64,000 nt of DNA from Diplonema japonicum. Taxonomy: Eukaryota > Protista > Euglenozoa: Diplonemea. The stretch covers positions 434,001 to 498,000 of the forward strand of contig OZ025687.1 in assembly GCA_964019335.1 (NCBI GenBank). The letters are read 5' to 3'. A program made the translations under genes and the position numbers. The stretch's first letter is position 1; each line of letters opens with the position of its first letter. This document shows positions 1 through 64,000 of this stretch, one piece after another. The notes under the pieces were generated by a model, which worked only from the letters and a program-made list of their open reading frames with translations, made no database searches and had not been told where the DNA came from.

Positions 1-1507
1 AAAAAAGAAAAATGTTGAGCAAGCATTATTGTGTGTCATAATTTTTAAACGAAAAAATCTTTGAATTTTTTTTCTTGATGAAAATTTTTCGTTTACCAGT
101 AGTATACCATGTTTTTAATGTTTGTCACATACTGCAGGTTCCCTTCAAAGACATCTTTTAAAACTGTAGAAATGAAAATATTGCGCGAACTGGCAAAAAT
201 TAGTTTGAGTTTCTTTTTCCCCCAGACGTCCAGTATTTTTGTCAGTCTGGGATATTTGCCAGTCCGCTATTTTTCATGATTCAGTAATTTAAATGTGGTA
301 ATTACTTTTATAATCGGTTTGTGCACAAGAAAAAAAAAAAGAAAAAAAAAACTTGCTAATATTTTTTCTTTTCTCTCTCTTTGCACCCATCACTTCACCT
401 CAAAGGGAAAGATAATTGTATATTACAGGGAGAAATGTTCCTTTCTCCACCATTTTTTCTTCTTTTTTTTTTCTTTTTTTTTTTCCTTTCTTTTTTTTTT
501 TTCCGCCTTGCCCCTACACAAATAAATAAAGGGTACGCGAGGATTTAACAAAAAAGATAATCTTCTTTTTCTTTCTTTCTTCCCCCTCCCCCTTTTTTTT
601 TTATCCACCGAGATCAATAACTTAATGGGTATACAGGGCCAGAAGTCCTTTCAAGAAAAAAAATTTTTTTTTTATATTAGCAAGAAAAAAAAAAAGAAAA
701 AAAAAGGAGGGATGAGAAACAAACAACACCAACAAAATATCTTCCCAGTCTCCCCCGGTTTGCGATTTTTTTTTTTTCTTACTTCGATTCAACAGAGCAA
801 AGTGCTCTCCACATGAAATCGAAGGTTTTTGACCCCCCTTTTTTTTCATTCAAAAAAAAAAATTCTCAACGCATTTAAAAGAAAAAAAAAAAAGAAAAGG
901 CTTTCATACCGCACTTGGGCTTAATAATTATTTTCATATTCAGGTCCAAATACGGCACCTGGTTTGCGATTATTATGTAATTGTGAAGCCAACTTGAGGA
1001 TTGGATATCGAACTTGATGATGGGCTGGCTTGGATAATTTTTTTTAATTTCTTTGTATATGTCCCAGGCTGCAGTGCATAATAATCTCAAATTCGGGTAA
1101 TTTAAAAAAAAAATGGTACCCTTCAGATAGACACCCACTGTACACTGCAAAAAAAAAGGGGGGGCAGAGAGAGCCAAGGACGCAATGCATTGGGTCCAGA
1201 AATACCCCCACCCCCCCTTTTTTTTTCCTTTTTTTCCTTCTCTCTTTTACTTGCAAGTATATATTGCTTGTATAGTTGCAAATAACTCTCAGCATCCGAA
1301 GAAAATTCGAAAAAAACGTGGCAACGGGTTGCAAAATACCCCCCTTTATAATAACGACGATAGCATTTATTATTGTCGGGGGAAAAAAAAGAGGAAAAAA
1401 AAAAAGAGAAAAAAAGAAAAAGAAAAAAAAGCACATATAAGACTACCGTTGGAGCAGCAATACGTTTGACAAGCGCTAATGAAAAAAAAAAATTTTTTTT
1501 TTGTTTA

Positions 1508-1847
1508 TCGCTTCATATCCGCTAAGTGACCCGGCCTATGTCCAAATTGGGTCATACTGAATTTCTTTTAGAGCAAAGGTTCACTGATTTTTTTTTTTTT
1601 TTTTTTATGTTTCCCCAAAAAAGAAATCCATATGCAATCTGTATTTTTCCAAAAAAAAAAAAAAAAAAAAAAAATCTTGGGGGCTAACCATTTTTTACCT
1701 CAGAAGTCGCCACTTGGGCTTGGCCATTTTTGGCTGGGCTCTGTCCAACAACGAGAAGCTCGGAAGGCAAGAAATACATCCTTGGTGAAACCATTTTAGC
1801 CCCTCAAATTGCGGGCTGTGATTGGGTCACTTAGCGGATATGAAGGG
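1508..1847. mobile_element. MITE with 22-bp perfect TIRs, probably TA-target (Tc1/mariner/pogo-like)
   Basis: cttcatatccgctaagtgaccc (1511-1532) is the exact reverse complement of gggtcacttagcggatatgaag (1824-1845). TA lies just outside both ends. A related solo end, gggtcacttagcgaatatggag, occurs near 29069. Confidence 0.8.
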
Positions 1848-1860
1848 TATATAATTTTCA

Positions 1861-1893
1861 AGGGCGCCGCCAACACCGGCCTCCTTTAACTCA
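1861..1893 (+). mobile_element. Very short 5'-truncated retroposon 3' end with target-site duplication
   Basis: agggcgccgccaacaccggcctcctttaactca is identical to the outer end of the palindrome arm at ~20785-20817. It is flanked by tatataatttt on both sides (1848-1858 and 1896-1906). Confidence 0.7.
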
Positions 1894-2347
1894 TATATAT
1901 AATTTTGCAATCATAGCTATTGTTGGAGTATGGGGATATTAAATTAAAAAAAAGAAGAGTGAATTGGAAAAAAAAAAAAAGTGGGAGAGGAGGGAAGGGA
2001 TAATGCACCTTAAGACAATGCAAAAAAAAAAAAAAAAGTTGTTTTCCTGTTTGGAAAAATGGGGGGGTACAAAAAATGGTGTCTTTTAGGGCACGAAATC
2101 TGCGCATCAGGACCGATTCAAAAAAAAAAATCGAAACTCTGCTCTCGAAGGCGCACAGTGCGAGAATTACTGGGACTTGACCCTGCCTATTTATTTCTTC
2201 TTTTTTCTTCTTTCCCCCCCTTAGCCCTTTCCCCTCTCCCCCACATTTCTTATTCTTTTCTGCCAAGTCTTTCTTGGGGATGTGCAATACCCTGGAAAAG
2301 AAGAAAGAACAGAGGGGAGGGGGGAGGAGAGAAAAACCACTAAAACT

Positions 2348-2391
<44 letters not shown>

Positions 2392-2605
2392 ACACACACA
2401 CACACGCTCACACACATTCAAAAAGGTGTTTTTAGGGGGAGGGGGGGGAGCTGAGGGAAGGATACTTTTATTTAAAAAAAAAAAACAAGAAGGAACAAAA
2501 GGGAGGTGGGGGGGGGGGGGGTAGAGGGGCAGCAGTGGCTCTATTGCCGTGCAGGAAGAAGACGCCATTGATGGGTTTTTTTTTGAGTGGGATATCTTTT
2601 TTTTT

Positions 2606-2636
<31 letters not shown>

Positions 2637-4170
2637 TCCCCTCAAAAGGGGGCAGATTCTCCTTCCTTTTGGCCTTTACTCCCACCCCATCCCCAAGAAT
2701 TCTTACTTATACCCCCCTCCAGCTCTAATTCTTATGTCCTCATCTATTTTATATTTTTTTTTCCTCAAAAATAAACGAAGAAAAAAAAAAGAAAAAGAAA
2801 AAAAGAAAAACCATTCCATTTGAATAATAAAATCTTGGCTACAACAAAACAAAAAGAATTCTCACAAGGGGGGGAAGGAGAACAAAACGGGCTATGTTGG
2901 CAAAGAAACAAGGTTTCCGGGCTTTTTTTTTTCTTGGGAAATAAAGAAACAGAAACGGAAGGAAACGTATCCCGTTTTCCTACCGATATAGCCCTGGGGG
3001 GGGGGGGGGGGGGTACGTACTTAAGTTACGCTGGTGTTTGGTAATTTTCTTCGATAACTCCCCAATTTCGTTTTTTTTTTTTTTGCCGTTTTTTGTTTGT
3101 AACTCAAAATTAATTAGAAAGAAATAATAATAATGGTTAACAAAAATATGAACAGAAACAAAAAAAAAAAAAGAAAGAAGAAACGACAAGTATAAGAAGA
3201 ACGAGAGAAGGTCTTTCAAAAGAATCTGGCTACTTCCAATTGCAGTAGATACTTGAGGGAGAAGCCCAAACAGAGCACAAAAAAAAAGGGGGTGTGAGGG
3301 TCATATTCAAGCATCTTGCTTGTATCTGCAGAAGACTTTCGCTCAGTACGGCCCAAGAGGATTGTTTTAGCCAAGGCCGTGACCCTCCTAAAAGAATCAA
3401 AAGAAAACAACAACAGCAACTACGCAAAAAAAAAAAAAAAAAAGAGGGGAAAAAAGGGGAGGGAACAAGAGTGAAAAGGATGAAGGAGTGCTGTATTTAT
3501 CTTTCTTTTTCCTCTCATTTATTTCCCTCCCCCCCCCCCCTCAAAATCTAATTCAATTCTTTTTCCTTTTATCCCCTCTTGGTTCACTCACACCAGACTG
3601 TGTTTTTTTTTTTTTTTTTTTTTTAACTTACCGAGCGGGAGAAAGCAGCACAACCACAAGAAAGACTGACGGGGTCAGATGTAGATATGAATACCTTCAC
3701 AAACTACAGTGTGTGAAAGCAGAAAGGGGAAAAAAAAGGAAAAGTTTTTACTTTTTTTTTCCTTTCTCAGTCTGAAATTATTTCCACCATGAAAAATGGG
3801 GGGGGGGGGGGGTGAAGAAACTTCCATGGAGCCCTACCTTGGAATTCTTTTAAAAAAAAAGGCTACAAACCCACGAAAAAAAGAAATCTGAACGGCCCTT
3901 TTTTATTACAGCTCCCCCCCCTTTTTTTTTCGTTTGCCAAAAACCAGTTCGGGGAAAGAGATATGAGGAAAAAAAAAGAGGGAAAAAAACGGGGGGGGGG
4001 GGGAAGTGCGTGATGCAATTTCAGAAATAAGAACGGGGATTTGAAAAAAAAAGGGGGGTATTTTTTTATTTTTTATTTTTTTTTTTTTGCTCATTTTTTT
4101 ATATCCCGTCGTTGGAAATAAGGAAGAAAAAAAAAGAAGAAAAGAAACCAGCTTGACAAAAAAAAAAAAA

Positions 4171-5139
4171 ATGCAGCACACCACGTCGCTACGTGTGATC
4201 GACCAGAACGGTAGCCTTTACACTCTCCCTGAAACATTTTTAAAAATGACGATGGGGGCGGTGAAAAAGAATCTGGAGAAGTACACGATGACACACAAGG
4301 AAAACATGCAGCTCCTGTACAACGGCACAGCGCTTGCCGACAACACCACATGCCAGGAAATCGGCTTTGCAACAGGCACTCACCTTCACCTGCAGAGACG
4401 AGACGAACGGGGCCCGCACATGAACCCCCACAAGCCTGCAATAGGAATCCCATCATCTCGCGTACCCCAGCAAACGGGTCGACAAAATCCATCGTATCCA
4501 CAAGAAATGGGTTCTTTCAGCAATCAAGGCAGTACTTCCCGACAGAATCCATCATATCCTCAAGAAATGGGTTCTTTCGGGATTTCTCAACAAAACCTAT
4601 CGTCCTCTCAAGAAACAAATTTTTTTAGCGGCGCGAGAATGAGCGCGCACCCTTTGAGGGTACATGATCACAATGGCAGTGTCTACACACTGTCTGCAGG
4701 GTCGCTGAAACTAACAGTTGGGGAAATTAAAAAGATATTGGAAAAACACGCGCTTTTGGAAAGGCAGCACATCCGTTTGCTTTACAAGGGCAGAGAGCTT
4801 AGCAACACTTCTACCTGTAGAGATATTCGTTTTTTCGCAGCAACCGACCACCTTGAGCTTTCAAGAGTAACGCCAATGACCGACCTACGCGTGCTTTCAA
4901 CTCATGACAATAGAGAATTCTCCGTAAGGGTGAAGTGTGGCAGTCCCGCTGGTGTCAAGGTCGCCTCGCTGAAGCAAGCCCTTGCACACCAAACGGGAAT
5001 ACCTGCCGAAGAACAGTGGCTTACACACCAAGGCAGGGAATTGCATGAGACCTGTGCCGGGGTAACAGCTCCATTGCATCTTACAAGGATCCCTTCGGTC
5101 ATCGACCACCAAGAACCTGCGCTGATCACGTTTCTTTAA
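4171..5139 (+). CDS. Protein with three tandem ubiquitin-like domains; paralog of 10581-14334
   Basis: ATG at 4171 follows a poly(A) run. Three Ubl-fold segments are visible (e.g. MTMGAVKKNLEK...LLYNGTALADNTT; VASLKQALAHQTGIPAEEQWLTHQGREL). RQNPSYPQEMGSF is duplicated with a 60-nt period (4479-4578). Confidence 0.8.
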   Translation: MQHTTSLRVIDQNGSLYTLPETFLKMTMGAVKKNLEKYTMTHKENMQLLYNGTALADNTTCQEIGFATGTHLHLQRRDERGPHMNPHKPAIGIPSSRVPQQTGRQNPSYPQEMGSFSNQGSTSRQNPSYPQEMGSFGISQQNLSSSQETNFFSGARMSAHPLRVHDHNGSVYTLSAGSLKLTVGEIKKILEKHALLERQHIRLLYKGRELSNTSTCRDIRFFAATDHLELSRVTPMTDLRVLSTHDNREFSVRVKCGSPAGVKVASLKQALAHQTGIPAEEQWLTHQGRELHETCAGVTAPLHLTRIPSVIDHQEPALITFL

Positions 5140-5572
5140 TTGAATCCGTTTTCTCCTTTTTTTTGTTACAAATATTTATCTTTTAAAAAATGATTTTATA
5201 ACTATATGCAACTTGTGCCGAGCAAAAAGCTTTCGCAGCTTTTTTTTAAAAAAAACTTTTTTTTTTTTTTTTTTTTGCTCGTGCGAACAACAAAGACATA
5301 TAGTCATAAAGAGGTTATTATTTTTTTCCTTACCAAGAAAAGAAGATCGTTCCGACTTAAATGTTTATTCTTTTCTATTTTTTTGTTTTCTCTTCTTTTT
5401 TTTTTCTTTTTTTTTCGGAGCTCGTAATCACCCATCTTTCATGTTTCCTATGAACTTTTTTACTGCTATTAACACCTTTTTTCTTCTTTCTTTTTTTTTT
5501 CTTCTCTTCTTTTGGGAATTTAAAAAAAAAAAAAAAAAAAAGTGAGGGTGGAAAAGAAAAAAAAAAAAAAAA

Positions 5573-6501
5573 ATGCCGCGAACGCAACAACGAAAACTAG
5601 AGAACCTCGCAGGTAAGTTGGGCAAGTGTAGGAGGGAGAACACGTTTCTAGATGGGGAAGACGAAGATGTGAAGGCAGTGGAAAGCTTGGAGGATGTAGA
5701 CAGGGTATTGAAGCACCTGGCGGACGGCGACGTTGAAAGGGTGGGATACAAGGTAGGACTGAACCTCCCAGAAGGAGCCTTCCGAGGAGTCGGGCTGGCT
5801 GAACCGTTCACTGCACCTATACTAAAGGGGTGGGTTGTGGGTGATGGGGCAGAGGTCAGTGGCTTATATGCTACACGGCCTGGAATAGCGGAAGCAGAAT
5901 GGGGGTTCATCATAGGGAAGGACCTTCCATCAAGCACCTCCCCAATGGACCTTGATCAGGTGGCTGCAGCGACTTCCCATCTATGTCTTTGCATAGAAAT
6001 AGCAGCTAGCTGCATGCAAGGGCCTTCTCTCACCCTCCTCCAAAAGCTGTCAGACCATGGTTTGTGCACCTCTGTTGTTGTTCGTCCGCTCTGTCCCACG
6101 GCTCCGCTTCTAGAGACGGAGACAGGTCTTGAGGTTCTTGCGGAACAAGATGTTTCCTTGTCGGTGAACGGGAAGCGTGTCGTGGGCCCTGCTGCTGCAA
6201 ACCCCTTGAAGGAACTCCACCGCCTGATCAGGTTGACCCACAGTAAAGGACAGGGTTTGCAAAAAGGAGATTTGGTCATTACGGGTGCTGTTGTGAAGGT
6301 ATGGATTGGGGGTGGAAAAAAAAAAAAACCTTTTTTTTTTTTTTGCAGCATGTCGGGCTCAAACCAAACGATCAAGTTGTCGCGTCGTTCCAGCACCCTA
6401 CTGGTATGGGGGGGGGGGGAAGTTTTTTTAAAAAAAAATCAGGAGATGAGCTTGTACATGTGAAATGCAGTATCGGTGCTCAGGTGCCTTCTAAATTATA
6501 A
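5573..6501 (+). CDS. Fumarylacetoacetate-hydrolase-superfamily protein (2-keto-4-pentenoate hydratase MhpD-like) with C-terminal PTS1; join(5573-6298,6349-6403,6443-6501)
   Basis: Motifs GYKVGL, EAEWGF, CIEI, NPL and LQKGDLVITG. GT-AG introns at 6299-6348 and 6404-6442 restore HVGLKPNDQVVASF and end the protein in SKL-stop. Confidence 0.8.
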
Positions 6502-6557
6502 AAAAAAATTTTTTTTTTGTTACTCAATTTTTCATAACACAAATTTCGAAAACAAAA

Positions 6558-6606
<49 letters not shown>

Positions 6607-6790
6607 AGCCCACCAATTGAGACATTTTAAGCGGAAGCACAACACCACGAGACAACACAACAACAACAAAAAAGAAGAAGAAAAAAAAAAAAAAAACCGT
6701 GAGTTGGTACCTTGTTCCTTTTTCTTTTTCTTTTTTTATTTACAAAACGAGAAAGAAGAAAAGGTGCCCCCAGCGTGCTTTTGATGTGTC

Positions 6791-6834
<44 letters not shown>

Positions 6835-6867
6835 CAAGTTATTGAAAACAATTCACCCCATCAAGGG

Positions 6868-6916
<49 letters not shown>

Positions 6917-6932
6917 TTGTTAAAAAAAGAAA

Positions 6933-8015
6933 ATGTTATGCACTCCCACAAAACCAGCAGCCACACCGTCTGAAAAAAGTTCAAAACACAGACGACACAT
7001 AAGGACACCGTTAAGCGACGGTGGCCGACAAAGGGAAAAAGAAGGCGGGCATTGGCTAACAGGCCACAAGCCCCCTGCAGCAAGGGACCTCCCGGGCGTG
7101 AACGCTTCTCTAAAGCTACCGGAAGGCGACACCTCAATAGAAAGACTGTTCACAACGCACCCAAGGGTGATGCCGTTCTCCCACCGATCGATACATTCGG
7201 TGAGGCATCCTTTCATAAGACACACAACACTGGACGGAAACCCATATTCAAAAAGAAAACGACCCCGGGCAAGCGACATGGCAGAGGGTAGCAATACCCA
7301 AGGAATGACTACTTTACAGAAATTGAAATGCAAAAACCCGGTTTATGTACAAACAGAGGAGAATAAATGGGTAGAATTGGCCCATCTGTTCGACGTCATT
7401 GCAATGGAAGACGAAGTCACAAAACGGCGAATTGAAATTCTGACAAGCAAGGTTTTTATTGAGGAGCTTGACATTCTGTGGGGCAAGGCCGTGGTCATTA
7501 ACAATATGCTGACCCATTCTGCGTACTCGGATATAACGTGCGCTGCCTGGCGGTTGTTCGTTTCACCGCTCTGCGATCACGGGAGCGAATTATTTAAAAT
7601 TATAATGCGGGGTGTCGACGCCGACTGCAGCATAGACTGCACAGAGGCTGGTATTGACTATGGTGCATTTACAATATCTATGATGGAACTAGTTGACAAT
7701 TGGGCAACAACCACGAGCCCGACATCGTACGCCGATTGTCTACGACTGATCACCACAGCTTATTATAGGCAGCACAAGGAGTCAGACGGTGTTGGAGCTG
7801 ACTCATCCTCTGCTTCTGTTGAGTGCCGGGACCTCACGTGGGCCGAGAAGAAGCACGTCATAACAAAACAGTTCTCCGCCGATGCTTTCAAATTCCTCCC
7901 GCCCTCCATCATTAAAATCCGGAAACGCCCCGTGACCGGGTTGTCCGAGTACTATCTGGTCCCTGTTCCGCGTGACGACGACCCGCCGAGACCAGAACAC
8001 CCCGAACCCGAATGA
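6933..8015 (+). CDS. Hypothetical protein, 360 aa
   Basis: Long ORF with coding-like composition between homopolymer spacers; no domain confidently recognised. Confidence 0.7.
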   Translation: MLCTPTKPAATPSEKSSKHRRHIRTPLSDGGRQREKEGGHWLTGHKPPAARDLPGVNASLKLPEGDTSIERLFTTHPRVMPFSHRSIHSVRHPFIRHTTLDGNPYSKRKRPRASDMAEGSNTQGMTTLQKLKCKNPVYVQTEENKWVELAHLFDVIAMEDEVTKRRIEILTSKVFIEELDILWGKAVVINNMLTHSAYSDITCAAWRLFVSPLCDHGSELFKIIMRGVDADCSIDCTEAGIDYGAFTISMMELVDNWATTTSPTSYADCLRLITTAYYRQHKESDGVGADSSSASVECRDLTWAEKKHVITKQFSADAFKFLPPSIIKIRKRPVTGLSEYYLVPVPRDDDPPRPEHPEPE

Positions 8016-8138
8016 TGTTTTGTTTTGTTCTTTTTTTATGTTTTTTTTTTTTGTTTTTGTTTTGTTTCTTGTTTTTCTTTTTTTTTTTTTTTTAAAAAGA
8101 AAACAAAAAATTCTCATTTTTCTTATAAGAATGGCGGT

Positions 8139-10139
8139 ATGGGACCGAACAACCATGTGCTTTGCGGTGAATCGCCTGAAGGTCTTCTTTCTGTTCCTTC
8201 GAGCCGCACCCTTCAGTTGTACCCTGCTGCCTTCTGCACGGCATTGAACAATGTAGCCCTCGTGTTGCTGCGGTTTTTCCTTCTACCGAAGGTCATGCTG
8301 TTCATAAAGCGGCTGCGAAGGAAATCGTTGACGGAAAATCTCCCGACACCGCGGATGACGACCGAGATACTGAAACGGCAAAAACTATTCGCCAGCTGGC
8401 CGGCAAACCTCCTGGAGGAAGTCATAAACATGCTGAAACCCTTCACCTTTTACCCGCGCGAGTACATTATACACGAAGGCGAACCAGGAACAGGCATTCT
8501 GTTCTTAATACAAGGACAAGTCGAGGTTCTAAAACGAAAAAACCCCGGAGCATCAAAAAAACTAGGTAAGGACAACACAGTGTCTCAAGCAATTTTGAAC
8601 CCCGTGGCGGTCATCGGCGAATTCACAGCTCTGACAAGGGATAAAAGAAGAGCCTCGATTCGAGCTGTCGGCAACTCAACACTGTTGTTTCTAAGCAACG
8701 CAGATCTAGCATCGTTTCTACCAAGACTACCATCTGCCGCAAAGGAAAGCTCTGTCTCGACAATCTTGCAAGAAAGGGCGAAGGGGATGCTGGCTACCCA
8801 ACAGTTCACCAATACAAACCTCCGCGAGTACTGCCCGTTACTAAAATCCGCACCAGAAGACGTTCTGAACCATCTCCGAACAAAACTGGAACCGATGTCC
8901 TTCTACAAAGATGTCCCAATTCTGACACCAGGCACGAGGCCGGACAAGATATACTTCCTCGTCACCGGGAAATGCGAGCAAAGCTTTGAAAACACCACCG
9001 ACAAAACCATAATAAACCCACCTTTCACGTTCGGACACACCGAGGTTTTTCTAAACCGAAACTGCTCTGAAGCCGTTAAAACAGTCGCGACATGCGACAC
9101 TTGGATCCTATGGAAGTCCGACTTCGACAACATCAGATTCATCTCACCGCTAGCATGGTCTAGGATAACAGAAATCGCAACTGAACAAAACGCCGCTCAG
9201 CGGGATAAGTTCATTTCTATCGCACCGCATTTGATCCGTTCTATCCCGACAACGGCGGGGCTTTCTACTAAGCGGTGTTTGCGGCTTTTCAACAAGTTCG
9301 AGATGAAGCTGTACAACCCGTTGCAGCTTGTAGTGTCTGCGTCGCAGATAGCTGACCGCCTTCTTATCTTGGTTTCGGGACGGGTTTTGATCGCTGGTAA
9401 AGCATGGCGTATCTACGAGGCAATCGGTTTTACGTGTATTCACAACCATCGTTGGCCGCATGCTGCTGTCGCGCAGACGATCGTTGAATGTCTTGAGATC
9501 AGCGTGGAGGATTATACAGATTTCTTGAAACTGACCGGGAACTACGGGTCGGCGAAACAACTGTGCAAATGGCTGATGTTTCCAGGATGTTATGGGGCTG
9601 CGGAGCTCCTTCGCGGAAGGGACGCCACGTCGCATCTACAGGCACCTTTAATGTACCCAGTCAGCTCCCGACAACATGTAAACCAGTTAGAAACAGGTTT
9701 TGTAAGCATGACGAACCGGGTCAAGACAACATCCGCACCCAGTGAAATGAAAAAGTGCAACAAGCAGAAATCGGATGGTTCCTTACAAGCGAGGCTTGAT
9801 AGAGTACGTGGCCCTCAGGGGCACAGGAGTTCTGCTTGGGGAAGCCTTTTCAAGTGTTTCTCACAGAATACTGATGATTTCTTTTTGGAGTACGCGCTAA
9901 GGCAAACCAGTGTTGTTGAGGACTTCGTCAAGGAACGGTCTCCTTTGCACCGCCCCAAAAAGCTAAGAAGCCCTGTGCCGCTGACCCCCCACCCGCCTCC
10001 CCCTCCTGTGGACGTTGCCTGTCTTACCACGCGTTTCTACCCGGAGTATATGAAACCTGCGTCCATGCGCAGTCTTTCCGCCAACATCCCTAAACAGCGC
10101 TTCCTGTATGCAATGCCCTTCACACCTGTGCCTCATTAA
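8139..10139 (+). CDS. Cyclic-nucleotide-binding domain protein (about three tandem CNB domains)
   Basis: CNB signatures IIHEGEPGTGILFLIQGQVEV...IGEFTALTRDKRRASIRA, PGTRPDKIYFLVTGKC...FGHTEVF and ADRLLILVSGRV. First plausible ATG after the poly(T) spacer is at 8139. Confidence 0.85.
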   Translation: MGPNNHVLCGESPEGLLSVPSSRTLQLYPAAFCTALNNVALVLLRFFLLPKVMLFIKRLRRKSLTENLPTPRMTTEILKRQKLFASWPANLLEEVINMLKPFTFYPREYIIHEGEPGTGILFLIQGQVEVLKRKNPGASKKLGKDNTVSQAILNPVAVIGEFTALTRDKRRASIRAVGNSTLLFLSNADLASFLPRLPSAAKESSVSTILQERAKGMLATQQFTNTNLREYCPLLKSAPEDVLNHLRTKLEPMSFYKDVPILTPGTRPDKIYFLVTGKCEQSFENTTDKTIINPPFTFGHTEVFLNRNCSEAVKTVATCDTWILWKSDFDNIRFISPLAWSRITEIATEQNAAQRDKFISIAPHLIRSIPTTAGLSTKRCLRLFNKFEMKLYNPLQLVVSASQIADRLLILVSGRVLIAGKAWRIYEAIGFTCIHNHRWPHAAVAQTIVECLEISVEDYTDFLKLTGNYGSAKQLCKWLMFPGCYGAAELLRGRDATSHLQAPLMYPVSSRQHVNQLETGFVSMTNRVKTTSAPSEMKKCNKQKSDGSLQARLDRVRGPQGHRSSAWGSLFKCFSQNTDDFFLEYALRQTSVVEDFVKERSPLHRPKKLRSPVPLTPHPPPPPVDVACLTTRFYPEYMKPASMRSLSANIPKQRFLYAMPFTPVPH

Positions 10140-10206
10140 TCATAGGGGGTTTTTTTTTTTCTTTTCTTAAATATCCGACCTTACGATCGAGATTTTTTTT
10201 TTTTTT

Positions 10207-10426
10207 AAAAGGGTGGTCCTCAAGTGGGATTTGCCCTTAAACACCGCCTTTTTTTATTTTTGGTCGGGAAAAGTACTCTTCAAACCTGCTGGGACGCTAG
10301 TAGGAGCCGTTGAAGGGTGCCTCTCGCCTGAAGAGGTCAGCACCTGGAGGAGTCGCGAGATTTGACCGAAACTGAGGGATACCTAGTACTGACCATACCT
10401 AGTACTGACCATACCCCCACCCTTTT
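10207..10426. repeat. Small element with 10-bp inverted ends and an internal 16-bp tandem duplication, enclosing the hammerhead
   Basis: aaaagggtgg (10207-16) and ccaccctttt (10417-26); atacctagtactgacc twice (10379-10410). Confidence 0.45.
10322..10373 (+). ncRNA. Candidate hammerhead ribozyme, non-circularly permuted
   Basis: CUGAAGA (10328-34), GUC (10352-54) and GAAA (10368-71). Stem I tctcgc/gcgaga (6 bp), stem II ggtcag/ttgacc (6 bp including one G-U), stem III act/agt. Confidence 0.6.
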
Positions 10427-10580
10427 TAGGGCATGCAGCTTTCGTCTCAGGGAGCTGTTAATTTGAGTTTTTTTTTTTTTTCCGGTGATCGATTAGTGTG
10501 TGTTTTTTTTTTTTTTTTTTTTTTTGTTCTTCGATTCTTAACCTAACAAGGAAGGGGTGGGTGTTCAAAAAAAAAATTAA

Positions 10581-13500
10581 ATGCAGCGCCCCCCTAGACA
10601 GCCTTTTGCAAAGATCCCTCCCCCTAAGCCAGGGGAGCCACCCACCCTTCGGGTGCACAACAGTGGACATGTCTATACATTACCAGCGGGTGCGCTAAGA
10701 ACGACGATTGGTGCTGTGAAAAAGGGTTTGGAGAAATATGTCATGATGCACAAGGAGCACATACGATTGCTGTACAAAGACAGAGAGCTGCAAGACCACA
10801 TGACATTCCCTGAGATAGGATTCAATCCGGCTGTCGACCATCTGGAGCTTGTGACGAACGGCCAACAACGGCAGGGATCGCCCGCAGAGCCCACTACCGA
10901 ACTCCGGGTCATCAACACGGAAAACAACAAAGAGTTCGTGTTAAAGGTGAAGTGCAGCGACCCCAGCGGGTTGAAAGTCTCCTCTCTGAAGATGGCGATT
11001 GCAGGAGAAACCGGAATCCCACCTGAAGAGCAAACCCTCACCCACAAAGGGGTTGAACTGCGAGACACATGCGCCGGTGTCAACAGCCACATATACCTCA
11101 CCAGAGTCGGTGGTCAAATACAACGTGGTCAAGCGCCCCTTGGTCGGACGGGGCAGCCTGGAGGGACACATGCATACAACCAAACTGTAACACGTACCAC
11201 GACCAGCACCGCTGGCTTCGGTGCCATGGACCGGAATACCCTCCGCGTGCACGATCAGAACGGCAAAGTCTACACGCTGTCTGCAATGTCACTGAAGATG
11301 ACCATCGGGGCTGTCAAGAAGAACCTTGAGAGGTACGCAGAGTTGAGGAGAGAAGAGATGCATATCCTGTACAAAGGCCGGGAGCTCAATGACGAAGCGA
11401 CATGCAAAAGCATCGGGTTCTTTGCCGCAACAGACTATCTGGAGCTCGCGAGAGATGGTGGCGGCGGCCGAGGGGGCCGACCCAGACCCTCTCCCTTTAC
11501 CAACGCATCCACTGCTCAGCAGGCTGCGGCACAAGAGGTACCCTTCTCTGAGATCCGCGTTATCAACACGGAAGACAACAAAGAGTTCGCCTTGAAGATA
11601 CGATGCAATGATCTCAGCGGGCTGAAGGTCTCGTCTCTGAAGACTGCGATGGCAGCAAAAACTAATATTCCCCCCGAGGAGCAGACGCTGACGCACAAGG
11701 GGGCCGAACTGCCCGACACGGGCACATGCGCTGGTGTCGACGGCCCTGTGTACCTTAGCAAGAAGTTTGCGTCCCCCCAGCAGGCGGGTCCTTTGCCAGC
11801 TGGACAGCCGTTGGGAAACTTAAGCGGTGATGGTGGTCAGCAAGCGCAGCAGTTCGCTGGCACTGTCAGCAACAAGGTTGCCGCGCAGTACCAGGCCCTC
11901 CAAGGGCTTCGCATTGTGGACGACAACGCCAAGGTGTACACACTAAAGCAGAAGGGACTGGACATGCTGGCCATGCCAATAGGAAACATCAAGCAAGTTC
12001 TAGTGAAGGATGCCGAGCTTCCCAAGGAAGAGATCCTGCTCTTCTACAAGGGCAGGGAGCTGACCGACAAAGCAACGTGCAAGGGCGTGGGCTTCGTGTC
12101 AGGAGTCGACACACTGCAGTTAAGAAGAAAAGACGAAAAGAAATCAGTAAAGCCACCCGAAGGACCTGACACCAATACAGAAGCAAAGACAGCTCAAGGG
12201 AAGGCGGTGACTGTTGTGAATGTCAACCAGCAAACAGAGCATCGCATGCACACGCAGTTTGCCAACCTCGTGAACTTAAAAGTAGATGCTCTCAAAACAT
12301 TCCTAGCCAGGGAGACAAGCATCCCCGTAGACCAACAGGTCCTCCTGTACCGTGGCAGGGAGATCACCGACCACTGCGGTGGCATCGAAGACAAGATCTA
12401 TCTCAGCAAAGTGGGCGACCCGCCACCCGATGTCGCGTACATAGAAGAAGTCATGGCCGCGAGAAAGGGCGACAAGAAGGATGATGCCCCAGCAGGTGCT
12501 GATCCTTCTGGAACTAACGATATGGTCCCTGTTAGGGATACTGGCGACAAGCCGTGCGGGGTTGTGGTGGAATATGTAACTGCAGGGGGTGTCAAGCAGC
12601 TTAGGCTTGACGGCTCCGCGGACATGTTTCATGTGAAGGGGCGGCACTTGAAAGCAGCTCTGAAGAATGATACTAAGTTAGACACCTTGGACATGGAGCT
12701 TCGATGGGAAGGGAAGGTGCTCAGCGACGAGCAGACATGCATGGAACTCGGGTTGAAGGCAGGGGACAAGCTGCAACTGGTAACAACCGTGGACCCTACT
12801 ACACATCTCAAGGAGGCGCGTAATGTGCGTGTGGTGAACCTCAACGTGAAGCCGCACAAGGAGTACGCAGTGCACAGCGTAGGTGCAGACGTGAGTATCA
12901 TGACAGGCGCAGGCATCAAAAAGGCACTGTCGCACCTTTTCACATACGAAGAGGGCTCGCGCCTCTACCTGGACAACACAGAGCTTCTCGACGACCAAAC
13001 ATGCAGGGACCTCAAGCCCGCTGCGCCCGACTACACCCTCTTCTTGTGCGAGAGGCCTCCAGAGACCATCGTCTCTTCGTTCCTGCTCGACCCCAACACG
13101 CCTGCCATCCAGCTGGAACACAGCCCCGTCGCCTCCATCGGGAACATCAGGGAACTGCTGAGGAAGACTGACGCTCTGAAACATGACAACTTCTACCTCA
13201 CCTTTCAGGGGAATCCCTGCTCCGACCTGGAGCCTGTGGGGGTGCGCCGAGTATTCGGTGTCGTGAAGACGACGAAGACTCACAGGAACATGAGGAAGCG
13301 GCGGTTCTCAATGCCCGAGGGGCGCGTAATGCAGAAGTTCTACCGAATGGAGGTGAATATGCCACGCGACCCGTGGCTTGCGTTTGGCTTCAGAGTAGGC
13401 GCGTGGGAGGGGTTGGAGAGGTCGTCGGCAGCACCAACAGCACGGTGGGGACGGGCCCTCAAGCACTACCAGAAGGACCGTGTCTTCCAAGGTCGGAAGC

Positions 13501-14334
13501 GGTCGGCATCGCAAGTCGCCATGCCTACCGACATGCCGTCTGACACTTGGTTTCAACAACTAGGGTACCGTCTGCCTGTAGTCCTGACCCTGCCTTCAAA
13601 GACAAGGGTGGTACTGGAGCAGAGGGTAGAATCGCCGATAAGATTCACTGCTGGCGAGCTTGTACCCCACCCAAGCCCTACACGAAAGAGGCTTGAAGAG
13701 GAACCACAGAGCCCAGTAGCAGGGTCGCCTTATGAAACCAGGACACAAGGTGTGACCACAACAGCGCATGAAGACGAACGGGAACGACAGCAGGAGCAGG
13801 GTTGGGAACAGGAGAACGAAGAGGCGAACGAGAAAGAGCGGGCACGAATGAAAAGCACGACCCGCTACAGTAGTACAGGGCCACGTGAAGCACGGACCCA
13901 ATCTACTTCCCAACAGGCTCATGGTATCGACTGGAAAACCTTGTCAGGAACGATGAAAAAAACCCACCATGTGGCTATGGGTTTGTCACATTCGAAGCCC
14001 GCTGAGGGCAAGACACCGCATGATGACCCTGAACGGTTGCACACTAACAGAGGGAAGGTCCTTGCCACCCCTCAGGCCTTACGAGCAGCATCTCTCCACC
14101 GAACACTCGCACCCACTACCGGATCCACGTGGGGCACGGCGAAGGGCGAGCGGACTCCTTCAGCCTCAGGGCCCGTCCCCAACCCTGTGTTCACCAGCAC
14201 CTCGAACCCCGTAGATCGACTCACGATGATTGAGGTATGAATGGGGAAATATCCGGGAGGGAGGAAGGAAAATAAAATCACAGAACATCTTAACATCCCG
14301 TTCCAACACTACCCACCGCACCGTTCCGAAGTAG
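10581..14334 (+). CDS. Large protein with at least 8 tandem ubiquitin-like domains and a low-complexity C-terminus; join(10581-14234,14284-14334)
   Basis: 1219-aa ORF with repeated Ubl motifs (LLYKDREL, TGIPPEEQTLTHKG, LFYKGRELTD, LRWEGKVLSDEQT). Probable terminal intron gtatga...cacag at 14235-14283. Confidence 0.85.
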
Positions 14335-14581
14335 TAAAGAGAAGGACTTAGGGTGTATCTTCTTCTCCCCCTCCTTTTTTTTTTTTCTTTTCTTTCTTAC
14401 TTTAATGTATTATTGTTGACTGTTATTATCCCCCCATTACTTATGTTTATCTGCTGTTTGTTAGTTTCCCTGTTTCTCTCCCCCTCCTTGTGTCCCCCCC
14501 CCCTTTTTTTTTCCTTCGACGACCAAACTTTATTTTAGAAAAAAGAAAGGGGTGTAAAACGAAAAAAGAAAGAAGAAAAGA

Positions 14582-15918
14582 ATGACAATGAGAGGAGGAG
14601 GATACAGCTACTCAACGGCGCTCAATGGAGGCTACAGCAGAGGGGTGGGGGGATCGCCTGTAGGGTATCCATCAAGGGGAGGGAGCCCACCTCCTCCGGT
14701 GTATGGGCGCAGTGCGAGTATTGAAAGGGCGCATCAGGGGAGCCCACTGAAGGAAAGGCCCACGTACCTGCCTACCCGGAGCACATCTCCCATAGACAGA
14801 TACACAGGAGTACCGAACACATGGTCACCGACAGGGCGTACCGAGAGGAGGGCGAGCCCTACGGGGATTAAAGAGAGGCCTTCGTCTGTTTTGTCCGATA
14901 ACCCTTATTCCATTGGAAGTTCGTTCAAGAGCAGCTTCACTACAGCAACCACACCTTACGGCAACTCAAGCTACACACAGTCATTCCTTAACACGACCCC
15001 TCCTAAGCAGCGAGCCTCTGCAACCCCAAGCGCGGCACACGGTGCGTCCTTCAGCAGCGGTGTCTACGGTGTTGGTGGTACCCCTCAACCCACCTCTGGC
15101 GGGAGGTACGGGTCGCCCACTGGCACCCCGAGGCAGCGCATCAGAGGGACGTCATTCAGAGAGGATTACAACGGGATGTCGCCGAGATCGAGGATGAAGA
15201 GGGCACCGTCTATGCTTGGGTCCCCAGGGACGCTGATGATCCCCCCACAGGCGGTCGAGGACTACGGGAAGTACTCTATCGTGCTGGACCTCGACGAGAC
15301 GCTTATCTATGCTAGGGAAGGGCCTTTGTACGCAAGGCCTGGTGTTGATGATTTGTTCGCAGTGCTGTCGAAGGAAGCAGAGGGCATCGCGTGGACGGCG
15401 GGGTTGAGGGCGTACGCCCAGGCCGTGCTTTTGAACATCGACAAGAATTCATCGATCAAGCATTGCATCTATCGCCACTCGAAGTGGTTCACTGGGCAGG
15501 CCGGGTACCAGAAGGACCTTTCCCTGTTGGGCCGTCCTCTTGACCGTACTGTGATCATTGAGAACACCCCTGACTGCATCCGTGCCAACAGGGAGAACGG
15601 GATCTTGGTTGCCGACTACGAGGGCGGTGAGATGCCCGACGCGACCATCCCTCGCCTCGTGGAGTTCATCCGGGGGCTGGTCAGCTCAGGAATGACCGTT
15701 CCTGCATACCTCGCGTCCTGTCCTCTTCTCTCAAAGAGGCGCGTCTCGACTGACAGGGGCGACTTCATTGAATGTTATTGGCTCGATGTCAACTCACCCG
15801 CGCAGGGTGCCAGGTAATTTACAAAAAAAAAAAAAAAAAAAAAAAATCACACAGGTCCCCTCGTATCAACAGGGATCTCAGTATCGACCAACGTTATGCT
15901 TATGTATGTGGGGGGTGA
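14582..15918 (+). CDS. SCP/FCP1 (NIF, HAD-family) CTD-type phosphatase with Ser/Pro-rich N-terminus; intron 15814-15854; possible third exon 20853-20861
   Basis: VLDLDETL catalytic motif, ARPG, WTAG...YA and KDLSLLGRPLDRTVIIEN. Poly(A)-filled GT-AG intron at 15814-15854. Confidence 0.9.
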
Positions 15919-15954
15919 GAGGGGGAGGGGGAGGGGGGGGGGACAAAGCCGAAT

Positions 15955-18900
15955 AATCGATAACATACCAATTGTGGTTGCTGTCTAGACTCACAACCAT
16001 GCTATGGTTGTCGTAGAAACAGAAATAATGTTAGGGTGGGAAACAAAAAGTCGGGTCTGGCTGGGCAAATTCCGAATGGTCTTTAAGAAATTCCCGGACG
16101 CTTAATAAACTCATTCCGACCAATTGTTGTTTTTTCCTTTTTTTTTTTTTTTTTTTTTTTTTTTTGAATCGATAACATACCAATTGTGGTTGCTGTCTAG
16201 ACTCACAACCATGCTACGGTTGTCGTAGAAACAGATACTTCGAGGGTGGAAATTCGCTCCTTTAGAATAGAGGGGAAACCATACCAATTGTGATTATTGC
16301 CCCCCGGAGGGGGGGAATTTTTTTTGGGTGGATGGATTTTTTTTGGGTGGATGCAGCAGCACTGCAGGCCGAGAAAGACGGGGTAAGGCCGAGCCACACC
16401 TTTGTGAGGAGAGCCACTGACACAAAGACACGCATCGACTACGTCTTGATGAACCCGATCGCTGCGGCGGGACTACAGAAGGCGTGGGTCCACGACACGG
16501 TGTATACCAACGAACACAGATGCCTCTCCATCAAACTGTGTATCCCTACTCTCAAGAGCAAGACACGCAAGTACTTCATCCCGAAGGAACTGCCGGTGTC
16601 GACTGCTAGTGATGACCACGTGATTGAGCTGCTACAGGCGGAGAGATTCATCCAAAAACTTGAGGACATCGACGGCGCATACCGTGTGCTGGCTGACGTC
16701 TCGGAAAGACACTGCATCACAGGCGTGCCGATGGAGCAACAGAAGGCTTTCCGAGGGAGGGGCGAGGAGCGCAAACCCAAGGAGAAATGCCTGTCGGCCA
16801 AGTCTGTAAAGGAAGCCACGGGCGCAGCGGTGGGTAGACAGAAGTCGATTGCCTGTTTGCAGAGGAAGCTTGCACACATCAGCGCGGAAATCCAGGTGAT
16901 GATTGACAAGGGACAAGTGTGCAACATGCCAGTAGTTCTGTTGAAGACTTGGGCGAATGCTCTGAGTTTGCTGGAGAAACTGCCGAACCCTCCAGTATTT
17001 GATAGAAACTTGCTGAAGGATGACCTGGAGTCGATTGTCACCAGACTTCAACTGCTAGACGACAACCTCTCCTCGCTACTACGCGAGATCGCAAAGGACA
17101 CGAGAGTGGAGCGGGAGAAGAAGTACGAGGCGAGGATCAACACCCAGTTCCAGGAGGAGCGGAGGGGGATGACCGCCTTTGTGAAAAACACTTCTACGTC
17201 AGCGGCGCAGGCAGTGGAGAGCGGCGGAGTGCTGACCGCAGACCTCGACGAGATGGACAGGATGATGCACGCGGAATGGGACGGCGTGCTCCAGATGTAC
17301 GGTGAAGGGCATGAAGAACCATCGTACGAGGCTTTCAAGGCTAGATACGGGCCATACATCTCGACGCATGACGAGCAGTTCTGGCCAAGAAATCGACGAG
17401 GACAGCACCGGGAGTTGATGGGTGGAGGATGGCAGAACTTCGCGCCATGCCAAATGTATTGTTGGATGCGTGGGCGATGCTCTTCAACGCCATCGAGGTG
17501 ACAGGGAAGTGGCCGAAGGCACTCCTGACGGCGTTGGTTACGCTGATCCCGAAGGGAGGCGAGAGGACTCCGCTCAACCACCGCCCCATCACAGTCACGA
17601 GTGCGGTCTACAGACTGTGGGCCTGTGCCAGGTTGCGTGATATATCGCCATGGCAAGAGAAATGGGCGGACGACTCGCAGCATGGTTTTCGACCACGTCA
17701 CGGGACGGACAGCATCCTGATGGAGCTCAGCACGCAGCTGGAGACGGCGATGCTGACCAACACCCCTCTTAACGGCATAGCACTGGACTTCGTCAAGTGC
17801 TTCGACAGGGTGCCACAGAAAGTAGCGTTCGGGCTTATGCAAGACCTGGGTTTGCACCAGAGGATACTGACCCCGCTCAAAGCGATGTACGCAGGCCTCA
17901 AAAGACGTTTCCGCTTCCCTACTGGCGTGGGTTCCGAGTTCCACGTGACAAATGGAATTCTCCAAGGGTGTCCAATCTCCGTCATCCTGGTGAACGCTCT
18001 GGTGTCAGTGATGGTGAAGTGCGTGATTGCTGAGGTACCTGGCTCGCGATCGCTGTCGTACGCGGACGACGCGTACCTACTTGCGCGTTTGGTCGAGGTG
18101 CTCAAGAGAGCGACCAACAAAACAATCGAGTTTTGCGAGCGGACAGGCATGCGCCTTAACGAAAACAAGTCACAAGCATTCTCGACGAAGGATGAGATCG
18201 GCCCTTGGTTGAAGTGCACAGGCTCATCGTTCAGAGTGACGAAGGGGATCAAGGCGCTTGGCGTGATCCTGAACATGAACGGGAAACATAGTTTGGACAA
18301 GCTACATTCCGCCGAAGGCCGTTTGTCCCGGCTTGGTGCATTGCCATTAAGCTTCGGGAACAAGGCGTCAATGCTGACGGGCACTGTGCTACCATCCTGT
18401 CTATACGGTACGACCTACGCTGCGCCGTCTGACAACCAGCTGAAGAAGCTCTGTACAGCGACGGTGACTTCCCTGTGGGGACCGCGCTTCAGGATGAGAT
18501 CCCCGATGGCTGTGCTCAATGTGCTGTTACCTGGACACACAGCATATCCACAAGCGAAGATTGTTTACAACACGGTGAACTGCCTGGTGCGAGAAAGCCT
18601 CACCTCCCCACAACTGTGGCAGCGAGTCAATGAGATTGTTACACTGTACCGGGAGCGAGAGGACGACGAGGAGAGGGGGCCGCTAGGGGTCTTGCTGAAG
18701 AGGTGGCTACCCTTCCTGAACAAGGGGTGGTCCTTCATTGAAGGTTTGCGCGCTCTGGTGCCCGGTGCGAGACGCCATGAAGTAAGACAGGCGATCAGAC
18801 CGGCTGTTGCAAAGGAATTGATCCACGGCAGGTCGTCTTTTGCTGGAATGGAAGCGGGTGCATGTCCGTCCACGAACGCCTGGTGGAGGAAGCTCCAGTC

Positions 18901-19884
18901 ACGGAGACCGCTGATATCGTACAGACTGCGGCGGATCATCAGCGGTGCAGTGTTCACGGTACACCCTCGAGTGTGGGGGAAGCAATTGGATGAACGTGAG
19001 GGTGTGGAAAGCTCGTCTCTTGCGTGCGACGTCTGCGACCATCGATGCCAGACGACGACAGAAGTCACGGAGCACGCCCTATGGGAATGTGCACCAGCGA
19101 GAGCTGCCCTGACAAACGAAAGATATGGCGGGATGACACGAAGTGACCTACCTGCAGTGACCGCCCTCCACGGGATCATTCCAAGGGGCGCAACGGGGGC
19201 TGCGAAGCAACAGGCGGCAGTCGTGCAACGATACCTGTTGGATGTCGTGTCAAGACGAGACGCCAGAGCGGCTGAACGGAGCACCAGAATCCTCACCACC
19301 AACCCGTGGGATGAGATCACAACGGGGAAGCAGCACACTGTGCCCACAGTGGAGCTGTTGAAATCGAACGGAGCGTCGGGAAAGGTCCTAATGTTCTACA
19401 TGAAGAGCGTCCTCAGGTGGCTGAAAAGCCTAAGATGGTACGCAGGCAGGAAGTTGACGTCCGTCACGACGATGGAGCTCGCAGTAGACTATGAGCAGGC
19501 CACCCGGCAGTCCTTGGCTGGACCCCTCGACGACCAGGACTGGCTCACAGAGAAGGCTGGAAGGATGCGATACATCTTAGGACGTATTCAGAAATGCACA
19601 GCAAAGAGTGGGAAGAATGCTTTCCCCGCCAACGCAAAGACAAGGGTACACACCCTTCGACATCTTGGGGGCCCGACGACACACGGCTACGACAGGAGAC
19701 CACTCTTCTCCTCGAGCCAAACCGCCCCCTACCTAGCACGACTCCAAGCAATGTTTCTCGCCCAGATGCCGTCCATCTCATCGCGACAAACAGCCACCGC
19801 AGGCACCAGACAGCAACCGCAGAACGGTGACCGATTAGTGTGAATTTCTCCCTAACGGTGAGCACCCACCCGCACACCGAAATT

Positions 19885-19916
<32 letters not shown>

Positions 19917-20131
19917 GAATCGATAACATACCAATTGTGGTTGCTGTTTAGACTCACAACCATGCTACGGTTGTCGTAGAAATAAAAATTCGCTCCTTTC
20001 AGAACAGGGGGGAACCCATACACAACTGTGGTTACTGCTTCCGGAAAAAAGATTTTTTTTTTCTTTGAATCGATAACATACCAATTGTGGTTGCTGTTTA
20101 GACTCACAACCATGCTACGGTTGTCGTAGAA
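15955..20131 (+). repeat. Four near-identical 64-65-nt direct repeats (15955-16018, 16166-16230, 19917-19981, 20067-20131)
   Basis: Consensus gaatcgataacataccaattgtggttgctgtYtagactcacaaccatgctaYggttgtcgtagaa; copies 2-4 are preceded by poly(T). Confidence 0.95.
16336..19981 (+). mobile_element. 5'-truncated, frameshifted non-LTR retrotransposon (APE endonuclease C-terminus, RT, Cys/His zinc finger)
   Basis: APE end HTF...RIDYVL...TNEH. RT motifs TAPGVDGW, IPKG, RPITV, QHGFR, LDFVKCFDRV, GILQGCPIS and YADD. Zinc finger CDVC...HALWEC. Frameshift near 17370-17380 joins ORFs 16290-17501 and 17429-19843. An 18-nt duplication (attttttttgggtggatg) marks the 5' junction. Confidence 0.92.
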
Positions 20132-20161
20132 GGGGAGAAAGAAGAAGAAAAAAAAAACTCG

Positions 20162-20818
20162 ATGAGTTAAAGGAAGCCGGTGGGGGCACCCTGCACAAGC
20201 ACCATTTACTTGATTACAGGGGGCGCACCTCGGCCTAGCTGTAGCTTCTTCTGCGTTCCGCGTCGTGTCCTTAATGCGTGCGGTGTGCAGCTCAACCCCG
20301 GCCGGGGCGCCCCGGGTAACCAAGATTCTGAGCCCGTGTAGTTTGCTGCCTGTTCGCCACCCAGAGCATCTGCTTCTTCCACTTGGGCGCTACCGGTGAT
20401 GACCGACGAGGAGGTCAACAGCGAACAACACATCTGATGTACTTCTTTATATTTCCATGTTATCTCCACCACCTGAAAAACTGAATTGTTTTTTTTTAGG
20501 TGGTGGGGATAACATGAAAATATAAGAAAAGCATCAGATGTGTTGTTCGCTGTTGACCTCCTCGTCGGTCATCACCGGTAGCGCCCGAGTGGAAGAACAT
20601 AATGCAGATGCTCAGGGTGACGAACAGGCAGCAAACTGCACGAGCACAGAATCTTGGTTACCCGGGACGCACCGGCTGGGGTTGAGCTGCACACCGCACG
20701 CATTAAGGACACGACGCGGAACGCAGAAGAAGCTACAACTCGGCCGCGGCGCGCCCCCTGTAATCAAGTAGACAGTTCTTGTGCAGGGCGCCGCCAACAC
20801 CGGCCTCCTTTAACTCAT
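20162..20818. repeat. ~655-bp imperfect palindrome: two head-to-head copies of a ~315-bp retroposon-like unit
   Basis: 20162-~20480 is the reverse complement of ~20492-20818 with scattered substitutions and small indels; both outer ends read cctttaactcat. Confidence 0.92.
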
Positions 20819-21161
20819 ATTTTTTTTTTCTTTTAAACTCAAACTCACGCAGAGCCGATGATGCTGCCCTGATGGAAGGAGGAAAAGAAAACTATAAACA
20901 GCTGATCTGAATGTCATTCTAAAGTTTTTTTTTTTTTCCCTTCCTTCTTTTTCCCTTCCACTTCACCTTAAGTTTCCCCTCTGCCTACTCCTGTTCCCCT
21001 GATTCCCTTTTCTTTCCTCTCTCTTTCTCCTCCTGCCCTAGATATGTTGATGTTGACATTTTTTTTTAATCTCGCTTTCTCATTCTTTGTTTTTTTTTTT
21101 TTTTGTCCTATTTACTTCCGCCCCGTTCCTCCATTTGTGTTCCCCTTCTCTCTCTATATTT

Positions 21162-21735
21162 TTTTATTTCACTCTTCGTCATTTTCTTCACTCACTAGGG
21201 GCCTCATTATTTAACGCGAAATGGCCATTATTTAACGCGAAACGGCCATTATTTAACGCGAAATCGCCATTATTTAACTAGTTAAATAATGAGATTTTGC
21301 AGTTAAATAATGGCCCTTCAGAGTGAAAAAATGGGTCTTGTCGTGGAAAAAAATGCACCCAACCCCTTGAAAAATTTTTTTGGGGTGGGGGTATTTTGAC
21401 TATTTTTGGCCATCTGAGGCCATTCCAGCCCTTAAAAGTGGGAATAAGTGCCTTACTTCCCCTTTAAATGCCACGGCGAAATAGCTACCCTGTATTACCT
21501 TAGGAAAATCCCCAAAAAGCTGACCTGCGTGAAAAAAAACAGCAGTGAAAGCAGTGAAGAGTGAGTGACTCAAATGACGAAGAGTGAAATAAAACGACTT
21601 ACTTGCCGCCAAATGAGCCATTATTTAACACTCGTTACCCGTTTTTTTGCACTCGGGCCCTGCGGGCCCTCGTGCAAAAAATTCGGGAACTCGAGTTAAA
21701 TAATGACTCATTATTTGTTGGCAATAAATAGTTAT
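21162..21735. mobile_element. Non-autonomous element with nested inverted repeats, a 21-bp tandem array and a long terminal hairpin
   Basis: 23-bp inverted repeat at 21162-84 and 21572-94; cattatttaacgcgaaaNNgc three times (21205-21267); perfect 24-bp palindrome at 21268-91; ~100-nt hairpin at 21612-21712. Confidence 0.7.
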
Positions 21736-21764
21736 TTTTTACCTTTGTTGTTGTGTTAGCATAG

Positions 21765-21811
<47 letters not shown>

Positions 21812-22563
21812 AATTTCTTTTTAAATTTATTTCAAAAAGCTGAAGAAGTTTAACTGAACAGAAAAAAAGAAAAAAAATGAGGGGAAAAAAAAAAAAAAAA
21901 AAAAAAAAAACGGAAAAGAAAAAAAATGAGGGGAAAAAAAAAAAGGGGGAGATAAAAAAGGGGGTCAATATGAACGGGAACCTATGTTTAAAAAAAAAAG
22001 AAGAGAAAAAAAAAGAAGAATGGAGGGGGGGTTTTTTTTCTTTGTCCCCCCTTTTTTGTTTTCGTTAGGCCCTGACTGACAATATAGAAGAAAAACACGA
22101 GACCATTGAAAATCAGAATTAGAAAGAAAAGAGGAGGGGGATAAAGAAAAAAACACCCTTTTTATTATTATTTTTTTTCTTAAGTATAATCTTTTTAATT
22201 AAAGGTATGAGTCAAAAAAAATATAAAAAAATAAAAGGGTGAAGACTGAAAGAGAATAAACAAAAAAAATAAAAAAAAAATAACGTAATATAGGCAGCGC
22301 TCTCCATTTACAGTTTCTTCTTGTTTTTCCTTCTAATTTTCTCACCTGCCTCCTTCGTGTCCCGGCTTCCTTTTTCCCCCCCCCCCCCCGATATTTTCTG
22401 TATCATATTTTATTTTTCTTCATTCTTTTTGTTTTCCTTCTCTTCCAGATGTATCAAGTTTGCTTTTAAAAAAAAAAAGAACGAGAGAGACCAAAACCTA
22501 GTACAACTTACGAAAAAAAAAAAAGGGAACAACCGTTTGAATATCGCTTTTGATTTCCCATGT

Positions 22564-22598
<35 letters not shown>

Positions 22599-23056
22599 TA
22601 ATTCCTTACCAATGTTTCCCTGTTGTGTCCCCCCCACACTTTCCCCATCATCTTCTTTTTTCTTTGTTAGTGGGCGCCGTTGCTAACCACTTCGTTTCCT
22701 ATCATAATGACTTCTTTTTCTTTTCTTTTTTTTTGCGCTAAAACTATTCACTTGGGTTTTTAGGGCTAGAACGAGAGAGAAGAGGAAAAAAAAAAATAAA
22801 TAAATAAAAAAATAAAGCTACGTTCAGGAGATGCCTTCTTCATCCATGAAAGTACTAAGGACGGGCTGAGCGGGTAACAAAAAAAAATCTTTGGGAGAAC
22901 AAAAGAAAAAAGAACAAAAAAAAAGTGTGGTAAATCGTGTACCCTCCCCCCCCCCCCCCCCCCCCCCTTCCTTTTAGAAAAAAATATTCGAAAACAAGAA
23001 AAAGAAAATATAGGAAGGGAGAAGAAAAGAGTATTAAAAAACGGATACCACGTTAT

Positions 23057-23089
<33 letters not shown>

Positions 23090-23427
23090 GTTGCCTCCCC
23101 CCTTTTTTTTTTCTTCCCCCACCCAATCCCTTTGTGTTGTTTTGTCAAGGGGGGAAGAAAAAAAAAACCCTCAAAAAAAAAAGGGGGAGGAAAACATTTT
23201 TCCCATTTCTTTTTTCTTCTTCTCCCCCCCCCCCCCCCCCTCTTTAGTCGAGTTGTTGCCTCGCTCACCCATGTCCACCCCTCGTATTCATCCCCATCTC
23301 CTTCCCCCCCCCCCCCCCCCCTTATTCACTCCTCACCCATTGTTATATTTCTTTTTTTTTTAATGATTTCATAAATTAATTCAAAAAAAAATCAGATACA
23401 CCCTTTTAAAAAAAAAAAACCGTAAAA

Positions 23428-23955
23428 ATGGCACAGAATAGAAGCGAGGCACAACTGAAGGAAAGACTATGGGGCCAGATGAATGAGAAGATAAAACAGC
23501 AAAAAGAGAGAGAAACGAACGAGCGGTTGCGAAGACAGGCGTCAGGCAACAGGTGGGGGAGGGGCACCGGGCCTGGAGATATGCTGAAACATCTACAAGA
23601 GAGAGGCTTGGTGATGCGACATGGCGCACTGGTGAGGGATCCAGGCCATTCGAGAGGACAACATGAATGCGAGTGGGACACGTGGCTAAGTGAAAACACT
23701 ACTCTGACTTCAAGTGTTTCTATCTCAAAAGGAGAATGTACCATATGCGTTGGGCCGCTTGCCTGCCAAGACAAGCACAAGGTGTGTTTCGTGCGCACTC
23801 TACCTTGTCTGCACACTTACCATCAGGTTTGCATTGATAAGTGGCTGATATCTTCTCAGACGTGCCCAACATGCCGATCCGACATTCGGCAATTGAACAA
23901 AGAAGCTGAGCAGCTGACGAGGAAGGGGTCGTACGTTAGGCGAAAAGTGCGGTAG
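23428..23955 (+). CDS. RING-H2 zinc-finger protein (putative E3 ubiquitin ligase)
   Basis: C3H2C3 pattern CTIC...LPCLHTYHQVCIDKWL...CPTCR. Confidence 0.9.
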   Translation: MAQNRSEAQLKERLWGQMNEKIKQQKERETNERLRRQASGNRWGRGTGPGDMLKHLQERGLVMRHGALVRDPGHSRGQHECEWDTWLSENTTLTSSVSISKGECTICVGPLACQDKHKVCFVRTLPCLHTYHQVCIDKWLISSQTCPTCRSDIRQLNKEAEQLTRKGSYVRRKVR

Positions 23956-24247
23956 GAAATGGGGGAAGGAAGAAAAAAAAAGAAAAAAAAAAACTATTTT
24001 TTAGCAACGAATTTTATGAACTTTTTTCTGTCACTACGAGTGAAATTCAAAAAAAAAAAAAAAAAAGAGAGAAAAAAATTCAGGAGAGGCCGTAGGCCTT
24101 GAGGGGTTTTTTTTTAAAAAAAAGTTTTTTTTTGTTTTGTTCAAGAAAGTTGACAAAAAGTTCGTTTGGGTGTGGAGGAAACAAAAAAAAAAAAAGAAAT
24201 GACTATTTACTAAATAGAAATCTGGCTGATTTTTATTTAGTATGATA

Positions 24248-24890
24248 TTTTACTTAATTTTTGCAAAGTTAAATGAGGAAATTTCGGACACTGTGAACCC
24301 TTTATGTTCACTTCTGCGAAATGTTCACACTGATGTCAAAACTAAGCCTGATTGCCTGAGAAAACGATGTCAAATTGACAGAATTCTGTAGGTTTTGTAC
24401 AATTTGTGTCGGCACTTGATCATCGCTCTTCAGAAACTGCTGGTTTTGTGCAGGGGCTTGATCAGGTCTGACTTCCAGCCAAAATAGCAGGTTCCTTCAT
24501 CAACAAGGTATCGTGTAAAAGAACGCCTGTATGCATAATTTTCGGCATTTGCCGGCCTCAGGTGTGATGCTTGGTGGCTCGGAAATGGTCCCTCGGGGCT
24601 TGAACCCTCCACCTCTGAAACCCTGGCCGAGGGTCCTGACCACTGACCTACGGCGGTGTTAGCGGCCACCAGATGCAAAAAATGAAGACGAATACCGAAA
24701 AAGCCCGAAAATTGCTCAGAGTAAAAATCAGATTTTACTTTGCATTTACTGCACTTTTTTAAGCCAAATTCGGCCTATTACTTTGCATTTATTCTTCACT
24801 TTGCATTTACTCTCGTGAACGGCAAAGTGATTTCTGATTTTTATGGCCCTTTAGAAATTTCCTCATGTAACTTTGCGGAATTAAGTAAAA
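24248..24890. mobile_element. MITE with ~37-bp imperfect TIRs
   Basis: ttttacttaatt...gcaaagttaaatgaggaaatttc (24248-85) pairs with gaaatttcctcatgtaactttgc..aattaagtaaaa (24854-90). Confidence 0.75.
24590..24658 (-). pseudogene. tRNA-derived sequence (pseudo-tRNA or SINE head) inside the MITE
   Basis: The minus strand has an A-box-like taggtcagtgg with a D-stem ggtc/gacc and a B-box ggttcaagccc at tRNA spacing. Anticodon and acceptor stems pair poorly. Confidence 0.55.
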
Positions 24891-25516
24891 AAAAAAAAAA
24901 CGGTGGTTTTTTTTTTTTTTGTTGTTTTACTCTTCAATTGTACTGCGTTCAGTATCCCTTTTTAAAGGAAAAAAAAAAAAAAAAAAAAAAAAAAAAGCCT
25001 AAAACTGGGGGGAAAGACGTCACGTTTTTGTCAGAATTATATAAAAAGAAAGGTGTCCCTTACCCAATTCGAACCGAGGTGAAAAAACAGGGGGGGGGGG
25101 GGGGGGGAATCGTGAATACAGTAAAATTGAGAAGAGTAAGAAGGGGGGGAAAAAAACACAATTCTAACCGATGGTACTTCTATCTCTCGATCCCCCTCCC
25201 CCCTTTTTTTTTCTTTTCTTTTTTCCGTGTCCTCATTTCTTGCCTCAATGAGGACAAAATACACATAAAACAAAACAATAAAATTCGAAGTGGCGTCAGC
25301 TGCTGCACTCCTAGGATAAAAAATATTTTATCATAAAAGAAGAGAGGGGATCATTGTTGCTTCCCAAGGATTAGTAGTGAAGCAAGAAGAAACTCGTAAG
25401 AGCTGGAACTTTCTCTATCCGACAAAAAAAAAATAATACAGTCCTCTTTTAATTCAATCAGTTCCTTTCCCACCCTTATAGGTGTTTCAGGGGGAAAGGG
25501 GAGAGACAGAGGGAGG

Positions 25517-25549
<33 letters not shown>

Positions 25550-26002
25550 AGAGGCAATTAACCCTCTTTTTGCTCACGTAAATTCAATAATCTTTTTTTC
25601 ACGAAGAAAAAAAAAAGAGAAGCAGAAGGGGGAGGAGGAGGGGGGGGGGGGGGGGGGGGGGAATAGGAGTGATACAAAAAACCCCCAGCGCCACGTAAAA
25701 GAAACTAATTTCTTTTCCCGCGTTTTTTTTTTGTTTCTTTTTTTTTTTTTTTTATATATCAGGGGACGTTCCAAAACAGGAACCTCCTTTATCTCATCTC
25801 TTTTTATATCATTCCTCCCCCCTTCTTCCCCTTTAAAAAAAAAATGCTCTCCTTGCTGTCTTCCTCCATCCCCCCACTCGTGTCGAAGAAAAAACGGCAA
25901 AAAAAAAACGGCAAAATTATTATTATTTTTTTTAAAATTTTTTTTTTATTCCGTTCCCTTGCATCGCAACCCTCATACACATCAGGTGTCTCTGGAAGAG
26001 AG

Positions 26003-26389
26003 ATGACTGCTATGGATAAGATCGGGGTTTTCGGGAACCCGTCATACATTTCGATTGGCGACGAGTATGACAAAAAGGCCATCGCCAGCGATCGGTATAA
26101 GGGGAAAGGTTTCTCGTCAAGCCCAGGAAAGAAAGGCCAAGGCCCAGATGTGACATTCGACAGGCGGTTCAAGTCTATACACGAGGGCGACAAATACGTA
26201 GACCCAGGCACACACGAGAAAAAATACAGGTTGGAGCAGGAGAAGAGGAAAATCACCTCAGACGGATTTAAGTACACCTCACCCGGAAAGAAAAGCTGCG
26301 GGTCCGGAAACTACTATGGTTGCTTCGCTGCAAAGGCAGGCTTCCCAAAACACGAGACTGAATACGACGTTACGAAAAGAGTATGGTGG

Positions 26390-26422
<33 letters not shown>

Positions 26423-26930
26423 TGAACTCCCCGAACGCGTGAAACCAACACCAAAGAACATTGTAACAGGTGCCAGCAGAAAAGGCACCTCGGGTATTAC
26501 AGACACATGTATAGGAGCACCTTATCGATACCAGTCGGATCCTTACGATGCTGAACACAAGCGAACGATGGAGGAGAATAGAACAAATCTGCAAAAACAG
26601 ATAGGAGGTGCGTTTAAAGCATGCAGCAGGGGCGGTGGGACTTTCGATAAAACCGAACAAGGGTCGTCGAAAATCTACTCCCTCGATAGACCTCTACCGC
26701 CGAAACGTGACTCAGAGAAAAAGTCCCAGCGGACTATTCCCGTGGCATTCAAGCCGTCCTCACCTGGTAAAAAAGGGTTCAACTGCACCATCAGCCCATT
26801 CCCAGAGTACAAGGAAGATCCATTGGAGCTTCAAGAAAGAAGAAAGAGGGAGGAGGCAAAACTGGCAAAACCACAAACCACTTGGAAACCGATCAGCGGG
26901 CCGAAATCCACGCCAACAAGGTGTTTGTAG
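26003..26930 (+). CDS. CFAP96: Cilia- and flagella-associated protein 96 (C4orf47/DUF4586-like); join(26003-26380,26421-26930)
   Basis: Motifs MDKIGVFGNPSYISIGDEY, FKSIHEGDKY, KKSCGSGNYYG and KNIVTGASRKGTSG; 40-nt poly(A) intron at 26381-26420. Confidence 0.8.
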
Positions 26931-26988
26931 AAAACTGGGGGAGAATTGGACTATATGTACATACGGACATTAGTAATAATGGGAACAT

Positions 26989-27047
<59 letters not shown>

Positions 27048-27124
27048 CTTCTTGGGGTTCTCGTTGCCACGTTGGATTGCCCTCGGTGTTTGTTTTTTTT
27101 TTTTTTTTATATTTATTCAAAAAT

Positions 27125-27865
27125 CATAGTATCCAGGGTTAACCGATCACCCGCGGGTTTTTAATTACAATCGGGTTTTAAATTGACGTCAAATGAAAGG
27201 CGAGCATGCAACCATGCTTAAAACCCTTATTATACGTATCCCGGCCCCCCCAGATACACAAAGCCGACCCCAGGGAGCATCAAAACGACTTAGAAAAGGA
27301 TTATTTTCGCGAAAAGAAGCGAAAAAAACAAATCGAAAATCAAAAATTAAAACAGGAGGAGAGCATGCAACCTTGCTTAAAACCCTTCGTTTCGTCCCTC
27401 GTGGCCCCCAGATACACAAAGGCGACCCCAGGGAGCATCCAAATGACATAGAAAAGGATTATTTTCCCGAAAAGCTGGTGCTTCCCTGTTTCAGGCAGGG
27501 TCCTAATTGGGAGCGAAATCAAAAGTCAATAATTAAAACGGGAGGAGAGCATGCAACCATGCATATAATAACCCTTCTATTCGTCCCCCAGGGGACATCA
27601 AAACTGCATTTAAAGCCTTAAATAAGGCTCTATTTTGGGTTTTAATGGCTGGAATGGGCTCAGGTCGTCAAAATAGGGTTTTTGAAAAAAAAAGATTTGT
27701 GCATGATCTTGGTCTTTTTTGCCAGAAATATGGGTTTTTGGACCGATCAAACCGATCCGAAATTAAAAAAAAAACCCATCATTAACCCGACGGTGATCGA
27801 AAATCTAAAATTGCTCGGGTCGGGTTTTAAAACCCGAAGGTGATCTGTTAACCCTGGATACTATG
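27125..27865. mobile_element. MITE with CATAG-initiated TIRs and internal ~160-bp direct repeats
   Basis: catagtatccagggttaaccgatcacc and ggtgatctgttaaccctggatactatg match at 26/27. Units starting gagcatgcaacc at ~27202, 27361 and 27546. No clear TSD. Confidence 0.8.
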
Positions 27866-27955
27866 AAAAAGAAATAAAAAAAAAAAAAAATACTCCCATC
27901 ACTTTTTTAAAAAACTTCTTTCCCAGGCAGAAAACAAGAAAAGCCAAATCGGTTC

Positions 27956-27993
<38 letters not shown>

Positions 27994-28559
27994 AGGATGT
28001 GTGTTGTTTTAATGAAAGAACGGCGGGGAAAAGTGCAAGATATCAGCAAAAAAGAAAAAAGAAAGAAAGAAAAAAAAAAGCTTTTAACCCTCCCCTTTAA
28101 AAAAAAAATTGTATCAGTGTTTTGACCGAAAGTAAACTGAAAAGAAAAAAAGAAAAAGTGACCTCGTGGGTCACAGCAGGATGGTTGGGGCATGCCGCCT
28201 CCTCCTGGAAAGGGGTTCTTTTTTATTCTCCTTTAACCGGGGTGAGGGGATAAAAAAAGGAAGGGCTACCCCCCCTCCCTCCGATCACCAAAAATAGTTT
28301 CTTTTTTTCCCTCTCCCCCCCCCACCTCCTTCCCCCCTTTTTAAAAATACTCTCTTGTGAATATCACTATGGGGTCATACCTCCCTTTCTCTTTTTTTCC
28401 CCCCCTTCTTTTTTTTTTTCCTTTCGTTTTTCTTCTCTCTTATTATTTTTTTTTTTCCTACACTTTTTTTTTTCCTTCTTTTTTTCTTCTTCCCCTTTTA
28501 TTTTCTTTTTTTTTTTTTATACTCCTTCCAATTTAAAAAAAAAAAAATATATATATATA

Positions 28560-29296
28560 TGTCCGAAAAAAAAATGTCAGCACTTTTTTGGGCACCTCCG
28601 AAAATTTCTTGTTTTGATTATTTGAGCAAAAAAAGGGCAGCATGCAACCATAGGAAGATAACATATATGGTGTACATGACGCCGTTCTTTCAATTGCGAA
28701 GCTTGTTTTGCCATGAGGGTGGCAGGCTTTGCAACCGGTTGCCCCCGGGAAGCGAAAAACAGAGGTCAGAAAAACGACGAAAAATATTTAAAATGCAGCT
28801 TAAAAGCTTGAAATGCAGCACCTAGGGTGCATGAAGGGTGGTGAACACACTGGTTTTTTCATCAGGGTTCGAACCCCACTTGTGCCATGTTTTTTCCACC
28901 GGAGCTGCTTCATTTTGTATAGTACAAAGTAAGGCAAATCGCCAAAAAAAAATTTATTACAAAAAAAAATTCCATGGGAACATTGGGCCCCGGACGCAAA
29001 TAAATCCATTCCAACCCTAGAAAAAGCAATTAGAAATTTTTTTAGCTCTTCAAAATGCGGGTTCTGGTGGGTCACTTAGCGAATATGGAGCGCTAAAAAA
29101 AACCATTCTAAAAAGCATGTTTTTGCACGTGCGTTTTAGAAATGAAACAAACGGCGTGTATTGTGACCTATATGGTGAACACACTTAGACCGCAATTCTG
29201 CACACAAAGTGGTGTCGGACTACTTTTGTACTTAGAAATTTTCCGAGGATTTTCCGTTGCAAAAGAGGGTCATTTGTTGACATTTTTTTTCGGACA
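28560..29296. mobile_element. MITE inserted in a (TA)n tract
   Basis: tgtccgaaaaaaaaatgtcagca and tgttgacattttttttcggaca form inverted ends, with TA repeats on both flanks. Confidence 0.75.
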
Positions 29297-29355
29297 TATA
29301 TATATAAACAGGCGGAGGAGGGGGGGAAAAAAAACAACAATTGATCACATGCCAT

Positions 29356-32300
29356 ATGCAAGCAAAGCGTGTAAACATCGAGCCCCCTGAGCAGGTTGTA
29401 AGCCAAGATCTAGGCCATGCTGCTTGTCAGCCGGATTCATCGTTGACTTGTAATATCGGTCTGGAGAATTATTGCTTCTCTTTGACACCGTTGGGAAGCT
29501 CTGCTGTTAACGTTGGTCGGCTGGGCTGCCTGCGCGGCGTCAGGAGGGCGGCAGGAAACGCGTCCAAACCATACGAGCCCCTCGCATTCTGCGGAATCGT
29601 CGCGGAACACCCCGCACGGTCACTTCTCGCAACGGGCCTCTTTTGGTTCTCATTCTGTTTGCTAACCGGTGTCCTCGTTCTCAGTGGAGTTGATGTGTTC
29701 CCAGCAGTCTTTGACCAGGTCCCGTTAAACATCATTGATGACCCATCATATATAAGATACGAGGCGTGGGTGAATGCTCCAGAAAGCGTAACCTACAAAC
29801 GATCAACCACTCCGGAAAAACGCACGAAAAAAGCAACCGGTGTGTACCTGCTGTACAAAACCAGCAACAACATCCTCACAAAAGAGATCCTGTCGAAAAT
29901 GCAATCCGAAGAAGCAACGCTTCCGGCCGTGGACGGGTACAACAGCTACTGCATGCTGTTGTACGGAAAGTGCATCCCGCAACTTTCTATAGTGGGGCTG
30001 TTCGATGGTACCCTCGCGAGGCTGTATTCTAACAGCGATGCGTTTTTCAACGCGACGCACGATCCAAGCTTTGAAAAAATCGGAGAAGTTGTCAAACAAT
30101 GGTGGGAAACCCTACCCGATGTTGTGGAAACTCTTGTCGGGAAGGATTTCGACGTGAAAATACCTCGCGTAAGCGTGGTGCGGACTGTATTTTGGTTCGG
30201 GTACCCAATCGAAGGCTATGATGACCCGGATGTCGAGACCAACGATCAGCTCAAGGTCATAAACACGTGGATCACCGACAACATGGCCGATAGGATTACG
30301 TCGATTTCTGTCCCGGGATGCAGGGTTCTGTACATGAATGAGGGTTTGGCGGGGAAAGCTGTCAAGGATCAAGTTGTCATGGATTTACTGCTCGCGGTGG
30401 GCTCTCTTTTCTTCGTGTGGAGTTTCATGTGGTTCCAAACACGGTCCTTGACAATCACCGCTGTGGGCATAGGCGGTATCTTGATGGCGTTTGTCGTGAC
30501 CAATTTGTTCTACAGATTCGTTTTGGGGTATAAATTCTTTGGAATTTTTCATGTTTTGTCGGTTTTCATAATTCTTGGAATTGGGGCTGATGATATATTT
30601 GTGTTTTACGACTCTTGGGTGCAATCGCGGTGTGCTTCTGAAGAGATACGGGAGTCTCCGTCGAAGCGGTTGTCGCTGGCGTACAGAAAGTCGATTGCCG
30701 CGATTCTAGTGACGTCTCTGACAACCATGTTCTCGTTTCTTTCGTCGGCGAACACGCCGCTGCTCGCGATGCACACTTTCGGGCTTTACTCAGCGCTGTT
30801 GATTCTGTTCAATTTCATCGTGGTCTGCACGCTGCTCCCCTGCGCTATGGTGGTGTGGGAGAAATATTTCATCCACCGAAAAATACTCTGTCTGCGATAC
30901 ACTTCGGAGTCCGTAACATACGGGTCGTCCTACGATACTGGCACCGAACTCGGCCCCGTTGACAGGTTTTTTAAAAACACGTGGAGCGCGATTGTCACGC
31001 ATAGAATCGGGAAATTCGTAATTTGTCTGATCTTCACAGTTGTGATCAGTGTTTTCGCCGCGGGGGCGGCGCGGCTTGAGGTCGACAAGGAGGACGTGAA
31101 AATATGGAAACCCGGTACAAACTGGCAGGATTTCAAAACGATAAATGCACAAGACATGACCGCCTCGGCAGAATCCTCCCGGGTTCAGATCCTAATAGCA
31201 TGGGGCCTTCACCCTCAAGACATGTCAGTGTGCGATGGACCGAGCGATTTCAAATGCAAAGGGGAAGTTAGATGGGATGACAGCTTCGACTTAAACCCTA
31301 AGCCGGCACAGATTGAACTACAGGACATCTGCGACACTATACGTAACCTATCACGAAACCCAAACCTCGCTGAGAAACTAGCTGTCAAGATCGATCGCAA
31401 CGGCGAAGTAGAGTTGAACTGTTTCATGAGCTTCGTCAAGCGTGAGTACGAGGAGCACGAGTTCCCGATATCAAAAGATTCTATCACTGCTGCGTCGCCG
31501 CAACTCGTGACGACATCTCCTTACAATGATAGTCTGACTTACTACAGATGGTTTGAGCTCGCAGTTGCTTCCCTAGCAGGGTTGGAGCCACGCCTTGCTC
31601 CAGTAGATATTGAGACACGAACCATATTCACAACAAAATTTGCCGGGCTGATGGGAGCTGTCGATGAGTCAAAATACGGTGCGAAAATGAAATACTCAGC
31701 AATTACAATAAACACGGATTTACTATATCCTGTTACGTTTGTAACAGGGCTTCCTGTTGATAGAAATTGGGAGAGTTTTTTGTCAGATATCCGGAAAGAC
31801 ATCGCACCGTCAATAAGCGGGTTTTGGCACATCGGGAGGAAAACGTCGAACGGTCTCCCCTCACGGCAAGGCGACAACTCGTTTCATTGGATGAAGGTTC
31901 AGGAGAAACTGGTGTCGACAGCGATCTCGGGCATCGTGTTGGGGCTTGTTCTGGCATTGATCGTTTTGATCTTCGCATCCGCCAACCTCATGGTAGGTTT
32001 CATTGCTGCATTTGTGATCGCTTGCATTGTAGTCATGGTGCTGGGAATGATTTACTACGTGGGTTGGAAAATTGGTGTTTTGGAATCTCTTAATCTCACT
32101 CTTGTTGTTGGTTTAAGTGTGGATTATGTTGTCCATCTTGCCCACGCTTACGTAGAAAGCGAGTCGGTCAGCAGGGATGATAAAGTTCGAGATTGTTTGA
32201 CAACCGTTGGGGTTTCTATCATATCCGGTGCAGCCACGAGCCTGGGATCCTCTCTGTTCATGCTTTTTGCGGAGATCGTGTTTTTTTTCCAGTTTGGGAT

Positions 32301-32736
32301 TTTTATGTTCGCCACCATTGGGTTTAGTGTTACGTTTTCCTTGGGGTTCTTCCCTGCACTGATGTCTATCATCGGACCGCAGGGAGAGAAAGGAGCGTTA
32401 ACCACTTCCTTCAGCTTCAAGAAGATACGAAACGGGTTCATTTATCTTAACCGTTCTAAGGGCAGGGATGGTATCATAGAGGAATGCCAGCTTTGTGACG
32501 GCTATGGGCATCATTTCAAGCCTGTTGAAGTAGAGACGCTCCCTTCTATGGCTCTTCGTCGGCGGGACCTTCTTGTTGCGGCCTTCAGTTCGAATGTGAT
32601 CACTCATGAGGAGTTCGTGCATGCAGAGCAAAGGTTGCGGCAAAGGGCGCACAGAGCATCCATTCAGAGACCGCACAACCCCCTTGTAGGGGTCCAAGGA
32701 AAAGGCTTCCTTACATCTGCTGACAACTTTGATTGA
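29356..32736 (+). CDS. Dispatched/Patched-family RND membrane protein with sterol-sensing domain
   Basis: About 12 TM segments in a 1+5/1+5 layout with two large luminal loops; GIGADD and GLSVDY GxxxD motifs; TSLTT. Confidence 0.9.
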   Translation: MQAKRVNIEPPEQVVSQDLGHAACQPDSSLTCNIGLENYCFSLTPLGSSAVNVGRLGCLRGVRRAAGNASKPYEPLAFCGIVAEHPARSLLATGLFWFSFCLLTGVLVLSGVDVFPAVFDQVPLNIIDDPSYIRYEAWVNAPESVTYKRSTTPEKRTKKATGVYLLYKTSNNILTKEILSKMQSEEATLPAVDGYNSYCMLLYGKCIPQLSIVGLFDGTLARLYSNSDAFFNATHDPSFEKIGEVVKQWWETLPDVVETLVGKDFDVKIPRVSVVRTVFWFGYPIEGYDDPDVETNDQLKVINTWITDNMADRITSISVPGCRVLYMNEGLAGKAVKDQVVMDLLLAVGSLFFVWSFMWFQTRSLTITAVGIGGILMAFVVTNLFYRFVLGYKFFGIFHVLSVFIILGIGADDIFVFYDSWVQSRCASEEIRESPSKRLSLAYRKSIAAILVTSLTTMFSFLSSANTPLLAMHTFGLYSALLILFNFIVVCTLLPCAMVVWEKYFIHRKILCLRYTSESVTYGSSYDTGTELGPVDRFFKNTWSAIVTHRIGKFVICLIFTVVISVFAAGAARLEVDKEDVKIWKPGTNWQDFKTINAQDMTASAESSRVQILIAWGLHPQDMSVCDGPSDFKCKGEVRWDDSFDLNPKPAQIELQDICDTIRNLSRNPNLAEKLAVKIDRNGEVELNCFMSFVKREYEEHEFPISKDSITAASPQLVTTSPYNDSLTYYRWFELAVASLAGLEPRLAPVDIETRTIFTTKFAGLMGAVDESKYGAKMKYSAITINTDLLYPVTFVTGLPVDRNWESFLSDIRKDIAPSISGFWHIGRKTSNGLPSRQGDNSFHWMKVQEKLVSTAISGIVLGLVLALIVLIFASANLMVGFIAAFVIACIVVMVLGMIYYVGWKIGVLESLNLTLVVGLSVDYVVHLAHAYVESESVSRDDKVRDCLTTVGVSIISGAATSLGSSLFMLFAEIVFFFQFGIFMFATIGFSVTFSLGFFPALMSIIGPQGEKGALTTSFSFKKIRNGFIYLNRSKGRDGIIEECQLCDGYGHHFKPVEVETLPSMALRRRDLLVAAFSSNVITHEEFVHAEQRLRQRAHRASIQRPHNPLVGVQGKGFLTSADNFD

Positions 32737-32770
32737 AAAAGAAAAAAGAAAAAAAAATACAGTTTCCACT

Positions 32771-32802
<32 letters not shown>

Positions 32803-33076
32803 CCACTGGTCTTCCTCTTTGCTTTTTTATCTGTTTCTTTTTTTTTTTTTTGCCTTGTTTTCTAGATTTTCTCGCCATTTTCGAGGGGGGGGAAAAAACA
32901 AGGAGGGGGGAACGTAAGATACAACCAAAAAAAAAATGAACGCGTAAAAGGAGAGGAGGAAAAAAAATAAACGAAAAGACGAAGAAGGAGGAAACCCCCC
33001 CCCCCCCCCCCTTTTGTACAACAATACGTGCGGGGAGAGAGCCGCAAAACAGAACAAAAAAAATATATATACTTAG

Positions 33077-36000
33077 ATGTTGGCCTTAAAATGGCTGAAC
33101 GAAATAGGGCTGTTCGAAGAAAGGAAGGACACAGGGGTCCTTGTAACCTACCCGTTGGCGGTGAAAATAAACGTAGTGGAACAGGTTGTGTGTTATTTTG
33201 ACAAGGAGTACACGAAGGCTTGCAGTGGGATAACGGATCTGGCGCATTTGAAATGGACATTGGAGAGCACGGGTGCTGCCTTCACCCTCCCGCTCCCTGC
33301 CTGCGAGGAAGTTATCGCAAAAACAATTCAATTGTACAAAACATGGCTAAAAGAGCCCACGAGACGGCATCCAGTTCTTGTGGCCAACTTCACATTTCTA
33401 GCTGACGAACTTGTTAAACACCTCTCCTTGCTTTTTCAACGACGGGTCCACCCTGACTCCCAAGCCAATCGAGATATCCACGCAAAGTTATGCACTGAAG
33501 CCTTGGACCTCTTCGGCAGCCTTGGCCACCACACCAGCGTCGACTCCGGCTCACCAAGAAGATGCGGGCCCAGTGTTCCAGAGGACTTTGCACTGGGCTC
33601 CCTTGTCGAAGCTCACAGCCTTGTAAAATCCAACGAATTAAACGGGAGAATCGGTAAAGTTATAGGATACGCCGAAGGCCGTGTTCTTGTAAACTTCAGC
33701 AACATGGAACCCCACGGACTCCGTCTTGAGAACCTCAAGCGGAACGACCATTCCCTCACCCCCGACAACTGGGAAACCATCATCAAGGTCATTCTTGGTA
33801 TCTGCGATTTCACAATCAACACGGGAGCTGGTATGAAGGAGCTGGAGTACATGCTGCTGTCCATTCTATTCGAGGCATTGCTTCGCTCCAAGATCTTCTC
33901 CGACTCTCTCTGGTACACCATCTCTCGGCTGGTGGCAAACTGGACCAACTCCATGGCAACTGCTCGGCAATGGTTCGCCGCGGCAAAAGCTCTCACTCTC
34001 AGCATCCACAGTGCTATGCAGAAATCCGACGAACCCCTTGCAACCCTTGTCAAAACCCTCCCTAGTACGCGTGTGTGTATCACGTGGGAAGCGTTGCCGA
34101 AGGGGTTTCGAAAAGTGACAGAGATCGACATGACGGCTGAAGAGGCGATGATGTGCTGGCGGCGCTTCCTCCACCTTATCGGCGATCCTAACAAAATGGA
34201 GGCCAAGGTCTGCTCGCAAACAATGCAAGGCATCCGCGGCGTCTCGCTTCTCCTCTCCTACTGCGGTTGGTACACCACATCCAAAACAGCATCTCTTCTT
34301 CCCCAGCCTTCCCCCAGTGCTGAATCTCTCTTCGCGCTGATAGGCGACTGGCTCATGGGGTCCATCTTCCACCAGTCTTCCGACCCGCTGCGCAAGGATG
34401 CCAAAGCCACCGCGCTCACTATCCTTACAGACGTCTACCTGAAGCCACATCAAACCATGCCGGATTTCGCGCCGTTTCTCATGGGCTTGAAATCGTCGGC
34501 GGAACAGGCGACGGAGCCACTCACATGCGAGCAAGCAGTGGTCTACAGATACAGGGTCCTGACGGCATGCATGCGATTATTCACCTACAACATCCCTGAG
34601 CTGCACAGTTTGCTGCCGTCGTTTGTGGCGCTGCTGTCGCGGGTCATTAAGTACCCTGAGGTGCGGCGGGGTATCTCTGCCAGGTTCAGACGCGACGCGA
34701 GCATCCCTTTGCACGTCGAGGACTACGACACTGATGACGAGTTCGACGGGCTGCTTGTCGAACGGGACCCCGACATGGAGTACGCGGGCAACGGGCAGCC
34801 CATGACATTCCACAGCGACCCCGACGAGAACGACACCGACTCCCCTCACTCCCAAGACCTCCCAAAACGGAGCTCCCCAACACATAAAAACCGGGAGGGT
34901 TCGCTCCTCGACGGCTCCGACACCAAGACACGGCACGCAGGGCTCACAATGCTGGCCGCTGTGATCCCGTTCACGCTGCAGTTCTCAAGACCTCCGAAGC
35001 TTCGTTCCGATGTGCGTGTCATGTTGATGCGGGCGCTCTCGTCTGAGACGGAGCCGCGCAACCTGTCTACTGTGCTGCAGCTGTGCGTGCAGTGGATTCA
35101 CTGTGAAATGGAGCGAATCGACGTGTCGCAGCTAGCAGGCATCCCCAGCAATATGGAGACCATTGAAGAGAATGATCCCTTCTGCCAGTTGCCAGAGTCC
35201 GTTCTCGCTACAGCGGCACATATTATATCAGAGGTGCAGCTGCTTCTCGAAGGGATCCAAGGCTGGGCCCGCCAGACTGTTGAAGTCTACTTCGCAGCCA
35301 TCAAAACTATCCAGCATGGAGCGCTGCCCTTCTGTTCTAGTGTAACGAGCTGGCCTTCGCCCGAACATGGGTCGCGCGGGGCACTCCTCGCCGTGGACCC
35401 CTCGATGCCGTGCCATGTAACGTCTTCACTGGCGAAGTTTATATTATACCTCCATGGGAAGCAGAACAAGGAGTTCACGGAGGCGGGCATCAGCATGCTT
35501 TGTAACATGACGCTCTCGGCCCTGTCGGAATGGATCACGCACTGCCCGTCCATCACCTCGAACAAGGAGACCATCAAAGAAGTCATGGACGCCGTCGACA
35601 TAGCACTCGGCATGAAGAACGCGGAGTCACTGGCAGTGCCGTCCGCCGCGCTCTCTGTATTTTGGTCGTGCATGTGCAACCCGTACTACCCCCCGAACCC
35701 CGTGCCGGAACGGGCACATGTTTCGAGTACCGTATCGGAAGAGCACCTGGCGTCCTGCCAGTCGAAGCGGTACTTCGCTCTGGATGGGACGAAGATACTT
35801 ACCATCTTGAACCATACGGAAGCGAAAGAGGACGATGCACTGCTGCACAAGGGAGGCGTGACGAGCATCATACGGGATGCCTTTGGACGGCATGTATGGG
35901 ACGCGCGACTTCACCTGGGCCGTGTCGAGGGTGAGGGGGTGAGGCCCAAGCCAAACACCATGATCTCCAGACGTCACGGGATATCCTTAGGGCCCGAAAG

Positions 36001-37719
36001 GAGCAATACGGAATGTGCGCCTACGGAAAGCACATTGGAGGACGCCTTTGAACCGTTGGTCGCAGGGCTGCCCGAGGTCGAGATGGATGAGGTTGCAATG
36101 GAGATGAAAAAAATGCTGTTGGACAGCAAAGAAGAAGGGCAGGACGTGTTCGATTCCATACCGCCGATGGAAGAGCCGAAGGGACGGGAAGAGCCCGACC
36201 AAGCAAGGCTGTTCCTAACGCACCTGCAGCTGCTCACGTCATCAGAGAGGATTGTAGAGCTGAAGGACAGTCCTGACCTGCGGTCCGCGCTTGCCATGAT
36301 CGACGCAACGCCTTCTAGAGAACTGCATCGCTTCTCCGTTGTGTACCTGCACGACGAGGACGGGACGGCTAGTCTGCAGGATCTCGGCGTGGAGTGGTAT
36401 TTATCGCAGGACAGCAAAGGCTTCAACTCCCCTGAACTTCCTAACCTTTCCGACTTCACGGGTTTTATCGGCGGGCTCGGGTGGCCTATTGACCCATCTG
36501 AGCACCCCCAGGCCTACTCGGGCGGCTCCGTGGGGGAGAAATGGAGACGGCAACGTCTCCCTTACTACGCAGACACGCAATGCGAAGCCGTGTGGGCCGT
36601 GTCCGCCGCGACACCTTCGTCGCTTGAGAAGATATTGGAAAGCCATTCTGGTGAGAGGTGGGAAGACAAGACCCCTGTCAGGATAATATGGAACGACACA
36701 GCTACAGAGGTCAACCCGAGCGCGCTGAGTGGGTGCGTTGTGGAGGAGCTGGAGCGGTACGTACCCACCTTTTCTTGTACCTTAACCTTTCACACACACT
36801 GACAGGCAGCTTCCCTCATGGACACCCCGCCGGTCACGAACGCTCGATTTCATCGTGCAACCCCTTGCGCATAACCTTGTCTCGATACGTGTGGTGCTTC
36901 CTTTGGATAATGATAGGTTTGGAAAGTAGGGGGGGTGTTGAAACTTTAAACGCGACAGATGGCGATCGCTGCTTCCCGCCTCGTCCTTCGACCCTTCGGT
37001 GTGGCATTCACCTGTGCTGGATGGGACGGTGTGTATTGTTTTAAATGAAAAGGGAAAAAAAAAAAAAAAAGGTCGTGTCGTTGGCAACACTGCCGGCGAT
37101 ACTCAGGCAAGCGGGGGTCACTGCTTCGCAAGCTTTCCGCAGCCACTGGCAGGGCGTCTTTAAAGAACGTGCGGTGTCGCAGAGGATGGGCCGGAATTCA
37201 ATGGTATCCCCTCCCCCCGTCCCGTCCATTAAAAAAAAAAAAAAAAAATAGGATATCCAGAAACAGAACTTCACATACACCGCACCTATTCTAACACGAG
37301 CGCTGCTCCTTCATAGATATTGCAGTATCTTAGATACGGTCACGGGGGTTCCTGAGGAGTCGTTGGGGGTGGAAAGAGTATGCTTTTTTTTTCTCTTTTT
37401 TTTTTCTCTCTTTAAATTTGCATACCCATTTTCAAAACAGTTTTCGGAGGGTACTCGTGTGTCATGCATACGTTACATCGATCTGAAAAGCGGTAAGAGG
37501 CTGCAGCCTGGGTACAAGGGGGTCATTTCCAGGGTGATCGACCCTTCGGAGTGGACAGGCGTGAAACTAGAAATCTACTTCGATGTGGGAGTCCTTTACG
37601 ATGCTCGTCTGGGCACAGACGTGGTGCTTGAACCTGCAGAGCCGTTCCCTTGGAATTCTTGGAGGGATACGACTAGGTGCGTCACGACGGACTTAGCGGC
37701 GATGCTGGTGCATCAATAG
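33077..37719 (+). CDS. RalGAP-beta-like (RapGAP-fold) protein; predicted introns 36757-36805, 36917-36958, 37029-37071, 37204-37251, 37378-37440
   Basis: N-terminal LKWTLE...FTLPL...TIQLYKTWL, IIRDAFGRHVW, ARLFLTHL, IDATPSRELHRFSVVY and FIGGLGWPID. The spliced tail gives PVLDGTVVS...LRQ. The true start may lie in an upstream exon. Confidence 0.75.
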
Positions 37720-37721
37720 CA

Positions 37722-37776
<55 letters not shown>

Positions 37777-37825
37777 CCCTTCCCCTTTTTTTCTTTCAAA
37801 AAAAAGGGGGGGGGGGTGAAACAAA

Positions 37826-38494
37826 ATGTTCCGAGTCCTAGGAGGGGCTAAGTCCCCGTTATCCAATTTCAAAAAATTAACCGCCACCCAAGCGCGATGG
37901 GTGGGTGTCACCACCCTGCACATGTTCAAGGGTAGGGGTATGAACATCACAGGAAGGACCTCTGTTATGCACAATACGAGAATTCAGAGGATTCCTGGTA
38001 TGAAAAATGCGGGCACGTTCATCAACCTTGGCCCCATGGGGACTAACACCTTTATCGGTGTGAGGAGCTTTGAGAGCCTTGCTGAGAGTCCCTACAAGAA
38101 ATATGGAAAGGAACGGTATCCTCGGTTATTGGGGCAGGAGTACCAAAAGGCCATTGTGAACAAACTGATGATCAAGAAGCCAAGACGACCTAACTCCGGT
38201 AAGGTTCTTGCCTGTTCCGTGTCGTTCAGAAAACCCTCATTCCGAACTGGTGAACCTGTGGCAACAAGGGTATGCGGGAAAAAAAAAAAAAGGATATAAA
38301 AATAACAACAGCTTCACGCACATATAGGAGTCAAGAGTACACCCCTTAGAGAGTACTCGGTGGTTCAGGTGGGGAAGAAACATAAGCGAGGTCTTACTAC
38401 GAAATATTTCTGTAAATGGGGTAAATACGATTTCCCTGCCAAAGTAGAGGCCAGAATGCAGCTACGAAAATTCGAAGGGAAGATGGGGTATTGA
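37826..38494 (+). CDS. MRPS12: Nucleus-encoded mitochondrial ribosomal protein uS12m; join(37826-38269,38312-38494)
   Basis: KPRRPNSG resembles the S12 PKKPNSA loop. The spliced part HAHIG...LREYSVVQV...KY...GKYD matches the S12 C-terminal half. The N-terminus is a basic, presequence-like extension. Confidence 0.75.
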
Positions 38495-38653
38495 TTTTTG
38501 TGTTGTCTACGGGAAAAAAAAAAAAAAAAAAAAAAAAGAGAAGAAAAAAAAAAGTGTCCCTTCGTTTTTTTTTTTTTTTTTTTCTTCTTCCCAAAAAAAA
38601 AGGGGGGGAGGGAACCAAAGGGAAAAAAGGAGGGGAAAAAAAAAAAAAAAACA

Positions 38654-38996
38654 ATGGCGACAAAATCAAGAATGCCGCTTCTCATGGGGCGTGCGCCCTT
38701 GGTGCATCGTTCTGGTATAAATAACGCAGCGAAATTTGGTGCTTTTAAGCGAACGAGACCCATTGGCGGCGGTGGTGCGTACAGTGACTGTCCGTACCCG
38801 TATGTGAAGCTCCCTTACAACCCTGTGACCGCCATGGAATTGCCTTGGGAGTTGAAATCGGCGATAGTTGCATGCTTTTTCTCGATTTGCATTCTCTTTA
38901 TGCCGCACGTGGCGTACCCAAGAGATGACTTCTTTTTCTGGGCGAAGAACGAAGCATTTAGAAGGAGGAGAGAAAGGAAGGAACGACAGGTTTTTA

Positions 38997-39042
<46 letters not shown>

Positions 39043-39143
39043 AGGAAATGACTTACCTGAACATAGACGAAGACGACGTGGACCCTAAGCTGGTTCAGGA
39101 GATTGAAAGACTTTATGTTAAAGGTAGAAAGTGCACTAATTAG
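38654..39143 (+). CDS. Mitochondrial complex I NDUFB11/ESSS-like subunit; join(38654-38989,39045-39143)
   Basis: Basic presequence, a single TM helix, then WAKNEAFRR (ESSS-type WAxxEAxRR); poly(A) intron at 38990-39044. Confidence 0.6.
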
Positions 39144-39412
39144 GCACACCTCAGGGGGGGGGGGGGGGGGGGAGGACGCGAACTTGTTTATATATTTCTT
39201 TTGAAGTGTTTCCCTTTTTTTTTCTTTTCTTTTTTTCTTTTCTCCCCCCAAGTGTACGTACTACCACGATTTTTTTTCATCCCCCTACCCCCCTTTTTTT
39301 TGCTTGTCCTCTTTTTTTTTTTTTTTTTCCAAGCATCATGGGTGGCGTGTTAATCATCCCCTCTTTTCATATCTTAGGAACACATCAAACAGGACGAAAA
39401 AAAAAAAAAAAA

Positions 39413-40631
39413 ATGCCCAATTTTATTCCACAAGTAGTAGTATGTATTGCAGTGTTTGCAGGGTGTGCCGGTGCACAGGATTTATGTATGGTTTAATCGA
39501 AACAGAGAAAAAGAAAAAGAAAAAGAAAACGAGAAAAAAAATCAACAGCCTGTCAAAGCTTCGAGTGCCCCGATGGTAGGACAGTGACAACAGACATGTC
39601 ACGATTGTGTCCTGATAAAAATGTATGCCGCCAATTTAAAAAAAAAAAAAAAAAAAAAAAACCAGGAAACAAGCGGCGACTGTGCACTGACAACAACAAA
39701 CGTTGAGACCTGTTGCCCCGAAGGTGTCAAGCAGACGTCCCTCTTGAACATTGAAGATGACTGGAGGCCGGTGATCTCCGCCAACGTCTGCGGGGCACTG
39801 CCTCTGGGCATCGTGATCGCCGTGGCAATATGGAGCTTAAAATCGATAAATTCAAAAGAGGACGAAGAGCTCAAAAACCTGGAACACAACGTCCTCCTGT
39901 TCGAGGAAATGGAACAAGAATCCATTCGCAGAAGCTACAGGTCAAGCATGTTCATGAACAGCACAAGGAGAAAGAGCATGAGAATGAGATGCAGCGCACC
40001 AATGTCCTCCATCACAGGGTTCGGCCGTCCATTACTACTGTCCATCCACAAGACAGGCGGATCGGACCTCGGCTTCGCCATAGAATCCATGGTGGTGGTA
40101 ACTGTCGAACCAGACAGCCCTGCAGACCGCGCTGGTGTGACGAGAGGAATGCAGGTGAAGAAGGTGAACGATATCCCTGTGACGTCATCAAGCATCGCGG
40201 AAACTATTAAAAATGCGCCAGAACATTTCACGCTGACGGTCCTCATCAAGGAAGGTGCCGCACGAGAGGGCACTGATTACTTATCAACAGTCCGCTCAAA
40301 TGGTTCCATGACCAACGCTGGTTCCACTATGGCGTCATTCCGCAACTCCCGTCTTGTCCGCATCCGTCTCGAGAAGGGCGAAGGTAGCGTCCTCGGTATG
40401 CAGCTCACAGGGCTCGATGTCACCTCTCTTAAACCCGGCGGGATCGCCGAGTCAGCTGGCGTCAAGATCGGCATGCAAGTCAGCACCGTGAACAGCCAAA
40501 AGGCGACCATCACCAACGTCACCAAGCTGGTCGCCAATGCCCCGCCATCCTTCCTCGTCGACTTTGTTCAGGAGTTCCACTTCGCCGACGAGGACGTGAC
40601 CTACGGGTCCATGGAACCCCTCAGGGAGTAG
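39413..40631 (+). CDS. Single-pass membrane protein with Cys-rich ectodomain and two cytosolic PDZ domains; join(39413-39485,39549-39622,39666-40631)
   Basis: Signal peptide and TM helix. PDZ motifs DLGFAI...DSPADRAGV..GMQV and VLGMQL...GGIAESAGV..GMQV. Two GT-AG introns keep the frame open. Confidence 0.8.
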
Positions 40632-40859
40632 AAAAAAAAAAAAAAAAGAGGGGGGAAAAAAAGGGTCTCCTTATTTCTTCTTTTTTTTTTCTCGTTGTTC
40701 TCTCTTCTTTGTTTTATTATACATCTGGACCTAGTAGTGGGTCCGGGACGTAGAGAGCCCTTTCTGCCCCGTGCTTCACCAGTCTTTATTGTTATTCCTT
40801 GCCTATATCTCATTGACGCTTCCCCCTGCACGCGCCAGCTCACCACAGGTACACAGCAC

Positions 40860-43040
40860 ATGGGCACAGTTCACGAGATCGACGATGTGCTAGACACCGT
40901 GCGGGACATCTCGGGACTCCTCAAGCAGTGCATCGAGAACGAGAAGCGAAAGAAAAGCGAGTTCGATAGGCAAGCCGATCCGCTGGAAAGGCGGTATGCG
41001 GAGCTTGAGGTGCAGCAGGCAAGCCTTCGGGACGAGTTGGAGCGGTTGGAAGCTGAGCTGGAGGACGTAGCGGTGGAGCAGACATCGCTGAAAAGGCAAC
41101 AGGCATCATTAACAGAGATGGAGCACAAGCTACGGAGCATCGAGAGGAACGGAAGTACGGTAGCGATGGTACACGACTTAGGAGACTTGGAGGAGACTCT
41201 GCGGATGTTGGAAGACAGGTTACTGTTGCTGGAAGACGAGGCTCAAGGGTCGTGGGTGTCGCAGACTGCCATGGACACATCAACGTTTCTCTCAAGCCCC
41301 CGCAGGGGTGGGTGCGCTAAGCCCCATGAGGCATATGCTGCCAACGTGACCAAAGAGAGCACAACTGCTCTCCTAAGCTACATCGAATCGCAGTACACCA
41401 CCAAGCCGGGCTCCGTCCTTGACGAACTCATCGAGAATCTCGTCGGCACGCACCCTAAGAATTCCTCCGCGCACATTAAGGACACGCTCATCCGCTTGGC
41501 GTACGGCGCGCGTGCCCTCCGTGCACGTCCCTCTGTACAGGCGCACGAGCCTACCAGAAACCTGCATTCCATCGAGCTTCTTATATTGTGGCTTTACACG
41601 GCACATGGTGCGGACATCGACGGCTTGATGGGTTTTGAAGTCCCCGATGTAGCCAACAAGAAGGCGTGGGCTGCGTACCTTAAGCGGTACGCGACGATGG
41701 AATCGGAGGGGCGGAAGCGTAACGGGTGCGTGTTCTCTGAGGTGAACTGGGCCATGCGGGAGCTGGGGAAGGGCGGCAACAGCTCGCCGCCGATCCAAGC
41801 TGAGCAGACCATATACAAATGGGTGAAGTTTATCACAGTGCTGACGAACCTGACAGCGCGACACAGCGTCGCGAACGAACAATGCGGCACAGACGCACTG
41901 TACAGAGGGTTCGGAGGGCAGAGCGATGACGCTTATGAATCAATGACACGCCATGGTGCTTTGGTGTGGCCAGCATTCTCGTCATGTGCGTTGGACCGCT
42001 CTGTTTCTGTGTCGTACATAGACGGGACGGCTGCGAACGCTTCTGCGAAGGAGGGCGGAGCGGTGCTGTTCACCATCAACACGTTTACAAACGGCTTCCC
42101 GTTGTGGCACATCAGTCAGTACCCCGACGAAAAGGAGCTCCTCCTCCCTCCTTTGGTGTCCTTTGAGGTGCTCGCTTCAACGGAGTCAGACGAGCTACGC
42201 TTCAAATGCCTCAAAAGCCTCCGAAAACAAGGCAAATCCACCCTCGCACAAGACGTAAAGGCATCCATTGTAACGCTTAAAATGGATGGCAGCCGTGCGT
42301 CGGCATTGAACGCATCGCTGAATCACTGCGGAAAGGAGTGTTCGAAGGTGGAGGCACGGTTCAAAGCGATTCTAGACGGGGTGGATGAAATCGCAGCGCC
42401 GGACTTAATTAACGATCTGCGGGAGAAGAAACGGGAGGCGGACGCCAAGTTGAGGAATCTGACGTACTCCCGAGACAAGCTGAGGCAGAAGATAGGCGAG
42501 AAAAACTGCTTGCGCGTAGAGCAGGCCTTGCACGAGGACCAGAAGGCCGGGTTAGATGAACGGTTGGAAACGCTTCAAACGATGCTGTGCAACGAAGAAG
42601 AGGAGCTGATAAAACTTCCAGAACGGACGATGAAATACGGCAAAGACCTGACGACTGCCATGTTGTACCTAAAGGGTTTGGTCGTGAATCTTGCAACAGA
42701 CTGGAGGTTCATCAAGGAGATCTTCAAGACCTACGGGGGAGAAGCTGCAGCCGAAGGCATCATCGTAGCGTTCACACACATCAAAAACCTGATCCAATCC
42801 GAATACGGCGAGCAGCCTGCTGACACTCGATGGCACCTCCACTTTGCTTCTGAAGTAGCTGTGTCTCCCTACAGCCAAGACGACCTTGTGTCGGCGATGA
42901 AACAGCTCGTCGTCTGCTACGATATGCTCCCATCGAACTTCGACCAAAATCGCATCCCTTACAAGGAAATCACGCTCAATGTAGACATCTTGTGTGAGGT
43001 GTACACCACGTCCCTCGCTGGGTTACGGGGCCTGTACTGA
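40860..43040 (+). CDS. Coiled-coil protein with a central R-S-E type mono-ADP-ribosyltransferase domain
   Basis: LYRG, FSSC and SQYPDEKELLLPP motifs, flanked by heptad-rich segments. Confidence 0.8.
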   Translation: MGTVHEIDDVLDTVRDISGLLKQCIENEKRKKSEFDRQADPLERRYAELEVQQASLRDELERLEAELEDVAVEQTSLKRQQASLTEMEHKLRSIERNGSTVAMVHDLGDLEETLRMLEDRLLLLEDEAQGSWVSQTAMDTSTFLSSPRRGGCAKPHEAYAANVTKESTTALLSYIESQYTTKPGSVLDELIENLVGTHPKNSSAHIKDTLIRLAYGARALRARPSVQAHEPTRNLHSIELLILWLYTAHGADIDGLMGFEVPDVANKKAWAAYLKRYATMESEGRKRNGCVFSEVNWAMRELGKGGNSSPPIQAEQTIYKWVKFITVLTNLTARHSVANEQCGTDALYRGFGGQSDDAYESMTRHGALVWPAFSSCALDRSVSVSYIDGTAANASAKEGGAVLFTINTFTNGFPLWHISQYPDEKELLLPPLVSFEVLASTESDELRFKCLKSLRKQGKSTLAQDVKASIVTLKMDGSRASALNASLNHCGKECSKVEARFKAILDGVDEIAAPDLINDLREKKREADAKLRNLTYSRDKLRQKIGEKNCLRVEQALHEDQKAGLDERLETLQTMLCNEEEELIKLPERTMKYGKDLTTAMLYLKGLVVNLATDWRFIKEIFKTYGGEAAAEGIIVAFTHIKNLIQSEYGEQPADTRWHLHFASEVAVSPYSQDDLVSAMKQLVVCYDMLPSNFDQNRIPYKEITLNVDILCEVYTTSLAGLRGLY

Positions 43041-43084
43041 AAATTTTGTAGTTTCCCCCCTTTTTTTCTGTATTGTACATTTTA

Positions 43085-43115
<31 letters not shown>

Positions 43116-43189
43116 CTTCTTCTTTTTTTTTCCCCCATGTGTTGCTTTAAAAAAGAAAAAAAAAAACACAATCAGGGACGGGAGGGGGC

Positions 43190-46100
43190 ATGGTGCCCGG
43201 CGTACACTCAGATGCCACTACTCTGGAGCTCATCGCGCTGCTGTTGGACAAGGCGCTACTCATCACAAGAGGGCGGCAAAGAATCGAAGAGAGGAGCCCT
43301 GCGGCAAAAGCGTATAAGGAAATGGCGCGATTGTTCATAAGGGTAGCTGTTTTCGAAGTGGACACAAGGGTGGAAGGAAACCAGCCAGAAGATTTTCAAG
43401 ACCAATGGAAAGCAGTGAGGGGGTGTCTGCTTCTGATGGCGAAGAAAGGCAAGCATTCGACATGTCCCGCAGGGGCCGGGTGTCTTTTACGAAACGACCG
43501 ACCGGAGGCAACCGTGGTAAAATTCGCAGAAGTACGAAGAGCGCTGATCGATGCGTACGGTGAAGAGCCACATGTTGTGTCCCTGTATCCGGAGCAGAAA
43601 AACCCAATAAAAAAGTTTAAAACACCTGATAACTTTGCATATTGGTGGCGGGCTGTCTTGATGACAATAGCAATTCTCGTATACATCGGCGCGTACGAGA
43701 TTATTGCAGACCCGAAGAACATAACACAGGTGGTGCCCCCAGTCACGATATTCATCCTGACGTGCGTGGCCATCACATCTCAGACCACAAGTACGGCCTG
43801 TTATTCGCTGTTGCTCGCACCGTCCCCTTCGATGGGTGTGCATGCTTTCCTTCTCACCCCATGCTGGTTGATCCTGCTCCAAGAAACATCAGACGTCAGA
43901 ATACGAACTTTGTCCTGTGTAGTGTGGATGCTCACTGGGGTGGCCTACGCGGTGTGGAGCAAAATGAATGACGGGCTGATCCTTGCGTTGATGTCTGTAG
44001 TTTTACTGTTTCTCACAATGTCGGTGGGGTTCAGAGAGGAGGCGACGAAGAGACTGGTTAAGATGTCAGAGGCTGGGATTTTTTATAAGTCGGTTATGGG
44101 GAAATACCTATACGGGATCGACTTCACGTCGTCCGCTGATTTGATTACAGTCCGGTCGGAGCTTGCACAGGAAGCCACGGCTATGGCGTCGATCGTGGGC
44201 AAGATCAACACCCTCACAGTAGCGCCGGAACTGTCTGCAGAGCTGGACACGTTGTCTTCAATTGTGAATAGAATCCAGAACTCTTGCTCCACGTCTGCGC
44301 GGGACCATTGTGACGATAGAAGCGACGCGGAATCAAGCGAACTGATCACACCCACAGCCCCTGCAGCCGCCGTCTCCCCCGGGTCGCCGCCTCCATTCAC
44401 CCTCACTGTCGACAAGATGAAACAAATCTACATGACCGCCAAGGGCGGCCCCGACCAAGAGGTACCGCGGTGTTCGGATCTGGCAACGCAGATACGTCAG
44501 AACGACGGGATCAGGTCCATCCTGTTGCTCCCCCCGGAGATTTTGGAAGCGAGAAATCTAACCGGGATTGATCGGTCGATCGAAACGATGCTGTTCCGCC
44601 TCGACGAGATGGACACAGAACGGATACCCTGCGAACAGTTCGTCACTATGCTCCCGGAAACGTTTACAGCCCCCGCGGTGGCCAGACGGGGGAGCGGCAG
44701 GTCACGAGGAGAAAGCGTGCATTCAAACCGATCGTTGACACCCTCAAACGGGTCTCGCCACCGGGGGTTGACTCCCACTGGGAAAAAATCACATAAGTTC
44801 ACACGGACCATCTCAGTAACATCAGGGTACTCCGATCGAAGCCAGCGGAACGACACCATCACAAGTTTCGACCTCCATCTCCGAGACTGCCCCAACCGGA
44901 CAGACATACGATGCCCTGTAACACATGAAATGGACAGCCACCTAGGCGTTGTTGTTCTTGACTCCGACACAACTGACATCGGTACTATCCTTTCATGGAA
45001 CCATTACATGGAGTCGACGACAGCGTTGAAAGCAGCGGAGGTGGAAGGCATTGCCTTCTACACACTGCTGACCAACGAGAGGGAGCAGCTCAACGTCAGC
45101 AGCGTCATCAACGCAGTTCTGAATAAACAAGAAGAACCGTGCGACAACCTGACCCTGTCATTCATAAGAAAGGACGGCGACAGAGTAATGTACACTGTCA
45201 CAGTTGTCCCAACATATTCAGGAAGAGTCACGGACTCACCAAACGGTGTGGTCTTACTGTGCACCATGAAGGTCCAGGACCAAGGTTCGAAGACCAAGCT
45301 CATTGAGTGGTTGGTTGATCATATCCGGCATCCTTTGGTCACGGTGCATGCTTCTGTGAAGAGGCACCGGAAGGCGGTCTTGAACAGCCGGGCGACACAG
45401 CAGGACACGATTACCGTGCTGGACTACCTTTCGAGCCAAACCAAAAAACTGTTGGCGTTGGCGAAGCAGCTCAAACCCCTGGCGTCGATAACACTGTCGC
45501 AGCACCCGATGGCATTCGGGGCCACCCTGTCCGGCATCATCGCAGACCACCAAACCGCGGCAAAGCTTAAGAATATAAAACTACGCTTGGACGTCGACTC
45601 CGCGATGCCGTCTGTGGTAATGTCCCCCACTTTCTTTTTTTTAAAAAAAAAATCAGATATACACCGATTCCGAGAAGCTTTCTGACTCAATTTCGTACCT
45701 TATTTTCGGTGCCATTGAGCACAGCCGAGCAGGGGGTTCTGTACTGGTAACAGTGATGCGTGAGAAAGAAGATCAGGACACTGTGGGGACGCTTATTATA
45801 AAGGTCAAGGACAGCGGTGAAGGTGTTGAACAGGAAAAGCTCAAAACGATGTTCCAGCCTGGGAGGCTGTGGCAAGGCGACGCGACGGGGACGGAGGTCG
45901 ACTGGGACCTCGGAATGTGCAATGTGAAAATCGTAATCGAAGAGATGGGGGGCCTGCTCGACGTGGAGAGCACGCTCGGCGTCGGCACAGAGTTTTCAAT
46001 CTACCTCCCGCTCGTCCCCGTAGAGGGCGCAGCGAAGGAAGTAATGAGCAATGAGACAACCGGCACAACACGCTACACGTGCGTGGTCATGGAATCAAAC

Positions 46101-47714
46101 AACATCAAACGAACAGCAATATGCAGTCATCTATGGCAGAATCGCTGCGCGGTGATGCTCGCATCCAGCGTCTCCGCACTGCTGCACAACGTCAAAAGCT
46201 ACAATGTGTTGTTCTACGGGCTTCACCAGACAAATAGAACATCGTTCAACGATGCAATGGAAAAACTGGCCAACCCATCCTCAGAGCTCGAGATTGTTGT
46301 CATGGCTGACAAGGCGTTGGCTGCGCACCTTCCACGGAGCATACAAGAAGCTGTAACAGATGGTCGAATTCATTTGTTGCAAACGCCTATAATCGGTTCG
46401 CAACTGAACAGCTTGCTTCGCAACATAGAGCACAAAATCGCAAAACGAATCGCGTTGAGCGAGGAGTTGTCGTCTATCCGAAAAGCCCTCACCGAACGGT
46501 CGCTTCCGTGGGTACGAGGCAGGCTTCTGGGTACCGGAACTCATGGAAAGGTGTACCAAGCTAACAAGACAAAATCCGGAGGGGTCATGGCTGTTAAAAT
46601 CATAACGATCGCGAACGATTTACAAGTGAAGACCATCTTGAAGGAGATCACCGTCATGTCGCGGCTCCAACACCCGAACATCATCCACTACTTCTACTGC
46701 GAGAAAACGGGGAAGGACTTGCACCTGTTCATGGAATACGCCCCTGCAGGGTCGCTCGCAAAGAAGATCGCGCAGAGCCCCATGGAGATTAAACTAATCA
46801 CAACATTTGTCGACCAAATTCTAATGGGGCTGGCCTTCCTCCACGAGAACCACGTTATCCACCGCGACTTGAAACCCGCAAACATACTGATCGGAGAGGG
46901 GGATATTTGTAAAATAGCAGACTTCGGCTGCGCTCTGCAAATGGAAGACGCCACAACACCGGATTTCGCGACAAACGGGACCGTTTTGTACATGGCACCA
47001 GAGGTTTTAAAGGGGAAAAAACACGATTGGAGGGTTGACATTTGGTCGTTAGGCTGCATCGTCATGGAACTGTTCAGCGGTAAGCTTCCTTTCAGCCATG
47101 TAGGAGGTATGATGAAAGTAGTTGGCGTGCATTTAAGCGATGCAGACGATACTGATGTAGGGTCCCTTGAGACTGTGTATAGAGGTGTACAGGAAGCCCG
47201 CGAGCTTGCAATTTTATGTTTGCAAAGAATTGCAGTTCGAAGACCATCGGCAAGCCAGCTGCATGGGCACCCTTTGTTGTCTGCTGGTAAAGTTGTTTGG
47301 AGTGATGTGGAAGGATCTGGTTCACAACATCTTGACCCAGCAAGGCAGAAATCGTTTGATTCTAACCCTAACTCGTCGGGCATCAGAGGTTTGTTCATTA
47401 AGCCGAATTATGCTACGGGTGTACCACCACTGCCTCGTGAGATTGAGCCCAGACCAAGTGCAATTGAACTCCCTCCCCGACCCAGGCTGAATTTAGGTAC
47501 TCTTTACGATCTCGATGACGATGATGATGATGTTGCCACCCCGAAGTATAGCGACAAAGAAGGCAGTGTGGTGACAGAGGGGTCAACGGAGGACAGCAAA
47601 CTAAAAGAAGAGGAAGGGGAGGAGGAGGAGGAGGAGGAGGAAATCCCGATACGGGTCAATCCATTGGAATCGGTGAAGTATGTTGCCGAGGAAGAGGAGG
47701 AGGAGGGAAACTAA
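43190..47714 (+). CDS. Membrane hybrid kinase (TM bundle, PAS, degenerate HisKA/HATPase_c, degenerate receiver, STE11/MAPKKK-like Ser/Thr kinase); join(43190-45616,45657-47714)
   Basis: PAS ILSWNHYME..T; HATPase VKDSGEG...GG.LDVES.LGVGTEF; kinase GTGTHG, MAVK, HRDLKPAN, DFG, APE. A 40-nt intron at 45617-45656 joins the two ORFs in frame. Confidence 0.85.
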
Positions 47715-48367
47715 GAATGATTTTTTTTTCTTTTTTTTTTCTCGTTGTTATTCCCCAGTTTGTACAAAACCTTCCCCGTCAAAGAAGGAAGGAGGGCGAT
47801 TAGATCTCCTCAATTGTAAGATGTTCTCTTTTTTTGTCATTCCAACCCCTTTTGTCATTTTTTTTAAACAGCTTTAAAAAAAAAAGGGAGATTTTAACGT
47901 CAGGCAGCACCAGAAGAAAGAGAGAGGGGGGAGAGGTGGAACTGGGTACTACGATGAACCCAAAGAGAGAGAGAAAAAAAAGGGGGGGGGGCTTTTCGCT
48001 AATTGGCTGTTAATCTTTGTCATAAAAAGCCAGAGTCAAATGGAAAGGTAAAATACAATTGCTTTTTATTTTTATTACTGCCAACTATAAAACCCTTTCT
48101 TTTCCTTATTTTTTCCCCCTTCTTTTTATTTCTTGTTGTCAGTAATAACCCCTCCCACCTTGCTTCCTTTTCTTTTTGGCGTTATTTATATATGTTTTTT
48201 TTTTTTTTTTCTTCTTCCATCCCTTGCTCTTTTTCTTTGTTATGTTTCTTCCATCCCCCACCTCTTTTTGTTGTCACGAAAAAAGAAAGAAAAGAAAACG
48301 AAAAAAAAAAAAAGAAAAGAAAGTTCAGAAACGTTCAAAGGGGAGGGGTTAAGATACTGAGGGAAAG

Positions 48368-48400
<33 letters not shown>

Positions 48401-48921
48401 TCAATAACAATGCACTTGTTATTGTGGCGTTCTGGAACCACGAGCCACCTGTCCCTCTATCTACATTTTATCACCTCAATTTTTTTTTCTAAACAGAAGA
48501 AAGTAGATCTCAAAAAATCGGCCCAAGGGGAACTGAAATCTGGACGGAGAGGGGTGGGGGTGGGCATGTTTTTCTTTTTAAGGAAAACTTTTTCTTAGGT
48601 GAACTTTGGTAAAAACGCTTTTCTCGCGCACAAAAGAATATTACTTACCTCCTATTTTTTTTCGTCTTTGCAAACAAGACCCTGGTTCTTTCCCTTGCTC
48701 CTCTCCCCTCCCTCTTTCCCCTTTTAGTTGGCCACTTACCTTTCTACTTCAAAAAAAAGGAAAAAAGAAAATCTTATTTTTTTTTTTTTATATTTTTTAG
48801 TTGTGTTTTTAAGAACACATTTCTGCGTGAGGGAAGACCCTCATATCTTCCTCTCCTCGACCTGCATGTTTGTAAAATTGCAGGTGCAAGCTCCTACATA
48901 AAAAAAAGAAAATAAATTTAA

Positions 48922-50150
48922 CCATTAAACCCACATATATTATGACATAAAAAAAAAAAGAAAAAATCTATAGGCCTTTTGGTCAAATTATGACCTTTCT
49001 TTCACTTTTCTGACGCCATTGCGCGATTTTTTCCACTTTGTTTGGCTAAATGCTGCCCTTTTTCAGCATTATTTTAAGAATTTGAGAGGTCGAAAATCCG
49101 GGGAAAAATGATTTGAGAATGAAGAATACTCGACTGGAGCAGAGGGCTGGTCGTGAGTGATGAAGAATGCTAAGAAATGTCAGAAAATGGTAGTTCTGAG
49201 TCTAGCAGTACTTGGGGGGAGGAAAGTGTGGAAGAATTGGAGGAAATGGGGTGGAAAGAGGCACTGTATTCACAAACAAACCGCCACTCGGCAAAGATGG
49301 GTCGGCAATGCAAAGAAAAGTCCAGGGTCGCCTTTCCCATTTCAAAGGTCGTTGAAACCTACACCTCCCTTATGGGGGGTGTAGATGGGAACGACGCTGC
49401 CACCCAACGCAACACAAAGTAGTCCAAAGCCGCCGGTGGCAGATGAAAATATTAAGGTTCCTGCTTGACAAAAGCCTCTTCAGCTGCTGGGTACTTGCGA
49501 AGAGCGTCAATTCCCCCATCAAGTTCAATGAACTGGAAGAATGCATCGCACACGGCCTCTGTAAATGCATGGGCAAAGAACCTGTACCATCGAGACCACA
49601 AGACTCGAAGGATGTAAGGTTTGACCGCATCAAAGAGCATTTTCCTGCAAAAATTAGCATAATAGGTCCGTAGTCCATCATTGCATGGGTCCCAGAAGGT
49701 CCTCTGGCTGAATGTTCCACCTGTGGCAAGTGCCTCTATTCCACACCTTGCTTTTGGCTTTACCACCTGAACGAAGACATCACCGAGGATGATCTTCAGG
49801 AGCCCGAAACCAGAAACTCACTGATGGACCCCCGGACCCCCTCCACTGGCCAGAGAGGTGTGAAACGCAAGCTAAATCTGGGCTAGAATAGTGTTACAAG
49901 GGGTTTTTAGTGCATTTTATTATTATTTATTTTGCACTTTTTTCTACTCCTCTTCCCCCCCTTACCAAAAAAGGGTGTTGGGTCAAAAATCATAAGTTCG
50001 AAAGCCAGTTCAGGGGGACCCTGATACGTGAATGTCTCCAGAGGTCATTTCTCCATAAAAAGAACACTTTGTATGGTTAAATGCTGCCATTTTTTGGAAT
50101 CGCCTCAAAAAATGGGCTTTTTTCGGTTTTTTTGCCTGTGGGCTTAATGG
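48922..50150 (+). mobile_element. Internally deleted piggyBac transposon with transposase remnant
   Basis: TTAA TSDs at 48918-21 and 50151-54; TIRs ccattaaacccaca/tgtgggcttaatgg (13/14). Remnant motifs YTSLMGGVD, RWQMKILRFLLD and C-terminal CSTC...PCF..YH, with in-frame stops. Confidence 0.9.
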
Positions 50151-50306
50151 TTAAAAAAGAAAAAAAAAAAAAAAAAAAAAAAAAGAAGAATAGGCAGGGT
50201 TGTTCTTTATGTATGCACATAAGCGGTTACGAAGCTTATTACCCAATAAGGAGATAATTTGCGCTGCATAACGTTGCCAAATTTTCTTTTTTCTTTTTTT
50301 TTCTCT

Positions 50307-50341
<35 letters not shown>

Positions 50342-51022
50342 ATAATTACAAATAACAAGTGGTTTCTGTTTCTATAAAAAAAAAAAGCTACAAATAAATA
50401 TCTCCATTGTCCCGTTTTCACCAGGAAGAAAAAAAGAAGAAGAAGGCGGGTACGAGTCTCCCTTAGAAAGCCTATTGGGAACGACGAACTGGGAGAGAGA
50501 TATTTTTTCTTTTTTTTTTCTTTTTTCTTCTTTTTTTTTCTTTTTCTTGTGCGGGGCAAAAAAAAAAAAAGAAAAAAAAGAAGAAAGAAAAGAAAAAGGA
50601 GGCAAAACTTTCTTTTTCTAGTTTTCTTTCTATTGCTCCTTGTGGATGTGTCTCAACAAAAAAAAACAAAAACAAAAAAAACCTTTCCTCTTTTTCTCTT
50701 TTTTTTTTTTTATCCCGTTGATGGGATGGGACAACTCTAGTTCAATATCCTCCTCGGACACACAAAAATCGAGTTTTCTTTTTTTTTAAATATTTTATCG
50801 TTTTAAAAAACCCCCCCAAAAAAAATGGCGAAGGCACAAGGGGAGGAAAAACCTTTTCCCCCCCCTCATTTCTCTCTCTCCCATTGTTTCAACCCCCCCC
50901 CCCCCCCCCTTGTTCACTTTAGTTTCGTTCTTCTTTCTTCGGAAAAAAAAAAGACTTTCTTTTTGTAACATTTAAATCGTGCACCCACACGCAAGGCGGA
51001 AGGAAAAAAAAAAAAAAAAAAA

Positions 51023-51850
51023 ATGGCAACGAAAAAAATGAGGAACCCCAACAACCCCGTCGTCTTTTTCGACATGGAGCAAGGGGGCGCGAAGTTGGGT
51101 AAAATTGTGATGGAGCTTTACGCTGACGTGGTCCCCAAGACCGCCGAGAATTTCAGGGCGCTGTGCACCGGAGAGAAAGGGGACTGCAAGAAGGCTAGGG
51201 GGAAGAAGCTTCACTACAAGGGTTCCAAGTTCCACAGATGCATTAAGGGTTTCATGATCCAAGGGGGCGACTTCACCAACGGAAACGGCACCGGAGGGGA
51301 GTCGATCTACGGCACAACCTTCAAAGACGAGAACTTCAAGCTGAAGCACAACGAACTCGGCCAGCTCTCCATGGCGAACGCGGGGCCGAACACTAACGGC
51401 TCCCAGTTCTTCCTGACCACTTCTACCCCTGCCTACCTGAACGGTAAGCACACCGTCTTCGGGAAGATCATCGAAGGATACCAAATTGCTACTAAAATCG
51501 AAGCCACAAAGACGAATAGACAGGACGCACCCCTCAAGCCTGTTATCATCGCAAACTGCGGAGAAATCAAGAAGAAGGAGAAGGAAGCCCCTGCGGCAGC
51601 GGCAGCAGCCAAAGCGCCAGCCAAGAAGAACAAGAAGCGTAGCATCGGCGATGTCGAGGAGCAGCCCGCCGCGAAGGTCGAGTCCGCACCCGCAGCGAAA
51701 TTCCGCAAAACCAACTCCGGTGAAAGGAAGGTCGACAAGGACGCCGTCCTCGACCAGCTCCTGGTTGTGGAACCCCCCAAAGCCCTCATGGAAATGCTGT
51801 CCCAGCGCAAGAACGCCCTTGGCAAAAAGCTGAAGAAAGCAGGGAAGTAA
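51023..51850 (+). CDS. Cyclophilin-type peptidyl-prolyl isomerase with basic C-terminal extension
   Basis: [46 protein letters not shown]. Confidence 0.97.
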
Positions 51851-52050
51851 GCTTTTTTTTTTTTTTTTTCCCATTCCCCCTTTTCTTTCCTGTCCCTCTC
51901 TTTCTTCCTTCCGACACACCATCAACCTATCACCCCCCCCACACACACACATGGTCATCATAAATATTATTGCATTTCTTCTTTCTCCCCGTTATCTCCC
52001 CAATCAAATCGCAAAAGAAAAAAGAGAACATTTGAAGAAAAAAAAAGAAG

Positions 52051-54087
52051 ATGGGAGGCAAGGGAGCATATTACAAGGCAAAGTACGGAGGAGGTGGTAA
52101 GGGGGGGAAGGGGAACAAAGGTGGTGACCGGGAACAGGAGGATGGGGGCGACGCCGCTGACTTCCATGAGATGGACGCGCCGTGGTCGGCAGCGAACACG
52201 AAGAACTCGACTAGGGAGAGCCTGGGGAGGAGACTGTGTGATCTGGAAGGGAAGTCCTACCCCGCGTACCGTTCGATTGAGGGGACTGCCTACAAGTTCC
52301 ACGACGGGCCGGGGTACAACATCATCATGGACAGGGCTCAGTCGGACCCTTACGCACCTATAAAGTCGAAAATGAGAATCTTCATGTCCACACAGTTCGG
52401 GTCATACCCCGCCCCCTTTCTCAACATGAAGATACGCCGTATTGCACTTGCCGACTTCCTCGTCAGAAGGTTTTGGGAGGAAGTTCATAACATCGGACTT
52501 GATGAAGTTAAACAGTCTGCCAGCTACCACTCTGCAAAAGGAGGCGAGCTCACCATCGAGAAGCCCTCTCAACATGTCCTTGAGCGGTCCAGCGCCATCG
52601 TTTTCCCCTCTGGTGAGATCGAGCTGCGCTTCCAACTCTCCCTGCCTGCCAGGGGCCGCAGTATCCTTGGCGAACAGTGCGCGACGCTGATGTGCGACAC
52701 CCTCCCGCGTGTCATTAACAAGACCCTCCCCGCGTCGGCCAACCACCTCCCCACCGTCAAGGAGCACCTCGATTGTGTAGAGGACCAGGAATACCTTAGG
52801 CAGAACCTTAAAGCAAATGGTTTTATCGCCTTCGTTGCCAACGGTGCCATCTTGCCCAGAAGAGGCGGAGACGACGACAGGCCAATGGAGTCAAGACGGG
52901 CAGCTGGAACGCAGCCTGTGAGTTTCCTGTCACCTCCTTCGATGGAAGTAGCTGTCGATCTACCGCACAAAGGCGAGGTGCGGGGTATGGGTATCCGACC
53001 GGGCGTGACCCTTATCGTGGGTGGAGGCTTCCATGGAAAGTCGACGTTACTGCGAGCGTTGGAGGTGGGCGTGTACAACCACATCCCAGGCGACGGGAGG
53101 GAGTTCGTGGTGAGCATGGACGACTCCGTGAAGATCCGCGCTGAGGATAAGCGTGCAGTGCAGAACGTGAACATCTCATGTTTCCTGAACAACCTCCCTA
53201 TGGGGAAGGACACCGCAACCTTCACAACACAGGACGCGTCAGGGTCCACATCACAAGCGGCAAACATCATAGAAGCCCTCGAGGTAGGCACATCAACACT
53301 GCTCATCGATGAAGACACGTGCGCCACGAACTTCATGATCCGCGACAGGAGGATGCAACTGCTCGTGTCTAAGGACAAGGAGCCCATTACACCGTTCATC
53401 TTGAAGGTATGCTTTATAATACTTACCCTCTTTGTACACCAACACAATAGGTAAGGCAGTTATATGAGGAATTTGGCACGTCGACTATCTGTGTGGTTGG
53501 AGGTGCCGGGGACTATTTGGAGGTTGCCGACCAGGTCGTGATGATGGACAGCTACCTACCAAAGAATGTTACAGACACTGCAAAGCAGATTGTTATGCAG
53601 GTATTGGGGAATAGTAATAATGTTTAAGACATGCTTTTAACCCCAGCTCCCCAACGCCATGACGGACGCTGATAGGAAGATCGAATCTGGTGCTTCGTTC
53701 GGGAAGATTTCGCACAGGGCACCGGACAAGGAAGGGATAGTGTCGTGCCTCGGCCCGAAGGCAAAGGTCGTTGCAAGGACGCCATCCACACTGTCCTTCG
53801 GCAGCGAAAGTATCGACCTGAGCTTTGTAGAACAGGTTGTTGAAAAAGGGCAGGTCACGGCTATCGGAGACTACATTCAAGCCATGGTCAAGAAAGCAGA
53901 CAGCAAGACAACTCTATCCGATATCATCTCTCACTTCGAGCAGCTCATCGACTCCGACAATGGTTGCGGTCTCGACCACATCCGCCCCTCATGGATGTCC
54001 CCTGGGGGCTCCTACACCCGCCCCCGTCGCTTCGAGATCGCCGCCGCTCTCAATAGGCTTCGCACCGTGAAGTTCTCTCAAATTTAA
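52051..54087 (+). CDS. ABC_ATPase-family P-loop ATPase (trypanosome MRB1590-like); join(52051-53406,53451-53600,53647-54087)
   Basis: QSDPYAP, LPARGRSI, FVANGAILPR, Walker A GGGFHGKS, ASGSTSQAA, LLIDEDTCATNFM and PRRFEIAAALNRLR; two GT-AG introns. Confidence 0.88.
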
Positions 54088-54298
54088 GATTTCTTTTTCT
54101 TTCTTTTTTTTTTTAAAAAAGAAGAGTGTGCGTCTCGAAAGCAGTGTTTGTCGGTGTCGACATGTTTTCCCCTCTCTTTTTGAAGCGCCTGTCAGAGCGT
54201 GCCGTGTTGACAATGCCATCTTAGGGGAACGGGGTGTGGAGGGACACCGACGGCAGAAAAAAAAAAAAAAGAAAGAAGAAATATTAAATAATAATAAT

Positions 54299-57200
54299 AT
54301 GAGTAGCTTGCGCAGTTTTGTGATAATATGTCTAGCCTTGGCAGTTACAGCCACACCCAGACTGTGCATGGGAGAGGACTACGTGGCATCGTATGGAGCT
54401 TGCACCAAGGGTAAGCGGACGAGGACGTGGGTGTTGCCTCAGAACAGATCGTGTACTGCAGGCAAGAACAGCCTGTCCATAGACGGGGGGGCAGTGGGTT
54501 GTGTATGCGAGCTTACGGACTATGCACCCGTGTACGACAGCAAGTGTGGAGAGGACGGATTACAGCAGTTCTCGTTGGGCGACCTTGCCGGCTGTTCCGA
54601 TTCAGCAAGCCTCACTAAAAGTTTCTGCCCGAGCGATAACACAGCAAACTGCGGCCAAACCCTCTGCCAATGTACTGCAGATGACATCGCCACAAGCTTC
54701 ACACCATGCGACCCTTCCTCCCATACACGCAAGGTGGTGTACTATTGGTCAAGGCGGTGTGAGCCGGGTTCCTTGGAGCTCCCCCCGCCTTCAGCTGCTC
54801 ATTCCTGTTCAGAGACGTGCAAAACAGGCCAATACCTCGCACCGCCCCACGAGATGTGCACAGCATGCCCAGGAGGCACCACATCCACAGTTGATGTCGT
54901 CTACAGCCCTCCGTGGAAGATCCTGCCGAAGAACATGTACGCGGGTACCGATTGGACTGTTGAGGACGACTATCTTGTGTCCAACCCGTCGCTCAGCTCT
55001 GCGTATCTCAGGCTGTGGCTTGACATCAAGACCCTGCCTGCCTACATGACCATCACGTACAGGATCACGGGGAAGGTGTTCGCCGTCACAGGCACTGCTT
55101 ACGTGTATCTTTTTGGTAGATACATTTACTCTGACACAGAGCAGGAAAACTGGGCGACAATTACACTGGACCTCGTAGACAGGGAGCACTGTCTGTGGGA
55201 GATCCAAGACCAAGACAAGAAGACGTATTGCTTGAAGGCAAACCACGTGCTGCCGTACACGCCTGAAATGTCTCTGGACGTGGACGGGCCGTTCACGAAG
55301 AAGGATTCGTTAGGGCTACCGCTGCTGCATGAATGGAGCGACAAGTTCTATGTGGCGAGAGTGGCGAGTTACGAGAACCCATGTGCGATGACAACCCCGT
55401 CGCTGACGGGGAAGAAACATTGGGTGGCGTTGATCAATGAGGGCCAGGAAGTGCAATGCAACTGGGAGGCCGCAGTGCTCCATGCACAGTCGCTTGGCGC
55501 GTCTGCCGTCATTTTCCACACCTCCAGCGAGCTCCTCTTCGAAACCACAAAGCACACTGACACGATAAAGACGCCTGTCGTGTACATGCGTGAGAACCTC
55601 ACAGACGCTGCTCTCGCAGCGATCGAAGACCTTTCTTTCAAAAGAAACGACTACAAGGAAGGCATCTCCGAGGTGCTCTTCATGTACGACAAGATAGCCG
55701 AAGCTGACTCCACTAGCTCGGTGCACATCCGAGAGATCAGAGTCCATGGCACGCGCACAGCACCTACCGAGTGCGTGAAGTGCCCACGTGGAACCAACTC
55801 CACAGAAGGCTCCGAGCAAGGCTGCGAAAAGTGCCCTCCCAACACTTACCAGAACACCCCGGGCAGCACCACATGCATCCCTTGTGATGGAGAGGTGGCC
55901 AACAATGGTGCCGATTGTCTTTTTATCTCGAAAAGTTGCACCGATAACGACTACGACCCCCATGTGGGAGAGTGCCTTTTGGTATGGCAGGGCTCAAACT
56001 AACAAACAAGCCAAAAAAAGATCAAATGTCAAAACGACGACACCCCAGCCTGCACGGAACCCAAGAGGAAGGTGGACTACTATCCGGTATGCACGCAGCA
56101 ATCATTACGTTCAGCAAACCCACAGTCGAACTGCAAGATTGCAGACGGGGCCCCACCTTCTAGCAAGATGGTTGACTGCGAAGCATGCCCAATGGGAAAA
56201 AAGAGAGAGGACGGATGGAAGTGCGTGTCGTGCGACACTGGCGAGTTCCTTATGGAGAGCGGGCTGTGCGAGAAGTGCTTAGGCAACACCACTGCGAAGA
56301 AGGAGCTGGTGTACCCAGAGAGCAGTAAGTGGATCCCGAGGAAGGATGGGCTACTGTGTGATGGGTCCAGCACGTGTGAGTGGTCGAAGGAATGCGAGAA
56401 GGGATCGAGCGCTACGTGCTGGCTTGCTAAGTACACGGTAAAGGACAAGTACCAGTCACCACAGGTGCTCACAAACGGGGCGGGTCTTGCGAACCAAATA
56501 GTAACGCACCGCCTTGTGTACACCACTGAGTTCTACGCAACAGGCAGTGCGAACTTCACTTATGAACTGCAGGCTTCCACCGCTGTCGACATTCAGCATG
56601 TGCAGGTGCGCTTCTCCGTCTTCAGCGTTGAGGAAGGTGTCGATGTGTTTGTGAAGGAGAACCTTGCCACTGAAATTACCGAAGGAGGCGTGTTCTTGAC
56701 AATTCCGAATCTATTCGGAGAGTACCAGTTCCATTGGGAATACCTCAAGACAGGCGAGACACACACCGACGTCCTCTTCATGCTCAGGTCCTTCGGAGCC
56801 GATTGGGTTACGAGTGGGGACGCCACTACCTGTGTGCCATGCCCTGCAGGCATGGTATGCAACGACGGTGTGCCAGCTCAATGCCCCGCGGGGACCTTCT
56901 CGGAAGGCAACATCTGCGTCCCCTGTCCTCAGGGCACATACAGCGCGTTCCCAGGAAGCGACAAGTGCTCGAGCTGCCCCAAAGGGATGGAGAGCACACC
57001 AGAGGTATTGACAATTTAAAAAGGAAATATACTGAAAATCCTTTTTTTCAGGGCACACGGTGCTGGGTTCCTGACTGCGTGTTTAAGTACCACGACACGA
57101 ACCTAGGGAGGCTGAGCTATGATCTGCACAAGTTGGGGGACCATGGTAAGTTCGATGTGGTGCAGTCAATGGGGAACAGGGTCGAAATGGCGTACGAGGT

Positions 57201-57981
57201 GAGGCTGTGTCCAGAAGGGACGCAGAGCTTCGTGACAAGGAATGCGAAGAATGGGAAAGGGTTCGAGAACCTAGGGAGGGAGGTGTCTGTGGAGAGGGTG
57301 GACGCGGGGGGGATGAGCACGCTACGCATGAAGTTCACAGAAGGTGACCACTGCCTGGGGAACGACGGAATCGTGCGGAGGAGGATGGCAGTAGTGGATC
57401 TGATCTGTGACGTGGCTGGCGAAGCAGTGGGGGCCAACATGCATGACACAATGTACGTGAAGCTCAGGTTGTCTAGCGACCCGTGCACAGCTTCCTTCTA
57501 CTCTGTTTCACCCCATTCATGCTCACTTTGCAATTCTCAAAGCTGGGCTCTCGTAAACCTCGACTGCGCCAACGGCATCAGGAATCAAACTTACATCAGG
57601 AAACCTGAGCACGATGGGTGTATCGCAAAGACCCTCCCTGCCCTCCCTCCCCCTCAGTCTTGCAAAGCCATTGACGATGAGCATGACTCTGGCACATCAA
57701 CAGGTGCCATTACCGCTGTTGTCCTTCTCACAATTGTCTCCCTAACTGCTCTTGGCAGTCTTGCCTTCGCGCTGTATAGGAGAAACGTTACACTGAAGCA
57801 GAAGTACGCCAGGGTGGCGACACGTGCCTCTGCCTCTGCTATGCACCAACAAATGGGTGATTTGGACTTAGATGAAACAGCTGAGTCCCCCCGAAGTGGT
57901 GGGCACGACTCAGGTATTGGGAAAGGGAAAAAGATAGATCAACAAATAGGTGCAGAGCAGCAAGCTGGCGTCGTACTGTGA
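54299..57981 (+). CDS. ELAPOR/KIAA1324-like type I membrane protein (GCC2/GCC3-type Cys repeats, PA domain, MRH-like domain); join(54299-55981,56021-57004,57052-57981)
   Basis: Signal peptide; CT..D.....TPCD...RKVVYYW...C..G..LP...C...C..GQYL; CxxCPxGTY repeats; F.EGD.C...R...V...CD; TM helix followed by KQKYARV. Confidence 0.75.
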
Positions 57982-58477
57982 AAATCTAAAGGCTTGGGGG
58001 GGGAAGAAAAAAAAAAGAAAAAATATGGAAAGGGAGGGGGGTGATTGTAACAGGAGTGTTCTTAGCGGAGCGATACGTTTTTTTTTCTTTTCCCCCCGGG
58101 GGGGGGGGGGGGGAAGATGATTAATCTGCAGGAAAAAAAAGAGGGGGTCGAGAATTTTAAGCCCCCCCCTAATAAAAGAAGTTGCACGTCGAAACCCTAT
58201 ATTTCTTTTTTTTTTGAAATTTACTTTATCCACTTTGCCAAAAGAAAAAAAAAGAAGCAGAAAGAAGGAAGAAAGGAAAAAAAAATGAATCCCCCCCCCC
58301 CCCCTCTGTCCCCTTTAATAGATTTAAGCAAAAAAAAAAGAAGAAAATTATAAAAAAAAGAAAAGCAGGGGGGGCATCTCATTATTTGTCCACTTTCCTT
58401 TTTCACATCTGCAAAGAAAAAAAAAAGAGGGGAGGGTATTAAAAAAGGAAGGAAGAAAAAAAAAAAAAAAAAAAAGG

Positions 58478-61400
58478 ATGAGGCCAAAATTAAAGGCGGA
58501 TGAAGTGGAGAGGTTGAAACTGCAATTCTCTCAGGTGGATCGTAATAAGGACAAGAAGATCGATTTGGAGGAGTTCAAGGAGTTTTTAAAGGAAACGTTC
58601 CCGCATGCAACGAACAAGGATCTTGAAGAGATGGTGCCGAAGAAGCTGGGTGACGGAGACGAAGACAGATTCGACTTCGATCAATACCTGGAATTCATGT
58701 CGCAAGATCTCAGCATGCGTTTCGACGTAAAGTTCATTAGACACCAAGCAAGAACCTGGGACGACAAACTGGGCTTTGTAAAGTACATCCCATTCCTCGC
58801 ACTATTTATTTTCTTCCTAGTCACGGGGAAGGGCTTAGGGTCGTCCTACTGGATGCAAAAAGCGGTAATGGAACATCTTGAAGGCGACGAATTTCGCAAC
58901 ACCGACGACCTTCGTTACTTCAAGGCGTACCAAGATATCGGAGAGTTAGAAGAATTCTGGGACTGGAACGACTGGCCGATGATCAACACAATGTGGCCCC
59001 CTATAGAACCGGGTGAATCCGCGGAACCAGGATCCGCTCCGATCGATTTAGTGAATTTTCCCATCGGCGCGTTAAAAATACGACAGATTCGTGTTGCCCC
59101 CGAACCTTGCAACGAGGCAACCATCAATATTTTAAACGCGGAGGCAAATGTGATTTCTTTGTCCGATCGGGAAGCCCGGAAGAGGGACTACCGTATCTTC
59201 TGCTACCCGGAGATCACAAGCGGTTCAACTGATAAACAAAACTACCCCGTGCAAACATATCGTGTTGTGAATTCGTTCGGCGTGACAGTAGATGATGTCA
59301 TCCGCCTTGATAAATCCCATGTTGCGGACCCTTGGGAGCGCGACGTTCTCTTTGAGGCGTACCGTTACAGAGAAGCTTCCGAACTGAACGGAACTGCGGC
59401 GAATATTTTTCTGGGAAAGGCAACTGCGTACCTTGCTGACGGGTACGCGATGGTAGTACCGTTCTCTGCAGGGAGGGACGAGGTGGAAAAGATCTTTTCA
59501 ACGCTTCAAAACGGGATCACAGTAGGCGGATGGACTGACCCGGAAACAGGAAAAGCAGCACCACCCCGACAAATCCCGTGGATCGATCACGCGACACGTG
59601 GGATAAGCGTTGAGTTCATCACGTACAACCAGAACCTCGATCTTGTCGCTCGGTTCCAACAATTCGTCGAAGTCACCGCTGCCGGGCTGCTTGTACCTCT
59701 ACATTACACGACAACGTTTCCATTCTTCAACCTCAGCAGGCATGGTGCTGGGTATTTCTTCCTTGTCGTGATCTTCCTGCTTATGATACTTGCGGAATGC
59801 TACTCTTGGATCCGCCATGTCAGCACCAGCCGACGCAGGTACGTCATGGATTCTGGGAAATCTGGTATTGCAGCGCACCTTACTGGTATCTTTGCGGCGC
59901 TCACCTCCGATTTTTGGGTGTTGTTCGACTTTGTCAACCTTTCGCTTTTTCTCGTCGCCTGGGCGATACGGTTTTATTGGATGTCGTTGTCCTTCACCTC
60001 GACATCGGTTCTCACGCTAGACTGGTACCCCAAGGACTGGGAGACCGTCGGGGAGCTTGTCGTCATCCTGTCCCACATCGATGCTGTTAATGCGTTGCTC
60101 ACCTTCTTGAAGGTTTTTTATTTCCTTCGCTTGAACAGCCAGCTCAACCTTCTCACCAAAACCATCGGCATGGCCAAGGCGGAGCTCATGGGAATCGTCT
60201 TCATCTTCCTCATCGTTTTCATCGGCTTTGCCCTCATGGCATTCGTTGCATTCGGGACGATTTTGCAGGGTTACCGGGACTTCTCCACAACCGTTTCAAG
60301 TCTGCTCCGAATGCTGTTGGGCGACTTCGACTACCACGAGCTCAAGGAGCAGCGCAGGGTCTTTGCGCCTATCCTTTTCACCGTTTTCAACATCCTCGCC
60401 AATTTCCTCCTCCTCAACATGGTTATCGCTGTTCTTAACCAGGCCTTTGCGGAAGTTCAGAAAGGGAAGTACCAACCAGGGAAGGTGTTGGTTCTCTTTG
60501 AGGCCTTGAACGAGGACGTGATGCCCGACGATCCGTTCGTAGAGAAGATGATAAAGAGGCAGAAGGGTATACAAGCGTGGATACGTGGGACGGCAATGTG
60601 GAGAGAACTGGTGTATGGTTGCAATCTCGCAAACTTGTATACAAAGTCGAAGAGCGAGCTGCCTGGCGGGGAGGATGAGTGGAACGCAAAGCTACGAGAG
60701 GCGGGAGAGTACAACCCGAGAACCTACTGGCGCATGCAGGAGGATATGATGTTCTACCAGAAGAGGTCACTGTCGTTCGAGGACAAGCTAAAGGTGAACC
60801 CGATGCCTTTGAAGTTCCACCTTCTTGACGAGTTCGGCGCCGACCTAAAAGAGGTCATCGACCTCAACCAGACGAAGCACTCCCTTGACAACGTAGACCT
60901 TGCTAAACACGACCTCGTCGTGTCACCTTCCTACTGCACAGGGGTGGATCCCAAGGACGCTCTGCTGGAGCTCATGGACTTCTTCCACACATGGAAGGCA
61001 AGCAACGCATCTAACTACGCGTTTATTGAGAACGATGACGAAGGTGAAGGCAGCGTGCAGTATGAAGACGAAGAGAGCGCAGGGATCGCGATCAGGGGCT
61101 CCGAACGTGTCGAGGAAATCATCGACAACCAGACACGAGAGTGGAGAGACGAGTGGCAAGACAACAAGAAAAAACAGGAAGATGAGGAGGACAACAGTGG
61201 CTACGAGAGGATCCGCAGACAAGCGGAGAAGGAAGAGTTTGAAAGAGTTTTCGAGAGGATACAGCTCGACGAGCAGACGCAGCACATTGAGAACCTGCAG
61301 CACCACCTTGACGACATGCACTCTGCGGTGACGGGCAAGGTTCAGGGCGGCTCGCTGCGAGTTGACGCGAAGGACGTCCTGATCCCCACGAACATCACCA

Positions 61401-64000
61401 TCGAGAACTGTGAGAGCAAAGAAGGGCCCAACGCCAATGGTGTGTACACGAAGAAGGGATTGCACAACGGAAAACCGTATTGGAAAAAGCTTGCTGTCGG
61501 AGATGAAATAGACCACAACTTGTGCATCATGTGGGGGGACGGGAAGTGGTGGGTAGGCAAGCCGAGGAGGTACGCTTACGACCGTGTCTGTGTGCCCAGC
61601 CTCCTGTCATGGGAAGACACCGAAACCCTCCTTCCGCCGATGGGGACAGGCGGCGACGACGCTGTGATGGAGAGCACGTGGGAAACAGTGATGGACGGCG
61701 GCATCGGCGACCCTCCTGTGCTGGACTACGACGTCAACGCAGAGGCTAACGCCAACACTGAGACGGTGATGGAGATCCGTGTGAAGAACTCGACAACGCA
61801 CCAGGTGAACGGGGTGTACACACACAGCGGGTCCGAGAACGGGAAGCCGTTCTGGAGGAAGAGGTATCAGCCGATCGTGAGGTACTTCAAAGTGGAGCCG
61901 TTCCCCACCGAACCCGAGAGGACGTCCAAGATGAGGGCAAAACTGCGTGCCATCCGTGACGACCTTGCTGCGGAGTTTAACGTGACGTTGCGTGTGCCAG
62001 GTGAGCCAGCAGCACCTGACAGGAGGATGCAACTAGAGGGCGACTGGCACATGTGCAACCTGGCCCGAGAGGAGGTCATGGTTGCTGCACGCGAGGTGGC
62101 CAACGCCCTCGACATCGAAGCTGAGGACGACGAGCTGCTGCCTGAAGTATTCATTGCCGACGGACAAGAAGTCAACGAGGCTACCAGATTGAAGAAGGTG
62201 GAAGCCATCAAACCCCCTTGCACCGACCCGCAGGAGTGGGAACAAACCGGGACAGGCTACGACCTGGACCTCATGTGGAAGGAAGGAAAATGGGTGATCA
62301 ACAGAGTATGCCCCTTGTTAATTGTTTTCCTTTAAACCATTCACAGCGCCTTGCGGAGTCTTCGAAGGGTTACATTGGTTTCCACGAAAAGCATCCTTCG
62401 GTGTCGCTGCTCATGACGGTGCAGACCTTGCCAGGGAAGTCCTTTGCCGAGAGCAAAGAACACTGGGAAACAGTTGTGGGTTCGATCCCGAAACTGATGG
62501 CTCGTTACGCGGTATGCTTTTGTGAATCAATGTCTATTGCATCGCAGAGGGAGAAACCGGATCTTCTTCAGTCTGGGAAATCCCTGAACGAAGACGGCGC
62601 AGAAACCATCGGGCAGGAGGATGAGGTCCATCTTACTGTGAGATCCAGGAAGCCTCCTAAGGAAGAAGCGGACCCTACAAAAGCACCGCAAGAAGAGTTC
62701 TTCGAAGAGGGGGTGTCATACTACCGGGAGAGGACCCGTACGAACGCAGGGCGCGATGCCATGCTCATGGGAATGGTATTTGAGGACAGATTCCCAACCC
62801 TCGGCACAACAGCCGAGGTTCTCATTCCTTCGGGCAGGCTCAAGGGCACATGGCTGCAGTGCACTGTGATGGACGAACCTGACACTTCAGCACACTCTAA
62901 GTACAGAGTGAGCGTGGATATGGAGTCCAGTCTGCAGAGCAGCAACCTTGTAATCCACAAGGAGTACTTGATGGACTACTTGCAAAAGTCGGGGAAAAAG
63001 AATGTGACCCGCTCCTTGAACGTCCCGAAGGAATCGATCCGCAAGAGGAGCGGTCAGGACGCCGAGTCGTGGGTGAGCAGGTTCGTTTCGTGGGTGAACA
63101 ACCCGAACCATGAAATCCATAAAGGTATGCACTGTGCTGCGTTAGCCTCACAACATAATAGAGTTCCCTGGGCTCTTGTCAACAAGGAAGGTGTTAAACC
63201 CCAGTCCGCAGTCACTGTACTTCTACGAGGACCCCGACACGAGGTATGCGACAAGAGACAGCAGCAGCAACCGCCGCAGGTACCACCCTCCTCTGTTTGG
63301 CACCACTTGGTTGTCGACCCACGGAGAGGAGAGCAATGTGAACTTGACAGGAACGACCAGAGTCTTCCTCAAGAAGGTATGCATGGTGGCTCAAGTTCAC
63401 ACACACGTACAGGACGGGCTAGGCGGGCTCAACACCGACCCCATGTACCTTGCAGTGCACCATGCGTACATGATCGGTGAGTGGGAGCTGGAGGAAGGCA
63501 GATCAGAAATTTACCACGGGACCAACACTGATGAGCTGCAAGCAACAGGCGACATGCTATCGGCGCCCTATACCATCTGGGGTGTTGTAGTCGGCGACTG
63601 GGTGCAGAAGTACAACGCGCAGGAAGGTCTGCCCCTGGGGCAGTGGGTCAAGAGAGAAGACTGGACGTTGAAGCAGCAAAAGACAAGCGAGCAATGGGCA
63701 CGCGACTTCCGAGACGAGAACTCCCTCTACGTGTGCGTGCACAAGTGGAAGAACGAGGCCGCGATATGGGAACTGGAACGTGCACCGGAGAGGGGCACGA
63801 AAATGTACCTACGCAAGGCAGCTGTTGACCATTACGAAGAGGAGACGGAGGGATTGAAGCAGTGCATGATCGCAACGAACTACCCCCTGTCGTACAAGGG
63901 CGACGGGAAGAAGCGCTACCTGTCGGCGTTCGAGTCGGACAAGAGACACACCGACAATCAGAGGAAGGGGAGAAAGTCGTACTTCCAAGGCATGGAGGAG
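58478..64000 (+). CDS. Polycystin-2 (TRPP/PKD2)-like cation channel with N-terminal EF-hands and very long C-terminus; runs off the window end
   Basis: EF-hand DRNKDKKIDLEEF; IGALKIRQIRV, WIDHATRGISVEFITYNQN, LLRMLLGDFDY and LLNMVIAVLN. Predicted introns at 62306-62346, 62512-62547 and three more near 63125, 63244 and 63378; the frame stays open to 64000. Confidence 0.88.

What the first reader, a model, noticed from the sequence alone, without database searches (positions are those of the whole stretch)
10322..10373. Complete hammerhead ribozyme core in non-circularly permuted order, in an intergenic spacer
Seen: all catalytic-core elements lie within 52 nt with correct pairing: stem I 5' strand tctcgc + CUGAAGA + stem II 5' strand ggtcag; then agUC (predicted cut after C10354) + stem I 3' strand gcgaga; then a 1-nt linker, stem II 3' strand ttgacc + GAAA + cu closing stem III. 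Known: types I, II and III hammerheads are circular permutations with strand order CUGANGA, GAAA, NUH. Here the order is CUGANGA, NUH, GAAA, which standard descriptors miss; natural non-circular hammerhead permutations have been described only recently. Inference: it is on the sense strand of a unidirectional gene cluster, between a stop (10139) and a start (10581), so it could cut the precursor transcript or be the relic of a small ribozyme-bearing mobile element. Stem III is short and the 1-nt linker is tight, so it may work as a dimer or be inactive.
Basis: partly seen in the sequence, partly recalled or inferred. Interest (0 to 1): 0.85.

Follow-up and report, generated by a model that had tools for sequence, protein, structure and literature searches.

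The report
Rewired hammerhead ribozyme inside a SINE
The flagged 52 bases are one copy of a short jumping element, present a few hundred times in a spliced-leader (euglenozoan-type) protist genome, that carries a complete hammerhead self-cutting RNA wired in the rare "type CSG" order described in 2023; paired compensating mutations show that two of its stems really form, but cutting itself is untested.

Summary
It is not a locus-specific spacer signal. It lies in a roughly 194-nt dispersed element (window about 10262-10467) with 143-157 recognisable copies in this 62.5-Mb genome, almost always in the sense orientation of the gene arrays.

The strand order (CUGANGA block, cleavage-site block, GAAA block) is the "type CSG" non-circular hammerhead permutation of Eckert et al. 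2023 (NAR). That type was known from only five soil-metagenome sequences, two of which cleave in vitro.

Subfamilies of the element differ by three compensatory double changes:
- Stem I: C-G to U-A.
- Stem II: G-C to A-U, and U-A to A-U.

One subfamily differs from another by only three bases in about 216, all in stem II. No nested alternative fold explains this. A further helix joining the far ends of stems I and II mirrors the validated CSG ribozymes.

Stem III is only 3 bp, but a conserved complementary helix could extend it. I found no RNA data, so self-cleavage after C10354 remains an inference.

Earlier reports of this scan (s1-869276, s1-864478) found the same element on other DNA but called the order unreported. 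I file it as a new, eukaryotic, SINE-borne member of the known type-CSG kind.

The parts
10262..10467 (+). One copy of a dispersed, tail-less SINE-like element (short form, about 194 nt in most copies; 206 nt here because of a 16-nt internal duplication and a small deletion). It sits between T tracts (about 10249-10261 and 10468-10481).
   Evidence: Own-genome DNA searches. Boundaries GGTCGGG...TTTGAG read from 51 copies with flanks. Short-read contigs of 4 runs break here, with depth 100-1000 times that of the flanks.
10322..10327 (+). Stem I, 5' strand (positions 2.6-2.1), UCUCGC.
   Evidence: Pairs with 10355-10360. Pair 10325/10357 is C-G in 30 and U-A in 16 distinct rows.
10328..10334 (+). 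Core C3-A9, CUGAAGA (block C).
   Evidence: Read directly. N7 is A or U among copies, the one position the hammerhead core leaves free.
10335..10340 (+). Stem II, 5' strand (10.1-10.6), GGUCAG. Only the first 4-5 pairs are conserved.
   Evidence: Pairs 10336/10366 (G-C 37, A-U 15) and 10337/10365 (U-A 28, A-U 17) show compensatory change. The closing G10.1-C11.1 pair is kept in 48 of 54 distinct rows.
10340..10345 (+). 3' strand of a candidate helix (with 10315-10320) that ties the far ends of stems I and II together.
   Evidence: 98.5% of cells paired, with G-C/G-U alternation only. The register including C10320-G10340 comes from the MFE fold. The analogous helix is GCGG/CCGC in CSG-1.
10315..10320 (+). 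5' strand of the candidate stem I-stem II bridging helix, GGGUGC.
10351..10354 (+). Block S: stem III 3' strand A16.3 G16.2 U16.1, then C17. Predicted cleavage is between C10354 and G10355.
   Evidence: Position read by analogy with the hammerhead core. GUC is kept in most copies. Cleavage was not tested.
10355..10360 (+). Stem I, 3' strand (1.1-1.6), GCGAGA.
10361..10367 (+). Linker U10361, then stem II 3' strand UUGACC (11.6-11.1). The effective linker is 2-3 nt.
   Evidence: Pairs 10339/10363 and 10340/10362 are unpaired in 17 and 20 of 54 distinct rows.
10368..10373 (+). Block G: G12 A13 A14 A15.1, then C15.2 U15.3 (stem III 5' strand).
   Evidence: Read directly. Stem III is 96.9% paired with no compensatory change.
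10374..10382 (+). Candidate helix with 10273-10280 (GUACUCUC / GAGAG-A-UAC). It continues the stem III strand and could stabilise the 3-bp stem III.
   Evidence: Predicted in the MFE of a full copy. 76-93% paired per position, with only one-sided changes. Inference.
10273..10280 (+). 5' strand of the candidate helix that abuts stem III.
10381..10412 (+). 16-nt tandem duplication (ACCTAGTACTGACCAT twice) private to this copy, outside the ribozyme.
   Evidence: There are two offset matches of the 22-mer anchor at C40:444378 and C40:444394.

Best explanation
Window 10315-10382 encodes a hammerhead ribozyme of the non-circular 'type CSG' permutation. It sits in the middle of a roughly 194-nt SINE-like element that has spread to a few hundred places in this genome.

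**Proposed fold**
- The element lies in the sense orientation inside T-rich spacers of unidirectional gene arrays, so it is probably transcribed as part of the long precursor RNAs.
- Stem I (10322-27/10355-60) and stem II (10335-39/10363-67) form a pseudoknot.
- CUGAAGA, GAAA and GUC sit at the three-way junction.
- A short stem III (10351-53/10371-73) closes the core and may be propped by an adjoining helix (10273-80/10374-82).
- A further helix (10315-20/10340-45) holds stems I and II side by side.

**Proposed action**
- The RNA would cut itself between C10354 and G10355, leaving a 2',3'-cyclic phosphate and a 5'-OH.
- Each subfamily was copied many times after compensating stem mutations arose. 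Selection for the fold therefore acted on the source copies, that is, on the element's own propagation.
- Individual insertions decay: about half still have a complete motif.

**Shown and inferred**
- Shown: the motif, the repeat family, the sense orientation, and compensatory evolution of stems I and II.
- Inferred: the catalytic fold, cleavage, and the role of cleavage in the element's life cycle. By analogy with other ribozyme-bearing retroposons, that role would be processing of element RNA out of host transcripts.
For: **Motif and block order**
- The motif is exact at the given coordinates and is the only one in the window. None appeared at this stringency in 300 shuffles.
- The block order equals type CSG of Eckert et al. 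2023. CSG-1 and CSG-2 cleave at the analogous site, and that paper notes a helix bringing stems I and II together.

**Repeat family**
- 157 matches to the C-to-S segment with at most 2 mismatches, against 2 for the reversed control.
- 143 matches to a 22-mer outside the ribozyme, against 0 for the control.

**Covariation on 71 copies (54 distinct rows)**
- 92.3% of cells are paired.
- Three pairs show compensatory change, covering 48 cells against 19 +/- 2.9 in shuffles (0 of 500 reach the observed value).
- Covariation score is 0.163, against 0.104 in shuffles and at most 0.075 when partners are slid.

**Subfamily-diagnostic differences**
- Sub1 and sub3 differ at only 3 of about 216 positions, all in stem II. 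Two of them are partners.
- Sub1 and sub2 differ at 11 positions, and four of these make two compensatory pairs.
- My estimate of the chance probability is about 1e-7 overall.

**Other support**
- Rare intermediates with a mismatch exist.
- The best nested consensus fold is weak (-4.1 kcal/mol) and has no compensatory pair.
- N7 varies A/U while the rest of the core is kept.
- The G10.1-C11.1 pair is kept.
- Orientation relative to the longest flanking ORF is 31 same to 1 opposite.
- The same variant positions are seen in contigs of runs from three studies.
Against: - Self-cleavage has not been shown. No RNA run holds the region, and the laid data are contigs only.
- Stem III is only 3 bp and shows no compensatory change. 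The validated CSG ribozymes have about 9 bp by my reading of their oligonucleotides, and even they are slow (kobs 0.004 and 0.026 per min).
- The bridging helix and the helix abutting stem III rest on conserved complementarity and one-sided changes only.
- The three compensatory events are few, and two lie on one lineage.
- The cleavage site is internal to the element, about 93 nt from its 5' end. No copies start or end there. Simple 'end-making' therefore does not explain why the element keeps the ribozyme.
- MFE folding of the region is no better than shuffles, although such programs cannot see pseudoknots.
- No relatives outside this genome were found.
Confidence: 0.72

Rival explanations
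1. A structured but catalytically dead RNA module. The pseudoknot is kept because the element's reverse transcriptase or another factor recognises it. It may descend from a hammerhead, but with a 3-bp stem III and a tight stem I-stem II connection it no longer cuts at a useful rate.
For: - Compensatory change shows only that stems I and II matter, not that catalysis does.
- Stem III is minimal and does not covary.
- The cleavage site is not an element boundary.
- Known CSG ribozymes are slow.
- Earlier notes of the scan report other conserved, non-catalytic-looking 3' RNA folds in retroelements of this genome (unchecked).
Against: - All 11 invariant core nucleotides, the G10.1-C11.1 pair and a GUC triplet sit exactly at the junctions of two helices that covary. 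That is about 2e-7 by chance for a given pseudoknot (my estimate).
- These features are kept in all three amplified subfamilies, while the one free core position varies.
- A recognition module has no need for these particular bases.
Confidence: 0.2
2. The ribozyme acts only as a dimer or in trans. Two copies, or a tandem pair, would complement each other to build a longer stem III, as in Penelope-associated minimal hammerheads.
For: - Stem III is short.
- A few loci carry two copies 275-476 nt apart (L012, L027).
- Dimeric action of small hammerheads with short stem III is known (my knowledge of Lunse, Weinberg and Breaker 2017, not re-read here).
Against: - Most copies are solitary.
- The strands flanking stem III are not self-complementary.
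- An intramolecular helix (10273-80/10374-82) can prop stem III instead.
Confidence: 0.05
3. A chance resemblance: an ordinary repeat that happens to contain hammerhead-like words, with no selected structure.
For: - About 0.01 such matches are expected per window, which adds up to many across a scan of this size.
- Core-triad patterns without helices occur about 100 times in the genome by chance (control).
Against: - Three compensatory double changes fall exactly in helices that were predicted beforehand from one sequence.
- Slid and shuffled controls score far lower.
- One subfamily is defined solely by stem II changes.
Confidence: 0.03

Closest known systems
Type-CSG hammerhead ribozymes (Eckert, Friedrich, Weinberg and Weinberg, Nucleic Acids Res 2023, PMC10085705)
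   Same: - The same 5'-to-3' block order: CUGAnGA block, cleavage-site block, GAAA block.
- The same complete core.
- Stems I and II are pseudoknotted.
- About 10 nt separate the stem II 5' strand from the site block.
- A helix between the sequence just upstream of stem I and the sequence just downstream of the stem II 5' strand pulls stems I and II together (GCGG/CCGC in CSG-1; GGGUGC/GCACCU here).
   Different: - The known examples are 5 similar sequences from soil-metagenome DNA, with no host or genetic context and little covariation (3 pairs by R2R, 0 by R-scape).
- They have a stem III of about 9 bp and a 5-nt stem I-stem II linker (my reading of the oligonucleotides).
- Here stem III is 3 bp and the linker is 1-3 nt.
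- Here the motif sits inside a SINE-like element with a few hundred copies in a eukaryote.
- There is no sequence similarity beyond the core.
Type-SGC hammerhead ribozymes (HRIMA-1 and variants, same paper)
   Same: - A non-circular permutation.
- It contains the same direct connection from the stem I 3' strand to the stem II 3' strand, through a linker of typically three nucleotides.
   Different: - Block order is S-G-C.
- They occur in metatranscriptomes, on RNAs that carry hairpin ribozymes on the other strand (putative circular RNA replicons), not in a genomic SINE.
Sm-alpha / Sj-alpha SINE-like elements of Schistosoma with an internal hammerhead
   Same: A short interspersed, high-copy, non-coding element that carries a hammerhead motif internally rather than at an end (citing Ferbeyre et al. 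1998 and Laha et al. 2000).
   Different: - Those are canonical, circularly permuted hammerheads found by Rfam-type searches.
- They occur in animals.
- They are also arranged as satellite arrays.
Retrozymes and Penelope-like-element hammerheads
   Same: Non-autonomous retroelements whose spread depends on a hammerhead-bearing RNA (PMC4918200; bioRxiv 10.64898/2026.07.22.740005).
   Different: - Retrozymes have two ribozymes (LTRs or tandem units) that release a unit-length RNA, which is then circularised.
- Here copies are mostly solitary, with a single internal ribozyme.
- No partner element was identified.
HDV-like ribozymes at the 5' end of trypanosomatid L1Tc/NARTc (Pr77)
   Same: A self-cleaving RNA carried by retroposons that ride in polycistronic transcripts of a spliced-leader organism.
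   Different: - A different ribozyme class.
- It is placed at the very 5' end, where cleavage defines the element's RNA terminus. Here the site is internal.

Membership tests
Hammerhead ribozyme (catalytic core) | C3 U4 G5 A6 N7 G8 A9 lies directly between stem I and stem II. | tested here: met
   CUGAAGA at 10328-10334. It is kept in the family, with N7 = A or U.
Hammerhead ribozyme (catalytic core) | G12 A13 A14 followed by A15.1, lying directly between stem II and stem III. | tested here: met
   GAAA at 10368-10371 follows stem II's 3' strand without a gap. It is kept in most copies; some decayed copies have lost or gained an A.
Hammerhead ribozyme (catalytic core) | U16.1 paired to A15.1, then H17 (not G), directly 5' of stem I's 3' strand. 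| tested here: met
   G10352 U10353 C10354 followed by GCGAGA. U-A at 10353/10371 in 48 of 54 distinct rows.
Hammerhead ribozyme (catalytic core) | Three helices meet at the core, supported by covariation. | tested here: inconclusive
   Stems I and II are met, with 1 and 2 pairs showing compensatory change. Stem III is 3 bp, 96.9% paired, with one-sided changes only.
Hammerhead ribozyme (catalytic core) | Tertiary contact or helix bringing stems I and II together. | tested here: inconclusive
   The candidate helix 10315-20/10340-45 is 98.5% paired and shows G-C/G-U alternation but no double change.
Hammerhead ribozyme (catalytic core) | Mg2+-dependent self-cleavage 3' of H17, giving a 2',3'-cyclic phosphate and a 5'-OH. 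| not testable with these tools
   No RNA runs were found. The laid data are contigs.
Type-CSG permutation (Eckert et al. 2023) | Uninterrupted blocks in the 5'-to-3' order C, S, G, with stems forming pseudoknots. | tested here: met
   My scan of all six orders returns order 'ACB', which is C-S-G.
Rfam hammerhead families | A match to a hammerhead covariance model. | tested here: not met
   No hammerhead hit even at E up to 10. This is expected, because those models describe nested, circularly permuted forms and cannot match a pseudoknotted order.
SINE-like non-autonomous retroposon | Short, non-coding, dispersed in many copies with defined ends and subfamilies. | tested here: met
   143-157 copies against controls of 0-2. 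Ends GGTCGGG...TTTGAG, about 194 nt; a long form has about 62 further 5' nt. Three subfamilies.
SINE-like non-autonomous retroposon | Target-site duplications, an internal promoter, and a partner reverse transcriptase. | tested here: inconclusive
   Both flanks are T tracts, so duplications cannot be read. No partner was found among the fetched loci. Further genome DNA could not be fetched.
Retrozyme (non-LTR, tandem) | Two or more ribozyme sites in direct repeat, releasing a unit-length RNA. | tested here: not met
   Most copies are solitary. Only a few pairs lie 275-476 nt apart.
Trypanosoma cruzi SIRE/VIPER (my first guess, from memory) | A T. cruzi genome, and an element forming the ends of a tyrosine-recombinase retroelement. 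| tested here: not met
   All listed spliced-leader matches (232 in total) read ...CTGTACTTTATTG, not the ...ACTATATTG that I recall for Trypanosoma. No longer element was seen upstream of the long form.

The most novel reading that the evidence does not exclude
This would be the first natural non-circularly permuted ribozyme with a known host and genetic context. An active type-CSG hammerhead would be maintained by a euglenozoan SINE because self-cleavage, perhaps with religation or circularisation, is a step in the element's propagation from polycistronic transcripts. With hundreds of natural variants, the family would also be a ready-made mutational series for studying how a pseudoknotted hammerhead folds.
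Probability: 0.45. Interest if true: 0.78.

Novelty: new member of a known kind. Interest (0 to 1): 0.64.

Why it matters
- **Rarity.** Non-circular permutations of structured RNAs have been reported only once. For type CSG the authors themselves called the evidence for biological relevance weaker, because there were so few sequences and covariation events.
- **What this family adds.** It supplies what was missing: a defined eukaryotic host, a genetic context (a SINE riding in polycistronic gene arrays), hundreds of copies, and clear compensatory evolution of two stems.
- **Detection.** It shows that standard ribozyme searches miss such elements (no Rfam hit). Ribozyme-bearing retroposons may therefore be more varied than canonical descriptors suggest.
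- **If cleavage is confirmed.** It gives a tractable system for asking what an internal ribozyme does for a retroposon. It also opens the question of whether cutting in intergenic spacers affects processing of neighbouring mRNAs in a spliced-leader organism.

Tried and rejected
1. **Rfam.** cmscan of the region in E-value mode, and of the window plus three loci at gathering thresholds, gave no ribozyme hit.
2. **Nested folding.**
   - The MFE of 10300-10400 has z = +0.5 and uses other pairings.
   - The RNAalifold consensus is -4.1 kcal/mol with no compensatory pair.
   - The alternative pairing of GGUCAG with the downstream CUGACC is not supported, because CUGACC stays constant while stem II covaries with its proximal partner.
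3. **My early idea that this is T. cruzi SIRE / the VIPER 3' end.** It came from memory and I dropped it.
4. **RNA evidence.** The look-up of sequencing runs found no RNA run. Read laying gave contigs only: no ends and no empty site.
5. **Relatives elsewhere.** Two metagenome pattern scans found nothing, and a phage-collection BLAST found nothing.
6. **A second CSG-type family in the genome.** None was seen among the core-triad matches.
7. **An HDV-like ribozyme in the 5' module of the long form.** Rfam gave no hit, and I did not analyse it further.
8. **An unbiased re-sampling of copies anchored outside the ribozyme.** I could only cross-tabulate coordinates by hand: about half of the anchored copies keep an exact core triad, as expected for neutral decay.
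9. **A sensitive BLAST of the element against the window without a low-complexity filter.** It returned only poly-T noise.

Full report
**Observation**

- UCUCGC (stem I 5' strand), then CUGAAGA, then GGUCAG (stem II 5' strand).
- A 10-nt stretch, CACCUGGAGG.
- AG-UC, then GCGAGA (stem I 3' strand), then U.
- UUGACC (stem II 3' strand), then GAAA, then CU.

Stem I has six Watson-Crick pairs. Stem II has five plus a G-U. Stem III has A-U, C-G and U-A. The site lies between a stop at 10139 and an ATG at 10581, in a window whose long ORFs are all on the + strand.

I wrote a descriptor for the three hammerhead strands in any of their six linear orders and ran it on both strands.
- It found this one site in the window, in order C-S-G.
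- Block-wise dinucleotide shuffles gave 0.27 hits per window at stems of at least 4, 4 and 2 bp, 0.057 at 5, 5 and 2 bp, and none in 300 at the observed lengths.
- That is about 0.01 per window by extrapolation. It is suggestive but not decisive for a scan of many thousands of windows.
- Rfam finds nothing, and nested folding of the region is unremarkable. Both are expected for a pseudoknotted arrangement.

**The motif belongs to a dispersed repeat**

A search of the window's own genome (62.5 Mb, 132 contigs) with 121 bases around the site returned dozens of copies at 90-98% identity. A longer query showed that the repeat spans about 10249-10481.

Copy counts:
- The pattern CTGANGA-N6-CACNTGGAGGAGTC with up to two mismatches has 157 matches, against 2 for the reversed control.
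- A 22-mer from outside the ribozyme has 143 matches, against 0.

Structure of the element, from copies with their flanks:
- The short form runs from GGTCGGG to TTTGAG and is about 194 nt.
- It is nested between T tracts on both sides.
- A long form carries about 62 further bases at the 5' end.
- The window's copy has a private 16-nt duplication (10381-10412) and a small deletion, but an intact ribozyme motif.

Other properties:
- Short-read contigs from four runs in three studies break at the element. Its depth is 100-1000 times that of the flanks, and the same variable positions are seen.
- In 43 distinct 3-kb loci, the longest flanking ORF of at least 250 aa is on the element's strand in 31 and on the other strand in 1. 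The ribozyme strand is therefore the strand expected to be transcribed.

The genome carries 232 copies of the conserved 3' part of the euglenozoan spliced leader (...CAGTTTCTGTACTTTATTG). It also has T-rich spacers and one-way gene arrays. I therefore call it a spliced-leader (euglenozoan-type) protist. My first guess, T. cruzi SIRE, came from memory and did not survive.

**Evidence that the helices are real**

I collected 98 distinct copies. They fall into subfamilies:
- Sub1, like the window copy: UCUCGC/GCGAGA and GGUCAG/UUGACC.
- Sub2: (U/A)CUUGC/GCAAGA and GAUCAG/UAGAUC.
- Sub3: UCUCGC/GCGAGA and GGACAG/AUGUCC.

Three base pairs have therefore changed on both sides while staying complementary:
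- 10325/10357, C-G to U-A.
- 10336/10366, G-C to A-U.
- 10337/10365, U-A to A-U.

Rare copies carry the half-changed, mismatched intermediates.

I counted the pairs on 71 copies (54 distinct rows), using the structure fixed beforehand from the window copy:
- 92.3% of cells are paired.
- 48 cells carry a double change, against 19 +/- 2.9 in column shuffles (0 of 500 reach it).
- The covariation score is 0.163, against 0.104 in shuffles and at most 0.075 when partners are slid by 1-3 columns.

Copies are related, so I also counted events rather than cells:
- Sub1 and sub3 differ at only three positions in about 216, all in stem II. Two of the three are partners.
- Sub1 and sub2 differ at 11 positions, four of which form two compensatory pairs.
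- For substitutions thrown at random on 216 positions with 15 predefined pairs, I estimate about 6e-4 and about 1e-4 respectively. Together that is about 1e-7.

RNAalifold, which cannot draw pseudoknots, finds only a weak nested consensus with no compensatory pair.

The downstream CUGACC, which the MFE pairs with the stem II 5' strand, is constant while stem II changes. That alternative pairing is therefore not the selected one.

**Why I read it as a hammerhead and not just a pseudoknot**

Two helices that covary meet at CUGANGA. Helix II is followed at once by GAAA. Helix I's 3' strand is preceded at once by GUC. The first pair of stem II is G-C, and the only core position that varies among copies is N7 (A or U). 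For a given pair of helices, that combination has a chance of about 2e-7 (my estimate).

The arrangement is also not a classical H-type pseudoknot. A 1-3-nt connection from the end of helix I to the start of helix II's 3' strand cannot cross a 6-bp helix in a coaxial stack. It does fit two helices lying side by side, as stems I and II do in the hammerhead. This last point is an inference from known structures.

**Comparison with what is known**

Eckert, Friedrich, Weinberg and Weinberg (2023) divided the hammerhead into blocks C, G and S. They showed that non-circular orders exist in nature:
- Type SGC has many examples.
- Type CSG has five similar soil-metagenome DNA sequences. Two were tested, and both cleaved at the expected site with kobs of 0.004 and 0.026 per min.
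- They judged the CSG evidence weaker because covariation was scarce.

Our order is C-S-G. From the published oligonucleotides, CSG-1 reads GCGG-U-UGGUUG-CUGAUGA-GGGGU-G-CCGC-...-GUC-CAACCA-UUAAU-ACCCC-GAAA-CAAC.... This shows:
- A helix (GCGG/CCGC) joins the sequence just 5' of stem I to the sequence just 3' of stem II's 5' strand.
- Our element has the same feature: GGGUGC (10315-20) with GCACCU (10340-45). It is 98.5% paired among copies, with G-C/G-U alternation.

- The two distal stem II pairs are unpaired in 17 and 20 of 54 distinct rows.
- G10340 can pair with C10320 instead.
- Stem II is therefore 4-5 bp and the linker 2-3 nt.
- The identical stem I to stem II junction in type SGC typically has three nucleotides.

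The real difference is stem III: 3 bp here against about 9 bp in CSG-1.
- A conserved complementary stretch, GUACUCUC (10273-80) with GAGAG-A-UAC (10374-82), continues the GAAACU strand directly. It appears in the MFE of a full copy.
- It could act as a nicked extension of stem III.
- Its support is conservation and wobble-compatible changes only.

I found no paper other than Eckert et al. that mentions type CSG. I found none on hammerheads in euglenozoans.

Two earlier reports of this scan (s1-869276, s1-864478) describe the same element on other DNA, with the same conclusion about compensating mutations. They state that the wiring had never been reported. On that point I disagree.

**Likely mechanism and open points**

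- Each subfamily multiplied after its compensatory changes. Selection for the fold therefore acted on source copies, that is, on the element's ability to propagate.
- Individual insertions then decay. 47 of 98 sampled copies keep the full motif. About half of the copies anchored outside the ribozyme keep an exact core triad (my cross-tabulation). That is about what neutral decay predicts.
- The predicted cut lies about 93 nt inside the element, and no copies begin or end there. The ribozyme therefore does not simply make an element terminus, as the HDV-like ribozyme of L1Tc does.

Possible roles, none tested:
- Release of an RNA part used for reverse transcription.
- A cleavage-religation equilibrium. 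The pseudoknot would hold the products together.
- Circular or tandem intermediates. A few tandem pairs exist.
- Recognition of the fold by the partner enzyme.

The insertion into T tracts and the near-exclusive sense orientation may follow from the insertion mechanism or from host selection. I could not separate the two.

**Verdict**

- This is a new member of the type-CSG kind: eukaryotic, SINE-borne, with many copies.
- Catalysis is still to be shown.

Noticed in passing
L077, L090, L099, L106, L108, L110, L114, L117, L119-L121, L123, L124: A longer composite repeat family contains a broken copy of the element. There is a 29-nt insertion flanked by a duplicated CACCTGAAGA inside the core, and the GAAAC-to-ACC segment is deleted. 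More than 250 nt of other shared sequence follows, including repeated AATGTCCGGAAG units. This ribozyme is certainly dead, and the larger element is unidentified.
   Followed up: partly
L024:1441-1502 and equivalents in L018, L019, L027-L029, L032, L034, L035, L037: Many sub2 copies carry an extra 5' module of about 62 nt (GCAGGAGCC...GCGGAGACCGT) with variable 5' ends. L005 and some loose ends in other runs show a different module ending in the same GCGGAGACCGT. Rfam finds nothing in it. Earlier scan notes report HDV-like ribozyme-headed SINEs in this genome. I did not establish whether this module is related.
   Followed up: partly
Own genome, 232 places: The 3' part of the spliced leader (CAGTTTCTGTACTTTATTG) is scattered over most contigs, often within a few kb of contig ends, rather than only in a tandem SL-RNA gene array.
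   Followed up: no
window 10192-10260; also L059/L023 and L042 upstream of their copies: Just upstream of the element lies a T tract followed by AAAAGGG(T)GGTCCTCAAG. Similar strings precede other copies, and contig depth there is as high as in the element. This is possibly another short repeat, or a preferred target.
   Followed up: no
window 10581-14240 (+) and 8025-10139 (+): The downstream ORF (1219 aa) holds at least five ubiquitin-family domains. The upstream ORF (704 aa as listed, from a TTG) holds two cyclic-nucleotide-binding domains.
   Followed up: no
L012:1234-1715; L027:1501-2182: Two loci carry two copies of the element in direct orientation, 275 and 476 nt apart. In L012 the two copies belong to different subfamilies.
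   Followed up: no
window 10320-10324 with 10346-10350: CCUCU can pair with the conserved GGAGG of the linker. This alternative 5-bp helix would compete with stem I and could hold the ribozyme in an inactive fold. It is weaker in sub2.
   Followed up: no
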